Below, piece by piece: positions 1 through 64,000 of a DNA stretch of 64,000 bases. The position numbers were made by a program, and so were the translations under genes. The stretch spans positions 3,375 through 67,374 of the forward strand of contig SFNQ01000015.1 in NCBI GenBank assembly GCA_004554165.1, read 5' to 3'. The stretch is from Clostridiales bacterium. Its GTDB lineage: Bacteria > Bacillota > Clostridia > Christensenellales > CAG-138. The notes beneath the pieces were generated by a model that was given only the letters and a program-made list of their open reading frames with translations, did not search any database and was not told where the DNA came from. How positions within the stretch are numbered: the stretch's first letter is position 1; every line of letters starts with the position of its first letter.

Positions 1-1320
1 GATGCTCTGTCCGGTGCGATGGACCTGATCGTGACCAAGTCCGTCAGCCGTTTCGCCCGGAACACCGTGGACAGTCTGGTGACGATACGGAAGTTGAAGG
101 AGAAAGGCGTCGAGGTCTACTTTGAAAAAGAGAACATCTACTCCCTCGACGGTAAGGGTGAGCTGCTTTTGACTATTATGTCGAGCCTCGCGCAGGAGGA
201 GTCCAGGTCTATTTCGGAGAATGTCACATGGGGCCAGCGCAAGCGGTTCTCGGACGGCAAGATCACTCTGCCCTATAAGCAATTTCTCGGATACGATCAC
301 GGACCGAAGAAGGACGATCCGCCGGTGGTAAACAAGGAGCAGGCTGCGATCGTTCGCCGGATCTACCGTGACTTCATGGCTGGGAAGACCGTCGGCGCGA
401 TATCGAGAGAGCTGACCGCTGATGGCATCCCGAGCCCTTCCGGGAAATCGAAGTGGAGCGCATCCACGGTGAATAGCATTCTGCAGAACGAGAAGTATCG
501 CGGGTCGGCATTGCTTCAAAAGTGTTTTACGACAGACTTTTTGACCAAGAAGCGGAAGATCAATGAAGGCGAAGTGCCTCAGTACTATATCGAACACAGC
601 CACGAGGCGATCATTGACCCGGATGAATGGGAGGCCGTTCAGGAGGAGATCAAGCGCCGGAAAGCCATAGGCAGGGCGTACAGCAGCGCCAGCATTTTCA
701 GCGCCAAGATCAAGTGCGGCGACTGCGGCGGATGGTACGGCGGGAAGACATGGCACTCGACCGACAAGTACCGGTCCACGATCTGGCGCTGCAACAGCAA
801 ATATGACGATGGCAAGCACCGCTGCCAGACGCCCACATTGCGGGAAAAGGACATTCAGGACCGGTTCGTTTCCGCGTTCAACAGCATGCAGACCGACCGG
901 ACCGCTTACCTTTTGGCCTGCGAAGTCACGAGAGACGCCTTCGCAGATACAAAAGCCATAGATGCGGAGATGGACGAACTGCTCCGGGAAATGGAGGTGG
1001 TTGCCGAGCTCACGCGGAAATGCATAGCTGAGAACTCCGCAACCGCGCAGGACCAGACCGAGTATACCGATCGGTATAACGCTTACGTTGATCGATACGA
1101 AAAGGCAAAAGCCCGTTACGACTCTCTTGCGGCTGTTCGTGCAGAACGGCTGGCCTCAGCAAAAGCCATGGAAAGATTCATGGCGGTGCTCAACGAGCGT
1201 GAGAACCCTCTCGCAGAGTTCGATCACCGGCTTTGGATCACGACCGTGGACTATGCGACGGTGCAAAGGGATGGAACCATCACATTCCGCTTTTATGACG
1301 GAACAGAGATCACAAAGTGA
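1..1320 (+). CDS. Large serine recombinase, 5' end cut by window edge
   Basis: Frame of ORF 19..1320 stays open to base 1. Resolvase motif TKSVSRFARN, recombinase domain, Cys-rich zinc ribbon KCGDCGG...WRCNSKY...HRC, long helical C-terminal tail. Confidence 0.9.
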   Translation, partial: DALSGAMDLIVTKSVSRFARNTVDSLVTIRKLKEKGVEVYFEKENIYSLDGKGELLLTIMSSLAQEESRSISENVTWGQRKRFSDGKITLPYKQFLGYDHGPKKDDPPVVNKEQAAIVRRIYRDFMAGKTVGAISRELTADGIPSPSGKSKWSASTVNSILQNEKYRGSALLQKCFTTDFLTKKRKINEGEVPQYYIEHSHEAIIDPDEWEAVQEEIKRRKAIGRAYSSASIFSAKIKCGDCGGWYGGKTWHSTDKYRSTIWRCNSKYDDGKHRCQTPTLREKDIQDRFVSAFNSMQTDRTAYLLACEVTRDAFADTKAIDAEMDELLREMEVVAELTRKCIAENSATAQDQTEYTDRYNAYVDRYEKAKARYDSLAAVRAERLASAKAMERFMAVLNERENPLAEFDHRLWITTVDYATVQRDGTITFRFYDGTEITK

Positions 1321-1449
1321 AGTAAGGTGCAAGGAGGCAAGATTACAGGGGTGTCCGTTTTGACCTGTTTTCCGTTCATCTGGAATCGGCAGAGCCCGCG
1401 ATACCCCCGTGAAATAAGGCTTTTCGGGCAATCCGTTCTCTCTGTAAGG

Positions 1450-1500
1450 TTGTAATCCAGAAGTCGATTACAATCTTGAAATATTGCAAGTTTGCAATAT
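1450..1500 (+). promoter_or_regulatory. Two adjacent inverted repeats, candidate operators upstream of the XRE gene
   Basis: TTGTAATC(1450-1457)/GATTACAA(1466-1473) and ATATTGCAA(1481-1489)/TTGCAATAT(1492-1500), perfect arms, in the AT-rich gap before the 1572 start. Confidence 0.45.
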
Positions 1501-1571
1501 GGCAAGTGAAATCGCCCAAACGGCAACGCTTTTTCGCTATAAATAACATGTGCAAGGAAAGGTACCGCACT

Positions 1572-1898
1572 ATGATAGCGAAGTTTTCAACAAGGCTCAG
1601 AGAGCTGCGACAAAGCAAAGGACTGCGTCAGGAACAGGTGGCTAAGCTGATCGGCGTAAACAAAAGCGCGATCTCCACTTATGAGAATGATATCCGGCAG
1701 CCCTCTTTTGAGATACTCGTCCGTCTGGCAAATCTATATCGGGTCAGCACAGATTACCTGCTCGGGCAAACGAACACCCGAACCATAGACCTTTCGGAAC
1801 TGACGGAAGAAGAAGCGAACTACATCTGCGGCCTTGTTGAGCTGATGTCTAAAAAAAACGGAATAATTAATAACACACGAGTATGGAGACGGTCATGA
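1572..1898 (+). CDS. XRE-family helix-turn-helix transcriptional regulator
   Basis: HTH_3 pattern LRELRQSKGLRQEQVAKLIGVNKSAISTYENDIRQPSFEILVRLANLY. ATG 1572 follows AGGAAAGG. The ORF-track start at 1476 was judged too far upstream. Confidence 0.85.
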   Translation: MIAKFSTRLRELRQSKGLRQEQVAKLIGVNKSAISTYENDIRQPSFEILVRLANLYRVSTDYLLGQTNTRTIDLSELTEEEANYICGLVELMSKKNGIINNTRVWRRS

Positions 1899-2869
1899 AG
1901 CAAGGCGACAATTTTCAGTACGAGTACTTTTCCTCTGTCACACAGCGCAAGGTCGAGTGGCTTTGGTATCCATATATCCCTTACGGGAAACTGACGATAC
2001 TGCAGGGTGACCCCGGCGAAGGCAAGTCCACGTTCATGCTCAACATCGCGGCGCTGCTGACCCGGGGCAAAGAGATGCCTGACGGGTTCCGTGTACCCGA
2101 GCCACAGCGGGTCGTGTACCAGACTGCGGAGGATAATCTTTCCGACACCGTGAAACCCCGCCTGGTAGCAGCCGGTGCGGATTGCAGTCGGATCGCATAT
2201 ATCATCGACGAGGATCGGCCTTTGACCTTGGAGGATTCGCGGATCGAAAAAGTGATACAGGAAACGCATGCCCGGCTTTTTATCCTCGACCCGCTGCAGG
2301 CGTATCTGTCTCAGGACTCCGATATGTTCAGCGCAGGCAGGATGCGTCAGCAGCTAAGACGGCTGGCGGATATCGCCTCAAAGCATAAATGCGCCATCGT
2401 AGTGATCGGCCACATGAACAAGGCAAGCGGAGAGAAGAATCTCTACCGAGGCCTTGGAAGCATCGACATCGCCGCCATAGCGCGAAGCGTGCTGATGATC
2501 TCACGGGACAAGGATGACCCCTCGATCCGGTATATGTTTCCGGTCAAATCGAGCCTCGCTCCGGAAGGTGCCGCCATAGCGTTTTCCTTCAATCCGAAGT
2601 CAGGGTTAAGGTGGATCGGTCAATGTCATGTGGATCAAAGTCAGATCGAGGATTTCGATATAGACGACAGCAAGAAGGCGCTGGCAAAACGCATCATACT
2701 TGAAATGCTCAGCGAACAGGATACGCATAGTTCGATCATCCTGAACAAGCTCAAGCTCATGGGCATTTCGGAGCGGACGATACACTCTGCCAAGAAGGAA
2801 GTGGGCGTACAGTCATACAGAAGTGATGGGGTTTGGTACTGGCATTTAGATACCCCGTTAGACACATAA
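1895..2869 (+). CDS. RecA/DnaB-like AAA ATPase (AAA_25-type) with C-terminal winged-helix-like tail
   Basis: WLWYPYIPYGKLTILQGDPGEGKST (Walker A), LFILDP (Walker B-like), VVIGHMNK. ATG 1895 overlaps the XRE stop as ATGA; alternative ATG at 1883. Confidence 0.8.
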   Translation: MKQGDNFQYEYFSSVTQRKVEWLWYPYIPYGKLTILQGDPGEGKSTFMLNIAALLTRGKEMPDGFRVPEPQRVVYQTAEDNLSDTVKPRLVAAGADCSRIAYIIDEDRPLTLEDSRIEKVIQETHARLFILDPLQAYLSQDSDMFSAGRMRQQLRRLADIASKHKCAIVVIGHMNKASGEKNLYRGLGSIDIAAIARSVLMISRDKDDPSIRYMFPVKSSLAPEGAAIAFSFNPKSGLRWIGQCHVDQSQIEDFDIDDSKKALAKRIILEMLSEQDTHSSIILNKLKLMGISERTIHSAKKEVGVQSYRSDGVWYWHLDTPLDT

Positions 2870-2881
2870 AGGAGGAACGCG

Positions 2882-4711
2882 ATGCAGGATAATGGCCGCA
2901 GGGAGCAACTGCGTCAGATCTATCAGCGGGAGGACACAGGAGAAAAAACATTCATTCCGGCAAAGCCGAAGATCAACCCAAATGAACGGGATCGCTTCTT
3001 TCGGGTTTGCGCATATTGTCGTGTCTCGACCGATAACGATGAGCAGCTTTCCTCTTTCGAACTCCAGCAGGCGCATTACCGTCAGCTGGTGCAGGAGCAT
3101 CCGAATTGGGAACTCAAGCACATATTTGCGGATCAGGGCATATCCGGGACCTCACTCAAAAACCGGGACCAGTTCAATGCGATGATCGAAGCGTGCAAAA
3201 AAGGCGAATACGATCTCATACTCACAAAGAGCGTATCCCGTTTTGCACGAAACCTGGTGGACTGCATTTCTTTGATCCGCATGCTGAAAGGCCTGACGCC
3301 ACCCGTCGGCGTTTTCTTTGAAACGGACAATTTGTACACGCTCGGGGAGAACACCGAGTTCATGCTTTCTTTTCTCGCCACGTTCGCACAGGAGGAGTCG
3401 GTCAAGAAGAGTGAGTCCATGAACTGGTCGCTGCAGCAGCGGTTCAAGGATGGAAAGCTCTTGACCCCGGCACCGCTTGGCTACGATCGGGAGAAGGACG
3501 CTGCCGGGCACTACGTCAAATACGCTCCGTTACTGCTGAACGAATCCGAAGCCCGGATCGTCCAGTTCATTTACGACGCGTACCTTGCCGGATGGTCACA
3601 GGAAGGCATCGCGGAACTGCTGAAGGATATCGGCTGCCTGACCAAGACCGGGAGCACGGACTGGACCGCCAGCGCTATAGGCTACATCCTGACAAACGAG
3701 CGCTACGTGGGCAACGTCCTCACATGGAAGACCTTTACCGCCGATCTGTACGAACACAAACATAAGAAGAATAGACAGGATCGTGACCAGTACCTGTACC
3801 ACGACCGGCATCCCGCCATAGTCAGCGTGGAAAAGTTCGAGGCGGTCCAGTCGCTGATACAGAACCGAAAGCATCACGTTCGAGGCGGCCTTCCTTCCCT
3901 CCAAGTCATTGATGAGGGCATATTCCGGGGCTATATCCCGATCAACCACCATTGGGTGAATGACGATCCGCATGTCTACTATGACATTTCCAATTCCGTC
4001 ACCAAGGTCATGAGGGTGAAAACGTTCGACAAACGGTCGTTCAGTGCATTCGATCTTTCGGGGTATCAGGTGGTTCGGAACCAGTTCACGCAGGTCCGGT
4101 ACGAAGGACCTTCCATCACGATCGCGGGCAACCGGATCTCATTCAATCTTTTCTGCATGCGCACCTTTGAGGACGTCGGCTATATCCAGCTGCTCCTTCA
4201 CCCGGCAGAGAGAAAGATTGCTATACGTCCGTGCCGTGAACGCGACACGCACAGTATCCGATGGCGGCCCGATCCCGAAAAAGCGGTGTTCCAGAAAACA
4301 CTGAGCTGTCAACACTTTGGGACAGCCCTCTTCAGCATTATGGAATGGGACCCGGATTACATCTACCGAGTACGCGGAACATGGGCAAAACGCGGTCAGG
4401 AGCAGATCATAGTATTCAATCTCATGAACGCGGTCCCGGCGGTTCTGGTGACTCCCGAGAACGCAGACAGTCCTGCCCGCAGGCGAATGGAACTGTGCCC
4501 TGCGGAATGGTCGGATGACTTTGGCGACGAATTCTATGAGCATGTTCTGGAGAACGGATTCTATTACCTCGCTCCGGACAACGAGTGGAAGACAACGGTG
4601 GCCAGCATTCCTGCTCCGGGGATGGAACAGTTTACTGTCCCGACCGCCGAGCAGATTCAACTAACAATAGAAAACCTAACGAGAGGAACGGAAACACCTA
4701 ATGATGGATGA
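2882..4711 (+). CDS. Large serine recombinase lacking a zinc ribbon, with a novel ~170-aa C-terminal module
   Basis: AGGAGG before ATG 2882. Catalytic region CAYCRVSTD, LTKSVSRFARN, recombinase domain (ERYVGNV, HPAIVSVEKFEAVQ). No CxxC pairs afterwards; instead a module paralogous to the next three ORFs. Confidence 0.9.
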   Translation: MQDNGRREQLRQIYQREDTGEKTFIPAKPKINPNERDRFFRVCAYCRVSTDNDEQLSSFELQQAHYRQLVQEHPNWELKHIFADQGISGTSLKNRDQFNAMIEACKKGEYDLILTKSVSRFARNLVDCISLIRMLKGLTPPVGVFFETDNLYTLGENTEFMLSFLATFAQEESVKKSESMNWSLQQRFKDGKLLTPAPLGYDREKDAAGHYVKYAPLLLNESEARIVQFIYDAYLAGWSQEGIAELLKDIGCLTKTGSTDWTASAIGYILTNERYVGNVLTWKTFTADLYEHKHKKNRQDRDQYLYHDRHPAIVSVEKFEAVQSLIQNRKHHVRGGLPSLQVIDEGIFRGYIPINHHWVNDDPHVYYDISNSVTKVMRVKTFDKRSFSAFDLSGYQVVRNQFTQVRYEGPSITIAGNRISFNLFCMRTFEDVGYIQLLLHPAERKIAIRPCRERDTHSIRWRPDPEKAVFQKTLSCQHFGTALFSIMEWDPDYIYRVRGTWAKRGQEQIIVFNLMNAVPAVLVTPENADSPARRRMELCPAEWSDDFGDEFYEHVLENGFYYLAPDNEWKTTVASIPAPGMEQFTVPTAEQIQLTIENLTRGTETPNDG

Positions 4712-5303
4712 TCAAACTGAACAGATTTTCACGAACGCAGAAGTAATCACCGAAGCCGACGCCGAAACGGAGGTCCTTGCGGATCTCGCAGGGTACCAGG
4801 TCACCAAGGCAGAATTGTTCTCCCATACACGGGAGCCCGCCATTACGATCTGGGAGTCCCGGATCAAATTCAATATGGCCTGCCTGAGGAAATTTCCGAA
4901 TGTCACCCACATCCAGATCCTGATCCATCCGGAGCAAAAGCGGCTCATCATCCGCCCGTGTGAACCGGACGCACCGGATTCCCTTCGCTGGGCAAAGGGC
5001 GGCGGCGATAAGGAGCTCACAAACAGGGACCTGCTGTGCAGGCTGTTTGCCGCGAAGATTTTTGACCTGATGGGCTGGGATAATCAGTACCGCTATAAGA
5101 TGATGGGCAAACCCGCCGTGTACAACAACGAGGTCCTGTTCCTTTTCAGACTAACGGATTTTGAGCTGTTCACGAACGGGAAAAAGTCGAAATCGTATCT
5201 TCCCGGTGAGTGGCGGGATTACTTCGGCACGCCTGTCGAGCAGCATGAGGAATCATTCAAGATCGATCTTGCGGATGGATACATCACAACAACTAAAGCC
5301 TAA
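4701..5303 (+). CDS. Hypothetical protein, paralog of the recombinase C-terminal module
   Basis: Shares ordered motifs with residues ~395-560 of ORF 2882..4711 (GYQV, ITIW.SRIKFN, IQILIHPEQKRLIIRPC, SLRW, GWDNQYRY, LFLFRL, PGEWRDYFG). Start overlaps the recombinase stop. Confidence 0.7.
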   Translation: MMDDQTEQIFTNAEVITEADAETEVLADLAGYQVTKAELFSHTREPAITIWESRIKFNMACLRKFPNVTHIQILIHPEQKRLIIRPCEPDAPDSLRWAKGGGDKELTNRDLLCRLFAAKIFDLMGWDNQYRYKMMGKPAVYNNEVLFLFRLTDFELFTNGKKSKSYLPGEWRDYFGTPVEQHEESFKIDLADGYITTTKA

Positions 5304-5317
5304 GGAGGGTGAACACA

Positions 5318-5764
5318 ATGATAAACATGGAAGAATTGAACCTTGACGGATTTCAGATCGTGAAATCTGAAATGTTTCTACACCTGCCGCGTAAAGCCGA
5401 TCCGACTTGTACCATTTGGCCTACAAAAATATCGTTCAGCCGCATGACTCTTCAAGCGTTGAACAACTGTGAATATGTCCGGCTTGAGGTGAATCCAAGC
5501 ACCAAATGCCTGCTGTTAGCGCCGACCCATTCCAGCGACAAAGATAGCATCAGATGGATCAAGGGTCAGAAGGAATTCAGCGTTCGAAATATGGAATCCC
5601 GACAGTTTGGCGAAGAGGTTTATAAAGCATGGGGGCTTGATAAACAATACAATTTCCGGGCAGTCGGTCGGCTCGTATCTGCGCGAAACAAGATTATGAT
5701 GCTATTCGATTTTTCAACTGCCGAAATGTGGAAGACAAAAAAGGTAGGTAATCAAGGTGAATGA
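5318..5764 (+). CDS. Hypothetical protein, second stand-alone paralog of the same module
   Basis: GFQIV, TIWPTKISFSR, YVRLEVNPSTKCLLLAP, SIRW, WGLDKQYNFRAVG, MMLFDF. ATG 5318 lies 8-9 nt after AAGGAGGG; the track start at 5309 is GTG. Confidence 0.7.
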   Translation: MINMEELNLDGFQIVKSEMFLHLPRKADPTCTIWPTKISFSRMTLQALNNCEYVRLEVNPSTKCLLLAPTHSSDKDSIRWIKGQKEFSVRNMESRQFGEEVYKAWGLDKQYNFRAVGRLVSARNKIMMLFDFSTAEMWKTKKVGNQGE

Positions 5765-6125
5765 GACCTATATATCCTTTTACTTAAGATCCAATAAGAT
5801 ACATCTTTTTGTAGATTCGCTCCGGAATATGGGAAGCCCGTCCCGGATCTGCTTCATGGTTGAGGAGAGCGGCGATACGCTGCTGGTTTCTCCATATGGG
5901 AAGCGGGACTTCAAATCGCACAGCGTGCCAACGGATGTTTATAAGGGGACGGGCGGTATGGAGGTTAACAGTTTCAAGCTCTGCCGAATCATAGCCGACC
6001 TCCATCATTGGGACCTCTCCCGATCTTATCGCGTTCCCGGTAAAGTGTACCCGGAGCAGAAGGTGGCCATTTTTAATCTTTCAGAGGCCGAGGTGATTGA
6101 CCGCGCTGAGAGCGATATGCCCTGA
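5757..6125 (+). CDS. Hypothetical protein, divergent third paralog
   Basis: GTG 5757 after AAGGTAGG, overlapping the previous stop. Weaker version of the same pattern (KIHLFVDSL, ICFMVEESGDTLLVSP, WDLSRSYRVPGKV, VAIFNL). Confidence 0.55.
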   Translation: MNETYISFYLRSNKIHLFVDSLRNMGSPSRICFMVEESGDTLLVSPYGKRDFKSHSVPTDVYKGTGGMEVNSFKLCRIIADLHHWDLSRSYRVPGKVYPEQKVAIFNLSEAEVIDRAESDMP

Positions 6126-6261
6126 TGCACCCCTCCCTCCAGAAATGCACCCCTCCCTGTGGCTAAATGCACCCCGCCCCACAGCAATTTGCACCCCACC
6201 CCATAGTTAAATGCACCCCGCCCCATGCCAAAATGCACCCCGGGAAGCAAGGTGGGGTGCA
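6126..6261 (+). repeat. Iteron-like array: six direct TGCACCCC-core repeats at 20/22-bp spacing, ending in an inverted copy
   Basis: TGCACCCC starts at 6126, 6146, 6168, 6190, 6212 and 6234. The extended core is TGCACCCC[T/G/A]CCC. GGGGTGCA at 6254-6261 forms a palindrome with the sixth copy. Confidence 0.85.
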
Positions 6262-6476
6262 TTGGTATCCAAATTAGCGTGATTTGCCACGAAGCCCGCA
6301 GTTCTGATGCCGCCGGTAAACCCGTCCCGCTTCGATACGCAGGCCAGAACCAGACCCACCAGCCCTGTAACCAGCGAAACCCAGGGCGTAATAAACAGAA
6401 AAACATCCGCAACAATGCCCAAAACCAGACTGGCAATGGCCTTACCTCTGCCCGGTACCGGCGCTCCGCTTTCCAT
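6207..6476 (-). CDS. Small membrane protein (DUF4190-like by pattern)
   Basis: Two hydrophobic helices GKAIASLVLGIVADVFLFITPWVSLVTGLVGLVLACV. ATG at 6476. The 3' tail runs into the iteron array, so the true end is uncertain. Confidence 0.5.
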   Translation of the reverse strand: MESGAPVPGRGKAIASLVLGIVADVFLFITPWVSLVTGLVGLVLACVSKRDGFTGGIRTAGFVANHANLDTNAPHLASRGAFWHGAGCI

Positions 6477-6542
6477 ACAACCATCCCCGCTTTCCTTTGA
6501 ATACTTGCGGCAGACATTTTTTCTGTACTGTCGCACATCCTA

Positions 6543-6587
6543 TTTTAGATAATATTTATCTAAAAGTCAATAGACAAATATTATCTA
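6543..6587. promoter_or_regulatory. Perfect palindrome plus a repeated half-site in a divergent promoter region, candidate XRE operator
   Basis: TTTTAGATAA-TAT-TTATCTAAAA at 6543-6565, with 10-bp perfect arms. The half-site TTATCTA recurs at 6581-6587. Confidence 0.5.
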
Positions 6588-6646
6588 TACTATAGTTGGG
6601 AGCAGCCCGACCGGCTGAGTTTTGAAGTAAGCGTGGTGCTGCTTGT

Positions 6647-6859
6647 TTGAAAAACCGCATCAAAGATTTGCGAGAGGACCATGATCTCACGCAGCGGCAG
6701 ATTGCCGATGGCATCGGAATTACCCAGAGAAAATACAGCTATATCGAAACGGGCGTTCAACCCCTGACGGACGATTTGCTGGTGCGGCTTGCGCGCTACT
6801 ATGGCGTCAGCATCGACTATCTGCTGCTGCAAACGGACAATCCCAAAAGGAATCCCTAG
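6647..6859 (+). CDS. XRE-family helix-turn-helix transcriptional regulator
   Basis: 70 aa: LREDHDLTQRQIADGIGITQRKYSYIETGVQPLTDDLLVRLARYYGVSIDYLL. TTG start. Confidence 0.85.
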   Translation: MKNRIKDLREDHDLTQRQIADGIGITQRKYSYIETGVQPLTDDLLVRLARYYGVSIDYLLLQTDNPKRNP

Positions 6860-7007
6860 CCTGTCGCCGGACCCCGTCGGTGCGCAGCGAATTGCGCCGC
6901 CCCCTTTGTCTGTCACGCCGGCCATCCCCCGGGATTTGCAGCAGCAGTAGGAGGCGCAACAGCCCGTGCGGCTGCCGCCATATTGAGGGAAGGCGCCCCT
7001 GCGGGGC

Positions 7008-7847
7008 TTAGAACGCCTTCGCCGGCAGGGCCTCGATCCGCTCCGCCATATCGTCCAGCCAGCCGCCCTCGAAGGCTTCGATGTTGCCGCAGTCGCAGAG
7101 GGCGGCCAGGGCGGGCTCGATGGGAAGCTGTGCGCTGCCTGCAACTCCCAGGCGCGCGGCGGTTTCGTCAAGCCGGCTCTTTCCGAAGGGGTGGATGATC
7201 CTTCCGCAATCCGGGCATTTCACATAGCTCAGGTTCTCCACAAGGCCCAGCACGGGAACGTGCATCATGCCTGCCATGTTCACCGCTTTTTCCACGATCA
7301 TGCCCACCAGTTCCTGCGGGCTTGTTACCACGATGATGCCATCCAGCGGAATGGACTGGAATACCGTCAGCGGCACGTCGCCCGTCCCCGGCGGCATGTC
7401 GATGAACATCACGTCCACGTCGCCCCAGATCACGTCCGTCCAGAACTGCTTCACCATGCCTGCCAGAATCGGCCCGCGCCATACCACCGGCGCGGTGTCG
7501 GAATCCAGCAGCAGGTTCAGCGACATGACCCGCACGCCCGTACGGCTCTCCACAGGATACATTCCCGCCTCGCTGCCCATGGCCTTCTCCACGAGGCCAA
7601 ACGCCCGGGGGATGGAGGGGCCGGTGATGTCCGCGTCAAGAACAGCGGTTTTCATTCCCCGCCTGCGGGCAAGCACTGCCAGCATGGAGGTCACCATGGA
7701 TTTGCCCACGCCTCCCTTGCCGCTGGCCACGCCGATCACCCGCCGGATGCGGGACAGGGCGTGCGGCTTTTCCATAAAGTCCGCTTTTTCCCGGTTTGCA
7801 CAGTTTTCCTGGCAGCTGCCGCAATCGTGGCTGCATTGTTCGCTCAT
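7008..7847 (-). CDS. mrp: Mrp/NBP35 (ApbC) family Fe-S cluster carrier ATPase
   Basis: GVASGKGGVGKS P-loop, N-terminal Cys cluster CSHDCGSCQENC, KCPDCG; GGGAGG before the ATG. Confidence 0.9.
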   Translation of the reverse strand: MSEQCSHDCGSCQENCANREKADFMEKPHALSRIRRVIGVASGKGGVGKSMVTSMLAVLARRRGMKTAVLDADITGPSIPRAFGLVEKAMGSEAGMYPVESRTGVRVMSLNLLLDSDTAPVVWRGPILAGMVKQFWTDVIWGDVDVMFIDMPPGTGDVPLTVFQSIPLDGIIVVTSPQELVGMIVEKAVNMAGMMHVPVLGLVENLSYVKCPDCGRIIHPFGKSRLDETAARLGVAGSAQLPIEPALAALCDCGNIEAFEGGWLDDMAERIEALPAKAF

Positions 7848-7964
7848 GGTTCTTTTCCTCCCTGCGCTGTATTGTTATGCGTCCTCTTCATGATATGCGC
7901 CCCGACTGCGCCTGTCAAACAGAACGGGCGCAGCGGCCCGCCGGGGGCGGCGCGTCACCCGCCG

Positions 7965-8360
7965 TTACCGTTTGAGCCGCAGCCGCGCCATGGCCCGGCT
8001 GAGCGAGAGCTGGCTGTGACGGTGCTCGAGAATGCTCTGCCTCTGGCGCAGCTCCTCCGTGGCCTTTTCATAGGCGGCGCGGGCGCGGTTTTCATCGATC
8101 TCCTCCGGCCACTCGCAGGCCTGCGCAAAAACCAGCACCCGATCCGGCCGCACTTCCAAAAAGCCCATGGAGTGAAACGCCCGGCGCTCCTGCCCGCTCT
8201 GCCGCAGGACCAGCGTTCCGTCTGCCAGGGGCGCGACCATGGGCGCATGCCCGGCGAGCACGGCCAGTCGCCCGTCGCAGGCCTCCACAATGATCTGTTC
8301 CACCTCGCCGTCAAAAAACTGCCGCTCCGGCGTGAGCACCTCCAGCCGAAAGGTTTTCAT
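7965..8360 (-). CDS. atpC: F0F1 ATP synthase subunit epsilon
   Basis: MKTFRLEVLTPERQFFDGEV..., 131 aa, last gene of the atp operon. The ORF-track start at 8657 lies inside atpD. Confidence 0.9.
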   Translation of the reverse strand: MKTFRLEVLTPERQFFDGEVEQIIVEACDGRLAVLAGHAPMVAPLADGTLVLRQSGQERRAFHSMGFLEVRPDRVLVFAQACEWPEEIDENRARAAYEKATEELRQRQSILEHRHSQLSLSRAMARLRLKR

Positions 8361-8364
8361 GGGC

Positions 8365-10651
<2,287 letters not shown>

Positions 10652-10667
<16 letters not shown>

Positions 10668-12154
10668 GTTGATGCAAATGCCTCGATCGCCGCGGTAAGC
10701 CGCTGCTTTGTGCCGTCGGTAAGCTGGCCGGCGCGCTGGATTGCCGACAGCAGGACGGAGGATTCCTCCTGAAGCTGCAAAAGCAGCGCCCGGACAAACT
10801 CCTGCACCTGTTCTGCCGGAATCCCCGCCAGGGCGCGTCCGGTGTACGAAAGCAGCAGCGCAATCTCCTCCGACAGCGCATAGGGCCGCTGGGGCTTTTG
10901 CTTGAGCAGCTCCACAAGCCGCGTGCCCGCGTCCAGCTGCGCCTTTGTCGCGGCGTCCAGATCGGACCCGAACTGGGCGAAGATGGCAAGCTCCCGGTAC
11001 TGCGCAAGCTCCAGCCGGAGCGTCCCCGCCACTGCGCGCATGGCCTTGCGCTGCGCGCTCCGGCCCACGCGGGAAACCGAGAGGCCAACGTTCACCGCGG
11101 GCCGCACGCCCGCGCGGAACAGCTCGCTTTCCAGATAGATCTGCCCGTCCGTAATGGAGATCACATTTGTGGGGATATAGGCGCTGATGTCGCCCCCGGT
11201 GGTTTCAACGATGGGCAGCGCGGTCATGGAGCCGCCGCCGTGCGCCTCGTCCAGCTGGGCGCTGCGCTCAAGCAGCCGGCTGTGCAGGTAGAACACATCG
11301 CCCGGATAGGCCTCGCGTCCCGGCGGCCGGTGCAGCAGCAGCGAGAGCGTGCGGTAGGCCACGGCATGCTTGCTCAGGTCGTCGTACACCACAAGCGCAT
11401 CCCGCCCGCTGTACATGAACTCCTCCGCAATGGCGCAGGCCGCATAGGGCGCGATGTACTGCATGGCCGCGGGGTCGGAGGCGGTGGCCGCAACCACCAC
11501 CGTATAGTCCAGCGCGCCCGATTGTTCCAGAGTTTCGATCATCCCGGCGATGCTGGAAGCCTTCTGCCCGATGGCGCAGTAAACGCAGAGCATCTTTTTG
11601 CCGCGCTGGTTCAGGATGATATCCGTGACAATGGTGGTTTTTCCGGTCTGCCGGTCGCCGATGATGAGCTCCCGCTGGCCGCGGCCGATGGGAATCATGG
11701 CGTCCAGGGCGAGGATGCCCGTCTCCAGCGCTCTGTTCACCTTGCCCCGCGCCATGATGCCCGGCGCGTCGCATTCGATGGGCCGGTATGCCGTGTTGTG
11801 CGGCAGCTCCCCAACGAGCGAACGGCCCACCGGGTCTACAATGCGGCCGATGAGCGCATCGCCCACGGGCACCTGCATGGACTGCCCCGTGCCGCGGCAC
11901 ATGGAGCCCACCGCAGGCGTGCCGTTGAGCATGGCGGCGCGCAGGCAGTTCTCGTCCAGATGCAGCACAATGCCGTAAGCCTCGTCCTCAAAGCGGAGAA
12001 GCTCCCCGTAGCGGCAGTCCCGCAGGCCCCGCACCTCGACCACGCCGTCCGCAGAGGACGTAACCGTTCCATAATCGTAGGTGGTGGGCGCAAACGAGAG
12101 CTGCTCGAGCTGCTTTCTGATGTAGCTGCCGATATCGATTCCTGCCATCGTCAT
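10652..12154 (-). CDS. atpA: F0F1 ATP synthase subunit alpha
   Basis: GDRQTGKTT Walker A, 500 aa; start overlaps the atpH stop as ATGA. Confidence 0.97.
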
Positions 12155-12381
12155 TCTCCCCGCGCCAGCAGGTCCCGCACCTCGGAAAGGCGCGTTTTCA
12201 GGCTGGCGTCATAGACGTGGTTTCCCATGTAAATCTTAAAGCCGCCGAGCAGAGTGTCGTCGGTTTCCACCTGCATGCTCTGCACGGGCGTCCCCGTAGC
12301 CCGGTGGAGCCGCGCCTTGAGATGGGCGATATTCTCCCCGCCGAAATTCGCCGGCACAGCCAGAATAACGCGCCGCTTCAT
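12151..12381 (-). CDS. atpH: ATP synthase subunit delta (OSCP), C-terminal domain only (76 aa)
   Basis: Matches only the C-terminal part of delta (VETDDTLLGGFKIYMGNHVYDASLKTRL). ATGA overlaps with both atpF and atpA. Confidence 0.7.
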   Translation of the reverse strand: MKRRVILAVPANFGGENIAHLKARLHRATGTPVQSMQVETDDTLLGGFKIYMGNHVYDASLKTRLSEVRDLLARGE

Positions 12382-12896
12382 GTTCCGGTTCCCCCTTGGG
12401 CCTCCGCGCAGATCGCGTCAAAGTAGGCGTCGATGATATCCGCGTTGTCCTTTTCCGTTACCTCGCGACCGATCACGCGGCCTGCGATGTCCACGGCGAT
12501 GTCCGCCATATCGCGCCGAAGCTGCGCCGTCGCGTCCGCATGCTCCCGCCGGGCCTGCTGCCGCGCGCGGGAGAGCAGCTCCTCCGCGTCGGTCTGCGCC
12601 TGCGCCTGCATGGCGCGCACGGTCTCCTCCGCTCTTTTCAAAACCTCGGCCGCCTGCGCATCCGCATCGGCCTTGGACCGGGACAGCTGGTCAAGATAGG
12701 CTTCGTGCAGCCGCTTTGCCTCGGCCTTTTCCTCCGCAACCCGGTCAAATTCCGCCTGCACGCGGTCCGTTCGCGCCTGCAAAAAGCGCTGCACCGGCCG
12801 GTAGACCAGCGCGCGCAGAATCAAAAACAGCGCGACAATGTTGAGCAAATTCAGAATCAGACTGCCCAGGACGGAGCTGATGCTGTATCCTTCCAT
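12378..12896 (-). CDS. atpF: ATP synthase subunit b
   Basis: N-terminal TM helix followed by a long charged helix (RVQAEFDRVAEEKAEAKRL...), 172 aa. Confidence 0.85.
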   Translation of the reverse strand: MEGYSISSVLGSLILNLLNIVALFLILRALVYRPVQRFLQARTDRVQAEFDRVAEEKAEAKRLHEAYLDQLSRSKADADAQAAEVLKRAEETVRAMQAQAQTDAEELLSRARQQARREHADATAQLRRDMADIAVDIAGRVIGREVTEKDNADIIDAYFDAICAEAQGGTGT

Positions 12897-12910
12897 GAAT
12901 TTCCCCCGTT

Positions 12911-13129
12911 TCAGCGGACAAAGAGCATGATCAGCGCCGTGACAAAACCATAGATGGCGGTGGATTCCACCAGCGCCAGACCCAGCAGCAGAATGGAATT
13001 GATCTTGCCGGAGGCCTCGGGCTGCCGCGCAACCGCTTCCACGGCCTTTCCGGTTGCAAAGCCCATCATAATGCCCGCGCCCATGGCGGGAAGCAGCGCC
13101 AGCGCCGCGCCAATCGGTGTCAGATCCAT
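12911..13129 (-). CDS. atpE: ATP synthase subunit c
   Basis: 72-aa hairpin, ARQPEA loop, carboxylate in [13 protein letters not shown]; GAGGAGG RBS. Confidence 0.93.
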
Positions 13130-13142
13130 AGCAGTTTCCTCC

Positions 13143-14048
13143 TCATTCGATCGCTTCGTTGATAAAGGTCAGCGATAGCGTAATAAATATGAATACCTGA
13201 ATCAGCGGGTGGAACACGTTGAAGTACAGTCCCAGCACCGCAGGCGCGCCAAAGGCCGCGTTGCCCAGCGCAAAGTAAAGCAGTTCCATGACGATCATGC
13301 CGCCGAGCATGTTGCCGAACAGCCGGCAGGCCAGCGACACCGGCACCGCAACGTCCGTCAATATCTTGATCGGGAAGATGACCGGCGTAGGCCGGGCCAT
13401 GGAGCGGAGCCTTCCGCCCAGCCCCTTGCTGCGGATTCCGTAAAAGTTAATCAGGAAGAAGGTGACCAGCGCCATGGCAAAGGTGGTCAGAATGTCCGAG
13501 GTGGGGGCGCGCAGGCCCAGCAGCTCAACCGCGGCGCAGCCGATCATGTACAGTGCCACCGTAAACAGATATGCCGCCAGATTCTCTCCCAGCGGCCTGC
13601 ACAGATTCGCCCTGCAATATCGGGAGAGCCATTCTACCGCCAGCTCCACCACGTTTTGCAGCCCATGCGGCGTCTCCGTAAAGCGGGGAAAGACGAACAG
13701 GCGGAACAGCACCGCCAGCAGAATCAGCGCGCCGGAAACCGAAAAGCCCGTAAGCACCGCGCTGCTGACAGGAAGCCCCAACACCGACGTGAGCGGCGGC
13801 AGGATCTCCACGCTGAACTCCCGCTGCGAAGGACCGAACAGCAGCGAAATCAGCGCCGTAACCGAAAGCCAGACGCCCAGCCAGAACAGGACGGCAGGCA
13901 GGCGCTTCCTCCTGCGATAGCGCCTGACCTCCGGCTTCTGCGCATCCGCGGCGGGCTCAGGGAACTTCCGCGCCAGCGCGCGCAGCACAAGGCCGCCCGC
14001 TGCAAGCAGCGCGCCCAGAATCAGCAGCACCAGCGTTTTGACGTTCAT
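13143..14048 (-). CDS. atpB: ATP synthase subunit a, with an N-terminal extension
   Basis: Conserved Arg context [13 protein letters not shown]. 301 aa, with an extra N-terminal TM and a basic stretch. Confidence 0.9.
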
Positions 14049-14332
14049 TCCTCCGGCCCTCCCTTTTTCCTCTCGCGCAGCATGCCCAGCGCAAAGCGGA
14101 CGATCGCGCCGACCATCAGCCCGGCGATGAGCCCGACGCCCATGGGGAGCAGGTGCTGCTTTGCCACAAGCAGCGTAACCAGCAGCGCGCAGAGCAGTAC
14201 GCCGGCGTTGCCCAGCATTGCAAGCAGGGCCCTGCGCCGCTGCCCCGCAAGGATTGCCGAAGAGGCCGCCGCCAGCAGAAAGAGCGCCCCGACGCCTGCG
14301 GCGGCGCCGATCAGGATCGCAGCCATACCCAT
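14045..14332 (-). CDS. Small hydrophobic protein, AtpI/AtpZ-like by position
   Basis: First gene of the atp operon, three hydrophobic segments, stop overlaps the atpB ATG. ATG 14326 may be the real start. Confidence 0.5.
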   Translation of the reverse strand: MGMAAILIGAAAGVGALFLLAAASSAILAGQRRRALLAMLGNAGVLLCALLVTLLVAKQHLLPMGVGLIAGLMVGAIVRFALGMLRERKKGGPEE

Positions 14333-14587
14333 CCTTTCCGCGCCGCGGCAGGATTCTTTCCCGCCGGCCGGCGCATGTGCTTTTGAACCGGCCCCAATTA
14401 TAACACGTTGCGCCGGTTTGTAAAGCGCGGGAGAGAAATTCTTTATTCCAACTTAATTCTGCTCCCGGTTATTTTTCCCTTTGCGTCATTTTCTCTCTGT
14501 ACGAATCCCGTTTTTTATCTTATAATGGTTTTTAAATTTACCCGGCTGGCCGATGGGACTCCGCCCACAGCCGGAAGGAGGCTGCCA

Positions 14588-15967
14588 ATGAGTAAAATCG
14601 TGTTTGACGCGCATTCCAACCTGCTGCGCGAGAATTATTATTCCTACACCGTGCAGGACGTTAAGGAGCCGAATCTCTTCCCGGAAATCTTTCAGTACGA
14701 TCAGGTGCCGAAGATTGCCTTCAACCGCCGCATTGTGCCGATGCACATGCCGGATGAAATCTGGATCACCGATACGACCTTCCGTGACGGCCAGCAGTCG
14801 CGCGCACCCTTCACGCCCGCGCAGATTCTGCGCCTGTTTGACCTGCTGCACCGGCTGGGCGGCCCCCACGGCGTCATCCGCCAGAGCGAATTCTTCGTGT
14901 ACAGCAGGCAGGATCAGCGGGCGCTGGAGCTCTGTCAGGCGCGGGGGTATCGTTTCCCCGAGATTACCACCTGGATTCGCGCCACGGAGAAGGATTTCAA
15001 CCTGGTCCGGGAACTGGGCGTTTCCGAAACCGGCATCCTCGTCAGCTGCTCGGATTACCATATCTTCAAAAAGATGAACATGACGCGGATGCAGGCCATG
15101 GACCAGTATCTGGGCGTGGTCAAAATGGCGCTGGAGCGCGGCATCCGCCCCCGCTGCCACTTTGAGGACATCACCCGGGCGGATTACTACGGCTTCGTCG
15201 TGCCCTTTGCCCACGCGCTCTCAAAGCTCTCCGAGGAGGCGGGCATCCCCATCAAAATCCGCTGCTGCGATACGCTGGGCCTGGGCGTTTCCTACCCCGG
15301 AGCCTCGCTGCCGCGCAGCGTGCCCGGCATCATCTACGGCCTGCGGCATTACGCCAACATGCCCAGCACCCTTCTGGAGTGGCACGGACACAACGATTTC
15401 GGCAAGGTGGTCTGCAACGCCGCGACCGCCTGGCTGTACGGCGCGTCCTCGGTCAACTGCTCCATCCTGGGCATCGGCGAGCGCACGGGCAACTGCCCGC
15501 TGGAATCCATGGTTATGGAATACTGCTCCCTGCGCGGGCGCAGCGACGAGATGGAACTGCCCGTCATTACAGAAATTGCGGAGTACTTTGAAAAGGAAAT
15601 CGGCTACAGCATCCCGCCGCAGACACCCTTTATGGGCCGGGATTTCTGCGCCACCCGGGCCGGCATCCATGCCGACGGCCTGCTCAAGGACGAGCAGATC
15701 TACAACATTTTCAACACCGAGGCCATTCTGCACCGCCCGCCCTGCGTGCTGGTGGACGCGCACAGCGGACTCGCCGGCATCGCCTACTGGATGAATAACC
15801 AGTTTGGAAAGAACGGCAGGCGCTTTGAAAAGCAGGATGAGCTGGTGGCCAAAGTCAAGGCGGACGTGGACGCGCTCTACGCGCAGGGCCGCACCACCAC
15901 CATGAGCGATGCGGAGCTCAGGGCCATCTGCCATAAATACGCGCCGGAGCTGTCGCCGGACAAGTAA
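14588..15967 (+). CDS. HMGL-like (LeuA/NifV/Re-citrate synthase family) acyl-CoA:2-oxoacid condensing enzyme
   Basis: WITDTTFRDGQQS, HFEDITRAD, HGHNDFG motifs. ATG 14588 after GGAAGGAGG; the track start at 14408 is TTG in a hydrophobic junk leader. Confidence 0.85.
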   Translation: MSKIVFDAHSNLLRENYYSYTVQDVKEPNLFPEIFQYDQVPKIAFNRRIVPMHMPDEIWITDTTFRDGQQSRAPFTPAQILRLFDLLHRLGGPHGVIRQSEFFVYSRQDQRALELCQARGYRFPEITTWIRATEKDFNLVRELGVSETGILVSCSDYHIFKKMNMTRMQAMDQYLGVVKMALERGIRPRCHFEDITRADYYGFVVPFAHALSKLSEEAGIPIKIRCCDTLGLGVSYPGASLPRSVPGIIYGLRHYANMPSTLLEWHGHNDFGKVVCNAATAWLYGASSVNCSILGIGERTGNCPLESMVMEYCSLRGRSDEMELPVITEIAEYFEKEIGYSIPPQTPFMGRDFCATRAGIHADGLLKDEQIYNIFNTEAILHRPPCVLVDAHSGLAGIAYWMNNQFGKNGRRFEKQDELVAKVKADVDALYAQGRTTTMSDAELRAICHKYAPELSPDK

Positions 15968-15983
15968 CCGCCGCCCGCAAAAG

Positions 15984-16019
15984 GGCCCGCCTCCTGCCTG
16001 GGAAGCGGGCCGTTTTTTT
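15984..16019 (+). terminator. Rho-independent terminator
   Basis: GGCCCGC(15984-15990)/GCGGGCC(16005-16011) followed by T7. Confidence 0.6.
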
Positions 16020-16046
16020 CGCGCTGCGCGCCGTGGCTGTTGGGGG

Positions 16047-16976
16047 CTAAGCGGACAGGCCGCTCCGGGGCGCGCCCTTCTTTTCTCTGCGAACGAAAAA
16101 GCGCTCCGGAAGCTGCGCCAGCACAACGGCGACGAGCATCAGCGCGCAGCCGGTCCATTCCCGCCCGGAGAGGCGCTCGCCCAGAAACACCCAGCCCGCC
16201 AGCACCGCAAAGACCGACTCAAGGCACATCAGCAGCGAGGCCACCGTGGGATCCACATGTTTCTGACCGATGATCTGCGCGGTATACGCTACGCCGCAGG
16301 AGAGGACGCCCGCATACAGGAGCATATAGCGGCAGTTGTAAACCTGCTGCAGCGTCGCTGTCTCCGTCAAAAGCGCGCAGACAAGGCTCAGCGTTCCGGC
16401 GACAAAGAACTGCGCGCAGGAAAGCGCCACGCCGTCCACCAGCGGCGCAAAGCGGTCGATGATCAGGATGTGCAGCGCAAAGCACAGCGCCGCAGCCAGC
16501 GTAATGAGATCGCCGCGGTTGACCGTAAGGGCCTCCGATACGCAGAGAAAGTACAGGCTGCACACCGCAAGCGTAACGCCAATCCACAGGTTCACGCCCG
16601 CGCGCCGGCGCAGCGCAAGCCCAAGCACAGGCACCAGCACCACATAGAGCGTGGTCACAAAGGCGGACTTGCCCGCCGTGGTGTACACAAGCCCAAACTG
16701 CTGCAGCGTTGTCGCAAGCCACAGCGCCGCGCCGCACAGCGCGCCCGCCATAAGCCGCATTTTTGCCTCGCCCTGCGGCTGCCCGGCCCGGGCGCGCCTT
16801 CTGCCGCGGAACAGCGCGGCCGGAAGCAGCACAAGCCCGCCCAGCAGCATCCGCAGCGCGTTGAACGTAAAAGGCCGCAGGGACTCCAGCCCCACCACCT
16901 GCACGACAAAGCAGACGCCCCAGATGAGCGCAGCAAGCAAAAGCAGCAGGCTTCCGCCCAATTGTTTTCCCTTCAT
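16047..16976 (-). CDS. DMT/EamA-family transporter
   Basis: 10-TM pattern, LLLLLAALIWGVCFVVQ, two EamA-like halves. Confidence 0.85.
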   Translation of the reverse strand: MKGKQLGGSLLLLLAALIWGVCFVVQVVGLESLRPFTFNALRMLLGGLVLLPAALFRGRRRARAGQPQGEAKMRLMAGALCGAALWLATTLQQFGLVYTTAGKSAFVTTLYVVLVPVLGLALRRRAGVNLWIGVTLAVCSLYFLCVSEALTVNRGDLITLAAALCFALHILIIDRFAPLVDGVALSCAQFFVAGTLSLVCALLTETATLQQVYNCRYMLLYAGVLSCGVAYTAQIIGQKHVDPTVASLLMCLESVFAVLAGWVFLGERLSGREWTGCALMLVAVVLAQLPERFFVRREKKGAPRSGLSA

Positions 16977-17196
16977 GCGCGTTTGCCTCCGCATTCCCAC
17001 GAAATGTTACTTATTGTAGCAGGTTCCGCCCGGGCGCGCAAGGGCTGCGCCGGAGGCTGTTCTGCTCCGGGGCTTTTTGAAACGGATATGAAAAAACAGA
17101 GAATTTTCGCAACCATATGCCGCAAGGTTCAATTTCATGGTATAGTAAAATATCATATTAGTGTATGGGACAAAACCACAGGAGGCTTCGCAGGCT

Positions 17197-17625
17197 ATGG
17201 GTTATTTTGAAGAAATTGGAAAACGGATTGGCCATGTATCCAAAAGCGCGGTCAAAAAGGCCGCAGCCATTGCGGACGGGGCCGGCTTGTCCATGCAGAT
17301 CAACGGGCTGGAGCGCGAACGGGACCGCATCTGCCGCGACCTCGGCGCGGCCTACTTTGCCCGCCACGGCACCGCGCCGGAGCCGGAGCTGGCAGAACTG
17401 TGCTGTGCCGCCGCGCAGAAAACCGCAGAGATCGAGGCGCTGAAGCAGCGACTGCAGCGGCTCAAAAACCAGAAGCTCTGCCCGGCCTGCGGCTTTACGA
17501 ATCCCCGGGAAAACTGCTATTGCAGCAAATGCGGCAGCAAGCTGCCAGAGATTTTTGAGGACGGCGCGCCGGAGGCCGGGGCCCCGTGCGGCGACAGCGC
17601 ATCGGCGCAGGACGCGGCGGACTAG
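17197..17625 (+). CDS. Zinc-ribbon domain protein
   Basis: ATG 17197 after AGGAGG. Coiled region, then CPACGFTNPRENCYCSKCG. Confidence 0.6.
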   Translation: MGYFEEIGKRIGHVSKSAVKKAAAIADGAGLSMQINGLERERDRICRDLGAAYFARHGTAPEPELAELCCAAAQKTAEIEALKQRLQRLKNQKLCPACGFTNPRENCYCSKCGSKLPEIFEDGAPEAGAPCGDSASAQDAAD

Positions 17626-17846
17626 GCTGCGCTTTTCCGACTTGCTTTCAAGCAAAACCGCCCCGTCTCTGTCCCCGTTCAGGCCCTCCGCCGGGGTTTC
17701 GTTTTGCGGCGGGTTTGGCCTGCCCACTGGCAGGAAAGGCCCAGTCCCCGTCCTGATGCGGGCCGATGACAGGCAAAACAAAGGCCCGGCATGCTGCAAA
17801 AAAACAGTCTGCCGGGCCTTCTCCGCTTTGGCGTCCCCGCGCCCCT

Positions 17847-18935
17847 TTAAAACAGGCTCCGATACAGCGCAAACAGCGATTCCGGATCCCCGGGTACGCC
17901 TGTGGTGGCCTCGGGATTCTTTTTCGCGGTCTGCCGGGCATAGAGGCGCAGCTCCGCCTCCGACGGATGGATCTCCGCCGGAAAATGCTGCCGCGCATAG
18001 CCGGAGAGCGCCGCCTTTGTCAGCCCCAGCGCGGAGAGCGCCTGAGCCAGCCGTTTGGGCCGGTGCGCCTCCAGCGCGTCCAGATAGGCCGGGAGCACGA
18101 TGCTGTTGGCCCGGCCGTGGGGGATGCCGTGAAAATAGGTCAGCGGATACCCCATGGCGTGCATCAGCGTCGTCCCCGTCTGCGCGATGGCCATGCCGCC
18201 GAGCATGGAAATGAGCATGAGCATGTCCCGGATTCCCGCATGCTCGCCCCGCGCAAGCGGCTCCATGCACTCGCCAAAGAGCCCCAGCGCATACAGGTTC
18301 AGCGCATCGGTCACGGGCGTGGCCCGCATGGAAAGAAAGCTCTCAAAGCAGTGCTGGAAGGCGTCCATGCCCGTATGCAGCGTGACGTCGTATGGCAGCG
18401 ACTCCGTGTAGCCGGGATCCAGCAGGGCCACCCGCGGGAAGGTCAGCGGCCCGCCGAAGGAACGTTTGGTCTGCGCCGTGTCGTCGGTCATGATGGACCA
18501 GGGCGTGACCTCGCTGCCCGTGCCGCTGGTGGTCGGAACGGCCGCGATGGGCAGCACGCCTCCCGCATAGCCATACTGGAACAGACGCTCCTCCGGAATA
18601 TCGTTTGCCGCAAATACCGCGACGGCCTTTGCCGCGTCCAGCGGCGAGCCGCCGCCCACGCCGACGATGAAATCCGCGCCAAAGGCGCGCGCCTTTTCTC
18701 CGAGGGCGCGACATTCCCTGACGTTGGGGTTGTTTGTCACGCTCTCGGACGTTTCAAAGGCCACGCCCTCCGCCGTCAGCGCCGCCTCCACATCGGCAAG
18801 CGCCCCGCAAACACGTCCCGACCGCCGGCCTGCCACGACAAACGCCCGACGTCCCAGCGCCAGCAGGTCCGCGTTCTCCCGCACCGCGCCGCGGCCAAAG
18901 CGCACTCCGGCCGGCATTTCAAACGAAAACCGCAT
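17847..18935 (-). CDS. Iron-containing alcohol dehydrogenase
   Basis: GVGGGSPLDAAKAV, HAMGYPLTYFHGIPHG; GGAGG before ATG 18935. Confidence 0.9.
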   Translation of the reverse strand: MRFSFEMPAGVRFGRGAVRENADLLALGRRAFVVAGRRSGRVCGALADVEAALTAEGVAFETSESVTNNPNVRECRALGEKARAFGADFIVGVGGGSPLDAAKAVAVFAANDIPEERLFQYGYAGGVLPIAAVPTTSGTGSEVTPWSIMTDDTAQTKRSFGGPLTFPRVALLDPGYTESLPYDVTLHTGMDAFQHCFESFLSMRATPVTDALNLYALGLFGECMEPLARGEHAGIRDMLMLISMLGGMAIAQTGTTLMHAMGYPLTYFHGIPHGRANSIVLPAYLDALEAHRPKRLAQALSALGLTKAALSGYARQHFPAEIHPSEAELRLYARQTAKKNPEATTGVPGDPESLFALYRSLF

Positions 18936-18966
18936 GACAGATATCCTCCTCTTTTTAGATGCTCCC

Positions 18967-20061
18967 TCACGGCTTGCAGCGGCTGCAGGGCGCAAAGCCC
19001 GCCTCCACCGCTTCCTCCCGCGAGGAAAAATAACGGCTGTTTTCTTCGGTCGGCAGGCCGCCGCAGGTGAGCCTGTGGAATTTTCCAGAGCTGATATTCC
19101 CGATATACCACGTTCCCTCCGGCACGGCGGAGGATCTCTCCGGGGCGGGCGTATCCCAGGACAGCGGCGCGGCTGCGTTCTTCTCCGTCGAAACGGAGAT
19201 TTCGGCCCCGTCGCTCCGGCAGCAGACCGTCCCCACCTGATCGGTACGGTAAATGACCGTGCCCGCGTCCAGAAGGCGGCTCAGCACCACTTCGTCCGGC
19301 AGTCCGTAGGAATTGTTTTCGCCCACGGAGATCACCGCGTACTGCGGCATGACCTCGCGAAGAAAGGCATAGGAGGTTGAGCTTTGGCTGCCGTGATGCC
19401 CGACCTTGAGCACGGTTGCGGACAGATCGGCGCCGCCTTCCACGATCTGCAGCTCCGCCGCCCGCTCCGCATCGCCGGTAAACAGGAAGGAGGTTTCCCC
19501 ATAATCCACGCGCAGCACCAGCGAGCTGTCGTTGACGTCCTCCACATGCGCTACGGGCGAGAGAAACTCCACGCGGGCGTCGCCCAGATAAAAGCTGTCG
19601 CCCGCCTGCGGTACGGTCAGCCCGCAGCCCTGCTCCTCCACATGCTTTTGAAATTTCTGGAAGACCTTGGTTTCGTCGCTCGTCACGGGCGCGTACACCG
19701 TATCCACGCTGCACTCCGCGACTGCGGCCGCAAGCCCGCCCACATGGTCCTCATGGGCATGCGTACACACCACCACATCAAGATGCGTCACGCCCTGTCT
19801 TCGCAAAAAGGAGACGATCAGGCTGCTGTCGCCCCTGTTGCCGCCGTCGATCATCATGGCGTGGCCATCGGTCAGCAGCAGCGCCGCGTCCGCCTGCCCC
19901 ACGTCGAGGAAGTAGACCGAAAGGCCGGAATACGACTCCGACCCCAACCCGTACCGGGTTTCCTCCAGTTGCAGCAGGAAGAAAACCGCCGCAAGCAGCA
20001 GCAGGGCCGTGAACGCCAGCGACAATATCCGAAAAATATCGTTTCTTGACTCTTTTCTCAT
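18967..20061 (-). CDS. MBL-fold metallo-hydrolase (ComEC C-terminal-like) with N-terminal TM anchor
   Basis: THAHEDHVGG motif, LDVGQADA, C-terminal Cys pairs (HRLTCGG...CSRC). Confidence 0.85.
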   Translation of the reverse strand: MRKESRNDIFRILSLAFTALLLLAAVFFLLQLEETRYGLGSESYSGLSVYFLDVGQADAALLLTDGHAMMIDGGNRGDSSLIVSFLRRQGVTHLDVVVCTHAHEDHVGGLAAAVAECSVDTVYAPVTSDETKVFQKFQKHVEEQGCGLTVPQAGDSFYLGDARVEFLSPVAHVEDVNDSSLVLRVDYGETSFLFTGDAERAAELQIVEGGADLSATVLKVGHHGSQSSTSYAFLREVMPQYAVISVGENNSYGLPDEVVLSRLLDAGTVIYRTDQVGTVCCRSDGAEISVSTEKNAAAPLSWDTPAPERSSAVPEGTWYIGNISSGKFHRLTCGGLPTEENSRYFSSREEAVEAGFAPCSRCKP

Positions 20062-20168
20062 AGAAATCAGTATAACATCCCCCTTTCAGCGCCGCAAGCG
20101 TGGCCGCGCTTGTCAGGCCGCCGCGGCTTCTGTTATACTGAATGTATATTCCAATGGGGAGGCAGACC

Positions 20169-20774
20169 ATGCAGTTTGATGAATTGAACCATGCGCTGAG
20201 CGCCCGCGGCTTTCTGCCGCAGTCCTTTTCCGCCGCCGCAGAGGCCAGGCAGGCCGCGCTGGACATCATCGGCGACCGCAGCGTGGGCATTGGCGGTTCC
20301 GCCACGGTGCGCGACATGGGCCTGTACGAGGCGCTGGCCCAGCGGGGCAATCCCGTACACTGGCACTGGAAGGTGGCAAAGCCCAACAAGCAGCGCGAGC
20401 GCGACGCCGCGCTCACGGCGGACGTATACCTCTCCTCCGCAAACGCCATCCTGACCGACGGCCGCATTCTTAACATCGACGGCACGGCCAACCGCGTCGC
20501 CGGCCTTATCTATGGCCCGCCTGCGGTGATCGTCATCGCCGGACGCAACAAGATCGTCTCCTCCATCGACGAGGGCATCCAGCGCACCCGGCGCGACTGC
20601 TGCCCGGAGAACGCGCGGCGGCTGGGCCTCGATACCCCCTGCGCGCGCACGGGCCGCTGCGCCGATTGCAGGACAGCATCGCGCATGTGCAACGTTATTA
20701 CCATACACGAAGCGCCCACCCGCGTGGTAAAGGAGTTCCACGTTCTGCTGGTGGACGAGGATCTGGGGCTGTAG
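20169..20774 (+). CDS. LUD-domain (LutC/YkgG-like) protein
   Basis: IGGSATVRDMGLYEAL...ANAILTDGRILNIDGTANRVAGLIYGP; C-terminal Cys cluster. Confidence 0.8.
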   Translation: MQFDELNHALSARGFLPQSFSAAAEARQAALDIIGDRSVGIGGSATVRDMGLYEALAQRGNPVHWHWKVAKPNKQRERDAALTADVYLSSANAILTDGRILNIDGTANRVAGLIYGPPAVIVIAGRNKIVSSIDEGIQRTRRDCCPENARRLGLDTPCARTGRCADCRTASRMCNVITIHEAPTRVVKEFHVLLVDEDLGL

Positions 20775-20778
20775 GCGC

Positions 20779-21759
20779 ATGCCGGCCATCTGCAAGCGCG
20801 CGCCCCTGCCTGCGGCGCTTTTCCAAAGCGTGGAGGATTTTCTCGCCGCGCGGGGTCTGCGCGACGAGGGCGACGCGGAGGTCTTTGCGCTGCTGTATGA
20901 CGATTCGGAGCGGCTTGTCGCCTGCGGCGCACGGGCCGGACGGCTGCTCAAGCAGATAGCCGTTGCGCCCGCTGCGGAGGGCGGCGGCGCCTGCGCCTCC
21001 ATTGTTTCCGCGCTGCTCAGCGAGGCCTATACGGCGGGCGAAACCCACCTGTTCCTCTGTACAAAGCCGGAAAACGGCCGCATGTTCCGCTCTCTTGGCT
21101 TTTTTCCGCTTGCTGAAACGCCGGACGCACTGCTGATGGAAAACCGCCGGGACGGGCTGGAGCGCTTTCTTTCCGCTCTGCCGCATCCCACAGGCCGCGT
21201 CGGCGCGGTGGTCTGCAACTGCAATCCCTTTACGCTGGGACACCGCCACCTCATAGCGACCGCCGCCGCAGCCTGCGACGCGGTGCATGTCTTTGTGCTC
21301 TCAGAGGAGGCCTCGCTGTTTTCCGCCGCAGAGCGCCTTGCGCTGGTGCGCGCGGGCGTGGCGGACCTTTCCAACTGCTTTGTACACGAAAGCGCCCACT
21401 ATCTCGTATCCCGCGCCACCTTTCCCGCTTATTTTATCCGGGACGCCGCCCGCGCCGAGGATGTGCGCGCCGACCTGGATCTGACCCTGTTCGCCTCGCG
21501 CATTGCGCCCGCGCTGGGCATCAGCGTCCGCTTTGTGGGTGAGGAGCCCTTCTGCCCGGTTACGCGCGCCTACAACGAACGGATGAAATCGCTCCTGCCG
21601 CAGTACGGCGTGGAAGTGGTTGAGATTCCCCGGCTCTGCGGCATCAGCGCAAGCCGCGTCCGCGCGCTCATGCAGGAGCGAAAGCTCGACGACATTCGCG
21701 CCCTTGTCCCGGAGGAAAGCTATGCAGCCATCGCCCGTCGCCTTACCCGAGATGCTTGA
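20779..21759 (+). CDS. citC: [Citrate (pro-3S)-lyase] ligase
   Basis: GNAT-like N-terminus plus a nucleotidyltransferase core VVCNCNPFTLGHRHLI...SRATFPAYFI. Confidence 0.9.
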   Translation: MPAICKRAPLPAALFQSVEDFLAARGLRDEGDAEVFALLYDDSERLVACGARAGRLLKQIAVAPAAEGGGACASIVSALLSEAYTAGETHLFLCTKPENGRMFRSLGFFPLAETPDALLMENRRDGLERFLSALPHPTGRVGAVVCNCNPFTLGHRHLIATAAAACDAVHVFVLSEEASLFSAAERLALVRAGVADLSNCFVHESAHYLVSRATFPAYFIRDAARAEDVRADLDLTLFASRIAPALGISVRFVGEEPFCPVTRAYNERMKSLLPQYGVEVVEIPRLCGISASRVRALMQERKLDDIRALVPEESYAAIARRLTRDA

Positions 21760-23017
21760 CGCGCGGGAACGCCGCGCCGCCCTCCAGCGGGCGCTGCTCG
21801 AGCGCTACCGCCTGCCCCTTGTCTGCCTCAGCATGAATATCCCGGGCGCAATCAAGCGCACGCCCTGCATCCGCCTGCTGTTCGACGAGGGCCTGCGGCG
21901 TTTTGATGCGCTGGGCTTTCCCCTCCGGCGGCGGCTGGTGCTGGATGCGGCCACGGGCTGCGAGGCCTTTCTCGCGGTCCATGCGGACGCGGGCGCGCTC
22001 AAGGCCGCCGCAGTCCGGCTGGAGGAGGGCTTTCCCGCCGCGCGGCTGCTGGATTTCGACGTGCTCCTGCCGGGCGGAGAAAAGCTCTCGCGCGGGGAGC
22101 CGCGGCGGTGTCTGCTCTGCGACCGGCCCGCAGCGGAGTGCGCGCGCAGCCGGAACCACGGGCTGGCCGCCCTCGTTCAGAAAACGCAGGCGCTGCTCCA
22201 TGACTTTGCGGCGGCGCTGCTGGCGCAGGACGCGCGGGACGCGCTGCTCGCCGAGCTGTACGCCACGCCGAAGCCGGGCCTTGTGGACGGGAACAACAGC
22301 GGCGCCCACGACGACATGGATCTCCCCCTGTTTGAAGCCAGCGCGGAGGCGCTGTTGCCTTACTTCCGGCAGGCCGTGCTGCATGGGCTGTCCCGCGGCG
22401 GCATGGCCGCGCTGCGCCGGGCGGGGCGGGCGGCTGAAGAAGCAATGTTTGCGGCAACCCGGGGCGTAAACACGCACAAGGGTATGGTCTATTCCATGGG
22501 GCTGCTGCTCTCGGGCATGGGCCGGGCGCTGGCGGAGGGCGGCGACGCTGTGGCCCATGCGGCCGCGCTTGCCCGGGAGGACGCGGAGGCGATGCTGCTT
22601 CGGGCAAGGTCCGCCCCCGACACAAACGGGGCGCGCGTCCTTGCCGCCTACGGCGCCCGCGGCGCGCAGGGCGAGGCCGCAGCAGGCTTTCCCCATGCGC
22701 TGCTGGCGCTGGAGCGAATTTCATTCTACCGCGCGCAGAATGCCGGAAACCCGGCCGCCCTTGCGCTGTGCGACCTTATGGCCGTGGTTGAGGACACGAA
22801 CCTGTTGCACCGCGGCGGCCCTGCGGGCCTTGCCTTTGCGCAGGCTGCGGCTGCCCGCATCGGGCGGCTGCCCATGGAGGAGCGCGAGGCGGCGCTCCTT
22901 GCGCTGGACGGGGAGATGATCGCCCGGCGGCTGTCTCCCGGCGGCTCTGCGGACCTGCTGGCGCTGGGCCTGCTGCTGGGCGCATGGGCGGAGCGCAGCG
23001 GGCCGCTGCTGGATTGA
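21722..23017 (+). CDS. citXG: Fused CitX (holo-ACP synthase) and CitG (triphosphoribosyl-dephospho-CoA synthase)
   Basis: N-terminal CitX pattern (LDARERRAALQ...VCLSMNIPG), C-terminal CitG pattern (TPKPGLVDGNNSGAHDDMD, NTHKG, GGSADLLA). Overlaps the citC end. Confidence 0.85.
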   Translation: MQPSPVALPEMLDARERRAALQRALLERYRLPLVCLSMNIPGAIKRTPCIRLLFDEGLRRFDALGFPLRRRLVLDAATGCEAFLAVHADAGALKAAAVRLEEGFPAARLLDFDVLLPGGEKLSRGEPRRCLLCDRPAAECARSRNHGLAALVQKTQALLHDFAAALLAQDARDALLAELYATPKPGLVDGNNSGAHDDMDLPLFEASAEALLPYFRQAVLHGLSRGGMAALRRAGRAAEEAMFAATRGVNTHKGMVYSMGLLLSGMGRALAEGGDAVAHAAALAREDAEAMLLRARSAPDTNGARVLAAYGARGAQGEAAAGFPHALLALERISFYRAQNAGNPAALALCDLMAVVEDTNLLHRGGPAGLAFAQAAAARIGRLPMEEREAALLALDGEMIARRLSPGGSADLLALGLLLGAWAERSGPLLD

Positions 23018-23111
23018 GCGCCCCCTGCCCCTGCGCAAACAAAAAAACGGGCGCACGGTCCCAAAACAGCGCGCTCCTGCTCCGTTTTTCAAAAAAGACA
23101 AAAAAATCCCC

Positions 23112-23154
23112 CTGCGTCAGGTATTGCTTGTGACGCAGCGTGATCTTCTATGAT
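23112..23154 (+). promoter_or_regulatory. MerR-type promoter with 19-nt spacer and overlapping inverted repeat
   Basis: TTGCTT(23124-23129)-N19-TATGAT(23149-23154). IR CTGCGTCA(23112-23119)/TGACGCAG(23131-23138). Confidence 0.5.
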
Positions 23155-23177
23155 GGGGGCGAAAGGAGGTGAGACCC

Positions 23178-23906
23178 ATGCCGCAATATACCACCGGCGA
23201 GCTGGCGAAGCTCTGCGGCGTGAGTGTGCGCACGGTGCAGTTCTACGATGCAAAGGGCCTGCTCCCGCCGGCTGCGCTGTCCGAAGGCGGACGGCGGCTG
23301 TATGCCGAGGGCGACCTTGCGCGGCTGCGCCTGATTTTGCTGCTCAAATCTCTGGGCCTGTCGCTGGAGGCGGTTCGCGGCGTGCTGAAAAGCGAGGCGT
23401 CCACGGAAATTCTCCTGCTGCTGCTGGATGAGCAGGCAAAAGCGCTCGACGGCGAGCTGCGGGAATTGCAGCAGCGCCGCCGCGCCATCGACGCGGTGCG
23501 CCGGGGCATCCGCAGCGGAGAGATTGCCGACGCCGGTTCCCTCTGCGACATGGGACGCATCATGAAAACCAGAAAAGAGCTGAAGAAGGCCCGGGCGATC
23601 CTGCTCGCTGCCGGCATTCTGCTGGATTTTGCCGAGCTTGGCGCCATACTCCTGTGGATTCTCCGCGGCATCTGGCTGCCCTTCGCCGTGGTCATGCCGC
23701 TGGTCATCCTCGCCGCTGCGCTGCTCTCGCGGATGTATTACCGCGCCACGGCCTATATCTGCCCCGCCTGTCACGCGGTCTTTCGCCCAACGTTCCGGGA
23801 GAGCTTTTTTGCCCGACACACCTATCGCACAAGAAGGCTGACCTGCACGGCCTGCGGCAAAAAGGACTGGTGCATCGAAACCGCCGCCTCGGAGCTGCAA
23901 GAATAG
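23178..23906 (+). CDS. MerR-family regulator with C-terminal TM segments and a zinc ribbon
   Basis: YTTGELAKLCGVSVRTVQFYDAKGLL HTH, coiled coil, two hydrophobic helices, CPACH...CTACG. Confidence 0.85.
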   Translation: MPQYTTGELAKLCGVSVRTVQFYDAKGLLPPAALSEGGRRLYAEGDLARLRLILLLKSLGLSLEAVRGVLKSEASTEILLLLLDEQAKALDGELRELQQRRRAIDAVRRGIRSGEIADAGSLCDMGRIMKTRKELKKARAILLAAGILLDFAELGAILLWILRGIWLPFAVVMPLVILAAALLSRMYYRATAYICPACHAVFRPTFRESFFARHTYRTRRLTCTACGKKDWCIETAASELQE

Positions 23907-24023
23907 CGCGGCCCCGGCCAGAGCGGCGAAGCAGAAGCGCAAAAGCGGCGGAGGAACGGGAAGTCCTCCGCCGCTGCCATTTCCCCATGTACGCCTTCCC
24001 TTCCGCAGCCGTTTCTCAGGGCG

Positions 24024-25034
24024 CTATTCCAGGCACACCCGATAGGCCGTGGGCAGCGAGTGCGTGTGCTCTTCCAGAAAAACCCAGCCCGGGGGAGGCG
24101 CAGTGTTCCCCACCTGAACATGGCACACGCGCATCCGCCATTCCACATGTGTGAAGATGTGCTTTCTCACATAAACCCGCAGCTCGCCAACCGGATGCAG
24201 GCCATGCGCCGCAAGAAACGCCATCATCTGCCCCTCGTCCAGCCAGCCGGGTACGTCCGGCAGCTGATACAGCGAGGCCAGCAACCCCGTCTCCGGCCTG
24301 CGATACCCGAGAACGCCCTGCGGCGAACGCAGCGCAAACACGGTCTTCTGCTCGATGCGCCGGGCCGTTTTCTTTTTCTTTACCGGCAGCTGGCGTTCGA
24401 CCCCCAGGGCGTGTGCGCGGCAGCAGAAGGCGACGGGGCAGTCCGCGCAGCGCGGCGCGCCGTTTGGCAGGCATACGGTGGCGCCAAGCTCCATCATGGC
24501 CTGATTGAACAGGCCCGGCCTATCCTGCGGCATTTCCCGAAGCAGCGTTTCCCGCACCCGGCGGCGGGTGCGCTCGTCCATGATATCCGCGTAATCCGCG
24601 TCCTTTCGCGCCATCACGCGAAGAACGTTCCCGTCCACGGCGGGAACGGGGACGCCGAAGGCAATCGATGCAATCGCGCCCGCCGTATACGCGCCGATGC
24701 CCGGCAGCGCCAGCAGCGCCTCATAGGAGACGGGCAGCGCGCCGCCCTCCCTTTCCACAACCTGCTGCGCGGCCCGTTTGAGATTCCCTGCGCGGCTGTA
24801 GTAGCCAAGGCCTTCCCAGAGCTTCATCAGCCGCCCATCCTCCACCTGCGCAAGCGAGCGCACATCCGGCAACGCCTCCAGAAAGCGGGCATAATACCCC
24901 CGCACCGCCTCCACGCGCGTCTGCTGGAGCATGATCTCGCTGATCCAGATACAATAGGGGTCCCGCGTCCTGCGCCAGGGCAGATCCCGCGCGTTGTTTT
25001 GATACCAGAGGAGCAAAGCGTCGATCCAATTCAT
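24024..25034 (-). CDS. mutY: A/G-specific adenine DNA glycosylase
   Basis: LPWRRTRDPYCIWISEIMLQQT, Fe-S Cys cluster CLPNGAPRCADCPVAFCC, NUDIX-like C-terminus. Confidence 0.92.
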   Translation of the reverse strand: MNWIDALLLWYQNNARDLPWRRTRDPYCIWISEIMLQQTRVEAVRGYYARFLEALPDVRSLAQVEDGRLMKLWEGLGYYSRAGNLKRAAQQVVEREGGALPVSYEALLALPGIGAYTAGAIASIAFGVPVPAVDGNVLRVMARKDADYADIMDERTRRRVRETLLREMPQDRPGLFNQAMMELGATVCLPNGAPRCADCPVAFCCRAHALGVERQLPVKKKKTARRIEQKTVFALRSPQGVLGYRRPETGLLASLYQLPDVPGWLDEGQMMAFLAAHGLHPVGELRVYVRKHIFTHVEWRMRVCHVQVGNTAPPPGWVFLEEHTHSLPTAYRVCLE

Positions 25035-25100
25035 GAAACCAGTATACCATAAACCCCGGTTTGGTGATATAATGGATCGATTTGAAAGGAAGCGATCATT

Positions 25101-25667
25101 ATGGATTTTACCCGCATTACGGAACAGGCCCATGAAGCGGCCGACATTCTGCTCAACGCCGCGCAGCCCGCGGCAGGCGAAATCTGCGTCATCGGCTGCT
25201 CCACCAGCGAAGTCGCAGGCCAGCGCATCGGCTCCGCTTCAAGTCTGGATGTTGCCCGCGCCATCATGGACGGGCTGCTGCCGCCCCTTGCGCAGGCAGG
25301 CGTGTTCGTGGCGGTACAGGGCTGCGAGCACATCAACCGCGCGCTGTGCGTCTCAAAAAACTGCATGGAAAAATACGGGCTGGAGCCGGTTGCCGTGGAG
25401 CCCTGGCTTCGCGCGGGCGGCGCGTTCATCACGGAGGCCTTCGCCCGTTTTTCCGGCTGCGTCATGGTGGAGGATCTCAGAGCAAGAGCGACCCTCGGCA
25501 TGGACATCGGCGGCACGCTCATCGGCATGCATCTTCGTCCGGTCGTCGTGCCCATTCATACGGATTTGAGACGCATCGGCGAGGCAAACCTTATCCTCGC
25601 CCGCTGCCGTCCGAAGTACATTGGCGGCCCGAGAGCCCATTATGGAGGGCTGGAAAGCGCGCATTAA
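25101..25667 (+). CDS. TIGR01440 (UPF0340/DUF436) family protein
   Basis: ICVIGCSTSEVAGQRIG...VQGCEHINRAL...GMDIGGTLIGMH. Confidence 0.85.
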   Translation: MDFTRITEQAHEAADILLNAAQPAAGEICVIGCSTSEVAGQRIGSASSLDVARAIMDGLLPPLAQAGVFVAVQGCEHINRALCVSKNCMEKYGLEPVAVEPWLRAGGAFITEAFARFSGCVMVEDLRARATLGMDIGGTLIGMHLRPVVVPIHTDLRRIGEANLILARCRPKYIGGPRAHYGGLESAH

Positions 25668-25730
25668 ATCTGTTTTTTGGGGTTATTTTTACAAAAACCC
25701 TTGTTTTTGGGCCGAAAATTAGAATAATGT

Positions 25731-25760
25731 TTGCATTGTGACAAGTACTTGTTTTATAAT
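25731..25760 (+). promoter_or_regulatory. Sigma-70-type promoter
   Basis: TTGCAT(25731-25736)-N18-TATAAT(25755-25760). The predicted start is about 25766-25768. Confidence 0.55.
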
Positions 25761-25766
25761 GCAAGA

Positions 25767-25988
25767 GGTATCCGCATGCGGGTCTGTGGTTGAAAATCGA
25801 TGCCAGTCGCAGGCGAAACGATCCACGTAAGCGGAAAAAGAGTTCCGTGAGCATGGTGCGGTCTAGATGTAAGTCCAACCGGGGCGACCCGAGAGGGGCA
25901 GTAGTGGGGAGCCGAAGCAGGCTTATGAGCGAACCCTCCCGTTGGCGAGTGTGGGGGCAAAAACCAGGTCAGCCGCCATTCGGATACC
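25767..25988 (+). ncRNA. Unassigned structured RNA or 5' leader (~220 nt) upstream of the zinc-ribbon gene
   Basis: Long-range closing helix: 25767-25774 with 25981-25988, extended by ATG/CAT, CGG/CCG, CTG/CAG and GGTT/AACC. Internal hairpins at 25796-25822, 25824-25849 and 25907-25940. Sits in a 362-nt gap with no credible ORF. Confidence 0.4.
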
Positions 25989-26029
25989 AAAAAAATTAAC
26001 TGCCAAAGGCAAAGGGGAAAGAAAGTAAC

Positions 26030-26305
26030 ATGTTCGAAGACAAGACACTGGTTTGCAAGGACTGCGGCGCGGAATTCGTTTTCACCGCAGGCGAGCAGGA
26101 GTTCTACGCGGAGAAGGGCTTCCAGAACGAGCCCGTCCGCTGCAAGGCCTGCCGTTCCAACCGTAAGTCCCAGCGCGGCGGCGAGCGCGAAATGTTCGAT
26201 GCGGTCTGCGCTGAGTGCGGCGCGCCCACGAAGATCCCGTTCCAGCCGCGCAACGACCGTCCCATCTATTGCAGCGAATGCTTCCAGAACCACAAAAACC
26301 ACTAA
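26030..26305 (+). CDS. Duplicated CxxC zinc-ribbon protein
   Basis: CKDCGAEF...CKAC and CAECGAPT...CSEC, 91 aa. Confidence 0.8.
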   Translation: MFEDKTLVCKDCGAEFVFTAGEQEFYAEKGFQNEPVRCKACRSNRKSQRGGEREMFDAVCAECGAPTKIPFQPRNDRPIYCSECFQNHKNH

Positions 26306-26336
26306 CTCTTGTCTTTTGACCTGAGTAAAACCGACC

Positions 26337-26377
26337 CGGGGAATGGACGCGATCCAACGTCCGTTCCCCGTTTTTTT
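26337..26377 (+). terminator. Rho-independent terminator
   Basis: CGGGGAATGGACG/CGTCCGTTCCCCG stem (one G-U pair) followed by T7. Confidence 0.75.
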
Positions 26378-26581
26378 GCACGCAGGAAGGCGTTGGGGGA
26401 GTTATCGTGCAAAGGACGCATGGGGCGGTGACGGGAGATGACTCGATGGTCAGCCAGCTGTGTATCGAAGAGCCTCCAATCACCGTCCTATGCGCCCTTT
26501 ACTGTATAGCTCTCCCAACGAACTCCTTCATAGCTATACTGTCCAACCTGTTTGACAAACCTACAAAGGCTTGCACGCGCA

Positions 26582-26624
26582 TGCAATCCATGGATTGCAC
26601 CGGAGCCTTCGATTGGGGTATAAT
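26582..26624 (+). promoter_or_regulatory. Promoter with an overlapping perfect 18-bp palindrome
   Basis: TGCAATCCATGGATTGCA (26582-26599) overlaps TTGCAC(26595-26600)-N18-TATAAT(26619-26624). Confidence 0.5.
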
Positions 26625-26657
26625 AGAAAAAACATCAGGAATAAGGAGAAAACAATC

Positions 26658-27065
26658 ATGGATATGCAAAAGCTTTCCGACATCATGGGAAAATTCTGCT
26701 GCGGTAATCTGGCGACCATCAGCCAGGAGGGGTATCCGGACCTGCGGGGCTGGAAATTCCAGTTCATCCGGGAGGGCAAGCCCTTTTTTACCACCTCGAA
26801 TGAAAAGAACGTGTACCGTCAAATGGCCGCGAACCCCAAGGCAACCTTTGCATGCAGCGTAAACGGCTACGAAGTGCGCATCATGGGCGACGTTAAATTT
26901 GCAGAGGACCCGGCGCTCATCGAGGAAATCTACAATACCATGGACGCCAGCGTCAGAAAGCTCTATCCCACCGTGGATTCCAACGGCTTTACGGCCATGT
27001 ATTTTGACCATGGCATCGTCAAGTATGCAAAGGACGGCGGCAAGTTCGAAAGCTTCACCTTCTGA
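26658..27065 (+). CDS. Pyridoxamine 5'-phosphate oxidase-family (FMN-binding split barrel) protein
   Basis: AAGGAG before ATG 26658. GNLATISQEGYPDLRGW...KPFFTTSNEKNVYRQM pattern. Confidence 0.75.
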   Translation: MDMQKLSDIMGKFCCGNLATISQEGYPDLRGWKFQFIREGKPFFTTSNEKNVYRQMAANPKATFACSVNGYEVRIMGDVKFAEDPALIEEIYNTMDASVRKLYPTVDSNGFTAMYFDHGIVKYAKDGGKFESFTF

Positions 27066-27115
27066 GAGAACCGGGAAGGATGACACAGGGCTTCCGGCGC
27101 TGCCGGAAGCCCTGT

Positions 27116-27281
27116 GACTGTCGAAAAAGCGGAAGCCTCCACTTTTTCGAGAATATCTCAAGGGCAGCTTGCGCCTGCAGCGCGGCCAGCCGCCCTTGCA
27201 GGGAAAGCCTTGCTTCGCAAGCGCTTTTGCGGATCCGGCGTACATGCCGCCGGATCCGAACAAAGCCTCCGGGGGCTGTGT
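27116..27281 (+). repeat. 166-bp repeat unit, copy 1
   Basis: GACTGTCGAAAAAG.GGAAGCCTCCACTTTTTCGAGAATATCTCAAGGGCAGC...GGATCCGGCGTACATGCCGCCGGATCC...CCTCCGGGGGCTG. Confidence 0.9.
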
Positions 27282-27444
27282 GACTGTCGAAAAAGTGGAA
27301 GCCTCCACTTTTTCGAGAATATCTCAAGGGCAGCTTGCGCCTGCGGCGCGGCCAGCCGCCCTTGCAGGGAAAGCCTTGCTTCGCAAGCGCTTTTGCGGAT
27401 CCGGCGTACATGCCGCCGGATCCGAACAAAGCCTCCGGGGGCTG
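27282..27444 (+). repeat. 166-bp repeat unit, copy 2 (tandem with copy 1)
   Basis: Near-identical to copy 1, with a few substitutions by eye. The period 27116 to 27282 is 166 bp. Confidence 0.9.
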
Positions 27445-27688
27445 GGAAGCCCTCATGAGATTGTCGAAAAACTCCGGGGTTGATAAGGGGCCGCAGCCCC
27501 TTATGTGCAATCCGGCTCTGACGACAAGTGCGTCAGAACGGATGAAAACCCAGAGGTTTTCGTACTTTGCAGGTTTTGCCGCCCGGGAGCTGATGCGAGA
27601 GGCAAAACCTGTGAAAGCTCGAAAAAGTGGCGTTCAGCCACTTTTTCGACACTCTGATGAGGGCTTCCGGCGCTGCCGGAAGCCCTGT

Positions 27689-27851
27689 GACTGCCAAAAA
27701 AGTGGAAGCCTCCACTTTTTCTAGAATATCTCAAGGGCAGCTTGCGCCTGCAGCGCGGTCAGCCGCCCTTGCAGGGAAAGCCTTGCTTCGCAAGCGCTTT
27801 TGCGGATCCGGCGTACATGCCGCCGGATCCGAACAAAGCCTCCGGGGGCTG
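27689..27851 (+). repeat. 166-bp repeat unit, copy 3
   Basis: Same unit after a 245-bp unique hairpin-rich spacer; a few substitutions (e.g. GACTGCCAAAAAAG). Confidence 0.9.
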
Positions 27852-27885
27852 CGGCCCCCGAAGCCCCCAAATATTTATCGACAGA

Positions 27886-27923
27886 ACGAGGGCTTCCGGC
27901 GCTGCCGGAAGCCCTCGTTTTTT
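27886..27923 (+). terminator. Terminator-shaped copy of the repeat hairpin
   Basis: ACGAGGGCTTCCGGC/GCCGGAAGCCCTCGT 15-bp stem followed by T6. Confidence 0.5.
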
Positions 27924-27936
27924 CCTGTTGTGTTTT

Positions 27937-28770
27937 TTATTCGTCGTAATTGACGACGGCGGGCGGAGTCTCCAGCACTTCGGGATTTGCCAGATACTGC
28001 TTGATACGCTGGCAGACCCTCGCAAAGTAACTGCCGGAGCAGATGCGCTCGTCCGTCACAATGCCCATGGGCAGGCAGCGCTCAAAGACCACTCCGCCCT
28101 GCCGGCGGAGAGGAACCTCCCGCAGGTTTCCGAGAGAGACAAAGACGCTGGTCGTGCCGAACTCATACAAATGGTGGTAGATATGGTTGGTGCGGATGCT
28201 CGCAAGGTTTGTGATGCCGAGGCTGATATGGAAGGGACTGGCCTCGATGACCTTGCGCGGCAGCAGGCCGTATTTATCCAACAGCTTGAACAGCCCCACG
28301 CCGAGGTTGCACAGGCCGGGGATTGCCAGCAGCTTTTTCATGATATCGTCGGTGGCGTTGTGGTCGCCTGACTGACGGTTGGTTTCGATATACTCGTTCA
28401 TGATGTTATGGACGTCAAAAATGGTGTTTTTCACGTCAAAGTACATTTTGGACATGGTGCCTTCGCCCTCGCCGGGCTTGAGCACGACCATGCCGACGGC
28501 AAACTCGTTGCGCGCATAGATGCGCTTGTTGACCACAAAGCGGTTGAGCAGCGGAAACTCCGCCGCTGCGCGCAGGTAGGCGGCCAGCACCACGCCAAGG
28601 TGCGACATATTGTAGCCCTCTTTACGCTTGCGGTTCAGATATTCCTGCATTGGGCTGACAGGGATGTCCAGCTCAATCATGTTCATGGCGTCATAACGCT
28701 TTTTTAGGATATAGGGAATTATGGCATACATCGGATCGGCGTTCCTGACACGTCTTCCGTCTTTCCTCAT
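27937..28770 (-). CDS. 2-oxoacid dehydrogenase E2 catalytic-domain-like acyltransferase with no lipoyl domain
   Basis: E2/CAT-like pattern (LAAYLRAAAEFPLLNRF, ISLGITNL). The motif position reads TDERICSG instead of DHRxxDG. ATG 28770; alternative TTG at 28794. Confidence 0.7.
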   Translation of the reverse strand: MRKDGRRVRNADPMYAIIPYILKKRYDAMNMIELDIPVSPMQEYLNRKRKEGYNMSHLGVVLAAYLRAAAEFPLLNRFVVNKRIYARNEFAVGMVVLKPGEGEGTMSKMYFDVKNTIFDVHNIMNEYIETNRQSGDHNATDDIMKKLLAIPGLCNLGVGLFKLLDKYGLLPRKVIEASPFHISLGITNLASIRTNHIYHHLYEFGTTSVFVSLGNLREVPLRRQGGVVFERCLPMGIVTDERICSGSYFARVCQRIKQYLANPEVLETPPAVVNYDE

Positions 28771-28904
28771 CGGTAAACGATCCTTTCGATTCAAAAGTCA
28801 TTTCATTGTATACGAAATTCGGTAAAAAAGCAAACGCTTTACGCCCGAACAGTGCGCATGCTAGAATGGGCTCAGAAAACGGGTGAATCTCGAGGTGCGG
28901 ATAA

Positions 28905-30185
28905 ATGAAAACGAGCGAACAGTGGCGCCGGGAGTTCGAGCTCGGCAAATATGACGAAACTCTGGCCTTCCTGTATGGCAGCACGGCGGTTTTGCAGCAG
29001 CGGCGGCGGTATCTGGCGCTGCTCGCCCGCTTTGAACGGGAATTTGGACCGCGCGGCGTAGCCCTGATTTCCGCGCCCGGCCGCAGCGAAATTGGCGGGA
29101 ATCACACGGATCACCAGCGTGGACGGGTGATTGCGGCGGCCGCCTCGCTGGACATGGTCGCTGCCGTTGCAAAGAATGATACGGGGACGGTGCGCATCCG
29201 TTCCGCGGGGCACAGGATGATTACGCTCCGGACGGAAGCGCTCTCAAAGCGCGCCGCGGAGCAGGGCAGATCCATCGCGCTGGTGCGGGGCGTACTGGCG
29301 CGTATGCGCAAATATGGCGTGCAGACCGGGGGCTTCGACGCTGTGATTCACTCCGAGGTGCCGCGCGGCGCGGGCCTTTCCAGTTCCGCTGCCTTTGTTA
29401 TCCTTATCGGAAGTGCGGTCAATCAGCTGTATGCGGGCGGGCGGTTTTCGCCGGTAGAGCTGGCGAAGATTGGCAAGTATGCGGAAAATGAATATTTTGG
29501 AAAGCCCAGCGGATTGCTGGATCAGCTGGCCTGCGCCTGTGGGGGCTTTGTGGCGCTGGACTTTCAGGACGAGGAGGCTCCCGCCGTGGAACGCATCGAA
29601 TGTGATTTTTCCCGCCTCGGGCTTGCGGTGATGATACAGAACGCTGGCGGCAGTCATGCGGGCCTGACGGACGAGTATGCCGCCGTCACGGAGGAGATGC
29701 GGCAGGTGGCTGCCTGCTTTTCCAAAGAGGTGCTCTCGGAGGTTTCCGAGCAGGCGTTTTTCTCCCGTCTCAGCGCGCTGCGGAGAACCGTAAGCGATCG
29801 CGCCCTGTTGCGGGCCATCCATTTCTTTGAGGAGAACGGGCGCGTGCCGGAGCAGGCGGCGGCGCTGCGCGCCGGCGATGCGGAGCGGTTTTGCGCGCTG
29901 GTGCGGGCTTCGGGTCGCTCCTCCTTCATGCAGCTGCAAAACGTCTGCCCGATGAACCCGAAGGAGCGGAGCCTGGCGCTGGCGCTTGCCCTGTCGGAGC
30001 GCATTTTGCAAGGGCAGGGGGCCGTGCGGGTGCATGGCGGCGGTTTTGCGGGAACGGTGCAGGCATTTGTGCCGGAGACGCTGGCGCAGACCTATCGGAG
30101 GGAGATGGAGCGGGTCTTCGGCGCGCATAGCTGTTACCGTCTGAACATCCGGCCGGCAGGCGGCTTTGCCCTGCCGGAGGATTGA
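28905..30185 (+). CDS. galK: Galactokinase-family GHMP kinase
   Basis: GRSEIGGNHTDHQRG signature, GHMP motif PRGAGLSSSAAF, 426 aa. Confidence 0.85.
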   Translation: MKTSEQWRREFELGKYDETLAFLYGSTAVLQQRRRYLALLARFEREFGPRGVALISAPGRSEIGGNHTDHQRGRVIAAAASLDMVAAVAKNDTGTVRIRSAGHRMITLRTEALSKRAAEQGRSIALVRGVLARMRKYGVQTGGFDAVIHSEVPRGAGLSSSAAFVILIGSAVNQLYAGGRFSPVELAKIGKYAENEYFGKPSGLLDQLACACGGFVALDFQDEEAPAVERIECDFSRLGLAVMIQNAGGSHAGLTDEYAAVTEEMRQVAACFSKEVLSEVSEQAFFSRLSALRRTVSDRALLRAIHFFEENGRVPEQAAALRAGDAERFCALVRASGRSSFMQLQNVCPMNPKERSLALALALSERILQGQGAVRVHGGGFAGTVQAFVPETLAQTYRREMERVFGAHSCYRLNIRPAGGFALPED

Positions 30186-30774
30186 GGAAAAAACGAACGG
30201 GCCCCGCGTTCCGTGGCCGGAACGGCCCGGCGCGCTGCCGGTTTGCGCAGGGAGCGCAGGCCCCGCTCGGGCGCGCCGGGGCTGCGCGGCCTGCGGCCGC
30301 GCGCGGGGCCCGAGCCCCAGCGCGCAAAGCGAAGCGGAGAGCATCGATATCCTGCGGCGCGGCACCTCCGGCGTCCTTGCGGTACAGGGCGACGGCGGCT
30401 ATCCCTATGCCGTACCGTTGAGCTATATGTATGCAGAGCGCAGGCTCTACTTTCACTGCGCGACCTCCGGACACAAGCTGGACGCTCTGGCGCGGGATGC
30501 GCGAGCCTCCTTCTGCGTGATCGACCGCGATGAGGTGTTGCCGGAGCGCTTCACCACGGCTTATCGAAGCGTGATCGTCTTTGGCAGAGCCCGCATCCTG
30601 AATGATGCAGGGGAGAAGCGCCGGGCAATCGAGCTGCTGGCGGAAAAGTATGCCCCGGAGTATATGACAGAAGGGCGGCGCGAGATAGAGCGCGCCTTTT
30701 CCCGTTTTCATATTTTCGGGCTGACCATTGAGCATATGAGCGGCAAGCAGGCCCGGGAATTTCTGAACGCCTGA
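30166..30774 (+). CDS. Pyridoxamine 5'-phosphate oxidase-family protein, start uncertain
   Basis: Domain begins near AESIDILRRGTSGVLAVQGDGGYPYAVPLSYMY...RSVIVFG. The only in-frame start upstream is TTG 30166, so the first ~50 codons read through repeat copy 1. Confidence 0.65.
   Translation: MPCRRIEEKTNGPRVPWPERPGALPVCAGSAGPARARRGCAACGRARGPSPSAQSEAESIDILRRGTSGVLAVQGDGGYPYAVPLSYMYAERRLYFHCATSGHKLDALARDARASFCVIDRDEVLPERFTTAYRSVIVFGRARILNDAGEKRRAIELLAEKYAPEYMTEGRREIERAFSRFHIFGLTIEHMSGKQAREFLNA
30199..30311 (+). repeat. GC-rich MITE-like element, copy 1 (113 bp)
   Basis: Terminal inverted repeats GGGCCCCGCG (30199-30208) and CGCGGGGCCC (30302-30311). Internal hairpin GTTCCGTGGCCGGAAC. Confidence 0.8.
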
Positions 30775-30784
30775 GTCCGGCTGC

Positions 30785-30895
30785 GGCCCCGCGTTCCGTG
30801 GCCGGAACGGGCGCGGCGGGCCGCGGGTTTGCCCAGGGAAAGAAGTCCCCGCCAGGCCCGCCGCGCCTGCGCGGCCTGCGGCCGCGCGCGGGGCC
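30785..30895 (+). repeat. GC-rich MITE-like element, copy 2 (111 bp)
   Basis: GGCCCCGCG (30785-30793) ... CGCGGGGCC (30887-30895). Same internal GTTCCGTGGCCGGAAC and GCGCGGCCTGCGGCCGCGCGCGGGGCC. Confidence 0.8.
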
Positions 30896-30948
30896 GCCCC
30901 AACATTGTGACATTTCCGAAAACTCGTCGTCTAAGTTAATAATTCTTA

Positions 30949-30976
30949 TTGCAAGTTATGAAAAACGTGGTAGAAT
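30949..30976 (+). promoter_or_regulatory. Extended -10 promoter upstream of the RHH gene and clpB
   Basis: TTGCAA(30949-30954)-N16-TAGAAT(30971-30976), with TG at 30968-30969. Confidence 0.5.
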
Positions 30977-31006
30977 ATTCCCAGATAGAACAAGGAGTGA
31001 TGTTCC

Positions 31007-31654
31007 ATGAACAAGAGCGTCTATTCCCTCGTCCTGATGGACGATGTGGTGCAGGAGATCGACCGTCTGGCCTATGAAAACGGTTCAAGCCGGTCCGCCA
31101 TGATCAACGAGATCCTTGCCGACTATGTTTCCTACATTACGCCGGAGAAGCGCATGCGGGAAATTTTCTCGCAGGTGGAGCGGCTTTTGACGGCGGGGAG
31201 CAATTTTCAGGTGCTGCTGCAACCCTCGGACTCGATGTTTTCGCTGCGCAGCGCGCTGGCGTACAAGTATAACCCCACCGTGCGCTACAGTGTGGAGCTC
31301 AGCCGCCGGATTGCGCCGGCCATCGGCGAGCTGCGGGTCTCGGTGCGCAGCCAGAACAGTACGCTCCGGCTCTACATGCTCCAGTTTTTCAAACTCTGGA
31401 GCAAGATCGAGCAGAGCATGGTGGGCCGTGTGGACTGCGCCATGGCGGACGATAAATATGTCCGCCGCCTGATGCCGGGGGACGACCGTGAGCTGGATAA
31501 CGAGGCGCTGGGTAGCGCGATTGCCGCATACATCCGCCTGTTTGATACGGCGCTTCAACTGTTTTTTCACCTGCTGGATCAGCCGGAAACGGCCATTGTG
31601 CGCATGGAATCGCTGTATGGCGATTATCTGCGCAGCGCCCCGGCAATCCTTTGA
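31007..31654 (+). CDS. Hypothetical protein with an N-terminal ribbon-helix-helix-like motif
   Basis: AAGGAG RBS. VYSLVLMDDVVQEIDRLAYENGSSRSAMINEILADYV resembles a CopG/MetJ RHH. Lies 19 nt upstream of clpB. Confidence 0.6.
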   Translation: MNKSVYSLVLMDDVVQEIDRLAYENGSSRSAMINEILADYVSYITPEKRMREIFSQVERLLTAGSNFQVLLQPSDSMFSLRSALAYKYNPTVRYSVELSRRIAPAIGELRVSVRSQNSTLRLYMLQFFKLWSKIEQSMVGRVDCAMADDKYVRRLMPGDDRELDNEALGSAIAAYIRLFDTALQLFFHLLDQPETAIVRMESLYGDYLRSAPAIL

Positions 31655-31673
31655 CCGATAAGGAGGAAGAGCC

Positions 31674-34262
31674 ATGAATGTACAGAAATTGACGCAAAAG
31701 AGCATCGAAGCCGTGCAGGCTGCGCAGCAGCTTGCGGTGGAGCGCGGCCACGCGCAGGTGCAGCAGGCGCATCTGCTGCATGGCCTGCTGGCGCAGCCCG
31801 ACGGGCTGATTCCCAGCATGATGCAGGGCATGGGCCTGGATGCCAAAGCGCTGCTGGCCCGCTGCGACGCCATCCTGAACAGCCTGCCCCGCGTGAGCGG
31901 CGGCAGCGGCGAGGTCTATCTTTCGCGGGAGCTGGACGGAGCCTTTACCGCGGCGGAGGTCGCAGCACAGAGGATGGAGGATGCCTATATCTCCGTGGAG
32001 CATCTGTTCCTCGGCCTCCTCGAAAAGCCGGATCACGAGCTGCAGGAGCTGTTTCGTGCCTTCCAGATCTCGAAAAAGCAGTTTCAGGATCAGCTCAAAT
32101 CCGTGCGCGGCGACCGGAAGGTGCAGTCCGACAATCCCGAAAGCACCTATGACGTGCTGAAAAAGTATGGCCAGGATCTGGTCGAGCTGGCGCGGAATCA
32201 GAAGCTGGACCCGGTCATTGGCCGGGACGATGAAATCCGCAACGTCATCCGCATCCTTTCCCGCAAGACCAAGAACAACCCCTGCCTGATCGGTGAGCCC
32301 GGCGTGGGCAAGACCGCCATTGCGGAGGGGCTGGCGCTGCGGATCGTGCGCGGCGACGTGCCGGATAATCTGAAGGATCGCAAGCTCTTCGCGCTGGACA
32401 TGGGCGCGCTGGTGGCGGGCGCCAAGTTCCGCGGCGAGTTTGAGGAGCGCCTGAAGGCCGTGCTGAACGAGATCAAGTCCTCGGACGGCAGGATCATTCT
32501 CTTCATCGACGAGCTGCATACCATCGTGGGCGCGGGCAAGACCGAGGGCGCCATGGATGCGGGCAACCTCCTAAAACCCATGCTGGCCCGCGGCGAGCTG
32601 CACTGCATCGGCGCGACGACGCTGAACGAATACCGCCAGTACATCGAAAAGGACGCCGCGCTGGAGCGCCGCTTCCAGCCGGTGCTGGTGCCGGAGCCCA
32701 CGGTGGAGGATACGATCTCCATTCTTCGCGGACTCAAGGAGCGCTATGAGGTCTACCACGGCGTCAAGATTCAGGATCAGGCGCTGATCGCTGCGGCCAC
32801 ACTCTCCAACCGCTATATCTCGGACCGCTTCCTGCCCGACAAGGCCATCGACCTCGTGGACGAGGCCTGCGCGCTCATCAAGACGGAGATGAACTCCATG
32901 CCCTCGGAGCTGGACGACATCCAGCGCAAGATCATGCAGCACGAGATCGAGGAGGCCGCGCTGCAAAAGGAGACCGACAGGCTCTCAAAGGAGCATCTGG
33001 CGGAGATTCAGAAGGAGCTGGCGGAGCTGCGGGACGAGTTTGCCCAGATGAAGGCCAGATGGGAGAACGAGAAACAGAAGATCGGGCGCGTGCAGCAGTT
33101 GCGCGAACAGATTGAGAAAGCGAATGCGGACATTGCGCTTGCTGAGAGCGCTTACGACCTGAACCGGGCCGCGGAACTCAAGTACGGCACGCTGCCAAGG
33201 CTCCAGCAGGAGCTTGAGACGGAGGAGCGCCGCGCGGAGGAGCAGAAAAGCGCCGGCAGCTTCCTGCGCGACCGGGTGACGGAGGAGGAGATTGCCCGCA
33301 TTGTCGCCCGCTGGACGGGGATTCCCGTGTCGAAACTCATGGAGGGCGAGCGGGAGAAGCTGCTGCGTCTGGACGACATCCTTCATGAGCGGGTGATCGG
33401 GCAGGATGAGGCGGTCGATCGCGTGTGCGATGCCATTCTGCGTTCCCGCGCGGGCATTCAGGACCCGAATCGCCCCATCGGCTCCTTCCTGTTCCTCGGG
33501 CCTACGGGCGTGGGCAAGACGGAGCTTGCAAAGGCGCTTGCGCAGGCGCTGTTCGACGATGAAAAGAACATGGTGCGTATCGACATGTCCGAATACATGG
33601 AAAAGTATTCCGTCTCGCGGCTCATCGGCGCGCCTCCGGGCTATGTGGGCTACGATGAGGGCGGCCAGCTCACCGAGGCTGTGCGCAGAAAGCCCTATGC
33701 GGTGGTGCTCTTCGATGAGGTGGAAAAGGCGCACCCGGATGTGCTGAACGTGCTGCTGCAGGTGCTTGACGACGGCCGCATCACGGACGGACAGGGAAGG
33801 ACGGTGGATTTTAAGAACACCATCATCATCCTGACCAGCAATCTGGGCTCAGACCTGATCCTCGAGGGCATCGGCCCGGACGGGGATATCTCCGAGAGCG
33901 CGCGCAGGGGCGTACAGCAGCTTCTCAAGACGCAGTTCCGGCCGGAGTTTTTAAACCGGCTGGACGAGGTGGTATTCTACCGCCCGCTGACCAAGGCAGA
34001 CCTGTTCCGCATCATCGACCTGCTCATTGGCGATCTCCGACGCAGACTCTCCGACAAGCAGCTGGGCTGCCAGATTACGGATGCAGCGAAGGAGCGCATC
34101 GTGGAGGCGGGCAGCGATCCGCTCTACGGCGCGCGGCCGCTCAAGCGCTACCTCCAGTCCCAGGTGGAGTCGCTGCTTGCGCGCTATATTCTGAAAAACG
34201 ACCCTGCGCCGGAGAGCCTGCTTACCGTGGACTATGACGGGAACGCGCTGTTTGTTCGCTGA
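31674..34262 (+). CDS. clpB: ATP-dependent chaperone ClpB
   Basis: Clp N domain, [10 protein letters not shown] and [10 protein letters not shown] Walker A motifs, middle coiled coil, 862 aa. Confidence 0.97.
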
Positions 34263-34320
34263 GAACGGAGAGAAGGGGAGAGCGTCGGGGTTCGTCCCGG
34301 CGCTCTCGCAGAGTGCTGGG

Positions 34321-34345
34321 AAAGCGTCCTCCGGGGCGCTTTTTC
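34321..34345 (+). terminator. Rho-independent terminator after clpB
   Basis: AAAGCGTCC-TCCG-GGGCGCTTT followed by a T run. Confidence 0.5.
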
Positions 34346-34539
34346 CGACTGTCAATCCACTGAGTTTTGAGAGGGAACCGCGTTCCGTCGAAAGCCGCCA
34401 AGGGGTTCCGGGAGGCGAAAGGCACAGGGAGAACCGTCCCGAATGGGGCGAGCCCTTCCCGGGCACAGGCCGCCGAAGCCGGAAAAAGCGCCGCCCAGAG
34501 GGTTCCGGGCGGCGCGGCGATTCCTGAGGGGGCGGCGCT

Positions 34540-34833
34540 TCAGGGCGCGGGCGTAATCATTTCGATGATGGTCGGCGCTTCCGTGGGCTGCTGCCCGCCC
34601 CGCAGCATATCCGCGCCCTGGTCCAGAAGATCCGCCGCATCGTCCGCAATGCCGGAGTTTTGCAGGAAGGAGAGGAGCACCGTTTTTGTCTGCGTAAAGA
34701 GCGTATGAACCGTGCGCGTCACCACCGCGAGATCGCCGCTCAGCAGGTCCTTGGAATCCAGATAGAACAGCACCGCGGTCAGAAGAACCACGATGACCAC
34801 CAAAAACCCGATCAGCTGAAAAATCAGTTTCAT
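34540..34833 (-). CDS. Small membrane-anchored hypothetical protein
   Basis: N-terminal TM IFQLIGFLVVIVVLLTAVLFY, 97 aa, own AT-rich upstream region. Confidence 0.5.
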   Translation of the reverse strand: MKLIFQLIGFLVVIVVLLTAVLFYLDSKDLLSGDLAVVTRTVHTLFTQTKTVLLSFLQNSGIADDAADLLDQGADMLRGGQQPTEAPTIIEMITPAP

Positions 34834-34963
34834 TGCCCCGCCTCCGCTGGATGCTCTGGGATAACCATACGCAAACTTTCTGTATTTTACGCATGCATTT
34901 TATCATATTGGCGGTAATGCAAGCTGTTAATATAGTGTAAATTAGCTTTTGCGCGGGCGCTGC

Positions 34964-36154
34964 TTATCCCTCCGCTGCTTCCACAAGCTGCATGTCCGCG
35001 ATGGCGCGCTCGATCATGGGCGCAAAGTCCACCAGCGCTTCGCTCTCGCGCAGCTTTTCCACCTTGGGCTTTGTCACCGGATGCTGCGGCACGAACACCG
35101 TGCAGCAGTCCTCATAGGGCTGAATGGAGGTGTCGAAGGTGCCGATGGCCTTGGCGCGGTCGATGATTTCCTCCTTGTCAAAGCCGATCAGCGGCCGGAA
35201 CACGGGCATGCTTACGGCGTCGTTGGTTACGGTGAGCGATTCGATGGTCTGGCTTGCCACCTGACCGATGGCTTCGCCGGTGATGAGCGCCTGCGCGCCG
35301 GAGGAGCGGGCCACGCGCTCTGCGATCTGCATCATCAGGCGGCGCATGAGCACCGTGGTTTCCGACGGGGGGCAGTGGTCGTAAATGGCCAGCTGAATCT
35401 CCGTAAAGGGCACGAGGTAGAGCCGGATCGGCCCGGCATAGCGCGCCACGATTTTTGCAAGCTCGATCACCTTGTCCCGCGCGCGCTCGCTGGTATAGGG
35501 ATAGCTGTAGAAGTGGATGGCGTCGATGGCCACGCCGCGCTTTGCGATCATGTGGCCCGCCACAGGGCTGTCGATGCCGCCGGAGATGAGCAGCATGGCC
35601 CGGCCGTTGGTGCCCACGGGCATGCCTCCCGCACCGGGGATCTCCCGCACATAGACGAAAGCCCGCTCCTGCCGGATCTCCACGCCCACGCGGATTTCCG
35701 GCGCGCGCACATCCACGCGCAGGGCCGGAAAGCGCTGCAGCAGCGTATGCCCAAGCTCCCGGCAGATGTCCTCCGAGCGCAGGGGGAAGCGCTTGTCCGC
35801 CCGGCGCGAAAAGACCTTGAAGCTGTGGGATTCGCCCTCCAGTTCATCCAGGGTTTCCCGCATCAGGACGGAGGCTGCCTCCTCGATGGCCTCAAAACGC
35901 TTTTCCACCGCGCAGGTGGGGCTTACCGAGTGGATGCCGAACACGCGGCTCAGGCGGGCTGCCGCCTCCATGAGCCTGTCCGCCGCGATGCCGTAAACAA
36001 AAATGCGCCCCTGCTCGCGGACAACCTCCACCGGGGCCGGCGCCAGCGCGCGGCGAATGGCGTTCATCAGCGCCCGCTCGAAGAAGGGGCGGTTGAGCCC
36101 CTTCAGGTGAATTTCCGCATAGCGTACCAGCAATACCGTTTCCATCGAATCCAT
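34964..36154 (-). CDS. thiI: tRNA 4-thiouridine(8) synthase ThiI
   Basis: THUMP region plus PP-loop LISGGIDSPVAG. AGAGGAGG before ATG 36154. Confidence 0.92.
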   Translation of the reverse strand: MDSMETVLLVRYAEIHLKGLNRPFFERALMNAIRRALAPAPVEVVREQGRIFVYGIAADRLMEAAARLSRVFGIHSVSPTCAVEKRFEAIEEAASVLMRETLDELEGESHSFKVFSRRADKRFPLRSEDICRELGHTLLQRFPALRVDVRAPEIRVGVEIRQERAFVYVREIPGAGGMPVGTNGRAMLLISGGIDSPVAGHMIAKRGVAIDAIHFYSYPYTSERARDKVIELAKIVARYAGPIRLYLVPFTEIQLAIYDHCPPSETTVLMRRLMMQIAERVARSSGAQALITGEAIGQVASQTIESLTVTNDAVSMPVFRPLIGFDKEEIIDRAKAIGTFDTSIQPYEDCCTVFVPQHPVTKPKVEKLRESEALVDFAPMIERAIADMQLVEAAEG

Positions 36155-36155
36155 A

Positions 36156-37301
36156 TTACCTCCTCTGATAGCGGCGCAAAAAGGCCACCTGTTCGGCCAC
36201 CGCCTGCGCAGCGATATCCATTTCTTCCAGCGTGTTGAACGGGCAGAGCGAAAAGCGCAGCGCGCCCTCCTGCCGCGGGCCCATGACGCCCATGGCGGCG
36301 AGTACGCGGTTTTTGCCGCGCTTGTGCGCGGAGCAGGCCGAGCCCGTGGAGACATAAATCTCTTTCTGCGCGAGGGCGTGCAGCAGCACCTCGCCCCGCA
36401 CGCCCGGGAAGGAGACGTTTAGTATGTGCGGCGCGCCCATGGCGGGGGCGGGACCGTTGATCCCGCTGTCCGGTATGCTGAGGAGATTTTTCGCCAGCCG
36501 CTCCTTGCAGTCGTACATATGTCTGCGCCACTGCTCCTGGTTCAGCGTGTAGGCCGTGAGCGAAGCATCGAGGCCCAGGATGCCCGGCGTATTCGTGGTG
36601 CCGGAGCGAAGATTGCGCTCCTGCCCGCCGCCGATGAGTCCGCCCTGGAAGCGGACGGCTCGTTTGACGTAGAGCGCGCCCACGCCCTTGGGCGCATGCA
36701 GCTTGTGCCCGCTGATGGAGTACAGGTCGCAGGGGACGGGGCCAAAGGGCAGCTTGCCAAAGCCCTGCACGCCGTCCACATGGAAATAGGCGTGGGGCGC
36801 CCGCTTTTTGATGAGCGCCTGCGCGCCGGACAGATCGTTGATGGCGCCGGTCTCGTTGTTGACCTGCATCAGGGAAACCAGCGCGGTATCCTCCGTCAGC
36901 GCGGCGGAGAGCTCGTCGAGGCGGATACGGCCCTCCCCGTCCACGCCAAGGTATACAACCTCCGTGTCGGGAGCGTTTTCCAGCGTGCGGAACACCTCAT
37001 AGACAGAAGGATGCTCCACGCCGGAGGTAATGATGCGCTTTCTGCCGCGCATGGCGCGCAGCGTGCCGAAGATGGCCGTATTGTTGGACTCGGTGCCGCC
37101 CGAGGTATAGAGAAGTTCGCTGCTGTCTGCGTGAAGGCAGGCGGCAAGGCGCGCGCGGGCGGCCTCCACCTGCTTTTCCACGGCGGCTGCGGGCGCATAG
37201 GCGCTGGCGGGGTTAAAAAAAGCCTCGCGCATGCAGTGCGCGGCGGCTTCCGCCGCGCTGTCCAGCACGCGCGTTGTGGCGCTGTTGTCTAAATAGATCA
37301 T
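36156..37301 (-). CDS. Cysteine desulfurase (NifS/IscS family)
   Basis: MIYLDNSATT, PLP-lysine motif SISGHKLHAPKG, active-site GSACSA. Confidence 0.93.
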   Translation of the reverse strand: MIYLDNSATTRVLDSAAEAAAHCMREAFFNPASAYAPAAAVEKQVEAARARLAACLHADSSELLYTSGGTESNNTAIFGTLRAMRGRKRIITSGVEHPSVYEVFRTLENAPDTEVVYLGVDGEGRIRLDELSAALTEDTALVSLMQVNNETGAINDLSGAQALIKKRAPHAYFHVDGVQGFGKLPFGPVPCDLYSISGHKLHAPKGVGALYVKRAVRFQGGLIGGGQERNLRSGTTNTPGILGLDASLTAYTLNQEQWRRHMYDCKERLAKNLLSIPDSGINGPAPAMGAPHILNVSFPGVRGEVLLHALAQKEIYVSTGSACSAHKRGKNRVLAAMGVMGPRQEGALRFSLCPFNTLEEMDIAAQAVAEQVAFLRRYQRR

Positions 37302-37719
37302 GGTTTTGAATCACTCCCATCAAAATCCGGTATTACATACTATGATACCGGAGCCGGAAGTGCGCCGGATTGTCCGATGAAAACCGGCGCGCTTTCCCTA
37401 TCATCATACCACACAAACCGTCCCCGGAAAAGTCCGCTTTCCCATCCTGGCGGAAGATCGCGTCCGGGAGGGGCGCGGGACCGGGCCGGCCTGCTGCGGA
37501 GCGTATTCTGCGGGAGGTCGGATTCCGGGGATTTTTCGTACTTTCGTTTGATTTTGTTCACGATTTGTTTGTTTCTCATTCCCGTATGGGGGATGTATAA
37601 TGATGTTGATATCATCATGCATCCTGTATGGCGTGGTGAAGGCGGCGTTTTTCGCCTGCGGAGGCGGGCGGTTTTTCGGATCTGGAAACGAACCGCAGCT
37701 TTAGATTGGAGGAAACAGC

Positions 37720-39831
37720 ATGGTTTGTAAGGAATGCGGAGCATATAATGCGGAGCATCTGACGCACTGCCGCGTCTGCGCGGCAAAGCTCAGGGACGGC
37801 GACGCGGCGGAGGAAACGATGGAGCAGCAGGCGCCCGCGCGGCCTGTGCGCAATTTTGCGCAGGCGCCGCAGTGGCCGGCCCGCGCCTATTCCGGCGCGC
37901 CGGAACCGCAGCAGAGCGGGGATGCGCCCGCGGCTTCTCCCGAGGCCAGACCCGCGCAGGAAGCCGCGCCTGCGTCTCCCGCCGGGAGCCGGCCTGTGCC
38001 GGCGCAGGCTGCCGAGCCCGCGCCCGCAGCAAAGCCCGCGCCGGCAGCCGCCGCTGAACCGGTTTCCGCCGCAAGGCCAGCGCCCCGGACGGGCGCGGCC
38101 GCTGCGGCCGCTGCGGCGGCCTCGCGGATGTTCTGCACCAGCTGCGGCAAGCCCCTCGCCGTGCCGGACGCAACCTTCTGCGCCTATTGCGGCGCGCGTC
38201 TCGGCGCTGCGGCGCAGCCCGCAGCCGCAGCAGGCCCGCGTCCCGCTCCGATGGCAGCCGCCGATTCCGCGGCGGCGGAGGAGCGCCCGGCAAAGCGCGT
38301 CCCGCCGCAGAAGCAGGAAATTGCGCCCGTGGAGGATGACGAGGAGCTCGAAGAGGTCGAGGAGGACGATTTTTCCGACCTCTACGACGAGGACGACGAG
38401 GACTACGACGACGATTACTATGACGACGAGTTCGATGAGGACGACGGGGAGGATAAGCCCCGGCGAAAGGGTAAGGGCGGTACCGTTCTGTTCATCATCC
38501 TGGTGGTGGTGCTGCTTGCGCTGATCGCCTTCTTCGGCATGTATATCGTGAAAAAGAACTATGGCGGCAGCGTTTCCAACCTTTTCGCTTCGCTGACGGG
38601 CAAGGCCCCGGAGGATACTACGTCGGAAGACCCGGCCGGCAGCGGCGGAAACATCGTTTCCAACAATGTGACCGCGGACAATATGAGCGCCACCATTGTT
38701 GAGGACGTCATCGACGGCACCGAGGTGTTCAACATCACCGTCAATGTACCCACGGGCAGCACCATCCGCGTGATCCCCATGTCCGGCTCGCTGCAGCAGG
38801 ACAGCCACCTGCTCGAGGAGGGGAATACGGCATACATCGCCGTGCCGCGCAGCATCTTCCTGCCGGATGAATACTGCGACAGCGCCAGCGTTACGGTAAC
38901 GCCGCAGATTGAGATCACCCTGCCGGACGGCACGAAGAAGATGCTGGACGTTCCCTCCGTTACGATGACGGTGCCGCAGGTCAGCCTGACGCTGACCGAG
39001 CCGGCGGGAGAAACCGTGGAGGCCGGCGCCAGCGGCAGCGCCATTACGGTTTCCGGTACGGTGTCGGATCATACCGTCGAGGTGGAGATCAACGGCGTTC
39101 CGGTCGACGTACACGAGGGCGGCGTGTTCTCCTATGACTATACGCCGAACAACGTTGAAGGCGAGACCATCGAGGTCGTGGCCAAGAAAAAGAACAATAT
39201 GACCGCGCGCAAGACCATTACCGTTACGCCCCATGTGGTCAAGGATCTGCCGCTGACCATCTCCTCCGGCGCCACGGTGCTGCGCGCCGCGGACGGCAAG
39301 GTGACGGTTGAGGGAACGGCGGTCGCCGGCGCCACGGTTACGGCCATCTGCGAAAATACCGATATCGTTTGCGGTGCTGTGACCGTGACGGATACGGGCG
39401 CGTTCACCTGCTCCATCCAGGTGCCCAAGGAGGGCTGCTATGAGATCAATCTGGCGGCCACGGCGGAGGGCTACAATGATGCGGCGGTGAGCTGTATCGT
39501 GGAGCGTGCGCCCACGACCAAGTCCAGCACCTATCGCGACAAGGCGCTGAACCTCAACAAGAACTATCAAAAGGTGGTTGACGGCAAGGCCACCGAAACC
39601 ACGGTTGCCTTCACCGGAAAGGTGAAGGAGATCGTCCAGAGCGACGGCATGGTCATCTTCACCCTGGAGGATTCCTCCGGCAATCTTGTCTATGTTTGCA
39701 ACCGCAGCGACAAGAACAAGATTGAGAACGACGACCTGAACAAGAGCAAGCGGGTTGCGGGCTTCAACGCGGGCCTGTATCCCGAAACCTCAAATCCCTA
39801 TATCTGGGGCTGGTTCATCTGGAATGTCTGA
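37720..39831 (+). CDS. Zinc-ribbon membrane protein with Pro/Ala-rich and acidic linkers and a large extracytoplasmic beta-rich region
   Basis: CKECG...CRVC and CTSCG...CAYCG, a D/E/Y-rich stretch, TM VLFIILVVVLLALIAFFGMYIV, then repeated V/T-rich Ig-like segments. Confidence 0.75.
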   Translation: MVCKECGAYNAEHLTHCRVCAAKLRDGDAAEETMEQQAPARPVRNFAQAPQWPARAYSGAPEPQQSGDAPAASPEARPAQEAAPASPAGSRPVPAQAAEPAPAAKPAPAAAAEPVSAARPAPRTGAAAAAAAAASRMFCTSCGKPLAVPDATFCAYCGARLGAAAQPAAAAGPRPAPMAAADSAAAEERPAKRVPPQKQEIAPVEDDEELEEVEEDDFSDLYDEDDEDYDDDYYDDEFDEDDGEDKPRRKGKGGTVLFIILVVVLLALIAFFGMYIVKKNYGGSVSNLFASLTGKAPEDTTSEDPAGSGGNIVSNNVTADNMSATIVEDVIDGTEVFNITVNVPTGSTIRVIPMSGSLQQDSHLLEEGNTAYIAVPRSIFLPDEYCDSASVTVTPQIEITLPDGTKKMLDVPSVTMTVPQVSLTLTEPAGETVEAGASGSAITVSGTVSDHTVEVEINGVPVDVHEGGVFSYDYTPNNVEGETIEVVAKKKNNMTARKTITVTPHVVKDLPLTISSGATVLRAADGKVTVEGTAVAGATVTAICENTDIVCGAVTVTDTGAFTCSIQVPKEGCYEINLAATAEGYNDAAVSCIVERAPTTKSSTYRDKALNLNKNYQKVVDGKATETTVAFTGKVKEIVQSDGMVIFTLEDSSGNLVYVCNRSDKNKIENDDLNKSKRVAGFNAGLYPETSNPYIWGWFIWNV

Positions 39832-39843
39832 CGGGAGACGGGC

Positions 39844-40125
39844 TTGAAACTCTGGGCCAAGTGCATCAAGGAACAGAAGATACAGAAGGACGTCGTGCAG
39901 GAGTTCGCTCCTGCACGACCGTCGGAGCTTTCCGGGTGGAGCGAAGTCCTCGTGGCGCTGTGCAGGCCGCTGGACCTGGCGCGCCCGGTGCTGATGCAAA
40001 AGCATGTGCGGGAGCTTGCGCAGTTTTCCCGTACGGTGTTTTACCCGCAGGATTTCATGGAGAGCGTGGACTTTGACCGGTTTGAGATCGAAATCTTTCC
40101 GGAAAAAAAGAAAAAACAAAACTGA
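39844..40125 (+). CDS. Hypothetical protein
   Basis: TTG start after GGGAGACGGG, non-junk composition, 93 aa. No family recognised. Confidence 0.4.
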   Translation: MKLWAKCIKEQKIQKDVVQEFAPARPSELSGWSEVLVALCRPLDLARPVLMQKHVRELAQFSRTVFYPQDFMESVDFDRFEIEIFPEKKKKQN

Positions 40126-40180
40126 ACCGCCAGAATGCGGATAGTATCGCTCCTTTTGCGGCAATCTAGCTGCGGAAGGA

Positions 40181-40396
40181 GTGATTTTTCTGAATACCAT
40201 TGCATTGATTCTCATGATTATCGGCGCGTTGAACTGGGGCCTCATCGGCCTGTTCCAGTTCGATCTGGTGGCTTCCATCTTTGGCGGCATGAGCGCGGTG
40301 TTTTCGCGGATTATCTACGCGCTGGTTGGTCTTGCCGGCATCTGGGGCATTACGATGCTGTTTCGGAGGGACGGGCACGACGAAAGCGGGAAGTAA
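40181..40396 (+). CDS. DUF378-family small membrane protein
   Basis: IALILMIIGALNWGLIGLFQFDLVASIFGG signature. The start codon (GTG 40181) is uncertain. Confidence 0.75.
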   Translation: MIFLNTIALILMIIGALNWGLIGLFQFDLVASIFGGMSAVFSRIIYALVGLAGIWGITMLFRRDGHDESGK

Positions 40397-40568
40397 AACC
40401 AAAACTCTCCGATCCTGCGCCGGGTGATCTCCGGCTGGGCGCATGGGGCGGAAGGCGCGGCGCAAGCCGGTGGCCTTCCGCCCCTGCCTACGCGGTTTTC
40501 GGGCTTGCGTCCGCCGGCCGTGCTGCGATATGATTACGGTATACGATGAAGTGGGGGTGTTCTGTGCG

Positions 40569-40757
40569 ATGGCGGAGCATAAAATGGTTTGTACCGGCTG
40601 TCCGAACGCATGCAGGCTGATGGTATACCGGGCAGAGGACGGCGGCATAACGGTCATGGGCAACCGCTGCGGCGTTGGGACGGACGTTGCCCGCGAGGCC
40701 CTGTCAAAGCCCGTGCAGGCTTGCGTAAAGAGCGGGCCGCAGGCGGACCAATCCTGA
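40569..40757 (+). pseudogene. N-terminal remnant of a DUF1667-family protein
   Basis: MVCTGCPNACRLMV...VMGNRCGVGTDVAREALSKP fits the first half of DUF1667. The frame stops after ~62 aa and no continuation is seen in other frames. Confidence 0.4.
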
Positions 40758-40834
40758 CACTGGGCAGGAAAGAAGGCGGCGGGAAGCCCGCTGCCGGACG
40801 GGAGCATTGCAGGCAACAGGAGGGGGATATCGCC

Positions 40835-41494
40835 ATGCTGCGCTTTGAGGAGATTAAAAGGAACGAGGAGATCAGGACCTATATCGCCTGCGCCGACGCT
40901 TCCCTTGTGGCGCTGGGATATACGGAGCACAGCTTTGCGCATGTGGGCAGCGTTGCCGAAACCGCCGGCTACCTGCTGGAAACGCTGGGCTATCCGCCGC
41001 ACGAGGTGGAGCTTGCGCGCATTGCGGGTTATCTGCACGACATCGGCAATCTGGTCAACCGGGTGGATCACTCGCAGAGCGGCGCGGTGATGGCCTTCGC
41101 CCTTTTGCGGGATATGGGCGCGGACCCCGACGAGATCGCCACCATCGTCACCGCCATCGGCAATCATGACGAGGGGACGGGCGTAGCCGTCAATCCGGTG
41201 GCTGCGGCGCTGATCCTTGCGGATAAGTCCGACGTGCGCAGAAGCCGCGTTCGCAACGGCGATACCGCCCAGTTCGATATTCACGACCGCGTGAACTACT
41301 CGGTCAAAAAATCCCAGCTCAAGATCAACGAGGACCGCACGCTGGTCAAGCTCAAGCTGACCGTGGATACCAAGTTCGGCTCGCTGATGGACTATTTTGA
41401 AATCTTTCTCAACCGCATGATTCTCTGCCGCAAGGCCGCGGAAACGCTGGGCCTGCAATTTAAGCTCATCATCAACGAGCAGCAGTTCATTTGA
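40835..41494 (+). CDS. HD-domain phosphohydrolase
   Basis: AGGAGGGGG RBS. HSFAHV...GYLHDIGN...GNHDE...LADKSD. Confidence 0.85.
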   Translation: MLRFEEIKRNEEIRTYIACADASLVALGYTEHSFAHVGSVAETAGYLLETLGYPPHEVELARIAGYLHDIGNLVNRVDHSQSGAVMAFALLRDMGADPDEIATIVTAIGNHDEGTGVAVNPVAAALILADKSDVRRSRVRNGDTAQFDIHDRVNYSVKKSQLKINEDRTLVKLKLTVDTKFGSLMDYFEIFLNRMILCRKAAETLGLQFKLIINEQQFI

Positions 41495-41745
41495 GCCGGC
41501 CGCGTCCTGGGATTCCCATGCCAGGAACCGGCGGAGCTTCCGGCCCCGGCGACCCTCCCGGCTACGGCAGCCGCCAGACCGAAACGGAGAAATCCCGGAG
41601 AATTCGCTCTCTGCCGGGCTTGCCGCCGGGGAGGATTGGAGACGCTTTTTGCGGCGTTCAAAGAGGCGAAGGGCTTTCCGGGCGTTGCGCGCTGGACAGG
41701 CAGGGGCTTCTTTGTGTGGACGCCGGCCTTGTCCCGCCCAGGGGT

Positions 41746-41774
41746 TTGACTTTTCCGCACCGATGGTCTACACT
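41746..41774 (+). promoter_or_regulatory. Sigma-70-type promoter upstream of the radical SAM gene
   Basis: TTGACT(41746-41751)-N17-TACACT(41769-41774). Confidence 0.45.
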
Positions 41775-41813
41775 GGAGAGCGACAGAATTCTGTTGCATG
41801 GGATGGTATTCCG

Positions 41814-42794
41814 ATGAAAACATTGCTGGAGGTGTTCCGTGCGCACATGCCCGTGCGCGTCCGGCGCATCAGAAACCGGTTTTTGCGCGGCGCTGCCGGC
41901 GTACTCGTTTCGCCCGTTGTTTACGCGCGGGACTTTCGTTACATCAATTATGAGCTGCGGGGCAAGCGCGTGCTGTACTATGTGGAGGTGTTCCTCACGC
42001 CGCGCTGTTCGCTGCGCTGTACCTACTGCGCGGCCTGCATGCCCTCCTATACCGAGCGCTACGATATCCCCTTTGAAACGGTGGAGGCGTCGCTTCGGGC
42101 CTTCCTCGACAATATCGATTTTATCGAGAACCTGCGGCTGCTGGGCGGCGAGCCCTTTGTCTATCCCGATCTGGATCGCGTGGTGGCCTATCTTCGCACG
42201 CGCAGGGATAAGATCGGCAATATCCGCATTGTCACAAACGGCACCATTGTGCCGCAGACGGAGCGCCTGCTCTCCGCGCTCAACGATCGCAAGGTGGTGC
42301 TTGACATCAGCAACTATGGCGAGCACTCGCGAAAGAAGGAGGCGCTGCTGGCGCTCTCAAAGCGGTATCGTTTTCGCGTCAATCTCGGGCCGCAGCTCAG
42401 GTTCTCCATTCCCGACATGAACTATACCAAGCGGGGCATGGCGGACCATCTGCTGGCGCACAAGTTTTCCGCCTGCGGGGAGCATTGTCGCCTGATCCGC
42501 GATGGCAAGCTGTTCTATTGCGGGCCCTCCTTCTGGACGATGTTCATCGAGGGGGCGGATGTTTCCGGCGACTATGTGGACCTGCTGCACAATGCACATC
42601 CCGAAACCCTGCGCCAGCAGATTCACGAGCTCTATTTTGAAAAGCCCTTCCTGCGCGGCTGCGATTATTGTCCGGGCAGCTTCCTGCACAGGCCGCTGGT
42701 CATCGATGCGGGCAAGGATCAGCTTCCCGTGGGCGGAGAACAGCCCTTCGGCATGCCGCCGGGCTTTTCCGAGGTACAGCGGCGCAGGATTTGA
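41814..42794 (+). CDS. Radical SAM protein with C-terminal Cys-rich region
   Basis: CSLRCTYC (CxxxCxxC), GGEPF. C-terminal cysteines CGEHC...YCG...GCDYCPG. Confidence 0.85.
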   Translation: MKTLLEVFRAHMPVRVRRIRNRFLRGAAGVLVSPVVYARDFRYINYELRGKRVLYYVEVFLTPRCSLRCTYCAACMPSYTERYDIPFETVEASLRAFLDNIDFIENLRLLGGEPFVYPDLDRVVAYLRTRRDKIGNIRIVTNGTIVPQTERLLSALNDRKVVLDISNYGEHSRKKEALLALSKRYRFRVNLGPQLRFSIPDMNYTKRGMADHLLAHKFSACGEHCRLIRDGKLFYCGPSFWTMFIEGADVSGDYVDLLHNAHPETLRQQIHELYFEKPFLRGCDYCPGSFLHRPLVIDAGKDQLPVGGEQPFGMPPGFSEVQRRRI

Positions 42795-42831
42795 GCCGCC
42801 GCAGGGCGCGAAAGAACCGATGGCAGAAAAA

Positions 42832-42860
42832 AGGGCCGGCGCATGAAAGGCGCCGGCCCT
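42832..42860. terminator. Bidirectional terminator hairpin
   Basis: AGGGCCGGCGC/GCGCCGGCCCT 11-bp stem, with an A run upstream and TTTGT downstream. Confidence 0.7.
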
Positions 42861-42914
42861 TTGTCCTGTTGCGCAGCGGCTTGCCGCAAAGCCCGGAGCC
42901 GCACAGGAAGCGCT

Positions 42915-42933
42915 AAAAACCGCGGCGGTTTTT
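42915..42933 (-). terminator. Short A/T-flanked hairpin downstream of the ybaK-like gene
   Basis: AAAAACC-GCGGC-GGTTTTT. Confidence 0.4.
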
Positions 42934-42950
42934 CGCAGCGCAGGCAGCGG

Positions 42951-43442
42951 TTAAGCGCCGGCGGCTTCCTCCCAGCCGCTGCAAACGTCAACCCAGTCTG
43001 CCGCACGGGAGGCGGAGAACAGCTCGTCCGGCGTAAGCGAAACGGCGCTGTTGCTGCTGCCTGCGGCGGGGAACACCGTATCGAAGCGCCTGAGCGACCG
43101 ATCCAGATAGACCGGGATTCCCTCGGGCAGCGCAAAGGGACAGACCCCGCCCACGGCATGCCCCGTGAAGGCGATGGCCTCCTCCGGCGTAAGAAAGCGG
43201 GCCTTGTGCCGGAACCGGTCCTTGAACTTGCGGTTGTCCACGCGCGCGTCGCCTGCCGCCACGATCAGGAGACAGCCCGTTCCCGCAGCGTCGCGGAAGG
43301 AAAGGGTTTTCGCAATCCGCGCCGGCGCAACGCCCGCCGCCTCAGCGGCCAGCTCCACCGTTGCGGAGGAAACGGAAAATTCCAGAATACGGTCCTCAAG
43401 CCCCAGCGGGCGCAGATATTCACGCACCTTTTCAATGGACAC
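42951..43442 (-). CDS. YbaK/EbsC-family aminoacyl-tRNA deacylase
   Basis: ARIAKTLSF...GDARVDNRKFK...GHAVGGVCPF pattern, 163 aa. Confidence 0.88.
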   Translation of the reverse strand: MSIEKVREYLRPLGLEDRILEFSVSSATVELAAEAAGVAPARIAKTLSFRDAAGTGCLLIVAAGDARVDNRKFKDRFRHKARFLTPEEAIAFTGHAVGGVCPFALPEGIPVYLDRSLRRFDTVFPAAGSSNSAVSLTPDELFSASRAADWVDVCSGWEEAAGA

Positions 43443-43448
43443 GGCGTT

Positions 43449-44840
43449 TCAGTCCTCCTGTCTGTTCCTTGTTTTTCCGGCTTTGCAGAGGAACAGCAGC
43501 AGCAGCGCAAGATATACCGCCGCAAGGCCAAAGACCAGCCAGACCGAGGCGTCGGACTTTGGCGCCATACCGATGAGCAGGAGCATGGGCGCGCCAAAAG
43601 CGATGCCAAAGCCGCTGCCAAGCACGAGGTTGTTTGCGGCCGGGGTTTCAAAACCGGGGTCCAGCTCGCGCAGCAGCAGTACGCCGGAGCTGATGGTTCC
43701 GGTCAGCATGCCGTACATGGAGGTCAGCCCCTCGTAGTAATAGTCCGGGTAAATGCGCCTGCATACCCTTTGCAGGTACAGCAGCGTAACAATGCCGCCC
43801 GCCGCAGCCATGAGGAGAAAGGGAATCCAAAGGCCGGACAGGTCCTCAATGTTGATGGAGGCGATACCCGCGACGATCATCAGGTCGAAGGCTACGCCGG
43901 AAATGCGGGAAAGCAGGTAGTTGTTCTGATACTGGCGGGTCATGATCCGGGTTTTTTTGAGCCCGGTGAAAAGGCTGCGCAGTCCGATGGCCATCAGCGA
44001 ACCGACGATGAAGTTGAAGCCCCAGAGGATGGGGGAGAGCGTGGTCCCAAGCCCGGGCGCGATGGCGGAAAGACCCGCATCGACGCCCCAGGAAACCAGA
44101 TAGGTCGCCAGATATACCGCCAGCACCATGACCACCTGCATGGAGAAGCGGTCGATGGACTCGGCCACGGGGATTTCGCCGCAGTCCTGGAAATCGTCGA
44201 CGGTAACGGCGTCCTGCGCGCAGGGCTGCGTGGACGTGCGGATCAGCCCCCGGCGGCGGAGAAGGTTCAGATAGAGCACGCCCACCACGCAGGCGCAGAG
44301 ATATCCGGCGGCGGCCAGCGACAGGGCAAAGGAGCGGCCGCCCGTAAAGCCCAGCGCCTCATAGCTGGTTCCGATGTTGTTGGCCTGACCCGGGCCCTGC
44401 CCGTAGCCCATGGGCAGCAGGATGCCGGAGGCTTTGAACAGGCCGGGCATGACGGTATAGGAAAGCGCAAAGGAGATGGCCAGGCCGATGAGCGCCTGCA
44501 CAAGGTAGCAGGATACGATCAGCGCGCCGCTTTTTGCGCCGGTCATGGCGCTGCGCTCGGCGGCGCTGCGCTGGCGCGGCACGCGCAGCGACATGGCGAT
44601 AAAGCCCACGGCAATGCCGTGATAGGTCAGCGTTTCCAGAAAAATGGTGTCCAGGTGCAAAACTCCGGTATTCCGCGCAAGCAGCAGCAGAAAGCCCGCC
44701 AGTACGGAGGTAGGCAGGAGGCTCTGGCGCACAAAGGGGAGCTTGCGGCGCAGGAGTGTTGCGACAAGGAGGGCGCAGGAGATGATGCCGAACTGAACAA
44801 TGCTGTTCCAAAGGGTGGCGTTGCTTGCGTTATACTGCAT
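43449..44840 (-). CDS. gltS: Sodium/glutamate symporter (GltS family)
   Basis: Polytopic. N-terminus ...LLVATLLRRKLPFVRQSLLPTSVLAGFLLL is typical of GltS. Confidence 0.8.
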   Translation of the reverse strand: MQYNASNATLWNSIVQFGIISCALLVATLLRRKLPFVRQSLLPTSVLAGFLLLLARNTGVLHLDTIFLETLTYHGIAVGFIAMSLRVPRQRSAAERSAMTGAKSGALIVSCYLVQALIGLAISFALSYTVMPGLFKASGILLPMGYGQGPGQANNIGTSYEALGFTGGRSFALSLAAAGYLCACVVGVLYLNLLRRRGLIRTSTQPCAQDAVTVDDFQDCGEIPVAESIDRFSMQVVMVLAVYLATYLVSWGVDAGLSAIAPGLGTTLSPILWGFNFIVGSLMAIGLRSLFTGLKKTRIMTRQYQNNYLLSRISGVAFDLMIVAGIASINIEDLSGLWIPFLLMAAAGGIVTLLYLQRVCRRIYPDYYYEGLTSMYGMLTGTISSGVLLLRELDPGFETPAANNLVLGSGFGIAFGAPMLLLIGMAPKSDASVWLVFGLAAVYLALLLLFLCKAGKTRNRQED

Positions 44841-45996
44841 GAGACTCTCTCACTTCCTTCAGCTTTTCGAAAAAAGTCATATATTTCCGCCCGCAGAAGG
44901 GCGGCGGCGCGGTAAGCTCATAGGAACCTCCATCGTCTGTGGAGAGCACGATGCGCGCTGCGGCGCAGAGCGCCATGCCCGAGACCGACGCAAGCGGGAA
45001 GCTGCGCCCGCCGCAGACAATTTCCCGGGCCGAGATGGAGAGCCGGCCCGTTTCGAGAATTTTGCTTTCATGGCCGTCGAGAAGGCGCAGCAGGCGAACG
45101 TTGTCGTCGAAAAAGACGGGGTTTTCGGGCAGCATTTCTGCAAGCGCGGCCATCCGCTCTTCCTGCCATACGTCCCAGTCACGCACTGTGGGAAAGGGGA
45201 CCTGCGCGCCCTCGAAAAAGCCCGTTTCACTGTAACGCAGATTGAGACCGCATGGACAGAAGAAGCGGTCGCCCCGGCTTTTCAGCGTCCCGATGCGGCC
45301 GCAGTCCGGGCAGACATACAGCGCGCGCTCGAGGTATTCGGAAAGGCGCCTGCCCGGGTAGCGGCGCATCTGCTGCGCCTGCCGGGCAAAGGCGTCCTCG
45401 TAAAGGTCCCTGGTGATGGCGGCATTGACCTCTTCGGGGCGCATAGCCCGGAGCATTTCGGGGGTGTAGACATTCATCAGCTCGCCCTCAATGGGCCCGC
45501 GGCGGCGCTTGGCGCTCCAGCGCGGGGAAGCGAGGTAGCCGCCCCGGATGCGATAGGTAACCAGCGTAACCCCGGCGGACTTGACCAGCTTGCCCGTGGC
45601 GGGGTAGATCGGCCCCGTCACGCCGTTGAAGGAGCGGTTGCCCTCGGCAAAGAGGCAGACGTTTGCGCCGCTGCGGAGCCTGCGGAGGATGGAGCGCGCG
45701 GCGGCGGCGTCCGAGGCGCCCTTGACGCGCGCAATGGGGGCAAAAATGGAGGTCAGCAGCTTTGACGCAAGCCCCCGGCGGAACACATGCTCGCTTGCGA
45801 CAAAATACATGTGCTGCCGGAAGGTTGCGCCGAGGAAAATGGGGTCAAAATCGGTGTTGTGGTTGGACACCAGCAGGTAGGGCGCGGACGGCACGTCGCA
45901 GCGCGGCGCGCGGAAACCGAGCACCTGGCACAGCAGCGGCCCCAGCAGGAATTGCAGCGTCCGGTACAGGCGGACATAGCGCTTGTGGGATGCCAT
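44830..45996 (-). CDS. Lysophospholipid (PlsC-family) acyltransferase with a C-terminal extension
   Basis: HX4D motif NHNTDFD, FAEGNRS. Stop overlaps the gltS start. Confidence 0.8.
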   Translation of the reverse strand: MASHKRYVRLYRTLQFLLGPLLCQVLGFRAPRCDVPSAPYLLVSNHNTDFDPIFLGATFRQHMYFVASEHVFRRGLASKLLTSIFAPIARVKGASDAAAARSILRRLRSGANVCLFAEGNRSFNGVTGPIYPATGKLVKSAGVTLVTYRIRGGYLASPRWSAKRRRGPIEGELMNVYTPEMLRAMRPEEVNAAITRDLYEDAFARQAQQMRRYPGRRLSEYLERALYVCPDCGRIGTLKSRGDRFFCPCGLNLRYSETGFFEGAQVPFPTVRDWDVWQEERMAALAEMLPENPVFFDDNVRLLRLLDGHESKILETGRLSISAREIVCGGRSFPLASVSGMALCAAARIVLSTDDGGSYELTAPPPFCGRKYMTFFEKLKEVRESHAV

Positions 45997-46160
45997 GGCG
46001 TAACCTCAAAGGTCTCTCTTCATAGTTTTATAAAACAGTTTATACCAAGGCCGTCTTTTATGCAACCGGAGAAAAACGCAAAACAGCGCGCCCGGCAGAA
46101 GTTGTATTTTTTCCGCCGGGCGCTGCGCGCGCTTTCTTGTCAGGGAAAGGGGGGTGCATC

Positions 46161-47756
46161 TCAGTGCCCGGGCAGCGGGATAACAAGATCGAGCCCGGGG
46201 AGCGCAACCGTGCTGTACGTTTCCTTCTCAAACGCCGTGGCACTTCCCCTGGCGAAGCGATAGGGCTCGCCGTCGATCTCCAGCGTGATCGGAACGCCGG
46301 GAGCATCGGGCGGTTGGGCTCCTTCCGAACCTTCCCGCGGGAGCAGCTGGCAAACCTCCCAGCCGACCAGATGGGTCACTGCCGGACGCAGACGGATCTG
46401 GCGGATGCTGTCATAGTCCGAGGGGAAAACCGGCAGCTCCAGATTGATCTCTCCCAGATTGCTGTCCCGAGGGAGCAGGGTTTTGACGAATTCATCGTTG
46501 ACGTACAGATCGAAGCTCAGGCCGTTCCTGCCCTGCTTTTCTCCGGGACAGAAAAAGCTGGTGCGCTCGGCCTCCGTCCAGCCCGCAGGGTAGCTCTCCG
46601 CACTGACCCGCACATAGATGCCCGCGCTGCCATAGTCCGCTACGGCGCGAAGCGTCAGTCCATCCAGAGGTAGCGACCGGTTGTACATACTGCCCTCGTC
46701 CCAGTCGGTGACGGTGACGGGCACAGAGCCGACGTCGCTCTGGGAGGCGGAAGCGCTTATGCGCTCCGTCGCATTGCCCGCTGTGGTGTCAAAGGTGAAG
46801 GTATGGATGATGCGGGCGATGTTGCCCACAGACCCCATATCGTCGATCGAGCCGTCATAGATGTAGTAGAGGATGGTCATGGTGATTTCGCCGTCCGGCA
46901 GGGGCTTGGGCAGCGGGTCGATTATCAGCGTATGCCAGACGCCGTCCAGCGTCTCCGGCGCTTCGCCGCTCTTGCCCATGAGGGAGGTTGCGGTGCCGCT
47001 GGAGTAGGACGCCTGATATTCCCCGGAAAGGTCCTGGCCGCCCATCTCGAAGAAATAGGCAAAGCAGGTGATGTCCAGCCGATGCTCCGCCGGAACGTCA
47101 GCGCCCCAGCTCACAAGGAAATCCGCCGCATGGTCGGTGTGCAGATAGGTATTCACTGTCAGCAGCCTTCCGTCATAGAGCACTTCCCGCACCTCCGGGC
47201 GGATATCGCGCAGGAAGGCAAATTCCTCCTTGTCCAGCGCTCCAAAGCCGTTTTCCACGCGCCAGGTGTTGATGTTCGTATTATACTCCTCGTCGTACTG
47301 GGTCAAATTCCCCGCGTACTCGCCAAGCAGCTCGACGCTCCAGGTTTCCCTGCCCGGGGAGGCCGCTTCCAGCGCCGCCTGGATTTCCGGGATAGCGGTG
47401 CGGTCGGCAGGGGGCTGCATCATATAAGCGCCGGATTCATAGTCCGGCCACAGCAGGCTCAGCAGCGCCTGCGCGACGCCGGGAACCGCCAGCATGACGC
47501 CGGCGAGCAGCAGCAGGCAGGCTGCGGTTGCGGCCGCAGCAAGAAGTATTTTTCGCCTGTGGTTTGCGCCGCGGCGCGGGGCCATTTGCCCGTCCCCACG
47601 CCGGGTGCGGCGGGGAGGGATGGTCCTGCGTTGCAGCTGCTGCTTCAGGCGGCCGGCAAGGGCCTTGTCCAGAGGCGGCGTGTCCATATTGCACAGCAGC
47701 CGGTCAAGCTGCTCGGGGCTGCTGTTCCAAAGCTGTTCAGAGAGCGGATTCGGCAT
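46161..47756 (-). CDS. Anti-sigma-factor-like membrane protein with a large extracytoplasmic domain
   Basis: Short N-terminus, single TM ILLAAAATAACLLLLAGVMLAV, 531 aa. Start overlaps the sigma gene stop by 20 nt. Confidence 0.7.
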   Translation of the reverse strand: MPNPLSEQLWNSSPEQLDRLLCNMDTPPLDKALAGRLKQQLQRRTIPPRRTRRGDGQMAPRRGANHRRKILLAAAATAACLLLLAGVMLAVPGVAQALLSLLWPDYESGAYMMQPPADRTAIPEIQAALEAASPGRETWSVELLGEYAGNLTQYDEEYNTNINTWRVENGFGALDKEEFAFLRDIRPEVREVLYDGRLLTVNTYLHTDHAADFLVSWGADVPAEHRLDITCFAYFFEMGGQDLSGEYQASYSSGTATSLMGKSGEAPETLDGVWHTLIIDPLPKPLPDGEITMTILYYIYDGSIDDMGSVGNIARIIHTFTFDTTAGNATERISASASQSDVGSVPVTVTDWDEGSMYNRSLPLDGLTLRAVADYGSAGIYVRVSAESYPAGWTEAERTSFFCPGEKQGRNGLSFDLYVNDEFVKTLLPRDSNLGEINLELPVFPSDYDSIRQIRLRPAVTHLVGWEVCQLLPREGSEGAQPPDAPGVPITLEIDGEPYRFARGSATAFEKETYSTVALPGLDLVIPLPGH

Positions 47757-48297
47757 TGCGTATTCCTCCTTCGTCCAGTTGCGTGGAGAGCTTTTTGAGC
47801 GCCCGCCGCGCCCGTTGATCCACGGTGTTTTCTTTAAGGCCGGTGAGCTGGGCGATCTCCGACGTGCGCATGCAGAGGTAATAGCGGCAGATGAGGATGC
47901 GCGCGTCCGGATCGCCCAGCGCGAGGATGCCCTCGATGATCGCGTCGCGCTCCGCGTGCGACAGCGCCAGTTCCTCCGCCGAGGGGAAGACCTCCGGCCT
48001 GCGGACCCCTGCGCCCCGGACCGACTGCTCGCGCCGGAAGCGGCGCAGCCGGTCAAAGGCCTTGTTTTTCGCTACGGCGCAGAGATAGGCCTTGAGCGAG
48101 CCTTTGGAAAAGTCCAGGCGCGAACGGTGTTCAAAGACATAGAGAAAGGTGTCGCTGACGCACTCCTCCACATCCTCCGCCGGACATTCCGACAGAATAC
48201 CGCGGACCACATAGTACACCAATCCGCCATAGTCCGAGAGCATCCGGGAAAGGGCCTGTTCCGGCTCCTGCCGGAGCAGAGCATTCCATTTTTCCAA
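47737..48297 (-). CDS. ECF-type RNA polymerase sigma-70 factor
   Basis: Region 2 (DVEECVSDTFLYVF) and region 4 HTH (RTSEIAQLTGLKENTVDQRARRALKKL). TTG 48297 lies 10 nt after GGAGG. Confidence 0.85.
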   Translation of the reverse strand: MEKWNALLRQEPEQALSRMLSDYGGLVYYVVRGILSECPAEDVEECVSDTFLYVFEHRSRLDFSKGSLKAYLCAVAKNKAFDRLRRFRREQSVRGAGVRRPEVFPSAEELALSHAERDAIIEGILALGDPDARILICRYYLCMRTSEIAQLTGLKENTVDQRARRALKKLSTQLDEGGIRNAESAL

Positions 48298-48441
48298 GGG
48301 AGATTCACCTCCGTTGCGATTTTCTGTTGATGCGAATTCCTGCGCGCCGGAAATCCGTTCACTCCATATAGCGGCCGCAGGCGAAAAAATCTGACAGGGA
48401 GCCACCCGGCTGGCCGGAAAAAACCGCTGGAGGAGGGGGGC

Positions 48442-48549
48442 GGCCCCGTGTTCCGTTGCCGGAACGGCCCGGCGCGCCCGCCGGCGCCCCCGCGTTCGCG
48501 GGTAATGCTGCGCGCCGGGCATGCGCGGCCTCCGGCCGCGCGCGGGGCC
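48442..48549 (+). repeat. GC-rich MITE-like element, copy 3 (108 bp)
   Basis: GGCCCCGTG (48442-48450) ... CGCGGGGCC (48541-48549). Internal GTTCCGTTGCCGGAAC and GCGCGGCCTCCGGCCGCGCGCGGGGCC. Confidence 0.75.
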
Positions 48550-48582
48550 GCCCTCCCGGCCTGCGCGCGGACAGGCCCGGGC

Positions 48583-48614
48583 AAAAAAACTCCCGCACCC
48601 AGAGGATGCGGGAG
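48583..48614 (-). terminator. Rho-independent terminator of the ABC ATPase gene
   Basis: Minus strand reads CTCCCGCA-loop-TGCGGGAG followed by T7. Confidence 0.75.
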
Positions 48615-48644
48615 CGATGAGCTTCGGCACAAAAGCGCAGGACC

Positions 48645-49859
48645 TCAATAGATCAGGTTCTTGCCGTCCTTGTCGAACATGTGGATGACGTTGGGGCCGA
48701 AGGTAAAGTTGACCGGGTCGCCATAGCGGAAGCCCAGACGGTGCTCCTCCGGCAGATCCACCGTGGCAAGCACGATGACCACGTCCTTGCCGTTGGCGGT
48801 GACGTGCAGGTGAATGGAGCTGCCCATCATCTCGGACACGTCCACGGAGGCCTTGATGTGGCTTTCCAGCGCGGTCTCGCTGCAAAGCATGATGTGCTCC
48901 GGGCGGACGCCGAGGGTGATGTCCTGCGGCGCCACGTTCCTGTCCCGCAGAAGCTGCTGCTTGTCGGCGGCCAGAGCAAAGTCTGCGCCGTAGAGGGTAA
49001 CGTAGTAGTCGCCGTTGGCGCTTCTCTGGAGCCTTGCGCCGTCAAAGAGGTTCATCTGCGGCGTGCCGATAAAGCCGGCCACAAAGAGGTTTGCCGGCGC
49101 ATCGAACACCTGCTGCGGCGTGCCGATCTGCTGGATCAGGCCATCCTTCATGATGACGATGCGGTCGCCCAGCGTCATGGCCTCGGTCTGGTCATGGGTA
49201 ACATAGATAAAAGTGGTATCGATGCGCTGGCGGAGCTTGATGATCTCGGCGCGCATCTGGTTTCTGAGTTTTGCATCCAGATTGGAGAGCGGCTCGTCCA
49301 TCAGGAAGACCTGCGGCTCGCGGACGATGGCGCGGCCGATGGCAACGCGCTGACGCTGGCCGCCGGAAAGGGCCTTGGGCTTTCTCTGAAGATACTCGGT
49401 GATATCGAGAATCTCCGCGGCCTGGCGAACCCGTTCGTCGATCTCCTTCTTGGGCATTTTGCGAAGCTTGAGCGCAAAGGCCATGTTTTCATACACGGTC
49501 ATGTGCGGGTAGAGCGCGTAGTTCTGGAAGACCATCGCGATATCGCGATCCTTGGGCGCAACATCGTTGACCAGCCGGTCGCCGATGTAGAGCTCGCCCT
49601 CGGAGATCTCCTCAAGGCCGGCAATCATGCGCAGCGTTGTGGACTTGCCGCAGCCGGAGGGGCCGACGAGCACGATGAATTCCTTGTCGGCGATCTCAAG
49701 ATTGAAGTCCTGTACCGCGACCACACCCTTGTCCGTTCGGAGCAGGTTCGGCTTGCTCTCTTCCGATGCGGCTTCGTCCTTTTTCTTTTTGGACTCTTTG
49801 CCCTCGTTGCCGGAATAGGGGTAGATCTTCTTGATGTTCTTCAGGGTTACGTTTGCCAT
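48645..49859 (-). CDS. Sugar-type ABC transporter ATP-binding protein (MalK/MsmX/UgpC-like)
   Basis: GPSGCGKST, LSGGQRQR, FLMDEPLSNLD, C-terminal regulatory domain. A Lys/Glu-rich insertion lies near the N-terminus. Confidence 0.93.
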   Translation of the reverse strand: MANVTLKNIKKIYPYSGNEGKESKKKKDEAASEESKPNLLRTDKGVVAVQDFNLEIADKEFIVLVGPSGCGKSTTLRMIAGLEEISEGELYIGDRLVNDVAPKDRDIAMVFQNYALYPHMTVYENMAFALKLRKMPKKEIDERVRQAAEILDITEYLQRKPKALSGGQRQRVAIGRAIVREPQVFLMDEPLSNLDAKLRNQMRAEIIKLRQRIDTTFIYVTHDQTEAMTLGDRIVIMKDGLIQQIGTPQQVFDAPANLFVAGFIGTPQMNLFDGARLQRSANGDYYVTLYGADFALAADKQQLLRDRNVAPQDITLGVRPEHIMLCSETALESHIKASVDVSEMMGSSIHLHVTANGKDVVIVLATVDLPEEHRLGFRYGDPVNFTFGPNVIHMFDKDGKNLIY

Positions 49860-50142
49860 ACCATTTGACTTTGACGGGCACGAACTCCTTCAACTGCCCG
49901 CCTCGCCGCAGCCCGCATTGGTGGCGGCGGCATTACGGCAGGTCTCCACACTGCCGCACCGCAAGTCCGCGGAAAACAGCCTCCTTCTTTTGTCGTCGCG
50001 GGCCTAGGTAGTGGAGTAGACGCCGCACGATATACTTATTCTTATTATCGCCGAAAAACCCGGCAAAGGCAAGGGAAATTTGCCGGCGCGCCGGGTTTGC
50101 GTAAATTCGGGCGGGCAGCCCGTGGCCTTTTGTCTCCGCCTG

Positions 50143-50151
50143 TGGTATAAT
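50143..50151 (+). promoter_or_regulatory. Extended -10 element upstream of nrdA
   Basis: TGGTATAAT (TGn + TATAAT at 50146-50151). No good -35. Confidence 0.4.
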
Positions 50152-50267
50152 CGTGCTGTTCTATGATAATTGTCGGATTCTGTTCCAGATTACATGGAGA
50201 AAACGCGCGCCGCTGCGGGGAGCCGGTCAGGCCGTTTCCTTCGGGCGGAAGCAATACCGGAGGTTAT

Positions 50268-52784
50268 ATGGAAATCAGAAAACGGAACGGCGCAGTGGTG
50301 GCCTTCTGCGACGAGAAGATCATCCTGGCCATGGAAAAAGCCTTTTTGGGCCAGAACCAGCCCGTTCAGCGGGAGGAGCTGGCCGCCATGCTGCAAACCG
50401 TTGTGCAGCGGCTGCCCGCGGGGGAGGATCTCTCGGTGGAGCGCGTGCAGGACGAGGTGGAGCGCGCGCTGATGGAGCGCGGGCATTATGCCGTGGCCAA
50501 GGCCTATATCCTGTATAGGGAGAAGCGTTCGGAGCTGCGCCGTGTGCGGGAAAGTCTCGCCGCAGCCATGGGCGATCTGGCGCTTGCGGAATGCCTGCGG
50601 CAGATCCAGCGGGACTTTGACGCCGAGCTGTATCCGATTTCCGCCCTTCAGGTAAAGTTTGAGAGCTTTTCGAAGCAGTCCATGCAGCGGGAGGAACGGT
50701 ATGCGGCCCTCGTGAAGGCGGCGGTGGAGCTGACCACGCAGGAGGCCCCGCGCTGGGAGTTTATCGCCGCCCGGCTTTTGAACCATGCCTTTTGTGTGCG
50801 CCTTGCGGAGGAGCTCTCTGCCCGCGGCATCACCGACCTCTACGGAAAGATCCGGTATCTTACGGACGAGGGGCTGTACGGCGATTATATCCTCGCCCAT
50901 TATTCGCGGCAGGAGATCGAGCAGGCGGCGGGCTTCCTCCGGCCCGAGCGGGACAGGCTGTTTACCTATTCTGGGCTGGACCTGCTGCTCAAGCGCTATG
51001 TCATCCATACAAAAAAACATGTTCCGCTGGAAACGCCCCAGGAGATGTTCCTTGGCATCGCGCTGCATCTGGCCATGAAGGAAAAGAACGATCGCATGCA
51101 GTGGGTGCAGCGCTTTTATGACATGCTCAGCCGCATGGAAGTAACCATGGCCACGCCCACGCTGGCCAACGCGCGCAAGCCCTTTCACCAGCTTTCCAGC
51201 TGCTTTATCGATACCGTGCCGGACAGTCTGGACGGCATCTACCGCTCCATTGACAACTTCGCAAAGGTCTCCAAGTTTGGCGGCGGCATGGGCCTGTACT
51301 TTGGCAAGGTCCGCGCCACGGGCAGCGCCATCCGCGGCTTTGAGGGCGCGGCGGGCGGCGTCATCCGCTGGATTCGCCTTGTGAACGATACTGCGGTGGC
51401 GGTGGACCAGCTGGGCATGCGCCAGGGCGCGGTGGCGGTGTATCTGGACGCCTGGCACAAAGACCTGCCGGAGTTTTTGCAGCTTCGCACCAACAATGGC
51501 GACGACCGGATGAAGGCGCACGACGTGTTCCCCGCCGTCTGCTATCCGGATCTGTTCTGGCAGCTTGCGGAACGGGACATCGACGCGCCGTGGCACCTGA
51601 TGTGCCCGCATGAAATCCTCTCCGTCAAGGGGTATGCGCTGGAGGATTACTACGGCGAGGCGTGGGAAAAGCGCTATCTCGACTGTGTGAACGATCCCCG
51701 GATCACAAAGCGCACGGTCTCGGTGAAGGACGTCGTGCGGCTGGTGCTGCGCTCCGCCGTGGAGACGGGCACGCCCTTTGCCTTCAACCGCGACACGGTC
51801 AACCGCGCCAATCCCAACGCCCACCGGGGCATGATCTACTGCTCGAACCTCTGCACGGAGATCGCCCAGAACATGGCGCCCATTGAAACCGTCGGCACGG
51901 AGGTGCGCACGGAAAACGGCGATACCGTGGTGGTCACAACGGCGCACCCGGGCGAGTTTGTGGTCTGCAACCTTGCCAGCCTGTCGCTGGGCAACCTCCC
52001 CGTGGAGGATGAGGCCTACATGCAGCAGATTGTCGAAACGGCGGTCCGCGCGCTGGACAACGTGATCGACCTCAATTTCTATCCGCTGGAGTATGCGCGC
52101 CTGACCAACCAGCGCTACCGCAGCATCGGCCTTGGCGTGAGCGGCTACCACCACATGCTCGCAAAGCGCGGCATTGCCTGGGAGAGCGAGGCGCATCTCG
52201 CCTTTGTGGACGAGGTGTTTGAGCGCATCAACTATGCGGCCATCCTTGCGGATACCCGGCTTGCCGCGGAGAAGGGCAGCTACCGCTTTTTTGAGGGCAG
52301 CGACTGGCAGACCGGCGAGTATTTTACAAAGCGCGGCTATACCTCGGAGAAGTGGCAGGCGCTGGCGGAAACCGTCAGAGCGCAGGGCATGCGAAACGCC
52401 TATCTGCTGGCCATTGCGCCCACCTCCAGCACCTCCATCCTTGCGGGCACAACGGCGGGCGTGGACCCGATTCTCAAGCGCTTCTTTCTGGAGGAGAAGA
52501 AGGGTAGCATGCTGCCGAGGGTTGCGCCGGAACTGACGATGGAGAGCTTCTGGTTCTACAAGAGCGCCCACCTCATCGACCAGCGCTTCTCCGTGCGCGC
52601 CTCGGGCGTGCGCCAGAGGCATATCGATCAGGCCCAGAGCATGAACCTGTACATCACCAACGATTTTACCATGCGCCAGGTGTTGGACCTGTATCTTGAG
52701 GCATGGAGGCGCGGCGTGAAAACCATCTATTATATCCGCAGCAAGTCTCTGGAGGTGGAGGAGTGCGAAAGCTGCTCGTCCTAA
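50268..52784 (+). CDS. nrdA: Class I ribonucleoside-diphosphate reductase alpha subunit with ATP-cone
   Basis: GGAGG before ATG 50268. N-terminal ATP-cone, SNLCTEI active site, C-terminal CESCSS. Confidence 0.95.
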   Translation: MEIRKRNGAVVAFCDEKIILAMEKAFLGQNQPVQREELAAMLQTVVQRLPAGEDLSVERVQDEVERALMERGHYAVAKAYILYREKRSELRRVRESLAAAMGDLALAECLRQIQRDFDAELYPISALQVKFESFSKQSMQREERYAALVKAAVELTTQEAPRWEFIAARLLNHAFCVRLAEELSARGITDLYGKIRYLTDEGLYGDYILAHYSRQEIEQAAGFLRPERDRLFTYSGLDLLLKRYVIHTKKHVPLETPQEMFLGIALHLAMKEKNDRMQWVQRFYDMLSRMEVTMATPTLANARKPFHQLSSCFIDTVPDSLDGIYRSIDNFAKVSKFGGGMGLYFGKVRATGSAIRGFEGAAGGVIRWIRLVNDTAVAVDQLGMRQGAVAVYLDAWHKDLPEFLQLRTNNGDDRMKAHDVFPAVCYPDLFWQLAERDIDAPWHLMCPHEILSVKGYALEDYYGEAWEKRYLDCVNDPRITKRTVSVKDVVRLVLRSAVETGTPFAFNRDTVNRANPNAHRGMIYCSNLCTEIAQNMAPIETVGTEVRTENGDTVVVTTAHPGEFVVCNLASLSLGNLPVEDEAYMQQIVETAVRALDNVIDLNFYPLEYARLTNQRYRSIGLGVSGYHHMLAKRGIAWESEAHLAFVDEVFERINYAAILADTRLAAEKGSYRFFEGSDWQTGEYFTKRGYTSEKWQALAETVRAQGMRNAYLLAIAPTSSTSILAGTTAGVDPILKRFFLEEKKGSMLPRVAPELTMESFWFYKSAHLIDQRFSVRASGVRQRHIDQAQSMNLYITNDFTMRQVLDLYLEAWRRGVKTIYYIRSKSLEVEECESCSS

Positions 52785-52952
52785 AGCCGGAGCCGGATAC
52801 CGGCCTGGCTTTGGAAGCGCTTCGGCAGGCTTGTTCTGCGGCTGCGTCCCCGGAGGAAAGCGATCCGTGGGGCCGGTCCTGACGGTGCCCTGCCGAACAG
52901 GAAACAAAAACAGAAAAACAACAGCAGGCAAGCGACAAGGGAGGGAGTACGC

Positions 52953-53999
52953 ATGCAGGAACAGATGAAGAAAAAGCCCCTGTTCAACCCCGCGGGCGAT
53001 ACGGAGGTACGGCTGCGCCGCATGATCGGCGGCAATACCACAAACCTCAACGATTTTAACAATATGAAATACGCCTGGGTCAGCGACTGGTACCGGCAGG
53101 CCATGAACAATTTCTGGATTCCCGAGGAGATCAATCTGGCGCAGGATGTGAAGGACTATCCGAACCTGAGCAGGGCCGAGCGCACGGCCTACGATAAAAT
53201 CCTGAGCTTTCTGGTTTTCCTCGACTCCATCCAGACGGCGAACCTGCCCTGCATCGGCGCCTATGTGACGGCCAACGAGGTCAACCTCTGCCTGTCCATC
53301 CAGACCTTTCAGGAGTGCGTACACAGCCAGAGCTACAGCTATATGCTTGACACCATCTGCAGCCCGGTCGAGCGCAACGATATCCTGTACCAGTGGAAGA
53401 CGGACGAGCACCTGCTGCGCCGCAACACCTTCATCGGGGACTGTTACAACGAGTTTCAGACCCGGCAGGACGCCTTCACCCTGCTGAAGGTCATGATGGC
53501 CAACTTCATTCTCGAGGGTATCTATTTCTACAGCGGCTTCATGTTCTTCTACAACCTGAGCCGCAACGGGAAAATGCCCGGCTCCGCTCAGGAGATCCGC
53601 TACATCAACCGGGATGAGAACACGCATTTGTGGCTCTTCCGCAACATCATCGCGGAGCTGCAGAAGGAGCAGCCGGAGCTGTTCTCGGAGGAGAACGTGG
53701 CCGTGCTGCGCGGGATGATGGAGGAGGGCGTCCGGCAGGAGATCGCCTGGGGGCATTACGTCATCGGCGACGACATTCCGGGCCTGAACCGCGGCATGGT
53801 GACGGATTATATCCGCTATCTGGGCAACCTCCGCTGGACCAGTCTGGGCTACGAGCCGCTCTATCCGGGCTGCGAGAGCGAGCCGGAGAGCATGGCCTGG
53901 GTCAGCCAGTATTCCAACGCCAATATGGTCAAAACGGACTTCTTCGAGGCCAGAAGCACGGCCTATGCCAAGAGCACCGCGCTGGTGGACGATCTGTAA
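52953..53999 (+). CDS. nrdB: Class Ia ribonucleotide reductase beta subunit
   Basis: Ligand motifs FLDSIQ, QECVHSQSY (Tyr radical position present), LEGIYFYSGF, RDENTHL. Confidence 0.95.
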   Translation: MQEQMKKKPLFNPAGDTEVRLRRMIGGNTTNLNDFNNMKYAWVSDWYRQAMNNFWIPEEINLAQDVKDYPNLSRAERTAYDKILSFLVFLDSIQTANLPCIGAYVTANEVNLCLSIQTFQECVHSQSYSYMLDTICSPVERNDILYQWKTDEHLLRRNTFIGDCYNEFQTRQDAFTLLKVMMANFILEGIYFYSGFMFFYNLSRNGKMPGSAQEIRYINRDENTHLWLFRNIIAELQKEQPELFSEENVAVLRGMMEEGVRQEIAWGHYVIGDDIPGLNRGMVTDYIRYLGNLRWTSLGYEPLYPGCESEPESMAWVSQYSNANMVKTDFFEARSTAYAKSTALVDDL

Positions 54000-54065
54000 A
54001 CGACTGGAGCGGGCGGGCGGAAGCTGCCGCCTGCCTGCGGCCTGCCTCAGCGCAGGCAGTTTGAG

Positions 54066-55487
54066 ATGAAGGGAAAACTTTCGGGACAACTCCGCGCGCT
54101 CTTTGCGCCGCGGGATATGACGCAGGGCGAGCCGTGGCGGCGGATCGCAGAGTTTGCCGTCCCCATGCTGATTGGAAACTTTGCCCAGCAGCTGTACAAC
54201 ACGGCGGATTCCATCATTGTGGGGAAATTCGTGGGAGACAATGCGCTGGCCGCCGTCGGCAGCGCATCGCCCATTCTGAACTTCCTGCTGGCGCTGTTTG
54301 TGGGCGTTTCCACGGGTGCCGGCATCCTGGTTTCCCAGTATTTCGGGGCAAAGGACCGGGAGGCGCTGTCGAAGACCATCGGCAACTGTATCACGCTTAC
54401 GGCCCTTGTCTCCGCCCTGCTGCTGGTGGCGGGTCCCCTTGTGGCGCGGCCCATGCTGGCGCTGCTGGACACGCCGGCGTCCATCCTGAACTGGTGCGAG
54501 GAGTATCTTGTGATCTTCTTTGTGGGCGGCGCCGGGTTCTTTTTCTACAACATTCTCTCGGGCGTGCTGCGGGGCCTTGGGGACTCGCTCTCCGCGCTGG
54601 GTTTTCTGCTGGTGGCGGCCGCGTTGAACGTGGGGCTCGATCTGCTGTTCGTGCGGCGGATGGGCGTGGCGGGCGTTGCGCTTGCCACGGTGCTGGCGCA
54701 GGGAATTTCCGCGGCGCTGTGCTTTCTCAGGCTGCGGCGGATGCGGGAGGTGTTCTCGCTGGACCGGGCGAGTATGCGGCCGGACCGGCAGTATGTGGCC
54801 CGGGTGGCGCGGCTTGGCCTGCCCTCGGGCGTTACGCAGGCCATCTTTTCCATGGCCCTGATGCTGGTGCAGTCGCTGACCAACAGCTTCGGCGAGCTCG
54901 TGATCGCAACGAATGTGATCGTCATGCGCGTGGACGGCTTTGCCATGATGCCGAACTTTTCCTTCGGCCAGGCCATGACCACCTTTACCGGCCAGAATGT
55001 GGGCGCAGGCAGGATCGACCGGGTGCGCCAGGGGGCGAGGCAGGGGACGCTGCTGGCCGTGGGCTTTGCCCTTGTGCTGACGGCGGCCATCCTGTTTTTC
55101 GGGCAGACGCTGATGGGCTTTTTTACGGAAACGGAGGCGCTCATCGACCTCGGCGTGCGGATGATGCGCATCCTTGCGGTGGGCTATGTGGTCATGGCGG
55201 TGATGCAGAGCATGGCGGGCGTGATGCGGGGCGCGGGGGATACCCTGACGCCCATGTGGATCTCCCTTTTAACCACCGTTGGGCTGCGCGTGCCCATCGC
55301 TTACGGTCTTGCATATTTTACGCGCAGCGAGGCCTATCCCGTGGGCCGTCCGGAGGCCATTTATATCTCCGCGCTGTGCGCCTGGATCATGGGCGCGCTG
55401 GTCAATTTCATCGCGTATCGGAAGGGGCGCTGGCGCGCCAGGGTGCGGGAGTATTCCGGCACGGAAGTCGGGGGCGGCGCCGGCTGA
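54066..55487 (+). CDS. MATE-family efflux transporter
   Basis: 12-TM pattern. PMLIGNFAQQLYNTADSIIVGKFVG and a repeated second half. Confidence 0.9.
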   Translation: MKGKLSGQLRALFAPRDMTQGEPWRRIAEFAVPMLIGNFAQQLYNTADSIIVGKFVGDNALAAVGSASPILNFLLALFVGVSTGAGILVSQYFGAKDREALSKTIGNCITLTALVSALLLVAGPLVARPMLALLDTPASILNWCEEYLVIFFVGGAGFFFYNILSGVLRGLGDSLSALGFLLVAAALNVGLDLLFVRRMGVAGVALATVLAQGISAALCFLRLRRMREVFSLDRASMRPDRQYVARVARLGLPSGVTQAIFSMALMLVQSLTNSFGELVIATNVIVMRVDGFAMMPNFSFGQAMTTFTGQNVGAGRIDRVRQGARQGTLLAVGFALVLTAAILFFGQTLMGFFTETEALIDLGVRMMRILAVGYVVMAVMQSMAGVMRGAGDTLTPMWISLLTTVGLRVPIAYGLAYFTRSEAYPVGRPEAIYISALCAWIMGALVNFIAYRKGRWRARVREYSGTEVGGGAG

Positions 55488-55569
55488 TGCCCGGGGAGCG
55501 CGCTGCGGGCCCTTCGGCGCGCTTTGCATGGAAAAAAGAGCGGCAGCGTTCCTTTCCGGCTGTCGAAGG

Positions 55570-55591
55570 AGCGGCGAAGGCCGCTTTTTTT
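55570..55591 (+). terminator. Rho-independent terminator after the MATE gene
   Basis: AGCGGC-GAAG-GCCGCT followed by T7. Confidence 0.7.
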
Positions 55592-55923
55592 GCGTTTTGC
55601 CGGACGATTTTCCTCCTGCCAGCCTTGGGCGTCTCTGGCGGGCGGCAAAACCCATAAGGCGGGAAAACCAAAAATAAGGCATCCCTTTTGGCGGGCAAAC
55701 CGCTGCTCAAGCGGGCTGATAAAGCGGCAGGGATGACCGTGATTTGATCCGGGCGGGTCTTGCCGCCCAAATCGGAATCCCCAACTCTACGATATGAAGC
55801 GCCAGACCCATGAAACACAACAGGATTACGCCTATACGGGGAAAGCGAAACCAGATACGGCTGTGGTTGCTGAAGTATTTTGGGACGGAGAAGGTCGCAA
55901 AAACGAGAGAATTCCACATCCGG

Positions 55924-55955
55924 ATTATTGACCAATCGGTCAATAATGCTATAAT
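55924..55955 (+). promoter_or_regulatory. Promoter with a perfect inverted repeat, candidate TetR operator
   Basis: ATTATTGACC(55924-55933)-AATC-GGTCAATAAT(55938-55947). TTGACC(55928-55933)-N16-TATAAT(55950-55955). Confidence 0.6.
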
Positions 55956-55996
55956 GTTATTGCCCGCTTGACTTACCGTATTGGGGAGGGACGGCT

Positions 55997-56602
55997 TTGA
56001 AGAAGAGTGAAAAAACAGAAATCACCGTTGCCAGAATCCTTGCATCCGCCATGGAAGAATTCGGAAAACGCGGGTATGCCGGCGGAAGCGTGAACAACAT
56101 CTGCAAAGCCGGCATCAACAAAGGCCTGGTCTATCACAATTTCAGCGGCAAGGACGAGCTTTACCTGCGCTGCCTCGATGACAGCTGCCAAAAACTGATC
56201 GAGTATATCCGTGCGCACGGCGGAGCAACGGATCTGAACCGATATTTGACTGCGCGCATGGATTTCTTGAGCGCTTTCCCAAACGAGGCCCATATTTTCT
56301 TTGAGGCCCTGTTAAATCCTGCGCCGCATCTGGCAAATGAAATCGGGAAGGCGCTTGCGGCGTTGAACCGCCTGAATGAACAGGTTTACCTAGATACGCT
56401 GCGCAGGCTTACACTGCGGGATGGAGTCACAATAGACGAGGCAGTTTCCTATTTCCATCTGATGCAAACCATGCTGAACGGATATTTCGGCAGCCCCGCC
56501 TTCCAAAATCTCGTCTTGCAGGAAAAGGTAAAAAAGCACGAGAGCGCCATTCCAAAGCTGCTGGATTTGTTGCTTTACGGGATTGCGAAGGGAGAAGGAT
56601 AA
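55997..56602 (+). CDS. TetR/AcrR-family transcriptional regulator
   Basis: TTG start after GGGGAGGGA. HTH GSVNNICKAGINKGLVYHNFSGKDELY. Confidence 0.88.
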   Translation: MKKSEKTEITVARILASAMEEFGKRGYAGGSVNNICKAGINKGLVYHNFSGKDELYLRCLDDSCQKLIEYIRAHGGATDLNRYLTARMDFLSAFPNEAHIFFEALLNPAPHLANEIGKALAALNRLNEQVYLDTLRRLTLRDGVTIDEAVSYFHLMQTMLNGYFGSPAFQNLVLQEKVKKHESAIPKLLDLLLYGIAKGEG

Positions 56603-56605
56603 GCA

Positions 56606-57850
56606 ATGGAGCACCTGGTGCGCTGGATGGTCACCCTTGCCCTGGCCTTTGCTGCGGGAAAGGTGGTGGCAAAAATAAAAATGCCCGCCATATTGGGCTG
56701 GCTGATCGCCGGCATGCTGCTGGGCCCCCATGCCCTTGGGCTGATGCCGCAGGCGGTTCTGAGCGCCGGTTGGTATAAAACCCTTATTATGTGGATGCAA
56801 TGTGCCTTTGGCGTAATGCTTGGTACGGAGCTCATCTGGAGCAGGCTGAAAAACTACGGAAAGGCCCTGGTAATTACCACGCTGACGCAATCTCTCGGGA
56901 CATTTGCGGTGGTCAGTCTGGCGTTTGGTTTGATTTTTGCTTTTTTCGATGTTCCCGTTTCCCTTGCGTTTGTGTTTGGCAGCATTGCCCTTGCCACAGC
57001 CCCTGCTCCCGCGTTGTCCATTGTAAAGGAATTTCACGCAACGGGGCCGGTAACCGACACGCTCCTTCCCATGACGGTATTGGATGACGTTGTGGGAATT
57101 GCTGTCTTTTTTACCGTCAATGCATTGGTAGCGCGGCAGGTTTCGGGCGGGTCCGTGCCGCTCCATATGATTCCGGTCATGATTCTTCTGCCGGTGGTCA
57201 TCGGCGGCGCCATCGGGTTCCCAACCGGCCTGTTGCTGAAAAGATGCAGCGGGAGGGCGTCAACGCTTGCCGCTCTGCTCTGCGGAATTACAGCGACCAT
57301 GCTGGGCGGCTGGCTGTTCAATACCTTCCTGCTTACCGGGATTACGCTCAATTACATGCTGATGGGCGTTTCCTTTGCGGCAGTGTTTTCGAATCTTGTG
57401 GCGCCGGAACGCCTGAACGAGATCTCCGGCTGTTTTTCTCCAGTCCTGGGGCTCTCCCTGCTGGCCTCCATTGTGGATCTGGGCGCGCCCCTGAACTACC
57501 GTTTGATCCTCGGTGCGGGCGTATACACCTTTGTCTATATCCTGGCACGCGCTTTTGGAAAATACTTTGGGGCAATGTTCGGCGCAAAGATTACGCATAT
57601 GCCGGATACCGTGAGAAAATATCTCGGCTTAACGCTGCTTCCGCATTCCGGCGTGTCGCTGGTGTTTACCGGGATCATTTGCGCTACGCTGGCCTCCCGG
57701 CAGGAGCTTGTGCAAATTGTACAGGGGACGATCGCTGCCGCCGCTGTTATCAATGAGTTTATTGCGGTGATTGCTGCAAAGAAAGGATTTGAACTGGCAG
57801 GGGAACTAAAAAAACAGCCAGAAGAACGGACCCGGTTACCGGGCGCCTGA
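56606..57850 (+). CDS. Cation:proton antiporter (Na_H exchanger family)
   Basis: MPAILGWLIAGMLLGPHALG, polytopic, 414 aa. Starts 3 nt after the TetR stop. Confidence 0.88.
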   Translation: MEHLVRWMVTLALAFAAGKVVAKIKMPAILGWLIAGMLLGPHALGLMPQAVLSAGWYKTLIMWMQCAFGVMLGTELIWSRLKNYGKALVITTLTQSLGTFAVVSLAFGLIFAFFDVPVSLAFVFGSIALATAPAPALSIVKEFHATGPVTDTLLPMTVLDDVVGIAVFFTVNALVARQVSGGSVPLHMIPVMILLPVVIGGAIGFPTGLLLKRCSGRASTLAALLCGITATMLGGWLFNTFLLTGITLNYMLMGVSFAAVFSNLVAPERLNEISGCFSPVLGLSLLASIVDLGAPLNYRLILGAGVYTFVYILARAFGKYFGAMFGAKITHMPDTVRKYLGLTLLPHSGVSLVFTGIICATLASRQELVQIVQGTIAAAAVINEFIAVIAAKKGFELAGELKKQPEERTRLPGA

Positions 57851-58386
57851 AAATTCTGCTGTTGAAGCGGGATTTTTTTGCGCAGTTGTTCAGCGTATGC
57901 GTTTTGCGATCCCGTTTTTGTCATCCGGCAGACGTCCTGCAAACCGCGTCTGGCGGCTTCCCTGTTCCATGGAGACGGCGTCCCGGCAGCCCGAAACCCG
58001 CTTCGCAGCGCGCCTGCCGCAAAGCGGGGAAGCACGCCTTTGGGACGGCTGTACCGGCTGACCGGGAGCGTTCGACGCTGGAAACGGCTTTGGGCGCTTT
58101 CTTGTGAAAAGGGCGCTGGCGGCCGGCAGAATCGGAATGTCGGAACCCGTCCGCTCCGGCGGGTGCACATAAGGCGAAGCGGAGGGGCAGACCGGGGCGA
58201 TTCATGCCGCTGTTTTTTTGGCGTTCGACCCTGTGTGCGGAGAGGGAAGGGCAGCCATCCGCCGGGGGGGATGCAAAAGCGGGCTATCGCGGCCGGAGCA
58301 AAACCGGCGGACGCAGGCCTTTTTTTCGCAATGCCCCCTTGCCGTCCCGGCGGGACCCCCGCTTGCCTTTGGGAAAAAGCCGGAGA

Positions 58387-60156
58387 CTATTTTGCAAACT
58401 GACTGTTGTAGAGCGCCGCGTAGAAGCCGTCCTGCGCCATGAGCGCGTCGTGGCTGCCCTGCTCCACGATGTTGCCGTCGCGCATGACGAGGATGCGGTC
58501 CGCCTCGCGGATGGTGGAAAGCCGGTGCGCGACGATGAAACTGGTGCGGCCCTCCATCATGCGCGCAAAGGCGGACTGGATGCGCAGTTCCGTGCGGGTA
58601 TCGATGGAGCTTGTGGCCTCGTCGAGGATCAGCATGGGCGGCAGGCAGAGCATCACCCGGGCGATGCAGAGCAGCTGCTTCTGCCCCTGGCTGAGGGTGC
58701 CGCCATCCTCGGCGATGACGGTGTCATAGCCGTTTTTCAGCCGGCGGATGAAGCCGTGGGCATATGCGGCTTTTGCGGCGTCGATGATTTCCTCCTCCGT
58801 GGCGTCCGGTCTGCCGTAGGCAATGTTGTCGCGGACGGTGCCGGACATGAGAAAGGTATCCTGCAACACCATGCCGAAGCTCTTGCGCAGCGAGGCGCGG
58901 CTTACGCTGCGAATGTCGCGCCCGGCAACGCGGATTGTCCCGCCGGTAACGTCGTAGAAGCGCATGAGCAGGTTGATGAGCGTGGTTTTGCCGCAGCCGG
59001 TGGGGCCGACGATGGCGATGCGCTGGCCGGGCTCGACCCGAAGGTTCAGCCCCTCGATGAGCGGCCGGTCGGGGACATAGCGGAAGGAGACGTTTTCCAG
59101 CGAAACGCGGCCGTCGGCGTGGAGCACGGGGGCGTCCGCGGCGTCGGGCCTTTCCTCCGGCGCGTCCAGCAGCTCAAACAGGCGCGCGGCGCAGGCCAGC
59201 GCGTTTTGCAGCTCGGTCACAACGCCGGAAATCTCGTTAAAGGGCTTGGTATACTGGTTCGCATAGCTCAAAAACATGCTGAGCTGGCCTACCGTGATTC
59301 CGCCCGCCACGGCGTAGAGCGCGCCCACCAGCCCCACGCCCGCATATACGATGCCGTTGACAAAGCGCGTGGCGGGATTGGTCAGGCTGCTGAAAAAGAC
59401 GGCCTTGAGACTGGCCTTCTGCAAGCGGGCGTTGATGTCGTCAAAGCGTTCCAGCGTCTCCGCCTCCCGGCCAAAGGCCTGCACCACCTTCTGCCCCTCG
59501 ACCATCTCGTTGATAAAGGCGGTCTGCTGGCCGCGCACTGCGCTCTGCTCGCGAAAGTGGCGGTAGCTGCGCTTTGCGATAAAGCCTGCCACGACGAGGC
59601 TCAGCGGCGTGACCAGCACCACGACCAGCGCAATCGGCACGTTGACCGAGAGCATGAACAGGAGCGTTCCGAGAATTGTGAGAACGCCGGAGAACAGCTG
59701 CGTTACGCTCATCAGCAGCCCGTCGGAAAAGCTGTCCACATCCGCAATGATGCGGCTGACCAAATCGCCCGCCGGGTGCGTATCGAGATAGGAGAGCGGC
59801 AGACGCTGAATCTTTTCGATGGCGGCGTTTCTCAGGTCGCGGCTGACAAGATATGCGATGCGGTTGTTGCAGGCGCTGAGCAGCCATTGGGACAGCGCGG
59901 TGATCCCCGTTGCGGCGAGAATCAGCCCGAGGAGGCGCGCAAGGCCGTGAAAATCCACCATGCCCTTTCCGAGCATGCGGTCAATGCCCTCGCCGGTGAC
60001 GATGGGAACATAGAGCTGGGAGGCCACGGAGAGCGCGGCCAGAAGAACGCTGGCGACGAGGGCGGGCCAGTAGGGGCGGATGTGCCGGAGAACCCGGGCA
60101 AGCGTTTTTCGCTGCGCGTGCAGGCCCTCCCGCTTTGCGGTTGCGCGTGGCATCAT
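58387..60156 (-). CDS. ABC exporter, fused permease/ATPase (second subunit)
   Basis: 6 TM plus GPTGCGKTT, LSQGQKQ, LILDEATS. Confidence 0.93.
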   Translation of the reverse strand: MMPRATAKREGLHAQRKTLARVLRHIRPYWPALVASVLLAALSVASQLYVPIVTGEGIDRMLGKGMVDFHGLARLLGLILAATGITALSQWLLSACNNRIAYLVSRDLRNAAIEKIQRLPLSYLDTHPAGDLVSRIIADVDSFSDGLLMSVTQLFSGVLTILGTLLFMLSVNVPIALVVVLVTPLSLVVAGFIAKRSYRHFREQSAVRGQQTAFINEMVEGQKVVQAFGREAETLERFDDINARLQKASLKAVFFSSLTNPATRFVNGIVYAGVGLVGALYAVAGGITVGQLSMFLSYANQYTKPFNEISGVVTELQNALACAARLFELLDAPEERPDAADAPVLHADGRVSLENVSFRYVPDRPLIEGLNLRVEPGQRIAIVGPTGCGKTTLINLLMRFYDVTGGTIRVAGRDIRSVSRASLRKSFGMVLQDTFLMSGTVRDNIAYGRPDATEEEIIDAAKAAYAHGFIRRLKNGYDTVIAEDGGTLSQGQKQLLCIARVMLCLPPMLILDEATSSIDTRTELRIQSAFARMMEGRTSFIVAHRLSTIREADRILVMRDGNIVEQGSHDALMAQDGFYAALYNSQFAK

Positions 60157-61892
60157 GCCTCGCCTCCCCTCTGGAACTGGCTTTCGTGGATTTCCCGGTA
60201 TACGGCGCAGGTCTTCAGCAGCTCCCCATGGGTGCCGTTGCCCACGAGCTGGCCGTCGTCCAGCACGAGGATGCGGTCCGCCTGCATGAGGCTGGCCGTG
60301 CGCTGGCTGACGATGAATACCGTCATGTCGCCGGAAAGACCGGCGATCGCTTGCCGCAGGGCGGCGTCGGTGGCAAAGTCCAGCGCGCTGGCGCTGTCGT
60401 CGAGAATGAGAATGTCCGGCCGCCGTACCAGCGCGCGGGCAATGGCCAGCCGCTGCCGCTGACCGCCGGAGAGGTTGCGGCCGTTCTGCTCCACCATTTC
60501 GTCAAGCCCCCGTGGCTTGGCCTTGACAAACTCCGCCGCCTGCGCCGTGGAGAGCGCCTCCCAGAGGGCGGCGTCGTCCGCCGCAGCGTCGCCGTAGCGG
60601 AGGTTGTCGCGTATGGTGCCGGAGAAGAGCCGGGTCTTCTGCATAACAAGACCGATTCTGCTGCGAAGCGTCTGCCTGTCGTAGTCCGTCACAGGCTGGC
60701 CAAAGACCTCCACCGTACCGCTGCTTGCGTCGTAAAAGCGGGGAATCAGGCTCACAAGGCTGGTTTTTCCGCTGCCCGTGCCGCCGATGACGCCGATGGT
60801 TTCCCCGCGCCGGGCCAGAAAGCTGATGTCCGAGAGGCTTTCCGCGCCCGCGCCCGCATAGGTAAGGCAGACGTGGCTGAAACGGACGGCGATCTGCGCG
60901 CCGGGCGCCGCCGGGCGCGGGGCCCTGTTCTCTGCGGGGAACTGCATGCCTGCGGGCGCTGCCAGCACCGCCCCGATCCGCTTTGCGGAGGCCAGCGCCC
61001 GGGAGACCTGTATGATGAGGTTTGCCAGCTTCACCAGCTCGATGAGCACCTGCCCCATGTAGTTGACAAGCGCGATCAGGTCGCCCTGCCGGAGACTGCC
61101 CGCGTCGATGTTGACGGCGCCCGTTTGCAGAAGGGCGACGATGGCCAGATTGACGATGGCATAGGTCAGGGGATTCATGAGCGCGGACAGGCGGCCAACG
61201 CGAAGCTGCATCCGGGCAAGCCCGGCGTTTGCCTCGCGAAAGCGCTCCGTTTCCGCGGCCTCCTTATGGAAGGCGCGCACCACCCGGGCGCCGGAGAGGT
61301 TTTCCCGCGTGATCGAAAGGACGCGGTCAAGCCCCGTCTGCGCGCGCTGGTACATGGGCATGGTAAGGCGCATGATGCCAAAGACCACGACGGAGAGCAG
61401 CGGAATGGTAAGGGCGAAGATCAGCGCTGCGCGGCCGTCGATGAAAAAGGCCATGACGAGGCTGCCAAACACCACAAAGGGGCTCCGAAGAAACAGGCGG
61501 AGAAAAAGGTTCAGCCCGTTTTGCACCTGGTTGACGTCGCTGGTCATGCGGGTGATCAGCGTGCTGACGCCCAGCTGGTCGAGAGAGGAAAAGCTCAGCG
61601 ACTGGATATGGGAAAACAGCGCGCGCCGCAGGCTGGAGGCATAGCCCACCGCCGCCTTTGCGGAAAAATACTGGGCCGTCACGCTGCACAGCAGGCCGAC
61701 GCTGCCCAGCAGCACCAGCAGGCCGCAGCGCAGCAGGATATAGCGCGTATCGCCCGCTGCGATGCCGTGGTCGATGATATCCGCCATGACCAGCGGCACG
61801 AACAGGTCGAAGAGCGCCTCCAACATTTTGAACAGGGGCGCAATCACCGTCTCGCGGCGGTAACCGTCCAGATAACGCAGCATAGCCTTCAA
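60153..61892 (-). CDS. ABC exporter, fused permease/ATPase (first subunit)
   Basis: 6 TM plus GGTGSGKTS, LSGGQRQR, LILDDSAS. Stop overlaps the next start. Confidence 0.93.
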   Translation of the reverse strand: MKAMLRYLDGYRRETVIAPLFKMLEALFDLFVPLVMADIIDHGIAAGDTRYILLRCGLLVLLGSVGLLCSVTAQYFSAKAAVGYASSLRRALFSHIQSLSFSSLDQLGVSTLITRMTSDVNQVQNGLNLFLRLFLRSPFVVFGSLVMAFFIDGRAALIFALTIPLLSVVVFGIMRLTMPMYQRAQTGLDRVLSITRENLSGARVVRAFHKEAAETERFREANAGLARMQLRVGRLSALMNPLTYAIVNLAIVALLQTGAVNIDAGSLRQGDLIALVNYMGQVLIELVKLANLIIQVSRALASAKRIGAVLAAPAGMQFPAENRAPRPAAPGAQIAVRFSHVCLTYAGAGAESLSDISFLARRGETIGVIGGTGSGKTSLVSLIPRFYDASSGTVEVFGQPVTDYDRQTLRSRIGLVMQKTRLFSGTIRDNLRYGDAAADDAALWEALSTAQAAEFVKAKPRGLDEMVEQNGRNLSGGQRQRLAIARALVRRPDILILDDSASALDFATDAALRQAIAGLSGDMTVFIVSQRTASLMQADRILVLDDGQLVGNGTHGELLKTCAVYREIHESQFQRGGEA

Positions 61893-62014
61893 TAAAACCC
61901 GGTTCTCCTTCCTCTGATACGGAGAGTATCATACCACAGTTTTCCTCTCTTTACCATGCGGAATGAGCGGGAAGCCCGCAGGAGGGCGGAAAAGCGGACA
62001 AACTGCCCGTTTCC

Positions 62015-62043
62015 TTGACTTTTCTGCGTCGTTATGCTTATAT
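62015..62043 (+). promoter_or_regulatory. Candidate promoter of trkAH
   Basis: TTGACT(62015-62020)-N17-TTATAT(62038-62043). Confidence 0.45.
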
Positions 62044-62056
62044 ATTGTAGCAAGGA

Positions 62057-62110
62057 AGCGCGAAGGAGCGGCGGGGCTTTGCAGGCGCGCCGCAGTCGCT
62101 TTTTTGTTTT
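62057..62110 (+). terminator. Terminator-like hairpin inside the trkA leader, candidate attenuator
   Basis: AGCG(62057-62060)/CGCT(62097-62100) and GCGGCG(62068-62073)/CGCCGC(62088-62093), followed by TTTTTGTTTT. Confidence 0.45.
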
Positions 62111-62164
62111 CGCTCTGCGATGCGCCCGGCGCTTCCGGCAGGGCATCTCTTGGGGGAATACGAT

Positions 62165-63526
62165 ATGAAGATTGTCATTGCAGGCCTTGGCAAGGTGGGA
62201 AAGACGCTCACAAAGCAGCTGACGGCGGACCGGCACGACGTGGTCGTGATCGATACCAATCCGGAGGTGGTAGAGGGGATCGTCAACGTACACGATGTCA
62301 TGGGCGTTTGCGGCAACGGCGCAAATTACGACATTCAGGAGGAGGCGGTGGGCGAGGGGGCGGACCTGCTGATTGCCACCACCTCCAGCGACGAGATCAA
62401 CATCCTCGCGTGCCTTGTGGCCAAAAAGCTGGGCGTTGGTCATACCATCGCGCGGATTCGCAATCCCGAGTACGAAAAGCAGCTCCGCTTTATGCGCGAG
62501 GAGCTGGGGCTTTCCATGGTCATCAATCCGGAAAAGGCCGTTGCGCGCGAGATCTCCCGCATTCTGCGCTTTCCCAATGCGCTTAAGCTGGAATCCTTTT
62601 CCAAGCGCCGCATTGAACTGGTGGAATACCGCATCGGCGAGAACAACCCCCTGGATGGGATTCGCCTTGCCTCGCTGTACGGCAGCGTGAAGGCAAAGGT
62701 GCTCATCTGCGCCGTGGCGCGAGGGCAGGATATCTTCATCCCCTCGGGCGACTTTGCGCTGCGGCAGGGGGATAAAATCTACCTGACCTCCTCGCCCCAT
62801 GAGCTGGAGCGCTTTTTCCGCAATCTGGGGCTGTTCCGGGCCAGAGCCTCCAGCGTGATGATCGTCGGCGCCAGCAAGATCGCCTATTACCTTGCGCTGG
62901 AGCTGAGCGAAACCGGCATGCATCTCAAAATCATCGACAGCAGCGAGGAGCGCTGCCAGCAGATGAGCGAACGCCTGCCCCGGACGCTCGTTATCGCGGG
63001 GGACGGCACGGACAGCGACCTGCTCAACGAGGAGGGCATCAGCCAGATGGACGCCTTCGTGGCGCTGACGGGGCTGGATGAGACCAACATCATTCTTTCC
63101 ATGTACGCGACACGGCAGAGCGTCGGCAAGGTCGTCGCCAAGATCAACCGAAAATCCTTTGCGGACTTTGTGTCGTCCGAGAACATGGTGGATACGGTCT
63201 TTTCCGCCGGCGCGGTCACCTCGGAGATGATTCTCCAGTATATCCGCGCCATGCAGAACAGCCTGGGCTCAAAGATCAAGACGCTGCACCGCATCGTGGA
63301 CGAGCGGGTAGAGGCGCTGGAATTCGGCGTGACGGAGAACATCTCCTTTGTGGGCGTACCCTTCCGGGAGCTGAAGCTGCGGGACAACCTGCTGATTGCG
63401 GGCATCGTTCGCCGCAGCGGGCAGATCGTCATCCCGGGCGGAAACGATTCGCTCCGGGTTGGAGACGACGTCATCGTGGTTACGACGGACACCATGCTTC
63501 AGGACCTGAACGATATTATAAAATAA
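62165..63526 (+). CDS. trkA: Trk system potassium uptake protein TrkA
   Basis: Two Rossmann/RCK units, MKIVIAGLGKVGKT and VMIVGASKIAYY. Confidence 0.93.
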   Translation: MKIVIAGLGKVGKTLTKQLTADRHDVVVIDTNPEVVEGIVNVHDVMGVCGNGANYDIQEEAVGEGADLLIATTSSDEINILACLVAKKLGVGHTIARIRNPEYEKQLRFMREELGLSMVINPEKAVAREISRILRFPNALKLESFSKRRIELVEYRIGENNPLDGIRLASLYGSVKAKVLICAVARGQDIFIPSGDFALRQGDKIYLTSSPHELERFFRNLGLFRARASSVMIVGASKIAYYLALELSETGMHLKIIDSSEERCQQMSERLPRTLVIAGDGTDSDLLNEEGISQMDAFVALTGLDETNIILSMYATRQSVGKVVAKINRKSFADFVSSENMVDTVFSAGAVTSEMILQYIRAMQNSLGSKIKTLHRIVDERVEALEFGVTENISFVGVPFRELKLRDNLLIAGIVRRSGQIVIPGGNDSLRVGDDVIVVTTDTMLQDLNDIIK

Positions 63527-63553
63527 GAGAGGGCGCCCAGATTGAATTACCGG

Positions 63554-64000
63554 ATGATTGGTTTCGTGCTCGGACGCATCCTCCTTGCGGAAGCGGCGCT
63601 CATGCTGCTGCCGCTGCTTGTGACGCTCCTGTATGGGGAGAGCACGTTGCCTGCGTTTCTGCTGCCCATGGCGCTGCTGGTGCTTTCCGGCTGCGCGCTG
63701 GGAATAAAACCGCCCAAGGATACGACCATTTATGCGCGCGAGGGGCTGGCGGTGGTGGCGCTGTCCTGGATCGTCATGTCGCTCTTTGGCGCGCTGCCCT
63801 TCTATCTTTCCGGCGCGATCCCCAGCTTTATCGACAGCTTTTTTGAGACGGTTTCCGGCTTCACCACAACGGGCGCAAGCATTCTGACAGATGTTGAAAC
63901 CATGGAGCGCGGCCTGCTGTTCTGGCGCAGCTTTACGCACTGGGTCGGCGGCATGGGCGTGCTGGTGTTTGTCATGGCCATCCTGCCCATGACGGATGGA
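63554..64000 (+). CDS. trkH: TrkH-family potassium transporter, 3' end beyond the window
   Basis: Not in the ORF track because there is no stop. ATG 63554 (TTG 63542 in frame). [23 protein letters not shown]...[20 protein letters not shown]. Confidence 0.85.

Follow-up and report, generated by a model that had tools for sequence, protein, structure and literature searches.

The question raised by this locus is what has taken the place of the zinc-ribbon region in one of its serine recombinases, and what three further copies of the replacing domain do in the genes that follow. Among the main tools of genome engineering are the large serine integrases, in which site choice and direction are dictated by the zinc-ribbon/coiled-coil region. 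The DNA analysed (the window) is a stretch of 64,000 nucleotides from a Clostridiales bacterium, in which positions 1..6286 correspond to the right-hand end of an integrative element of gut Clostridia, either a prophage or an ICE, with many target sites. Comparison with empty-site contigs sets the right junction at 6286/6287, since identity to the host sequence (contigs L093-L102) picks up again at 6287. The last five genes of the element, encoding an AAA_25 ATPase, the recombinase rec609 and the free-standing paralogs p200, p151 and p122, form one operon, denominated here the cassette (Table 1). The cassette lies at the extremity of the element, 161 bp from the junction set by the empty sites. 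The interrupted host gene encodes in its intact form a DUF4190-like protein of 196-212 aa. CCA is the sole sequence common to element end and empty site, and is shared by every target. The left junction of the element had no match in JGI metagenomes, and no DNA match to the region was found in the plasmid collection.

Table 1. Features of the element end and of the adjoining host sequence.
Feature	Position	Strand	Basis
Canonical large serine recombinase (LSR), C-terminal 433 aa, truncated by window start	19..1320	+	Resolvase, Recombinase, Zn_ribbon_recom domains
XRE-type helix-turn-helix regulator	1476..1898	+	HTH_3, E 4e-18
AAA_25 (RecA/DnaB-C-like) ATPase, cassette gene 1	1883..2869	+	AAA_25, E 1e-26
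rec609, serine recombinase	2882..4711	+	Pfam domains, alignment to LSRs
p200, free module paralog A	4701..5303	+	BLASTP 5e-30 to rec609 C-terminus
p151, free module paralog B	5318..5764	+	BLASTP, family profiles
p122, free module paralog C	5757..6125	+	hhalign P 1e-9 to 1e-14 to other three families
Six direct (A)TGCACCCCnCCC copies, 20-22 bp spacing	6125..6241	+	Motif count
Inverted pair ATGCACCCC-n12-GGGGTGCAT, closes repeat array	6233..6262	.	Kept in L232-L239
Element-side half of recombination core, GTATCCAAATTAG CGTGATTTG, then CCA	6265..6289	+	Empty-site comparison
5' remnant of disrupted host gene, DUF4190-like small membrane protein	6287..6536	-	Empty-site comparison

The LSR truncated by the window start is the second recombinase of the same element. 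A canonical zinc ribbon had been attributed to this neighbour (1..1320), and is matched by the Pfam model Zn_ribbon_recom with E 2e-12. One or two canonical LSRs are often found upstream of the cassette in relatives, which also feature an HTH gene at the position equivalent to 1476..1898 and keep the AAA_25 gene immediately 5' of the recombinase. In the window the AAA_25 gene ends 12 nt before rec609 and has a dN/dS of 0.05 relative to L006.

rec609 includes a Resolvase domain (PF00239, aa 43-192, nt 3008-3457, E 1.1e-25) and a Recombinase domain (PF07508, aa 222-329, nt 3545-3868, E 8e-23) in Pfam searches, and its catalytic domain matches PDB 3g13 (E 2e-33). rec609 retains an intact nucleophile motif (RVSTDNDEQ), also contains the motif CAYCRVSTDNDEQ, and has a dN/dS of 0.042. 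No match was found to Zn_ribbon_recom (PF13408) in Pfam, nor to DUF4368 (PF14287) at E up to 1. The original prediction, that both recombinase domains are present and the zinc ribbon is not, is thus borne out; the accompanying statement that the protein has no CxxC pair is incorrect, as one is found in the catalytic domain (C43-AY-C46). The C-terminal 279 aa contain four scattered cysteines, and there is no CxxC beyond residue 46. Over residues 22-356 the identity of rec609 to canonical LSRs of related elements is about 40% (hhalign probability 100%), and the similarity stops at residue 356, at the first Cys knuckle (IFRGYIPINH versus IFASKLICGD), in line with a true replacement. Judged by sequence, rec609 is a paralog of canonical LSRs with its catalytic part preserved. 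In place of the zinc-ribbon/coiled-coil region, and precisely from the first zinc knuckle, it has a basic alpha/beta module of about 140 residues. A Cys-less remnant of the knuckle is visible at about nt 3917-3949; the module spans about nt 4037-4471, and is followed by an acidic tail (nt 4472-4708). The AF2 model of rec609 has no long helical hairpin beyond residue 334, but the absence of a coiled coil is not firm, because confidence in the full-length model is low (mean pLDDT 56, low outside residues 410-520).

The module recurs in 4701-5303, 5318-5764 and 5757-6125. Homology of all four copies, the last being the weaker, had been proposed from shared motifs, and is upheld by profile-profile comparisons (P 1e-9 to 1e-32). 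In BLASTP the rec609 C-terminus matches p200 (5e-30), p151 (4e-13) and p122 (8.5e-4), and p200 matches p151 (7e-26); p122 versus p200 and p122 versus p151 are not significant. Once family profiles are compared, p122 is linked to the p151, rec609 C-terminal and p200 families (P = 1.4e-14, 3e-10 and 3.8e-9, respectively, over about 102 columns). p122, the shortest and most divergent copy, has no counterpart of the N-terminal 'LxGYQV' segment. Module cores have a basic pI of 8.9-9.35. In p200 a basic core of pI 9.35, modelled by AF2 with pLDDT 76-90, is flanked by acidic termini. The rec609 stop and the p200 ATG overlap by 11 nt, the p151 stop and the p122 GTG by 8 nt, and p200 and p151 are separated by 14 nt if p151 starts at ATG 5318, to yield a protein of 148 aa. 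This start, the one initially assigned, is the most likely, as AAGGAGG lies 9 nt upstream; a GTG at 5309 is an alternative start. Given overlapping starts and stops and ribosome-binding sites in place, expression of the cassette genes appears to be linked.

Searches with each copy and with 86-150 family members found no match to the module in Pfam, NCBIfam, PHROG or PDB sequences; the sole signal was a sub-threshold match to DUF6128 in 2 of 86 members. By Foldseek the p200 model has no match in the PDB (best E 0.045, TM below 0.2), and matches in BFVD are to uncharacterised phage proteins only. The module hence belongs to no named family. A sliding clamp, hinted at by weak Foldseek matches, was discarded as the module fold (TM about 0.1). 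The original prediction also saw an AbrB/SpoVT-like pattern in the module. This resemblance did not withstand comparison: hhalign against seven AbrB-type sequences gave P = 0.07 over 19 columns, and none of 86 members matched the SpoVT/AbrB model at a threshold of E up to 1. On sequence grounds, AbrB identity is rejected. The sole point of agreement with AbrB is that the elements run beta-beta-alpha-beta-beta (p200 residues 47-87, AF2 monomer); the swapped-hairpin barrel of AbrB-type proteins forms only as a dimer.

The module family is large, with 2286 clusters at 50% identity in the profile search, and free-standing members far outnumber fused ones. One p151-type protein sequence was found on at least 999 contigs. 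The gene order recombinase, p200, p150, p120 is kept throughout 80 species-level loci, at least three free paralogs follow the recombinase in 57 of 66 species-level loci, and the cassette is found also in Ca. Heliusvirales gut phages. At each position, 56 of 56 cassettes have the positional equivalent as their best match in other loci. These patterns indicate that p200, p151 and p122 are ancient, position-specific copies of the fused module. Cassette genes are under strong purifying selection (dN/dS 0.03-0.08; p200 0.031, p122 0.084). The most conserved of them, above the recombinase itself, is p200 (mean pairwise identity 0.70); p150 and p120 evolve fast (0.42 and 0.40). By the same comparisons p151 of this element is a swapped allele, being 41% identical to its L006 counterpart (neighbour genes 80-93%) and 82% identical to that of L018. 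The window and L018, which share this 82%-identical p151, both have TGCACCCC arrays, but a tie between p151 allele and repeat type was dropped: L058 and L061 combine the same repeat motif with a p150 of 32% identity, L224 lacks an array, its p151 being 66% identical, and over 1326 locus pairs p150 follows the recombinase no less closely than the other genes (Spearman 0.73).

Six phased TGCACCCC repeats and an LSR-type core make up the element end; the first repeat opens with the final base of the p122 stop codon. The segment 6126-6261, flagged beforehand as a candidate binding region, falls inside this end, where the phased repeats lie beside the recombination core. ATGCACCCC has seven exact matches in the window versus 0.65 expected, six of them in 6125..6241. 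Arrays fitting T[GT]CA[AC]C[CG] number six in 1.62 Mb of loci, all on the + strand, 3' of the cassette and beside a TATCMAAA core. The copy number of the repeat ranges from 1 to 6 among identical ends elsewhere, and a fixed stoichiometry with the four module copies is therefore not required. The same end is found at eight distinct flanks, as eight more contigs match up to CCA and then diverge. In L238, GTATCCAAATTAG-n22-CTAATTTGGATAC are inverted, 22 bp apart, with the junction at the centre, and form a 13+11+11+13 dyad of 48 bp. Most other flanks have no obvious matching half-site; the window and L232 were those compared base by base by hand. Such repeats are absent from the cassette-only elements L001-L004 and from the L224-type prophage, which is very common. 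Nor are the repeats unique to this system, an idea abandoned after a scan of IMG/VR, in which the same 8-mer with a 22-bp period was found in replication-origin iterons of unrelated phages.

Module and paralogs may plausibly come together on the element end and control recombination there; binding of DNA by the module and joint assembly of its copies are inferred, as is any effect on specificity or directionality. In the reading tentatively preferred, they form an end complex which takes over the zinc-ribbon role, together with canonical LSRs. The fused module would assume the site-holding and subunit-bridging tasks of the lost region, and on the element end, with its 1-6 phased repeats and 48-bp LSR-type core, the free copies would associate with it as a hetero-oligomer. 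A stable donor-end complex of this kind might recombine with loosely defined targets having CCA in common, could gate direction, and would probably cooperate with the canonical LSRs of the same element, like the 'triplet of serine integrases'. Domain replacement, four-copy homology, conservation, linked expression, basic cores, position at the end and several targets all argue for it, as do the ICE-like elements L001-L003, in which the cassette adjoins radC, no canonical LSR is found in the 3-7 kb of upstream sequence examined, and no recombinase other than rec608 is seen close to that end. Against it are the cassette-bearing ends without repeats and L189, where repeat array and core directly follow a pair of canonical LSRs and the 6.6-kb contig stretch contains no module gene. 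The 48-bp dyad also resembles an ordinary LSR att site, which canonical LSRs alone could read, the module has no fold relative in the PDB, and TGCACCCC arrays of 22-bp period are common as iterons in unrelated phages.

The observations on L189 and on the dyad, typical of LSR att sites, lend themselves also to a division of labour, a rather doubtful alternative in which canonical LSRs integrate and excise at the 48-bp core, and the AAA_25-rec609-paralog operon serves replication or maintenance, through TGCACCCC iterons and an AAA_25 helicase, or resolves or regulates tandem copies. Arrays of TGCACCCC with 22-bp period, plus one inverted copy, are found inside lambda-O-like replication genes of many IMG/VR phages, the AAA_25 protein has weak scores also to DnaB_C, KaiC and RadA models, and the repeat number varies, all of which would suit replication. 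Yet in each of the ten or more examples 10-25 bp separate the array from the recombination core, a placement that an origin has no need of. Moreover, the cassette was not seen to contain a replication-initiator gene, the catalytic residues of rec609 are retained and the protein is under strong purifying selection, and in L001-L003 there is no other recombinase in the upstream sequence covered.

Alternatively, the free paralogs may act through protein contacts, pairing with the fused module to block or license synapsis and controlling directionality by mimicry. They might then be likened to a directionality factor acting on the coiled coil, or to a truncated transposase acting as inhibitor. The homology of the copies to the fused domain and their seemingly linked expression are consistent with this; three position-specific lineages kept apart suggest distinct partners or steps, and the acidic termini around the basic core of p200 fit as well. 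The many cassette-bearing ends without arrays imply that DNA arrays are not the universal partner. However, all copies belong to one operon with overlapping genes, unlike known directionality factors, which are usually expressed apart from the integrase, so that direction can switch. To our knowledge, no sequence definition of recombination directionality factors exists. This mode of action is considered unlikely.

An extended form of the end complex is held to be equally improbable. Here the AAA_25 ATPase, rec609 and the three paralogs would constitute a serine-recombinase 'transpososome', in which four specialised copies of a DNA-binding/assembly domain sit on the phased repeats and the ATPase aids the capture of loose targets. 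If true, abundant gut prophages and ICEs would have a transposition-like integration route, distinct from canonical LSRs and TndX-type enzymes. In the terms of this model, the loosely defined targets would often be located just 5' of terminator hairpins.

That the module copies are functionless, either decaying duplicates or a mis-called degenerate zinc ribbon, might be read from the weak pairwise similarity of p122 and the fast evolution of p150 and p120, but is very improbable and already contradicted by the conservation data, given the low dN/dS, the positional orthology, the presence of the set in 80 species-level loci and in phages, the confidently folded module core, and the excess of free-standing members.

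Compared with known LSRs (phiC31, Bxb1, A118/LI, SPbeta SprA), rec609 shares the Resolvase domain with RVST motif, the Recombinase domain, the position at the element end and, judging by L238, a dyad core of about 48 bp. It differs because it has no zinc ribbon and no predicted coiled coil, replaced by the module and the acidic tail, and its element differs in the three free paralogs and AAA_25 gene in the operon, the phased subterminal repeats and the several targets. Phased repeats on one side of the crossover at the end, an ATPase gene in the operon and relaxed targets recall accessory-site systems (Tn3/gamma-delta res sites II and III, lambda arm-type sites, Tn7 TnsB/TnsC, Mu A/B). This is an analogy of design only, as no homology to any of their proteins was found.

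The architecture had been regarded as undescribed, which is true in part. Triplets of serine integrases, some without zinc ribbon, have been catalogued in streptococcal ICE modules (Ambroset et al. 2016, PMC4701971); PF13408 is missing from 10 of the 42 integrases surveyed, and CDSs separate some triplets from the target gene. Co-oriented serine recombinase genes beside one extremity, intragenic insertion and a very short common sequence are features shared with the elements described here, likened by description only. That catalogue makes no mention of the module, the paralogs, AAA_25 or end repeats, and nothing relevant was found in the literature on zinc-ribbon-less LSRs with paralogs, so that module and free paralogs remain the part for which no description was found. 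Two recombinase genes are seen in the window (19-1320 and 2882-4711; its start is cut), three in L224-L229 (LSR491, LSR542 and rec608) and one in L001-L003. Insertion in the window is intragenic, in the DUF4190-like gene, with CCA as the few common bases. Differently from the triplets, the third recombinase is here set apart from the pair by the HTH and AAA_25 genes.

A whole lineage, found in ICEs of gut Clostridia and in Ca. Heliusvirales phages, and whose attached element ends are found at many targets, has thus exchanged the zinc-ribbon region for a domain without a name, of which it maintains three separate copies, along with an ATPase. The function of the module, once worked out, would explain the long-noted multi-recombinase ('triplet') integration modules and name a large domain family, and could reveal a second natural way to relax or redirect serine integrase specificity. 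Multi-targeting LSRs of the TndX/TnpX type carry DUF4368 (Durrant et al. 2022, PMC10083194). They resemble rec609 in their non-standard C-terminal region and in integration at many sites, but rec609 lacks DUF4368, and free paralogs of the C-terminal domain have not been described for that clade. DUF4368 proteins are encoded in neighbouring, unrelated insertions, as at L008.

The recombinase rec609 and the three genes that follow it, p200, p151 and p122, carry copies of one module of about 140 aa, C-terminal in rec609 (aa 386-530) and free in the others. This recurrence, central to the original prediction, is borne out by BLASTP and by family profiles. In pairwise BLASTP the rec609 C-terminus matches p200 at 5e-30 and p151 at 4e-13, and p200 matches p151 at 7e-26. 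The similarity of p122, already described as the weaker copy, is marginal by BLASTP (8.5e-4) and is settled by family profile comparison, by which it is clearly homologous to the other three (P 1e-9 to 1e-14). The cassette genes do overlap or directly adjoin one another, with ribosome-binding sites present; ATG 5318 is the better choice as the start of p151. All genes between 1 and ~6290 lie on the + strand, and G+C is 0.51-0.54 in this tract (bases 1 to ~6290) versus ~0.6 and above in the remaining window.

Features of the element end in the window
Feature	Position	Strand	Remarks
Canonical large serine recombinase (LSR), truncated by window start	19-1320	+	Resolvase, Recombinase and Zn_ribbon_recom domains
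XRE-type HTH gene	1476-1898	+	
AAA_25 ATPase gene	1883-2869	+	
rec609	2882-4711	+	Resolvase and Recombinase domains
p200	4701-5303	+	small ORF
p151	5318-5764	+	small ORF
p122	5757-6125	+	small ORF
Direct repeats	within 161 bp after p122		six units (A)TGCACCCCnCCC, spacing 20-22 bp
Inverted repeat copy	within 161 bp after p122		one
Core	within 161 bp after p122		GTATCCAAATTAG CGTGATTTG CCA

The domain search places Resolvase at aa 43-192 and Recombinase at aa 222-329 of rec609 and confirms that the zinc ribbon is missing. The nucleophile serine of its RVST motif is at about S49. The claim that CxxC pairs are lacking altogether holds outside the catalytic domain, within which one is found. In a profile alignment the rec609 family is 40% identical, across residues 22-356, to 15 canonical LSRs taken from related loci, and the match ends at the first CxxC knuckle of the LSRs (IFRGYIPINH in rec609, IFASKLICGD in the LSRs). 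Because similarity stops there, the zinc-ribbon region has been replaced, not just mutated, and the alignment upholds its substitution by the module. No coiled coil is visible in the full-length rec609 model, which is poor (mean pLDDT 56).

The module gave zero matches in Pfam, NCBIfam, PHROGs and PDB sequences, whether single sequences, the profile or 86-150 family members were scanned. The p200 core is modelled confidently by AlphaFold2 (residues 45-160, pLDDT 76-90), with elements in the order beta-beta-alpha-beta-beta, then alpha-beta-beta-beta. Foldseek detected no PDB relative of the p200 model (best E 0.045, TM < 0.2), and its BFVD matches are uncharacterised phage proteins only, the best being Gp105 of Lactococcus phage KSY1 (E 2.8e-4). 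Module cores are basic (pI 8.9-9.35). The resemblance to AbrB seen by eye has no statistical support, and this identity is to be dropped.

With a profile of the four copies, 2286 clusters (50% identity) are retrieved at E <= 1e-3 and 993 at E <= 1e-10. The majority consist of free-standing proteins, 120-290 aa long, and a Recombinase domain is found in 28 of the 150 best matches. Surveying one genome per species, 80 cassette loci were recovered, mainly from Oscillospiraceae, Acutalibacteraceae, Ruminococcaceae, Lachnospiraceae and Christensenellales, and the order recombinase (~610 aa), p200, p150, p120 is kept throughout. At least three free copies are present in 57 of the 66 loci with enough downstream sequence. 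In 56 cassettes the top match of each copy elsewhere is, without exception, the copy at the same position, and the quadruplication is therefore ancient. Compared with a 90%-identical relative, dN/dS is 0.042 for rec609, 0.031 for p200, 0.084 for p122 and 0.05 for the AAA_25 gene; conservation is higher in p200 (mean pairwise identity 0.70) than in the recombinase (0.60). Annotated Ca. Heliusvirales gut phages have the cassette too, with each of its genes labelled hypothetical, and some p200 orthologs bear the NCBI label 'integrase'. The association of a zinc-ribbon-less recombinase with free module copies is real, statistically solid and general.

In relatives the AAA_25 gene is directly 5' of the cassette recombinase, and one to three canonical LSRs are often located further upstream. 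The end of a very common prophage lineage reads holin, endolysin, LSR491, LSR542, XRE, AAA_25, rec608 (the counterpart of rec609), p201, p151, p124. In the L001-L003 cassettes a second recombinase was not seen within 3-7 kb upstream. This end, with LSR491, LSR542 and rec608, matches the 'triplet of serine integrases' known from a catalogue of streptococcal ICEs (PMC4701971). That survey, which studied no mechanism, found the zinc ribbon missing from 10 of its 42 integrases. Unlike here, neither module nor free paralogs are given in that catalogue; the architecture had not been recognised as a described one, which stands for these components and not for multi-recombinase modules, already noted there. 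The large serine recombinase here is a new variant, located within such modules.

Host identity, assessed against ten same-species contigs without the element, restarts at window 6287, within a DUF4190-like gene, and the 161 bp 3' of p122 are hence part of the element. Eight further metagenome contigs have an identical end, with 1-6 repeats each; together with the window they offer eight distinct flanks beyond CCA, two new contigs being at one locus. A strong hairpin is found 2-4 nt past CCA in 5 of the 9 flanks (z-scores -3 to -8). In the L238 hairpin the 13-bp core motif recurs inverted and without mismatch, resulting in a 48-bp dyad with the junction at its centre, and L233 and L236 have 10/13 versions. 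Ends of a related type, with 3-6 TGCAMCC repeats and then TATCMAAA, were found in L018, L021, L038, L055, L058, L061, L086, L186, L189 and L211.

A role of module and paralogs in DNA recognition or directionality control, as proposed, seems reasonable. The fused module and the free paralogs would gather on the element-end repeats, a co-assembly that we favour tentatively. A division of labour, or iteron, model is less likely, and regulation by domain mimicry slightly less likely again. These ratings reflect three findings: L189 combines a canonical LSR pair with array and core, in a 6.6-kb stretch free of module genes; the array is absent from cassette-only ends and from the L224-type prophage; and the element-end 8-mer, at a 22-bp period, makes up origin iterons within replication genes of unrelated phages.

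At L132 6610-7401 and ~100 other IMG/VR loci (L104-L223), lambda-O-like replication-initiator genes in many GC-rich prophages contain four or five TGCACCCCGTTCTG repeats with a 22-bp period, and one more in inverted orientation; these arrays are a large origin-iteron family sharing the 8-mer with the window element end. A second iteron-like array, 6-7 copies of GTAATCGTGTGCGAGATGGG with a ~21-bp period, adjoins the dyad site in L238 (~180-330 nt past the junction) and L236. In L005-L007 (14551-14763) and L009 (9802-9863), TGCACCCC is repeated in tight tandem, with a unit of 8 bp, 7-13 times or more. The array is located ~1.3 kb beyond p122, immediately 5' of a 200-aa gene on the minus strand without family match. 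It is an assembly break point in these closest relatives and could be a slippage-prone contingency tract.

Two related element lineages, in independent copies at L224, L226, L228-L231 (~160 bp past the p124 stop), L232 and L234, end immediately 5' of different terminator-like hairpins, each of them followed by a T-run, and insertion may be preferred just 5' of intrinsic terminators. In L233, L236 and L238 the 'hairpin' instead includes the core motif of the element itself in inverted orientation. In L235 one copy of the window-type right end runs into the interior of a canonical LSR gene: the flank after CCA encodes part of the peptide of rec433, the truncated LSR of the window, around residues 167-190 (QKCFTTDFLTKKRKINEGEV...). 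Either the end inserted into a recombinase gene belonging to the same kind of element, or it was rearranged with one.

The p151 gene is a swapped allele, with 41% identity to L006 12440-12892, where rec609, p200 and p122 are 90%, 93% and 80% identical, and 82% identity to L018 10617-11060, where the recombinase is only 74% identical, which points to recombination inside the cassette. In L008 (9129-18264) the p150 gene is split by a Tn4451/Tn5397-like mobilisable element encoding MobC, a relaxase, TnpW and a DUF4368 serine recombinase.

A related subfamily (motif ...LLMEY/SRKTKLGRVEWNPGTLAGVLANERHCG...) includes in-frame fusions in which the N-terminal half of an unrelated gene, among them those for an epimerase, GalK, GlmS and a topoisomerase, precedes the 3' part of the module-bearing recombinase (L010-L012; proteins P0251, P0304, P0306, P0307, P0310, P0313). 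The junction, within the Recombinase domain, is the same in at least five fusions, and TAT/AGCCGT is common to the DNA junctions, which suggests a crossover site within the recombinase gene, used with many targets. The rumA-targeting ICEs (PMC4701971) offer a precedent for an att site located within a serine integrase gene.

In the host DNA, a 22-nt imperfect inverted repeat at window 6541-6592 (TATTTTAGATAATATTTATCTA / TAGACAAATATTATCTATACTA) lies just 5' of an XRE gene (6647-6859), and is probably its operator.

Follow-up and report, generated by a model that had tools for sequence, protein, structure and literature searches.

Large serine recombinases (LSRs) owe their value in genome engineering to the belief that short sites without accessory elements suffice for them. 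According to PMC1470463, the characterized large serine integrases act on small (<50 bp), self-sufficient sites. Canonical LSR sites (Bxb1, phiC31, A118 and SPbeta) share with the Clostridial element ends described here an imperfect inverted repeat of about 48 bp, a central dinucleotide at the element boundary, the lack of any target duplication beyond 2–3 bp and recombinase genes that adjoin the site. They differ in that the Clostridial core is flanked by two to six phased repeats on one side and by one to four on the other, and in that the Clostridial elements carry two tandem recombinase genes and are inserted at many sites. LSR directionality factors act on the integrase, not on flanking DNA, and, to our knowledge, no arm-binding domain has been described in large serine integrases or in serine recombinases more generally.

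Several other systems offer partial parallels. Lambda-like attP sites carry short direct repeats on both arms outside the core, which are split into attL and attR, but the proteins that occupy them are Xis, IHF, Fis and a tyrosine integrase, the last through its N-terminal arm-binding domain, whereas no tyrosine recombinase is found here. In the res sites of Tn3/gamma-delta (accessory sites II and III) and of Sin (site II, which is likewise a direct repeat), extra sites build a regulatory synaptic complex; those sites, however, are copies of the recombinase's own half-site and serve small resolvases, whereas here the repeat unit is unlike the attachment-site arm and the enzymes are large. By function, lambda arm/Xis sites and res accessory sites would be the nearest analogies, and we claim membership in neither group. 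The subterminal transposase sites of Tn7 and Mu resemble the present layout in being repeats of about 22 bp placed just inside terminal inverted repeats, in unequal numbers at the two ends, but they are inverted between the ends and serve a DDE transposase, whereas the Clostridial repeats point in the same direction at both ends and accompany serine recombinases. Lambda-type origin iterons, finally, share with the Clostridial arrays the 8-mer TGCACCCC, a phasing of about 22 bp and the succession of a direct run and a palindromic pair; unlike the latter, which are non-coding, terminal and without such an initiator nearby, they lie inside an initiator coding sequence.

Here we analysed a TGCACCCC array in a 64-kb stretch of Clostridial DNA (the window). 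As a structure the array stands on firm ground, and we infer its function with moderate confidence: with a probability of about 0.5, it would be the subterminal accessory-site part of the right end of an LSR element, that is, a set of phased protein-binding sites belonging to the attachment site. The unusual feature is the array that flanks the core, not the core itself. A preliminary description of the locus had read the repeats as a one-face protein-binding array of a mobile element; that general reading still fits, whereas its specific proposals did not hold up in the comparisons below.

The repeat array in the window

Six direct copies of TGCACCCC start at positions 6126, 6146, 6168, 6190, 6212 and 6234 of the plus strand, at spacings of 20, 22, 22, 22 and 22 bp. 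The direct run spans 6126–6241 and is followed by one inverted copy, on the minus strand, at 6254–6261 (Table 1). Positions, spacing and inverted copy had been described before and match the sequence exactly, as does the start of the array on the very base that follows the stop codon of ORF 5757–6125 (TGA at 6123–6125). The extended core TGCACCCC[T/G/A]CCC, in turn, had been attributed to each copy but holds for copies 1–5 only, copy 6 reading TGCACCCCGGGA without the extra CCC. Together with the inverted copy, copy 6 lies in a terminal inverted repeat with 10-nt arms (6232–6241 and 6254–6263; AATGCACCCC and GGGGTGCATT) that are 100% complementary and 12 nt apart. Seven of the eight TGCACCCC occurrences in the window belong to the array; the expected number is 2.98 ± 1.70, and none of 100 shuffles reached eight. 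Tandem Repeats Finder reported a period of 22 with 4.5 copies at 6143–6242 (score 109). The geometry of the array is equally that of iterons.

Table 1. Features of the window around the repeat array
Feature	Position	Strand	Description or basis
SR1, large serine recombinase	19..1320	+	Cut by window start; Pfam Resolvase, Recombinase, Zn_ribbon_recom
Block between SR1 and array	1476..6125	+	4.7 kb: HTH_3, AAA_25, SR2, p200, p151, p122
HTH_3 protein	1476–1898	+	Pfam
AAA_25 ATPase	1883–2869	+	Pfam
SR2, second serine recombinase	2882–4711	+	609 aa, without zinc-ribbon match; Pfam
Direct repeats 1–5	6126..6233	+	Unit (A/T)TGCACCCC-N-CCC, then variable spacer with A/T-rich end
Sixth direct copy (6234–6241) and inverted copy (6254–6261)	6234..6261	+	Palindromic pair
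Putative element-side arm (P arm) of attachment site, GGTATCCAAATTAGCGTGATTTGCCA	6264..6289	+	Homology break and junctions
Target-side part of small membrane ORF 6207–6476	6290..6476	-	Broken by insertion at 6289

Rfam 15 covariance models gave two matches far below their gathering scores, neither of them within the array, BLASTN of positions 4701–6700 against plasmid and phage collections gave no match, and a literature search for the 8-mer returned primer sequences only. A minus-strand G-quadruplex was considered and rejected: the GGGG-N-GGGG form is limited to units of the window type and is absent from the other two types of element end.

Conservation was evaluated in 17 distinct homologous ends and scored on the positions that the search pattern left free: position 7 of the core, the CCC at positions 9–11 and an A-rich lead-in were conserved, whereas position 8 and spacer positions 12–17 were variable. 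When seven six-copy modules were aligned, the TGCACCCC cores were invariant and the spacers variable; the last 40 bp (GGGGTGCATTGGTATCCAAATTAGCGTGATTTGCCA) were invariant too, followed by total divergence after CCA. A comparison of core and spacer in homologous elements had been suggested in the preliminary description as a check on its reading, and it is the cores that proved to be conserved. In one related end (L072), the palindrome arms are retained around a different loop.

Element terminus and attachment site

Homology between the window and related loci (L241, L242, L011, L072 and L244–L254) ends after ...TTTGCCA, with unrelated flanks beyond, and more than 15 independent insertions diverge at this point. 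In every near-identical copy of the element at another insertion site, divergence sets in directly behind ...GATTTGCCA, which corresponds to position 6289: L241 is 99.98% identical to window positions 1493–6289 and continues into different DNA, L242 behaves likewise, and L011 and L072 share positions 6116–6289 only, with different upstream genes and different downstream DNA. Eleven metagenome contigs matching the arm-plus-palindrome sequence were all right ends, with unrelated flanks and one to six repeat copies. Since homologous copies stop at 6289 and unrelated flanks follow, this position is, as judged by comparison, the right terminus of a mobile element. The flanks vary between insertions, which occupy many different sites, and are often host terminator hairpins. 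G+C content is 0.47–0.58 up to about position 7000 and about 0.64 beyond, a shift that places the array near the edge of foreign DNA.

The position of the terminus bears on an alternative that the preliminary description had raised against itself, namely that the array merely reflects selection on the protein encoded by the minus-strand gene 6207–6476, whose 3' end it would be. This ORF does cover the last two repeats and the palindrome, but the target gene is broken at 6289, and the last ~28 codons of the ORF (6207–6289) are read-through into element DNA. The same DNA adjoins unrelated sequence in more than 15 other insertions, and the only shared portion of the ORF is its tail: matches at other loci are confined to residues 62–89 and are always the array itself. 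The chance that coding constraint explains the array is therefore negligible. The ORF has a weak match to Pfam DUF4190 (E = 1.6e-4, below the curated cut-off).

In four loci (L241, L249, L252 and L254), the right end meets a left end of the same element family, as in a tandem or circle junction. The arm is joined there to GAAGGACTCTAATTTGGATAC, resulting in a 48-bp imperfect palindrome with 13-bp outer inverted motifs (GTATCCAAATTAG-N22-CTAATTTGGATAC) and the junction GGTATCCAAATTAGCGTGATTTGC-CA-TAGAAGGACTCTAATTTGGATAC. From the comparison of junctions, the CA at 6288–6289 is the putative crossover dinucleotide. A complete 4.4-kb element lies between these same ends in L251. CCA is all that its two junctions have in common, in agreement with a 2-bp crossover and incompatible with a duplication of the transposase type; sharing of at most 2–3 bp is the pattern left by serine recombinases. 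The terminus thus combines an imperfect inverted repeat of about 40–50 bp centred on the probable crossover dinucleotide, an element boundary at the centre of the site without a long target duplication and an LSR encoded nearby, SR1 in the window. These comparisons show the terminus to be, in all likelihood, the attR (P-arm side of attP) of an element moved by an LSR of the SR1 or 'LSR-B' type, and the core itself reads as an ordinary large-serine-recombinase site. Since the repeat unit does not resemble the att arm, the array is not a set of additional half-sites.

Recombinase genes and passenger DNA

SR1 is an ortholog of a 528-aa recombinase, 'LSR-B', that adjoins the array upstream in related elements. 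It is 63–74% identical to the recombinase encoded about 70–200 nt upstream of the array in L206, L172, L245, L246 and L250 and, on this evidence, is most likely the enzyme that uses the attachment site. The DNA between this gene and the array differs from locus to locus. In L245, L246 and L250, the SR1 ortholog (74% identical) is directly followed by two repeats, the palindrome and the arm; in the window and in L253, the 4.7-kb HTH/AAA_25/SR2/paralog block sits in between; L072 has 1.3 kb of other DNA between its p122 homolog and the array; and in L011, L244 and L251, unrelated genes lie upstream of the array. A homologous block consisting of AAA_25, a 608-aa recombinase, p200 (77% identical), p154 and p124 adjoins radC in L255–L258, and TGCACCCC occurs nowhere in these loci of up to 19 kb. 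Block and array thus occur independently, and it is the terminus that the array accompanies, with SR1 as the associated recombinase. The AAA_25/SR2/paralog block is passenger DNA between a recombinase gene and its site and has no functional tie to the array.

Pfam, NCBIfam and PHROGs gave no match for the three small ORFs of the block, p200, p151 and p122. The C-terminal region of SR2 (residues 390–554) is paralogous to p200 (E = 7.5e-28), to p151 (E = 1.6e-11) and weakly to p122, and the paralog cluster thus extends into SR2. The preliminary description had suggested that the array is bound by these adjacent paralogs, which would include the C-terminal domain of SR2, or by the AAA_25 ATPase. 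Such an arrangement could draw on the start of the array directly behind the p122 stop codon and on the domain common to the paralogs and the recombinase C-terminus, which makes DNA binding possible. It is nonetheless highly improbable, because the homologous module of L255–L258 is devoid of TGCACCCC, because the array occurs without the module in L245, L246, L250, L172 and many other loci, and because of the 1.3-kb interval that separates the p122 homolog from the array in L072. Absence of the array from homologous elements, which the preliminary description had named as speaking against its reading, is exactly what the AAA_25/recombinase/paralog module displays.

The SR1 orthologs ('LSR-B', 528 aa) belong to a conserved module whose other members are a second recombinase of 437 aa ('LSR-A') and two small proteins, of 52 and 133 aa, both conserved just upstream of the tandem recombinases. 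The 133-aa protein combines an HTH with two zinc ribbons (phrog_2308, 'unknown function'), and NCBIfam, PHROGs and PDB sequence searches gave no function for it beyond phrog_2308. Its HTH recognition helix (NTVKS) is conserved whatever repeat motif follows, without covariation, and overall LSR-A and LSR-B identity does not separate the repeat-motif classes. At least 560 relatives of the phrog_2308/LSR/LSR module were found in IMG/VR. Many relatives of the module, with termini unmapped, have no obvious array within a few hundred bases 3' of the recombinase gene. The GenBank phage PV036413 encodes an LSR-B that is 94.7% identical; its record contains neither array nor arm and appears to be trimmed near gene boundaries, so that an intact attP could not be seen in it.

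A family of element ends in gut Clostridia

Scanning genome and viral collections for three TGCACCCC copies spaced 11–15 nt apart returned at least 120 stretches from each, compared with about 0.1 matches expected by chance in the genome collection by our own estimate. Among the matches listed, the arrays fall into two classes. Class 2, to which the window belongs, is hosted by Clostridia (Oscillospiraceae, Acutalibacteraceae, Lachnospiraceae, Ruminococcus and others), and its arrays are non-coding. They contain two to six copies, in some cases joined by an inverted one, and lead into a terminal arm that comes in three related types (GTATCAAAATTAGGGTTAGTCTTCA, TCTATCAAAATTAGAGTCATTTGCCA and the window type). 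The search of related elements for the same array, likewise suggested in the preliminary description, yielded 64 distinct right ends from gut Clostridia, which carry two to six TGCACCCC copies at a spacing of 19–23 bp (mode 21–22). Of these, 29 lack the inverted copy, and 22 of the 29 have the arm motif TATC beginning 21 nt beyond the last repeat; the corresponding interval is 31–34 nt where an inverted copy is present.

The link between array and arm was also tested independently of the repeat, with the arm as the sole pattern in a scan of viral contigs. Twenty-three of the 26 matches had two to four TGCACCCC copies directly upstream. One further match (L273) carries a co-varying variant, TGAACCCCC in two copies plus GGGGGGTTCA, so that the direct copies and both palindrome arms are changed together. 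The other two matches, identical to each other, have no array, which means that the array may not be strictly required. Lineage-specific variants of the motif also include TGAACCCC, TGCACAAC (three copies at one end of L004) and, in the opposite orientation, AGGGTGCGAA (five units in L435).

Left ends read TGG(C/G)AAAT..CTAATTTTGATAAAA, followed by three to four TGCACCCC copies whose direction matches that at the right end. Repeats outside the core are present at the left ends of L004, L018, L074, L093, L097 and L405, the last of which was the one new left end recovered when viral contigs were scanned for the left-end arm; left ends of the window type have a single TGCACCCC copy, located after a hairpin. 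With the 14-mer TTCTATCAAAATTA as the pattern, viral contigs yielded nothing beyond chance matches in AT-rich viruses. Repeats are thus found outside the core on both arms and in fixed register, as would be expected of accessory sites, and these comparisons show the array to be a conserved terminal module that abuts the putative crossover site on either side.

We also considered that the array could be a neutral, slippage-driven tandem repeat that merely travels with a conserved terminus. Copy numbers between one and six among near-identical ends and the two arm-only matches without an array would agree with this explanation. Slippage, however, would account neither for an 8-mer core that is kept while spacers diverge, across elements of 32–63% GC with three different arm sequences, nor for the fixed register of array and arm, the presence of the array at both ends or the joint change of direct and inverted copies in L273, and we judge a neutral origin distinctly improbable.

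A transcriptional element, in which the repeats serve as operators or roadblocks for a regulator of the element and the palindrome acts as an intrinsic terminator for inward genes, both insulating the element end, would fit a number of observations. Cargo genes end 2–12 nt before the array in many ends, the hairpin is stable as RNA (dG −22.6 kcal/mol, z = −2.65), and TTTGTAT follows the palindrome in the most common palindrome-bearing ends. Where the palindrome is missing, the recombinase gene upstream is followed by a terminator of its own ahead of the array, and the left-end arrays of L074 and L093 lie about 40 nt upstream of a promoter-like TTGACA/TATAAT pair. In the window, however, GGTATCC instead of a T-run follows the stem, and a terminator scan of positions 5700–6900 was negative. 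Moreover, termination does not need direct repeats, 29 of the 64 right ends do without the inverted copy, and the concerted change of direct copies and both hairpin arms in L273 points to protein recognition and not to RNA structure alone. Overall, we regard a purely transcriptional role as unlikely.

The elements that carry the array are diverse. One is a siphovirus prophage related to Ca. Heliusvirales phages, with tail genes, a holin, an amidase and two LSR genes, followed by a terminator, four repeats and the arm. Others are non-phage islands, the element in the window among them, and elements of 3–4 kb with cargo but no recombinase (L251 and L004) have retained the array as well. In L015, L037 and L073, tandem runs of ends occur with single small genes in between. 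Genes upstream of the Clostridial ends represent diverse cargo, mostly without Pfam matches, and all-versus-all clustering of ORFs within 3 kb of the arrays revealed no protein family common to these ends. Array carriers are united by their recombination module and not by one for replication, packaging or transfer.

Comparison with origin iterons and partition sites

Class 1 comprises 131 loci among the matches listed, from Pseudomonas, Actinobacteria and many viral contigs. Its arrays lie inside an ORF of about 247 aa with HTH_36 and DnaT domains, followed by a lambda-P-like gene, and are lambda-type origin iterons within an initiator gene. The 8-mer common to both classes may merely reflect the search pattern.

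The preliminary description had listed an origin among its proposals for the Clostridial array. In an origin of the iteron type, an initiator would bind the 22-bp-phased repeats, with the inverted copy as an operator-like dimer site. In a variant of this model, the origin might be completed only in the excised circle, by left and right copies placed around the AT-rich att core. Direct repeats in helical phase are the classic iteron geometry, the class 1 loci contain the same 8-mer and layout within their HTH_36/DnaT initiator gene, and the element in the window encodes an AAA_25 (RepA/DnaB-like) ATPase. However, an HMM of the HTH_36 initiator N-terminus had no matches among all six-frame ORFs of the Clostridial loci and the window, and no initiator family travels with the array. 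The AAA_25 module is found without the array and the array without the module, and elements of 3–4 kb devoid of both replication genes and a recombinase have kept it. The array also occurs in the phage of the Ca. Heliusvirales group, whose GenBank relative has an annotated DNA polymerase, helicase and Gp2.5-like SSB. DnaA boxes do not cluster near the array: a scan gave one match with one mismatch in the region (6158–6166) and a window total below chance. The att core is AT-rich. Finally, the fixed register with the att arm is nothing that an origin would need. An iteron-type origin is thus quite unlikely and could not be upheld as proposed.

Phased direct repeats serve as centromeres in some partition systems, and a centromere-like site of the parS or parC type had been put forward on the same footing. 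Yet no ParA, ParB, ParM or ParR gene is present in the first 6.9 kb of the window (ORFs 19–6859), so that no par genes adjoin the array, and a related element that does encode ParA and ParB has no array. Integrated prophages and small recombinase-less elements, in turn, carry it. Taken together, this makes a partition function very improbable.

Proposed role of the array

An accessory part of the attachment site would agree with the retention of the array where cargo separates the recombinase gene from the end, as in the window, L253 and L072; retention in elements without a recombinase would be explained equally by another cis-acting role. Excision as a circle would place repeats of uniform orientation on either side of the core. 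Each unit of about 21–22 bp is a candidate site for one sequence-specific protein, with all sites on one face of the DNA, and a putative dimer-type site beside the core would arise from the inverted copy together with the last direct one. Candidate binders are LSR-A, LSR-B, the 133-aa HTH and double zinc-ribbon protein (phrog_2308) and the 52-aa protein. Once bound, the array could serve as an arm-like accessory module through which recombination at the neighbouring core is shaped or regulated, with possible roles in synapsis, directionality or partner choice. Where a cargo gene ends within a few bases of the array, the terminal hairpin may in addition act as its terminator.

Considerably more tentative is the broader idea that a large lineage of tandem LSR systems, distributed over prophages, islands and single-gene mini-elements of gut Clostridia, employs an extended attachment site, composed of a core of about 50 bp and phased unidirectional sites for a DNA-bound accessory factor or for the second recombinase. 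If true, a widespread natural LSR lineage with phased flanking repeats at every attachment site would point to an unrecognized layer of control, which could concern directionality, partner choice or the mobilization of recombinase-less passengers. It would imply a higher-order complex of the arm-site or res type in a family believed to rely on minimal sites and on protein-only directionality, and there would be a new DNA-binding specificity to look for.

Independently of function, the array and the terminal arm together provide a sharp marker for element ends, including those of Ca. Heliusvirales-like prophages, in gut metagenomes, where the borders of serine-integrase prophages are hard to call. 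In the window, they place the element boundary at position 6289.

Border arrays, presumed trans mobilization and insertion targets

Complete elements of 3.4-4.4 kb were found in two loci, L251 and L004, bearing the same attachment-site arms and repeats at their borders but no recombinase gene. Their cargo includes a serpin-like protein and a lipoprotein (read from sequence, without a Pfam scan) or a DUF4041/T5orf172 protein, and both elements are presumably mobilized in trans. The two ends of the L004 element differ, with TGCACCCC at one and TGCACAAC at the other. In three further loci (L015, L037 and L073), the unit of array, terminal arm and terminator-like hairpin occurs in tandem runs, with one small unknown gene between consecutive ends (826 nt between two ends in L015), a layout that looks like cassettes piled up at one site. 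One prophage end, in turn, adjoins many different host sequences (for example, the flanks in L267, L270, L262 and L277), frequently with intrinsic-terminator-like hairpins immediately beside it. These flanks suggest a multi-target serine recombinase with a preference for palindromic terminators.

Recombinase genes and their neighbors

A conserved recombination module comprises four genes, encoding a 133-aa phrog_2308 protein, a 52-aa protein and the large serine recombinases LSR-A (437 aa) and LSR-B (528 aa), both of which keep the catalytic serine motif. The 133-aa protein combines an HTH with two zinc ribbons, and phrog_2308 is annotated as 'unknown function'. At least 560 relatives of the module are present in IMG/VR. 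In other lineages, different short phased repeats follow the recombinase module, as seen in L445 and L473.

In SR2, the 609-aa serine recombinase of the window, the usual zinc-ribbon hit is replaced by a C-terminal region (aa 390-554) that shows homology with p200 and p151, which are stand-alone proteins, and weaker homology with p122. For p200, p151 and p122, Pfam, NCBIfam and PHROG gave no match; some p200 homologs carry the NCBI name 'integrase'. A homologous block, AAA_25/LSR-608/p200/p154/p124, forms the end of a different element in L255-L258, one that carries a large SpaA-type surface protein as well as ParA and ParB. There, the block adjoins the 3' end of a radC gene, and TGCACCCC repeats are absent.

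Coordinates of the features compared
Feature	Location	Remarks
Recombinase-less elements	L251 71-4469; L004 433-3831	
Four-gene module	L172 10113-13615; L253 1569-5015	
ATAAATTTAACG repeats	L445 9576-9632	Three copies at 19 bp
TTTAACGATTTGC repeats	L473 ~9580-9700	With palindrome
SR2, p200, p151, p122	Window 2882-6125	
AAA_25/LSR-608/p200/p154/p124 block	L255 5840-10600	Example
Class 1 arrays	L198 6708-7451; L023 201-330	Examples
AT-rich inverted repeat	Window 6541-6592	22 nt, 86% complementary, TAGATAATATTTATCTA-type half-sites
XRE-type HTH gene	Window 6647-6859	Best NCBIfam hit RstR-family repressor, under model cut-off

Origin iterons and DNA beyond the terminus

Class 1 arrays account for 131 loci among the matches listed (L001-L240), spread over Pseudomonas and other Proteobacteria, Actinobacteria and viral contigs, and hold three to six copies of TGCACCCC(G) at spacings of 22, 22, 19 and 30 with a palindromic pair. 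The gene that encloses these repeats has HTH_36 and DnaT domains, and a lambda-P-like gene comes next, which makes the repeats origin iterons of the lambda style, built on the same 8-mer as the window array.

Past the element terminus, the AT-rich inverted repeat overlaps promoter-like hexamers and sits between the interrupted membrane ORF and the XRE-type HTH gene; given this overlap and position, it is probably the operator of that putative regulator. G+C content is 0.53-0.56 across the ~700 bp past the terminus (~6290-7000) and ~0.64 beyond 7000. As the rise is thus delayed, both the target gene and the HTH gene could be part of an older island and not of the core chromosome.

Follow-up and report, generated by a model that had tools for sequence, protein, structure and literature searches.

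The window, by which we mean the whole 64,000-nt stretch of DNA that was analysed, contains a non-coding gap of 362 nt between an upstream open reading frame (25101-25667) and an ATG at position 26030. These coordinates were checked by script and the region 25500-26400 was inspected; the coordinates of the earlier note on this DNA were all found to be correct. On the plus strand the gap holds two promoter-like hexamers, a structured RNA (25767-25988) and a short spacer, which is followed by the gene of a small zinc-finger protein (26030-26305). On the 5' side of the RNA, a MutY-like gene on the minus strand is followed by a DUF436/TIGR01440 gene on the plus strand. The same gene order was found in ten metagenome contigs of the same species, in which the RNA segment was 100% identical.

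The RNA had been described in the earlier note as unassigned and as matching no known class. This label is wrong, because a cmscan search of the whole window returned a full-length match to the raiA/ModT motif (Rfam RF03072), a family that the note itself had proposed for testing. The match covers 25773-25982 on the plus strand and model positions 1-209 of 209, with a score of 182.3 bits (E = 2e-46), while the Rfam gathering score for this family is 101.3 bits. Addition of six further outer pairs of the closing helix P1a extends the element to 25767-25988. Among the 85 highly conserved (upper-case) consensus positions of RF03072, 84 are identical in the window RNA; the single deviation is at model position 24, where G is replaced by A at 25796 and the P3a pair is kept as A-U. 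Every sequence and structure feature of family membership that could be tested was present. Among named organisms, those closest to the locus belong to the Clostridia (Candidatus Pelethousia, and MAGs of Acutalibacteraceae and Oscillospiraceae), in agreement with the occurrence in Bacillota and Actinomycetota expected of RF03072. The typical but non-defining gene context, with comFC upstream and hpf (raiA) downstream, was absent here, and no hpf homolog was found in the 64-kb window; the published frequencies of this context are only 74% for comFC upstream and 66% for hpf/raiA downstream (PMC10861870). Hence the RNA at 25767-25988 is a member of the known raiA/ModT family and not a new class. 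Descriptions of this family date back to 2017; it is now catalogued for more than 2,700 species, and cryo-EM structures are available.

The decisive covariance-model match places the RNA beyond chance. Folding energy alone was not significant (z = -1.56, with 11 of 200 shuffled sequences folding as well), so that folding of the single sequence speaks neither for nor against an RNA. For an independent comparative test, one genome per species was scanned with a subtype-independent pattern of the 3' core, GAGTNTGGGGNCAAANNCCAGGTCAG, which gave 120 raiA loci; these belong to Clostridia, Negativicutes, Coriobacteriia and Acidimicrobiia. The window RNA and 52 RNAs of similar length were then aligned (53 sequences). 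The structure tested consisted of the Rfam helices, the published pseudoknot pk-1 with the P3 loop (PMC11751092) and the outer extension of P1 from the earlier note. Overall, 85% of the cells of this alignment were paired and 44 of the 60 pairs changed on both sides, and none of 500 shuffles reached the observed values. The helices P1b, P1c, P3a, P3b, pk-1, P5 and P6 were 94-100% paired. The structured RNA of about 220 nt that had been proposed from the letters of the sequence is therefore real, as shown by the family match together with covariation in the 53 sequences.

The long closing helix was also described correctly. The 5' strand of P1a (25767-25781) pairs with 25973-25988 in 15 bp that are interrupted by a C-U mismatch and a bulged C, and the six outer pairs of the earlier note (25767-72/25983-88) lengthen the 9-bp P1a of Rfam to this size. 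The four innermost pairs were 92-100% paired with double-sided changes. By fixed columns of the 53-sequence alignment the outer part was only about 45% paired, because insertions and deletions blur the columns. When single sequences were folded, P1a measured about 14-16 nt per strand in most of the homologs linked to a zinc-finger gene; these lengths were read by eye, since the automatic count of base pairs stopped at internal loops. A conserved length of P1a has also been reported (PMC12968392). Inside P1a, the Rfam alignment places the GU bulge at 25782-83, P1b at 25784-86/25970-72, P1c at 25787-91/25962-66 and the GGU bulge at 25967-69. P1b and P1c were 99.6-100% paired, and both bulges are described as conserved tertiary elements (PMC12968392).

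The hairpin at 25796-25822 consists of P3a (25796-99/25819-22) and P3b (25802-04/25812-14), both of which were 100% paired with compensatory changes. It is the hairpin that had been noticed before as ATCG..GCC/GGC..CGAT. Its loop (25805-25811) pairs with 25857-25863 to form pk-1, as described for the family (PMC11751092); this pseudoknot was 99.7% paired across six pairs, three of which changed on both sides. P5 (25831-36/25843-48) was 94.3% paired, and all of its six pairs changed on both sides. A conserved single-stranded linker, UAGAUGUAAG, follows pk-1 at 25864-25873 and fits the family consensus UAGAaGUAA. [quoted passage not shown] According to the Rfam alignment, this 3' domain (within 25875-25945) is made of P6 (25875-79/25941-45), P7 with a GCGA loop (25880-83/25888-91) and P8 (25895-98/25935-38 and inner pairs) with the AGUA/GAA E-loop. 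Pairing was 100% in P6, 84% in P7 and 87% in the outer stem of P8, all with double-sided changes. The window RNA belongs to the subtype without P2 and with P8. In addition, CCAC at 25823-26 is complementary to GUGG at 25951-54 and is a candidate for P4, which along with pk-2 makes core contacts in the cryo-EM structures; both strands were invariant in our sample, in part as a consequence of the search pattern, by which the 3' strand was fixed.

All the helix segments of the earlier note are fully complementary (25767-74/25981-88, 25776-78/25977-79, 25779-81/25973-75, 25784-86/25970-72, 25788-91/25962-65, ATCG/CGAT, CACG/CGTG and GGGAG/CTCCC). Two of them did not withstand comparison: the hairpins CACG/CGTG (25824-27/25846-49) and GGGAG/CTCCC (25907-11/25936-40) were 61.6% paired across the homologs, versus 62.4% in shuffled alignments. 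These two were rejected, as they show no covariation and clash with the covarying P5 and with P8 and its E-loop.

In front of the RNA, a -35-like hexamer TTGCAT (25731-25736) and a -10 hexamer TATAAT (25755-25760) are separated by 18 nt on the plus strand. A simple consensus scan for generic promoters called no site at raiA, because the -35 box matches TTGACA at only three of six positions. Conservation of position across species was examined in its place. Upstream sequence was usable in 25 of the zinc-finger-linked homologs, every one of which carries a -10 box; in 23 it is a perfect TATAAT. In 24 of the 25 it ends 17-25 nt, most often 20-22 nt, ahead of the invariant GUCUGUGG, and a TTGnnn box (mostly TTGC) recurs 16-19 nt, mostly 17 nt, upstream of it. 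The sigma-A-type promoter TTGCAT-N18-TATAAT claimed for this RNA is thus present, and its position is conserved across species. Since the -10 box keeps its place relative to GUCUGUGG, the start of transcription is predicted on or just before the first base of P1a, at about 25766-25768; the earlier note, which put the start at the closing helix's first base, agrees with this spacing. For ModT, a single sigma-A promoter has been described (PMC11706538).

In the 41-nt spacer behind the RNA (25989-26029), an A-rich tract precedes the ribosome-binding site AGGGGA (26013-26018). No intrinsic terminator was found between raiA and the zinc-finger gene by a simple consensus scan of the plus strand. The same scan found the first terminator-like site only past the gene (26337-26377), with a hairpin at 26337-26370 of 13 bp (9 G-C) and a run of seven T. 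The remark that no terminator follows the closing helix was therefore right, and the downstream site is the probable end of a transcription unit comprising raiA and the gene. This layout recurs in the homologous loci. In 28 loci, the window included, the distance from the CAG of P1b to the ATG is 37-71 nt with one outlier of 118 nt, and across the linked loci the ATG lies about 25-45 nt past P1a. These spacers are A/T-rich with a strong ribosome-binding site and no other conservation of sequence. A terminator-like site lies between raiA and the gene in only one of the 28 loci (again counting the window), and within 150 nt past the stop codon of the zinc-finger gene in 21 of 25 homologous loci. 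For comparison, such a site follows soon after the RNA in 22 of 91 other raiA loci. From the conserved spacing and the terminator placed only after the gene, we infer a unit of promoter, raiA, zinc-finger gene and terminator. The operon-like layout can be read directly from these loci, and it makes co-transcription of raiA and the gene likely.

The gene at 26030-26305 encodes, on the plus strand, a protein of 91 amino acids with two Cys4 modules. These match zf_Tbcl (PF13451, 3.7e-27) and zf_Tbcl_2 (PF23477, 1.8e-21) in Pfam and TIGR04272 (CxxC-x17-CxxC) in NCBIfam. An AlphaFold2 model was obtained with a mean pLDDT of 85.9. A Foldseek search with this model gave no match with E < 0.1 or TM > 0.3, and a sequence search of the PDB gave only a non-significant match to the zinc ribbon of eIF2-beta (E = 0.72). 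The protein family is large: 7,112 clusters bear no other name than "zinc-ribbon domain containing protein". For related small CxxC-x17-CxxC proteins of Methanosarcina, binding of zinc has been shown (PMC12704099). Members of the domain family also occur in archaea, in which the raiA papers report no raiA.

The association of this gene with raiA was examined from both sides. Starting from the RNA, we found a zinc-finger homolog (57-90% identity) within 700 nt downstream of raiA on the same strand in 27 of the 120 sampled loci, all from other genomes; the window was counted separately as the 28th locus of this class. Within the same distance, further loci carried hpf/raiA (32 of 120), secA in Acidimicrobiia (22), a family-3 solute-binding protein (22) or response regulators (6). 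The pair was kept in at least three flanking contexts. A mutY-DUF436 context is shared by the window and loci L062, L012, L099 and L211, while recD2-comFC upstream and/or hpf downstream of the pair were found in L036, L070, L109, L110, L114, L064 and the Gehongia-type loci L212 and L213, in which raiA was confirmed at 181-182 bits; the remaining pairs had other surroundings. These contexts include an insertion of the gene between raiA and hpf in the canonical locus, and recD2-comFC-raiA-zinc finger-hpf is the locus type of Gehongia tenuis or a close relative.

Starting from the protein, the best 80 metagenome loci (66-88% identity) were collected. Core motifs of raiA were present upstream in 19 of 77, and in at least 20 after a check with Rfam. 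This check was applied to 20 ortholog loci negative for the motifs, of which 19 had no raiA within 2.5 kb and one had a raiA that the regular expression had missed. About three quarters of the close orthologs therefore lack a nearby raiA, and the gene does not depend on it. Furthermore, linked and unlinked zinc-finger proteins cluster apart, the nearest neighbour having the same state for 99 of 103. Hence an obligate genomic partnership of the zinc-finger gene with raiA was rejected. The linkage is rather a stable trait of particular clades.

Function in this organism can be approached through the two species in which the RNA was studied. raiA/ModT is among the most abundant cellular RNAs and has its own promoter; its knock-out impairs sporulation, aggregation and the transition to stationary phase, defects for which complementation in trans was observed (PMC10861870, PMC11706538). 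ModT is linked to this transition via c-di-GMP (PMC11706538). Structurally, the RNA is monomeric and compact (PMC12286853, PMC11751092, PMC12968392). No binding of small molecules was found in vitro (PMC5737381), and KhpA-KhpB, which bind raiA in vitro at about 2 uM (PMC12968392), are the only proteins reported to do so. Because of this published abundance, the own promoter, the rescue in trans, the compact monomer and the lack of a known ligand, we read the element in the window as a trans-acting raiA gene.

Taken as a whole, it is highly probable that this locus is the raiA (ModT) non-coding RNA gene of the organism, with the published fold and a trans-acting product, lacking its own terminator and transcribed into the zinc-finger gene. 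In the model that we propose, the sigma-A-type promoter would start transcription at about 25767, the first base of P1a. The RNA of about 222 nt takes the published raiA fold, with P1a-c and their GU and GGU bulges, the bent P3a/P3b joined to pk-1, P5, the exposed linker UAGAUGUAA, and P6-P8 with the E-loop. Transcription would most likely run on for 41 nt into the zinc-finger gene and end at 26337-26377. Trimming or processing of the longer transcript would then release the mature RNA, a stable product, from its 5' part, and the A/U-rich spacer would be the likely site of trimming. By homology with the two tested species, the RNA most likely acts in trans. It would be abundant and stable, might be bound by KhpA/KhpB, and may influence the stationary-phase transition and sporulation. 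Transcript ends, abundance and action in trans are extrapolated here from Clostridium acetobutylicum and Clostridioides difficile.

The model may further be extended to the zinc-finger protein (zf_Tbcl + zf_Tbcl_2), which could be a functional partner of raiA in Clostridia of the Oscillospirales and Christensenellales type, either as a component of a raiA ribonucleoprotein or as an effector or chaperone made in step with the RNA. Preservation of the pair through at least three changes of flanking context argues for such a role, whereas the many close orthologs without adjacent raiA and the extension of the domain family to archaea argue against it. On balance we regard this partnership as possible but rather unlikely.

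The earlier note preferred a riboswitch-like leader over a free small RNA, that is, a cis-acting element which senses a ligand such as Zn2+ and controls the zinc-finger gene behind it. Several observations are those that such a leader would give. Between RNA and gene there is no terminator and too little space for a separate promoter, and this junction is conserved in 28 genome loci (window included) and at least 20 metagenome loci. A tight, conserved and terminator-less junction is what one would expect of a cis-acting leader, the RNA has a complex, aptamer-like fold, and Rfam itself types RF03072 as "Cis-reg; riboswitch". However, no expression platform is seen: 27 of the 28 loci lack a terminator at this junction, the fold of the spacer with its ribosome-binding site is not better than that of shuffles (z = +0.5), and beyond A/T-richness and the ribosome-binding site the spacers are not conserved. 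With spacer structure within chance and no sign of an expression platform, a riboswitch-like role is unlikely, and nothing observed speaks for Zn2+ as a ligand. Moreover, the same RNA precedes unrelated genes of no consistent functional class (hpf, secA, solute-binding-protein, zinc-finger and response-regulator genes in the numbers given above), often at distances of hundreds of nt (PMC10861870, PMC5737381). The 19 of 20 tested orthologs without raiA within 2.5 kb also show that the zinc-finger gene needs no raiA leader. Finally, the knock-outs were complemented in trans (PMC10861870, PMC11706538), and the search for small-molecule binding was negative (PMC5737381). We therefore set the earlier preference aside and consider a ligand-sensing leader improbable; a passive effect of raiA in cis on expression of the zinc-finger gene may nevertheless occur.

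With the raiA gene as the preferred reading, its 3' end still calls for an explanation, because an RNA without its own terminator needs some processing step. It could be a ribozyme or self-processing RNA, able for example to release itself from the zinc-finger mRNA or to cut other RNAs. Published work has raised catalysis as a speculation, and the size, complexity and number of invariant nucleotides do resemble those of ribozymes (PMC10861870, PMC11751092), while the terminator-less layout implies 3' processing if a discrete RNA is made. However, no catalytic activity is reported in the raiA papers examined, and ordinary RNases acting on the A/U-rich spacer would suffice; a catalytic role is accordingly given very little weight. 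As for a small protein in place of the RNA, the plus-strand frame of 69 codons with a TTG start (25790-25999) has practically no chance of being a gene and was rejected, since it is open for at least 60 codons in only 6 of 53 homologs (median 27 codons), length differences in 32 of the 53 are not multiples of three, and substitutions are compensatory within helices; the conserved small protein that the earlier note had named as an alternative is thus not encoded there.

As the RNA class was already known, the transcription unit of raiA and the zinc-finger gene represents a modest lead. This unit is not mentioned in the main texts of the raiA papers examined, to which the comparison was confined, and authors who surveyed the gene neighbourhoods of raiA reported no strong candidate for a protein partner. 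A unit conserved within clades offers a lead both on the processing of the RNA and on a protein that may be its partner. It indicates that a raiA gene can lack a terminator of its own, a point of relevance to the formation of the mature 3' end. If the zinc-finger protein truly were a partner of raiA, the operon would be the first genomic handle on the biochemistry of this RNA.

Comparison with other structured RNAs helps to place the locus. Like riboswitches, raiA occupies the 5' region of a likely mRNA and folds into a complex, conserved structure that a P1 helix closes. Unlike them, it has no expression platform or known ligand, its downstream genes are variable, and genetic evidence points to action in trans. 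In the case of OLE RNA, the neighbouring genes (oapA and others) encode its protein partners, and their adjacency pointed to the ribonucleoprotein partner (cited in PMC10861870). The present locus is similar in that a large conserved non-coding RNA of Firmicutes lies beside a small protein gene, but most close zinc-finger orthologs are not beside raiA and the partnership here is only putative. 6S RNA (ssrS) of Escherichia coli is co-transcribed with ygfA and then trimmed to its mature size, and its mechanism is known: it mimics promoter DNA and binds RNA polymerase. The likeness lies in an abundant, growth-phase-linked and trans-acting structured RNA made from the 5' part of the transcript of a protein gene, whereas its sequence and fold are unrelated to those of raiA, for which co-transcription is likely from the layout of the locus. 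The closest counterparts are raiA/ModT of C. acetobutylicum and C. difficile themselves. In the canonical locus comFC lies upstream and hpf (raiA) follows downstream at a distance of hundreds of nt, whereas the window has DUF436 upstream and the zinc-finger gene 41 nt downstream. ModT of C. difficile has two termination sites, and the fragment used for rescue in C. acetobutylicum carried the RNA's own terminator, while the raiA of the window has none. The RNAs agree in other features: a sigma-A-type promoter stands directly in front of ModT as it does in the window, the raiA of C. acetobutylicum is of the same subtype without P2 and with P8, and the RNAs of both species (cryo-EM, e.g. 9ELY) share with the window RNA the helices P1a-c, P3a/b, pk-1, P5 and P6-P8 with the E-loop, as well as the UAGAxGUAA linker and the invariant bulges.

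In the Gehongia-type loci L212 and L213 (region 2665-5084), which have the gene order recD2-comFC-raiA-zinc finger-hpf, the Rfam raiA match extends over 295 nt (2665-2959) as compared with ~210 nt in the window, and therefore their RNA carries an insertion of ~85 nt. Between the zinc-finger gene and hpf of these loci there are two unannotated ORFs of 159 and 42 aa. Among the genome contigs, the L084 raiA locus has a zinc-finger homolog with 57% identity which is not located immediately downstream of raiA, lying ~2.7 kb upstream on the opposite strand. This arrangement may represent an intermediate or broken form of the raiA/zinc-finger linkage. Identical Clostridia-type loci with the zinc-finger gene directly 3' of raiA were also found in genome contigs binned as Alloprevotella sp. 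(L018) and Bacteroidaceae bacterium (L042). Since the raiA papers place the family in Bacillota and Actinomycetota only, these two loci are most likely contamination of the bins.

In the window, the spacer between raiA and the zinc-finger gene contains a terminator-like site on the minus strand (26000-26012), in which TTGCCTTTGGCAG is followed by TTAATTTTTT. As there is no minus-strand gene converging on this site, its detection is probably a side effect of the A-run 3' of P1a, the long closing helix of raiA. Besides raiA, Rfam also matches a malK-I RNA (RF03069) in the window, on the minus strand at 49854-50034. This match covers the full length of the model (1-181) and scores 127.5 bits, where the gathering score is 60.3.

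A repeat of ~166 nt is present in three intergenic copies (27087-27278, 27253-27444 and 27660-27851). The copies, within 27087-27916, share 91-97% identity with one another, and each contains palindromic hairpins such as AGGGCTTCCGGCGCTGCCGGAAGCCCT. The length of the repeat-bearing spacer is 299, 532 or 761 nt among metagenome contigs of the same species, and the repeat therefore resembles a REP/MITE-type element of variable copy number.
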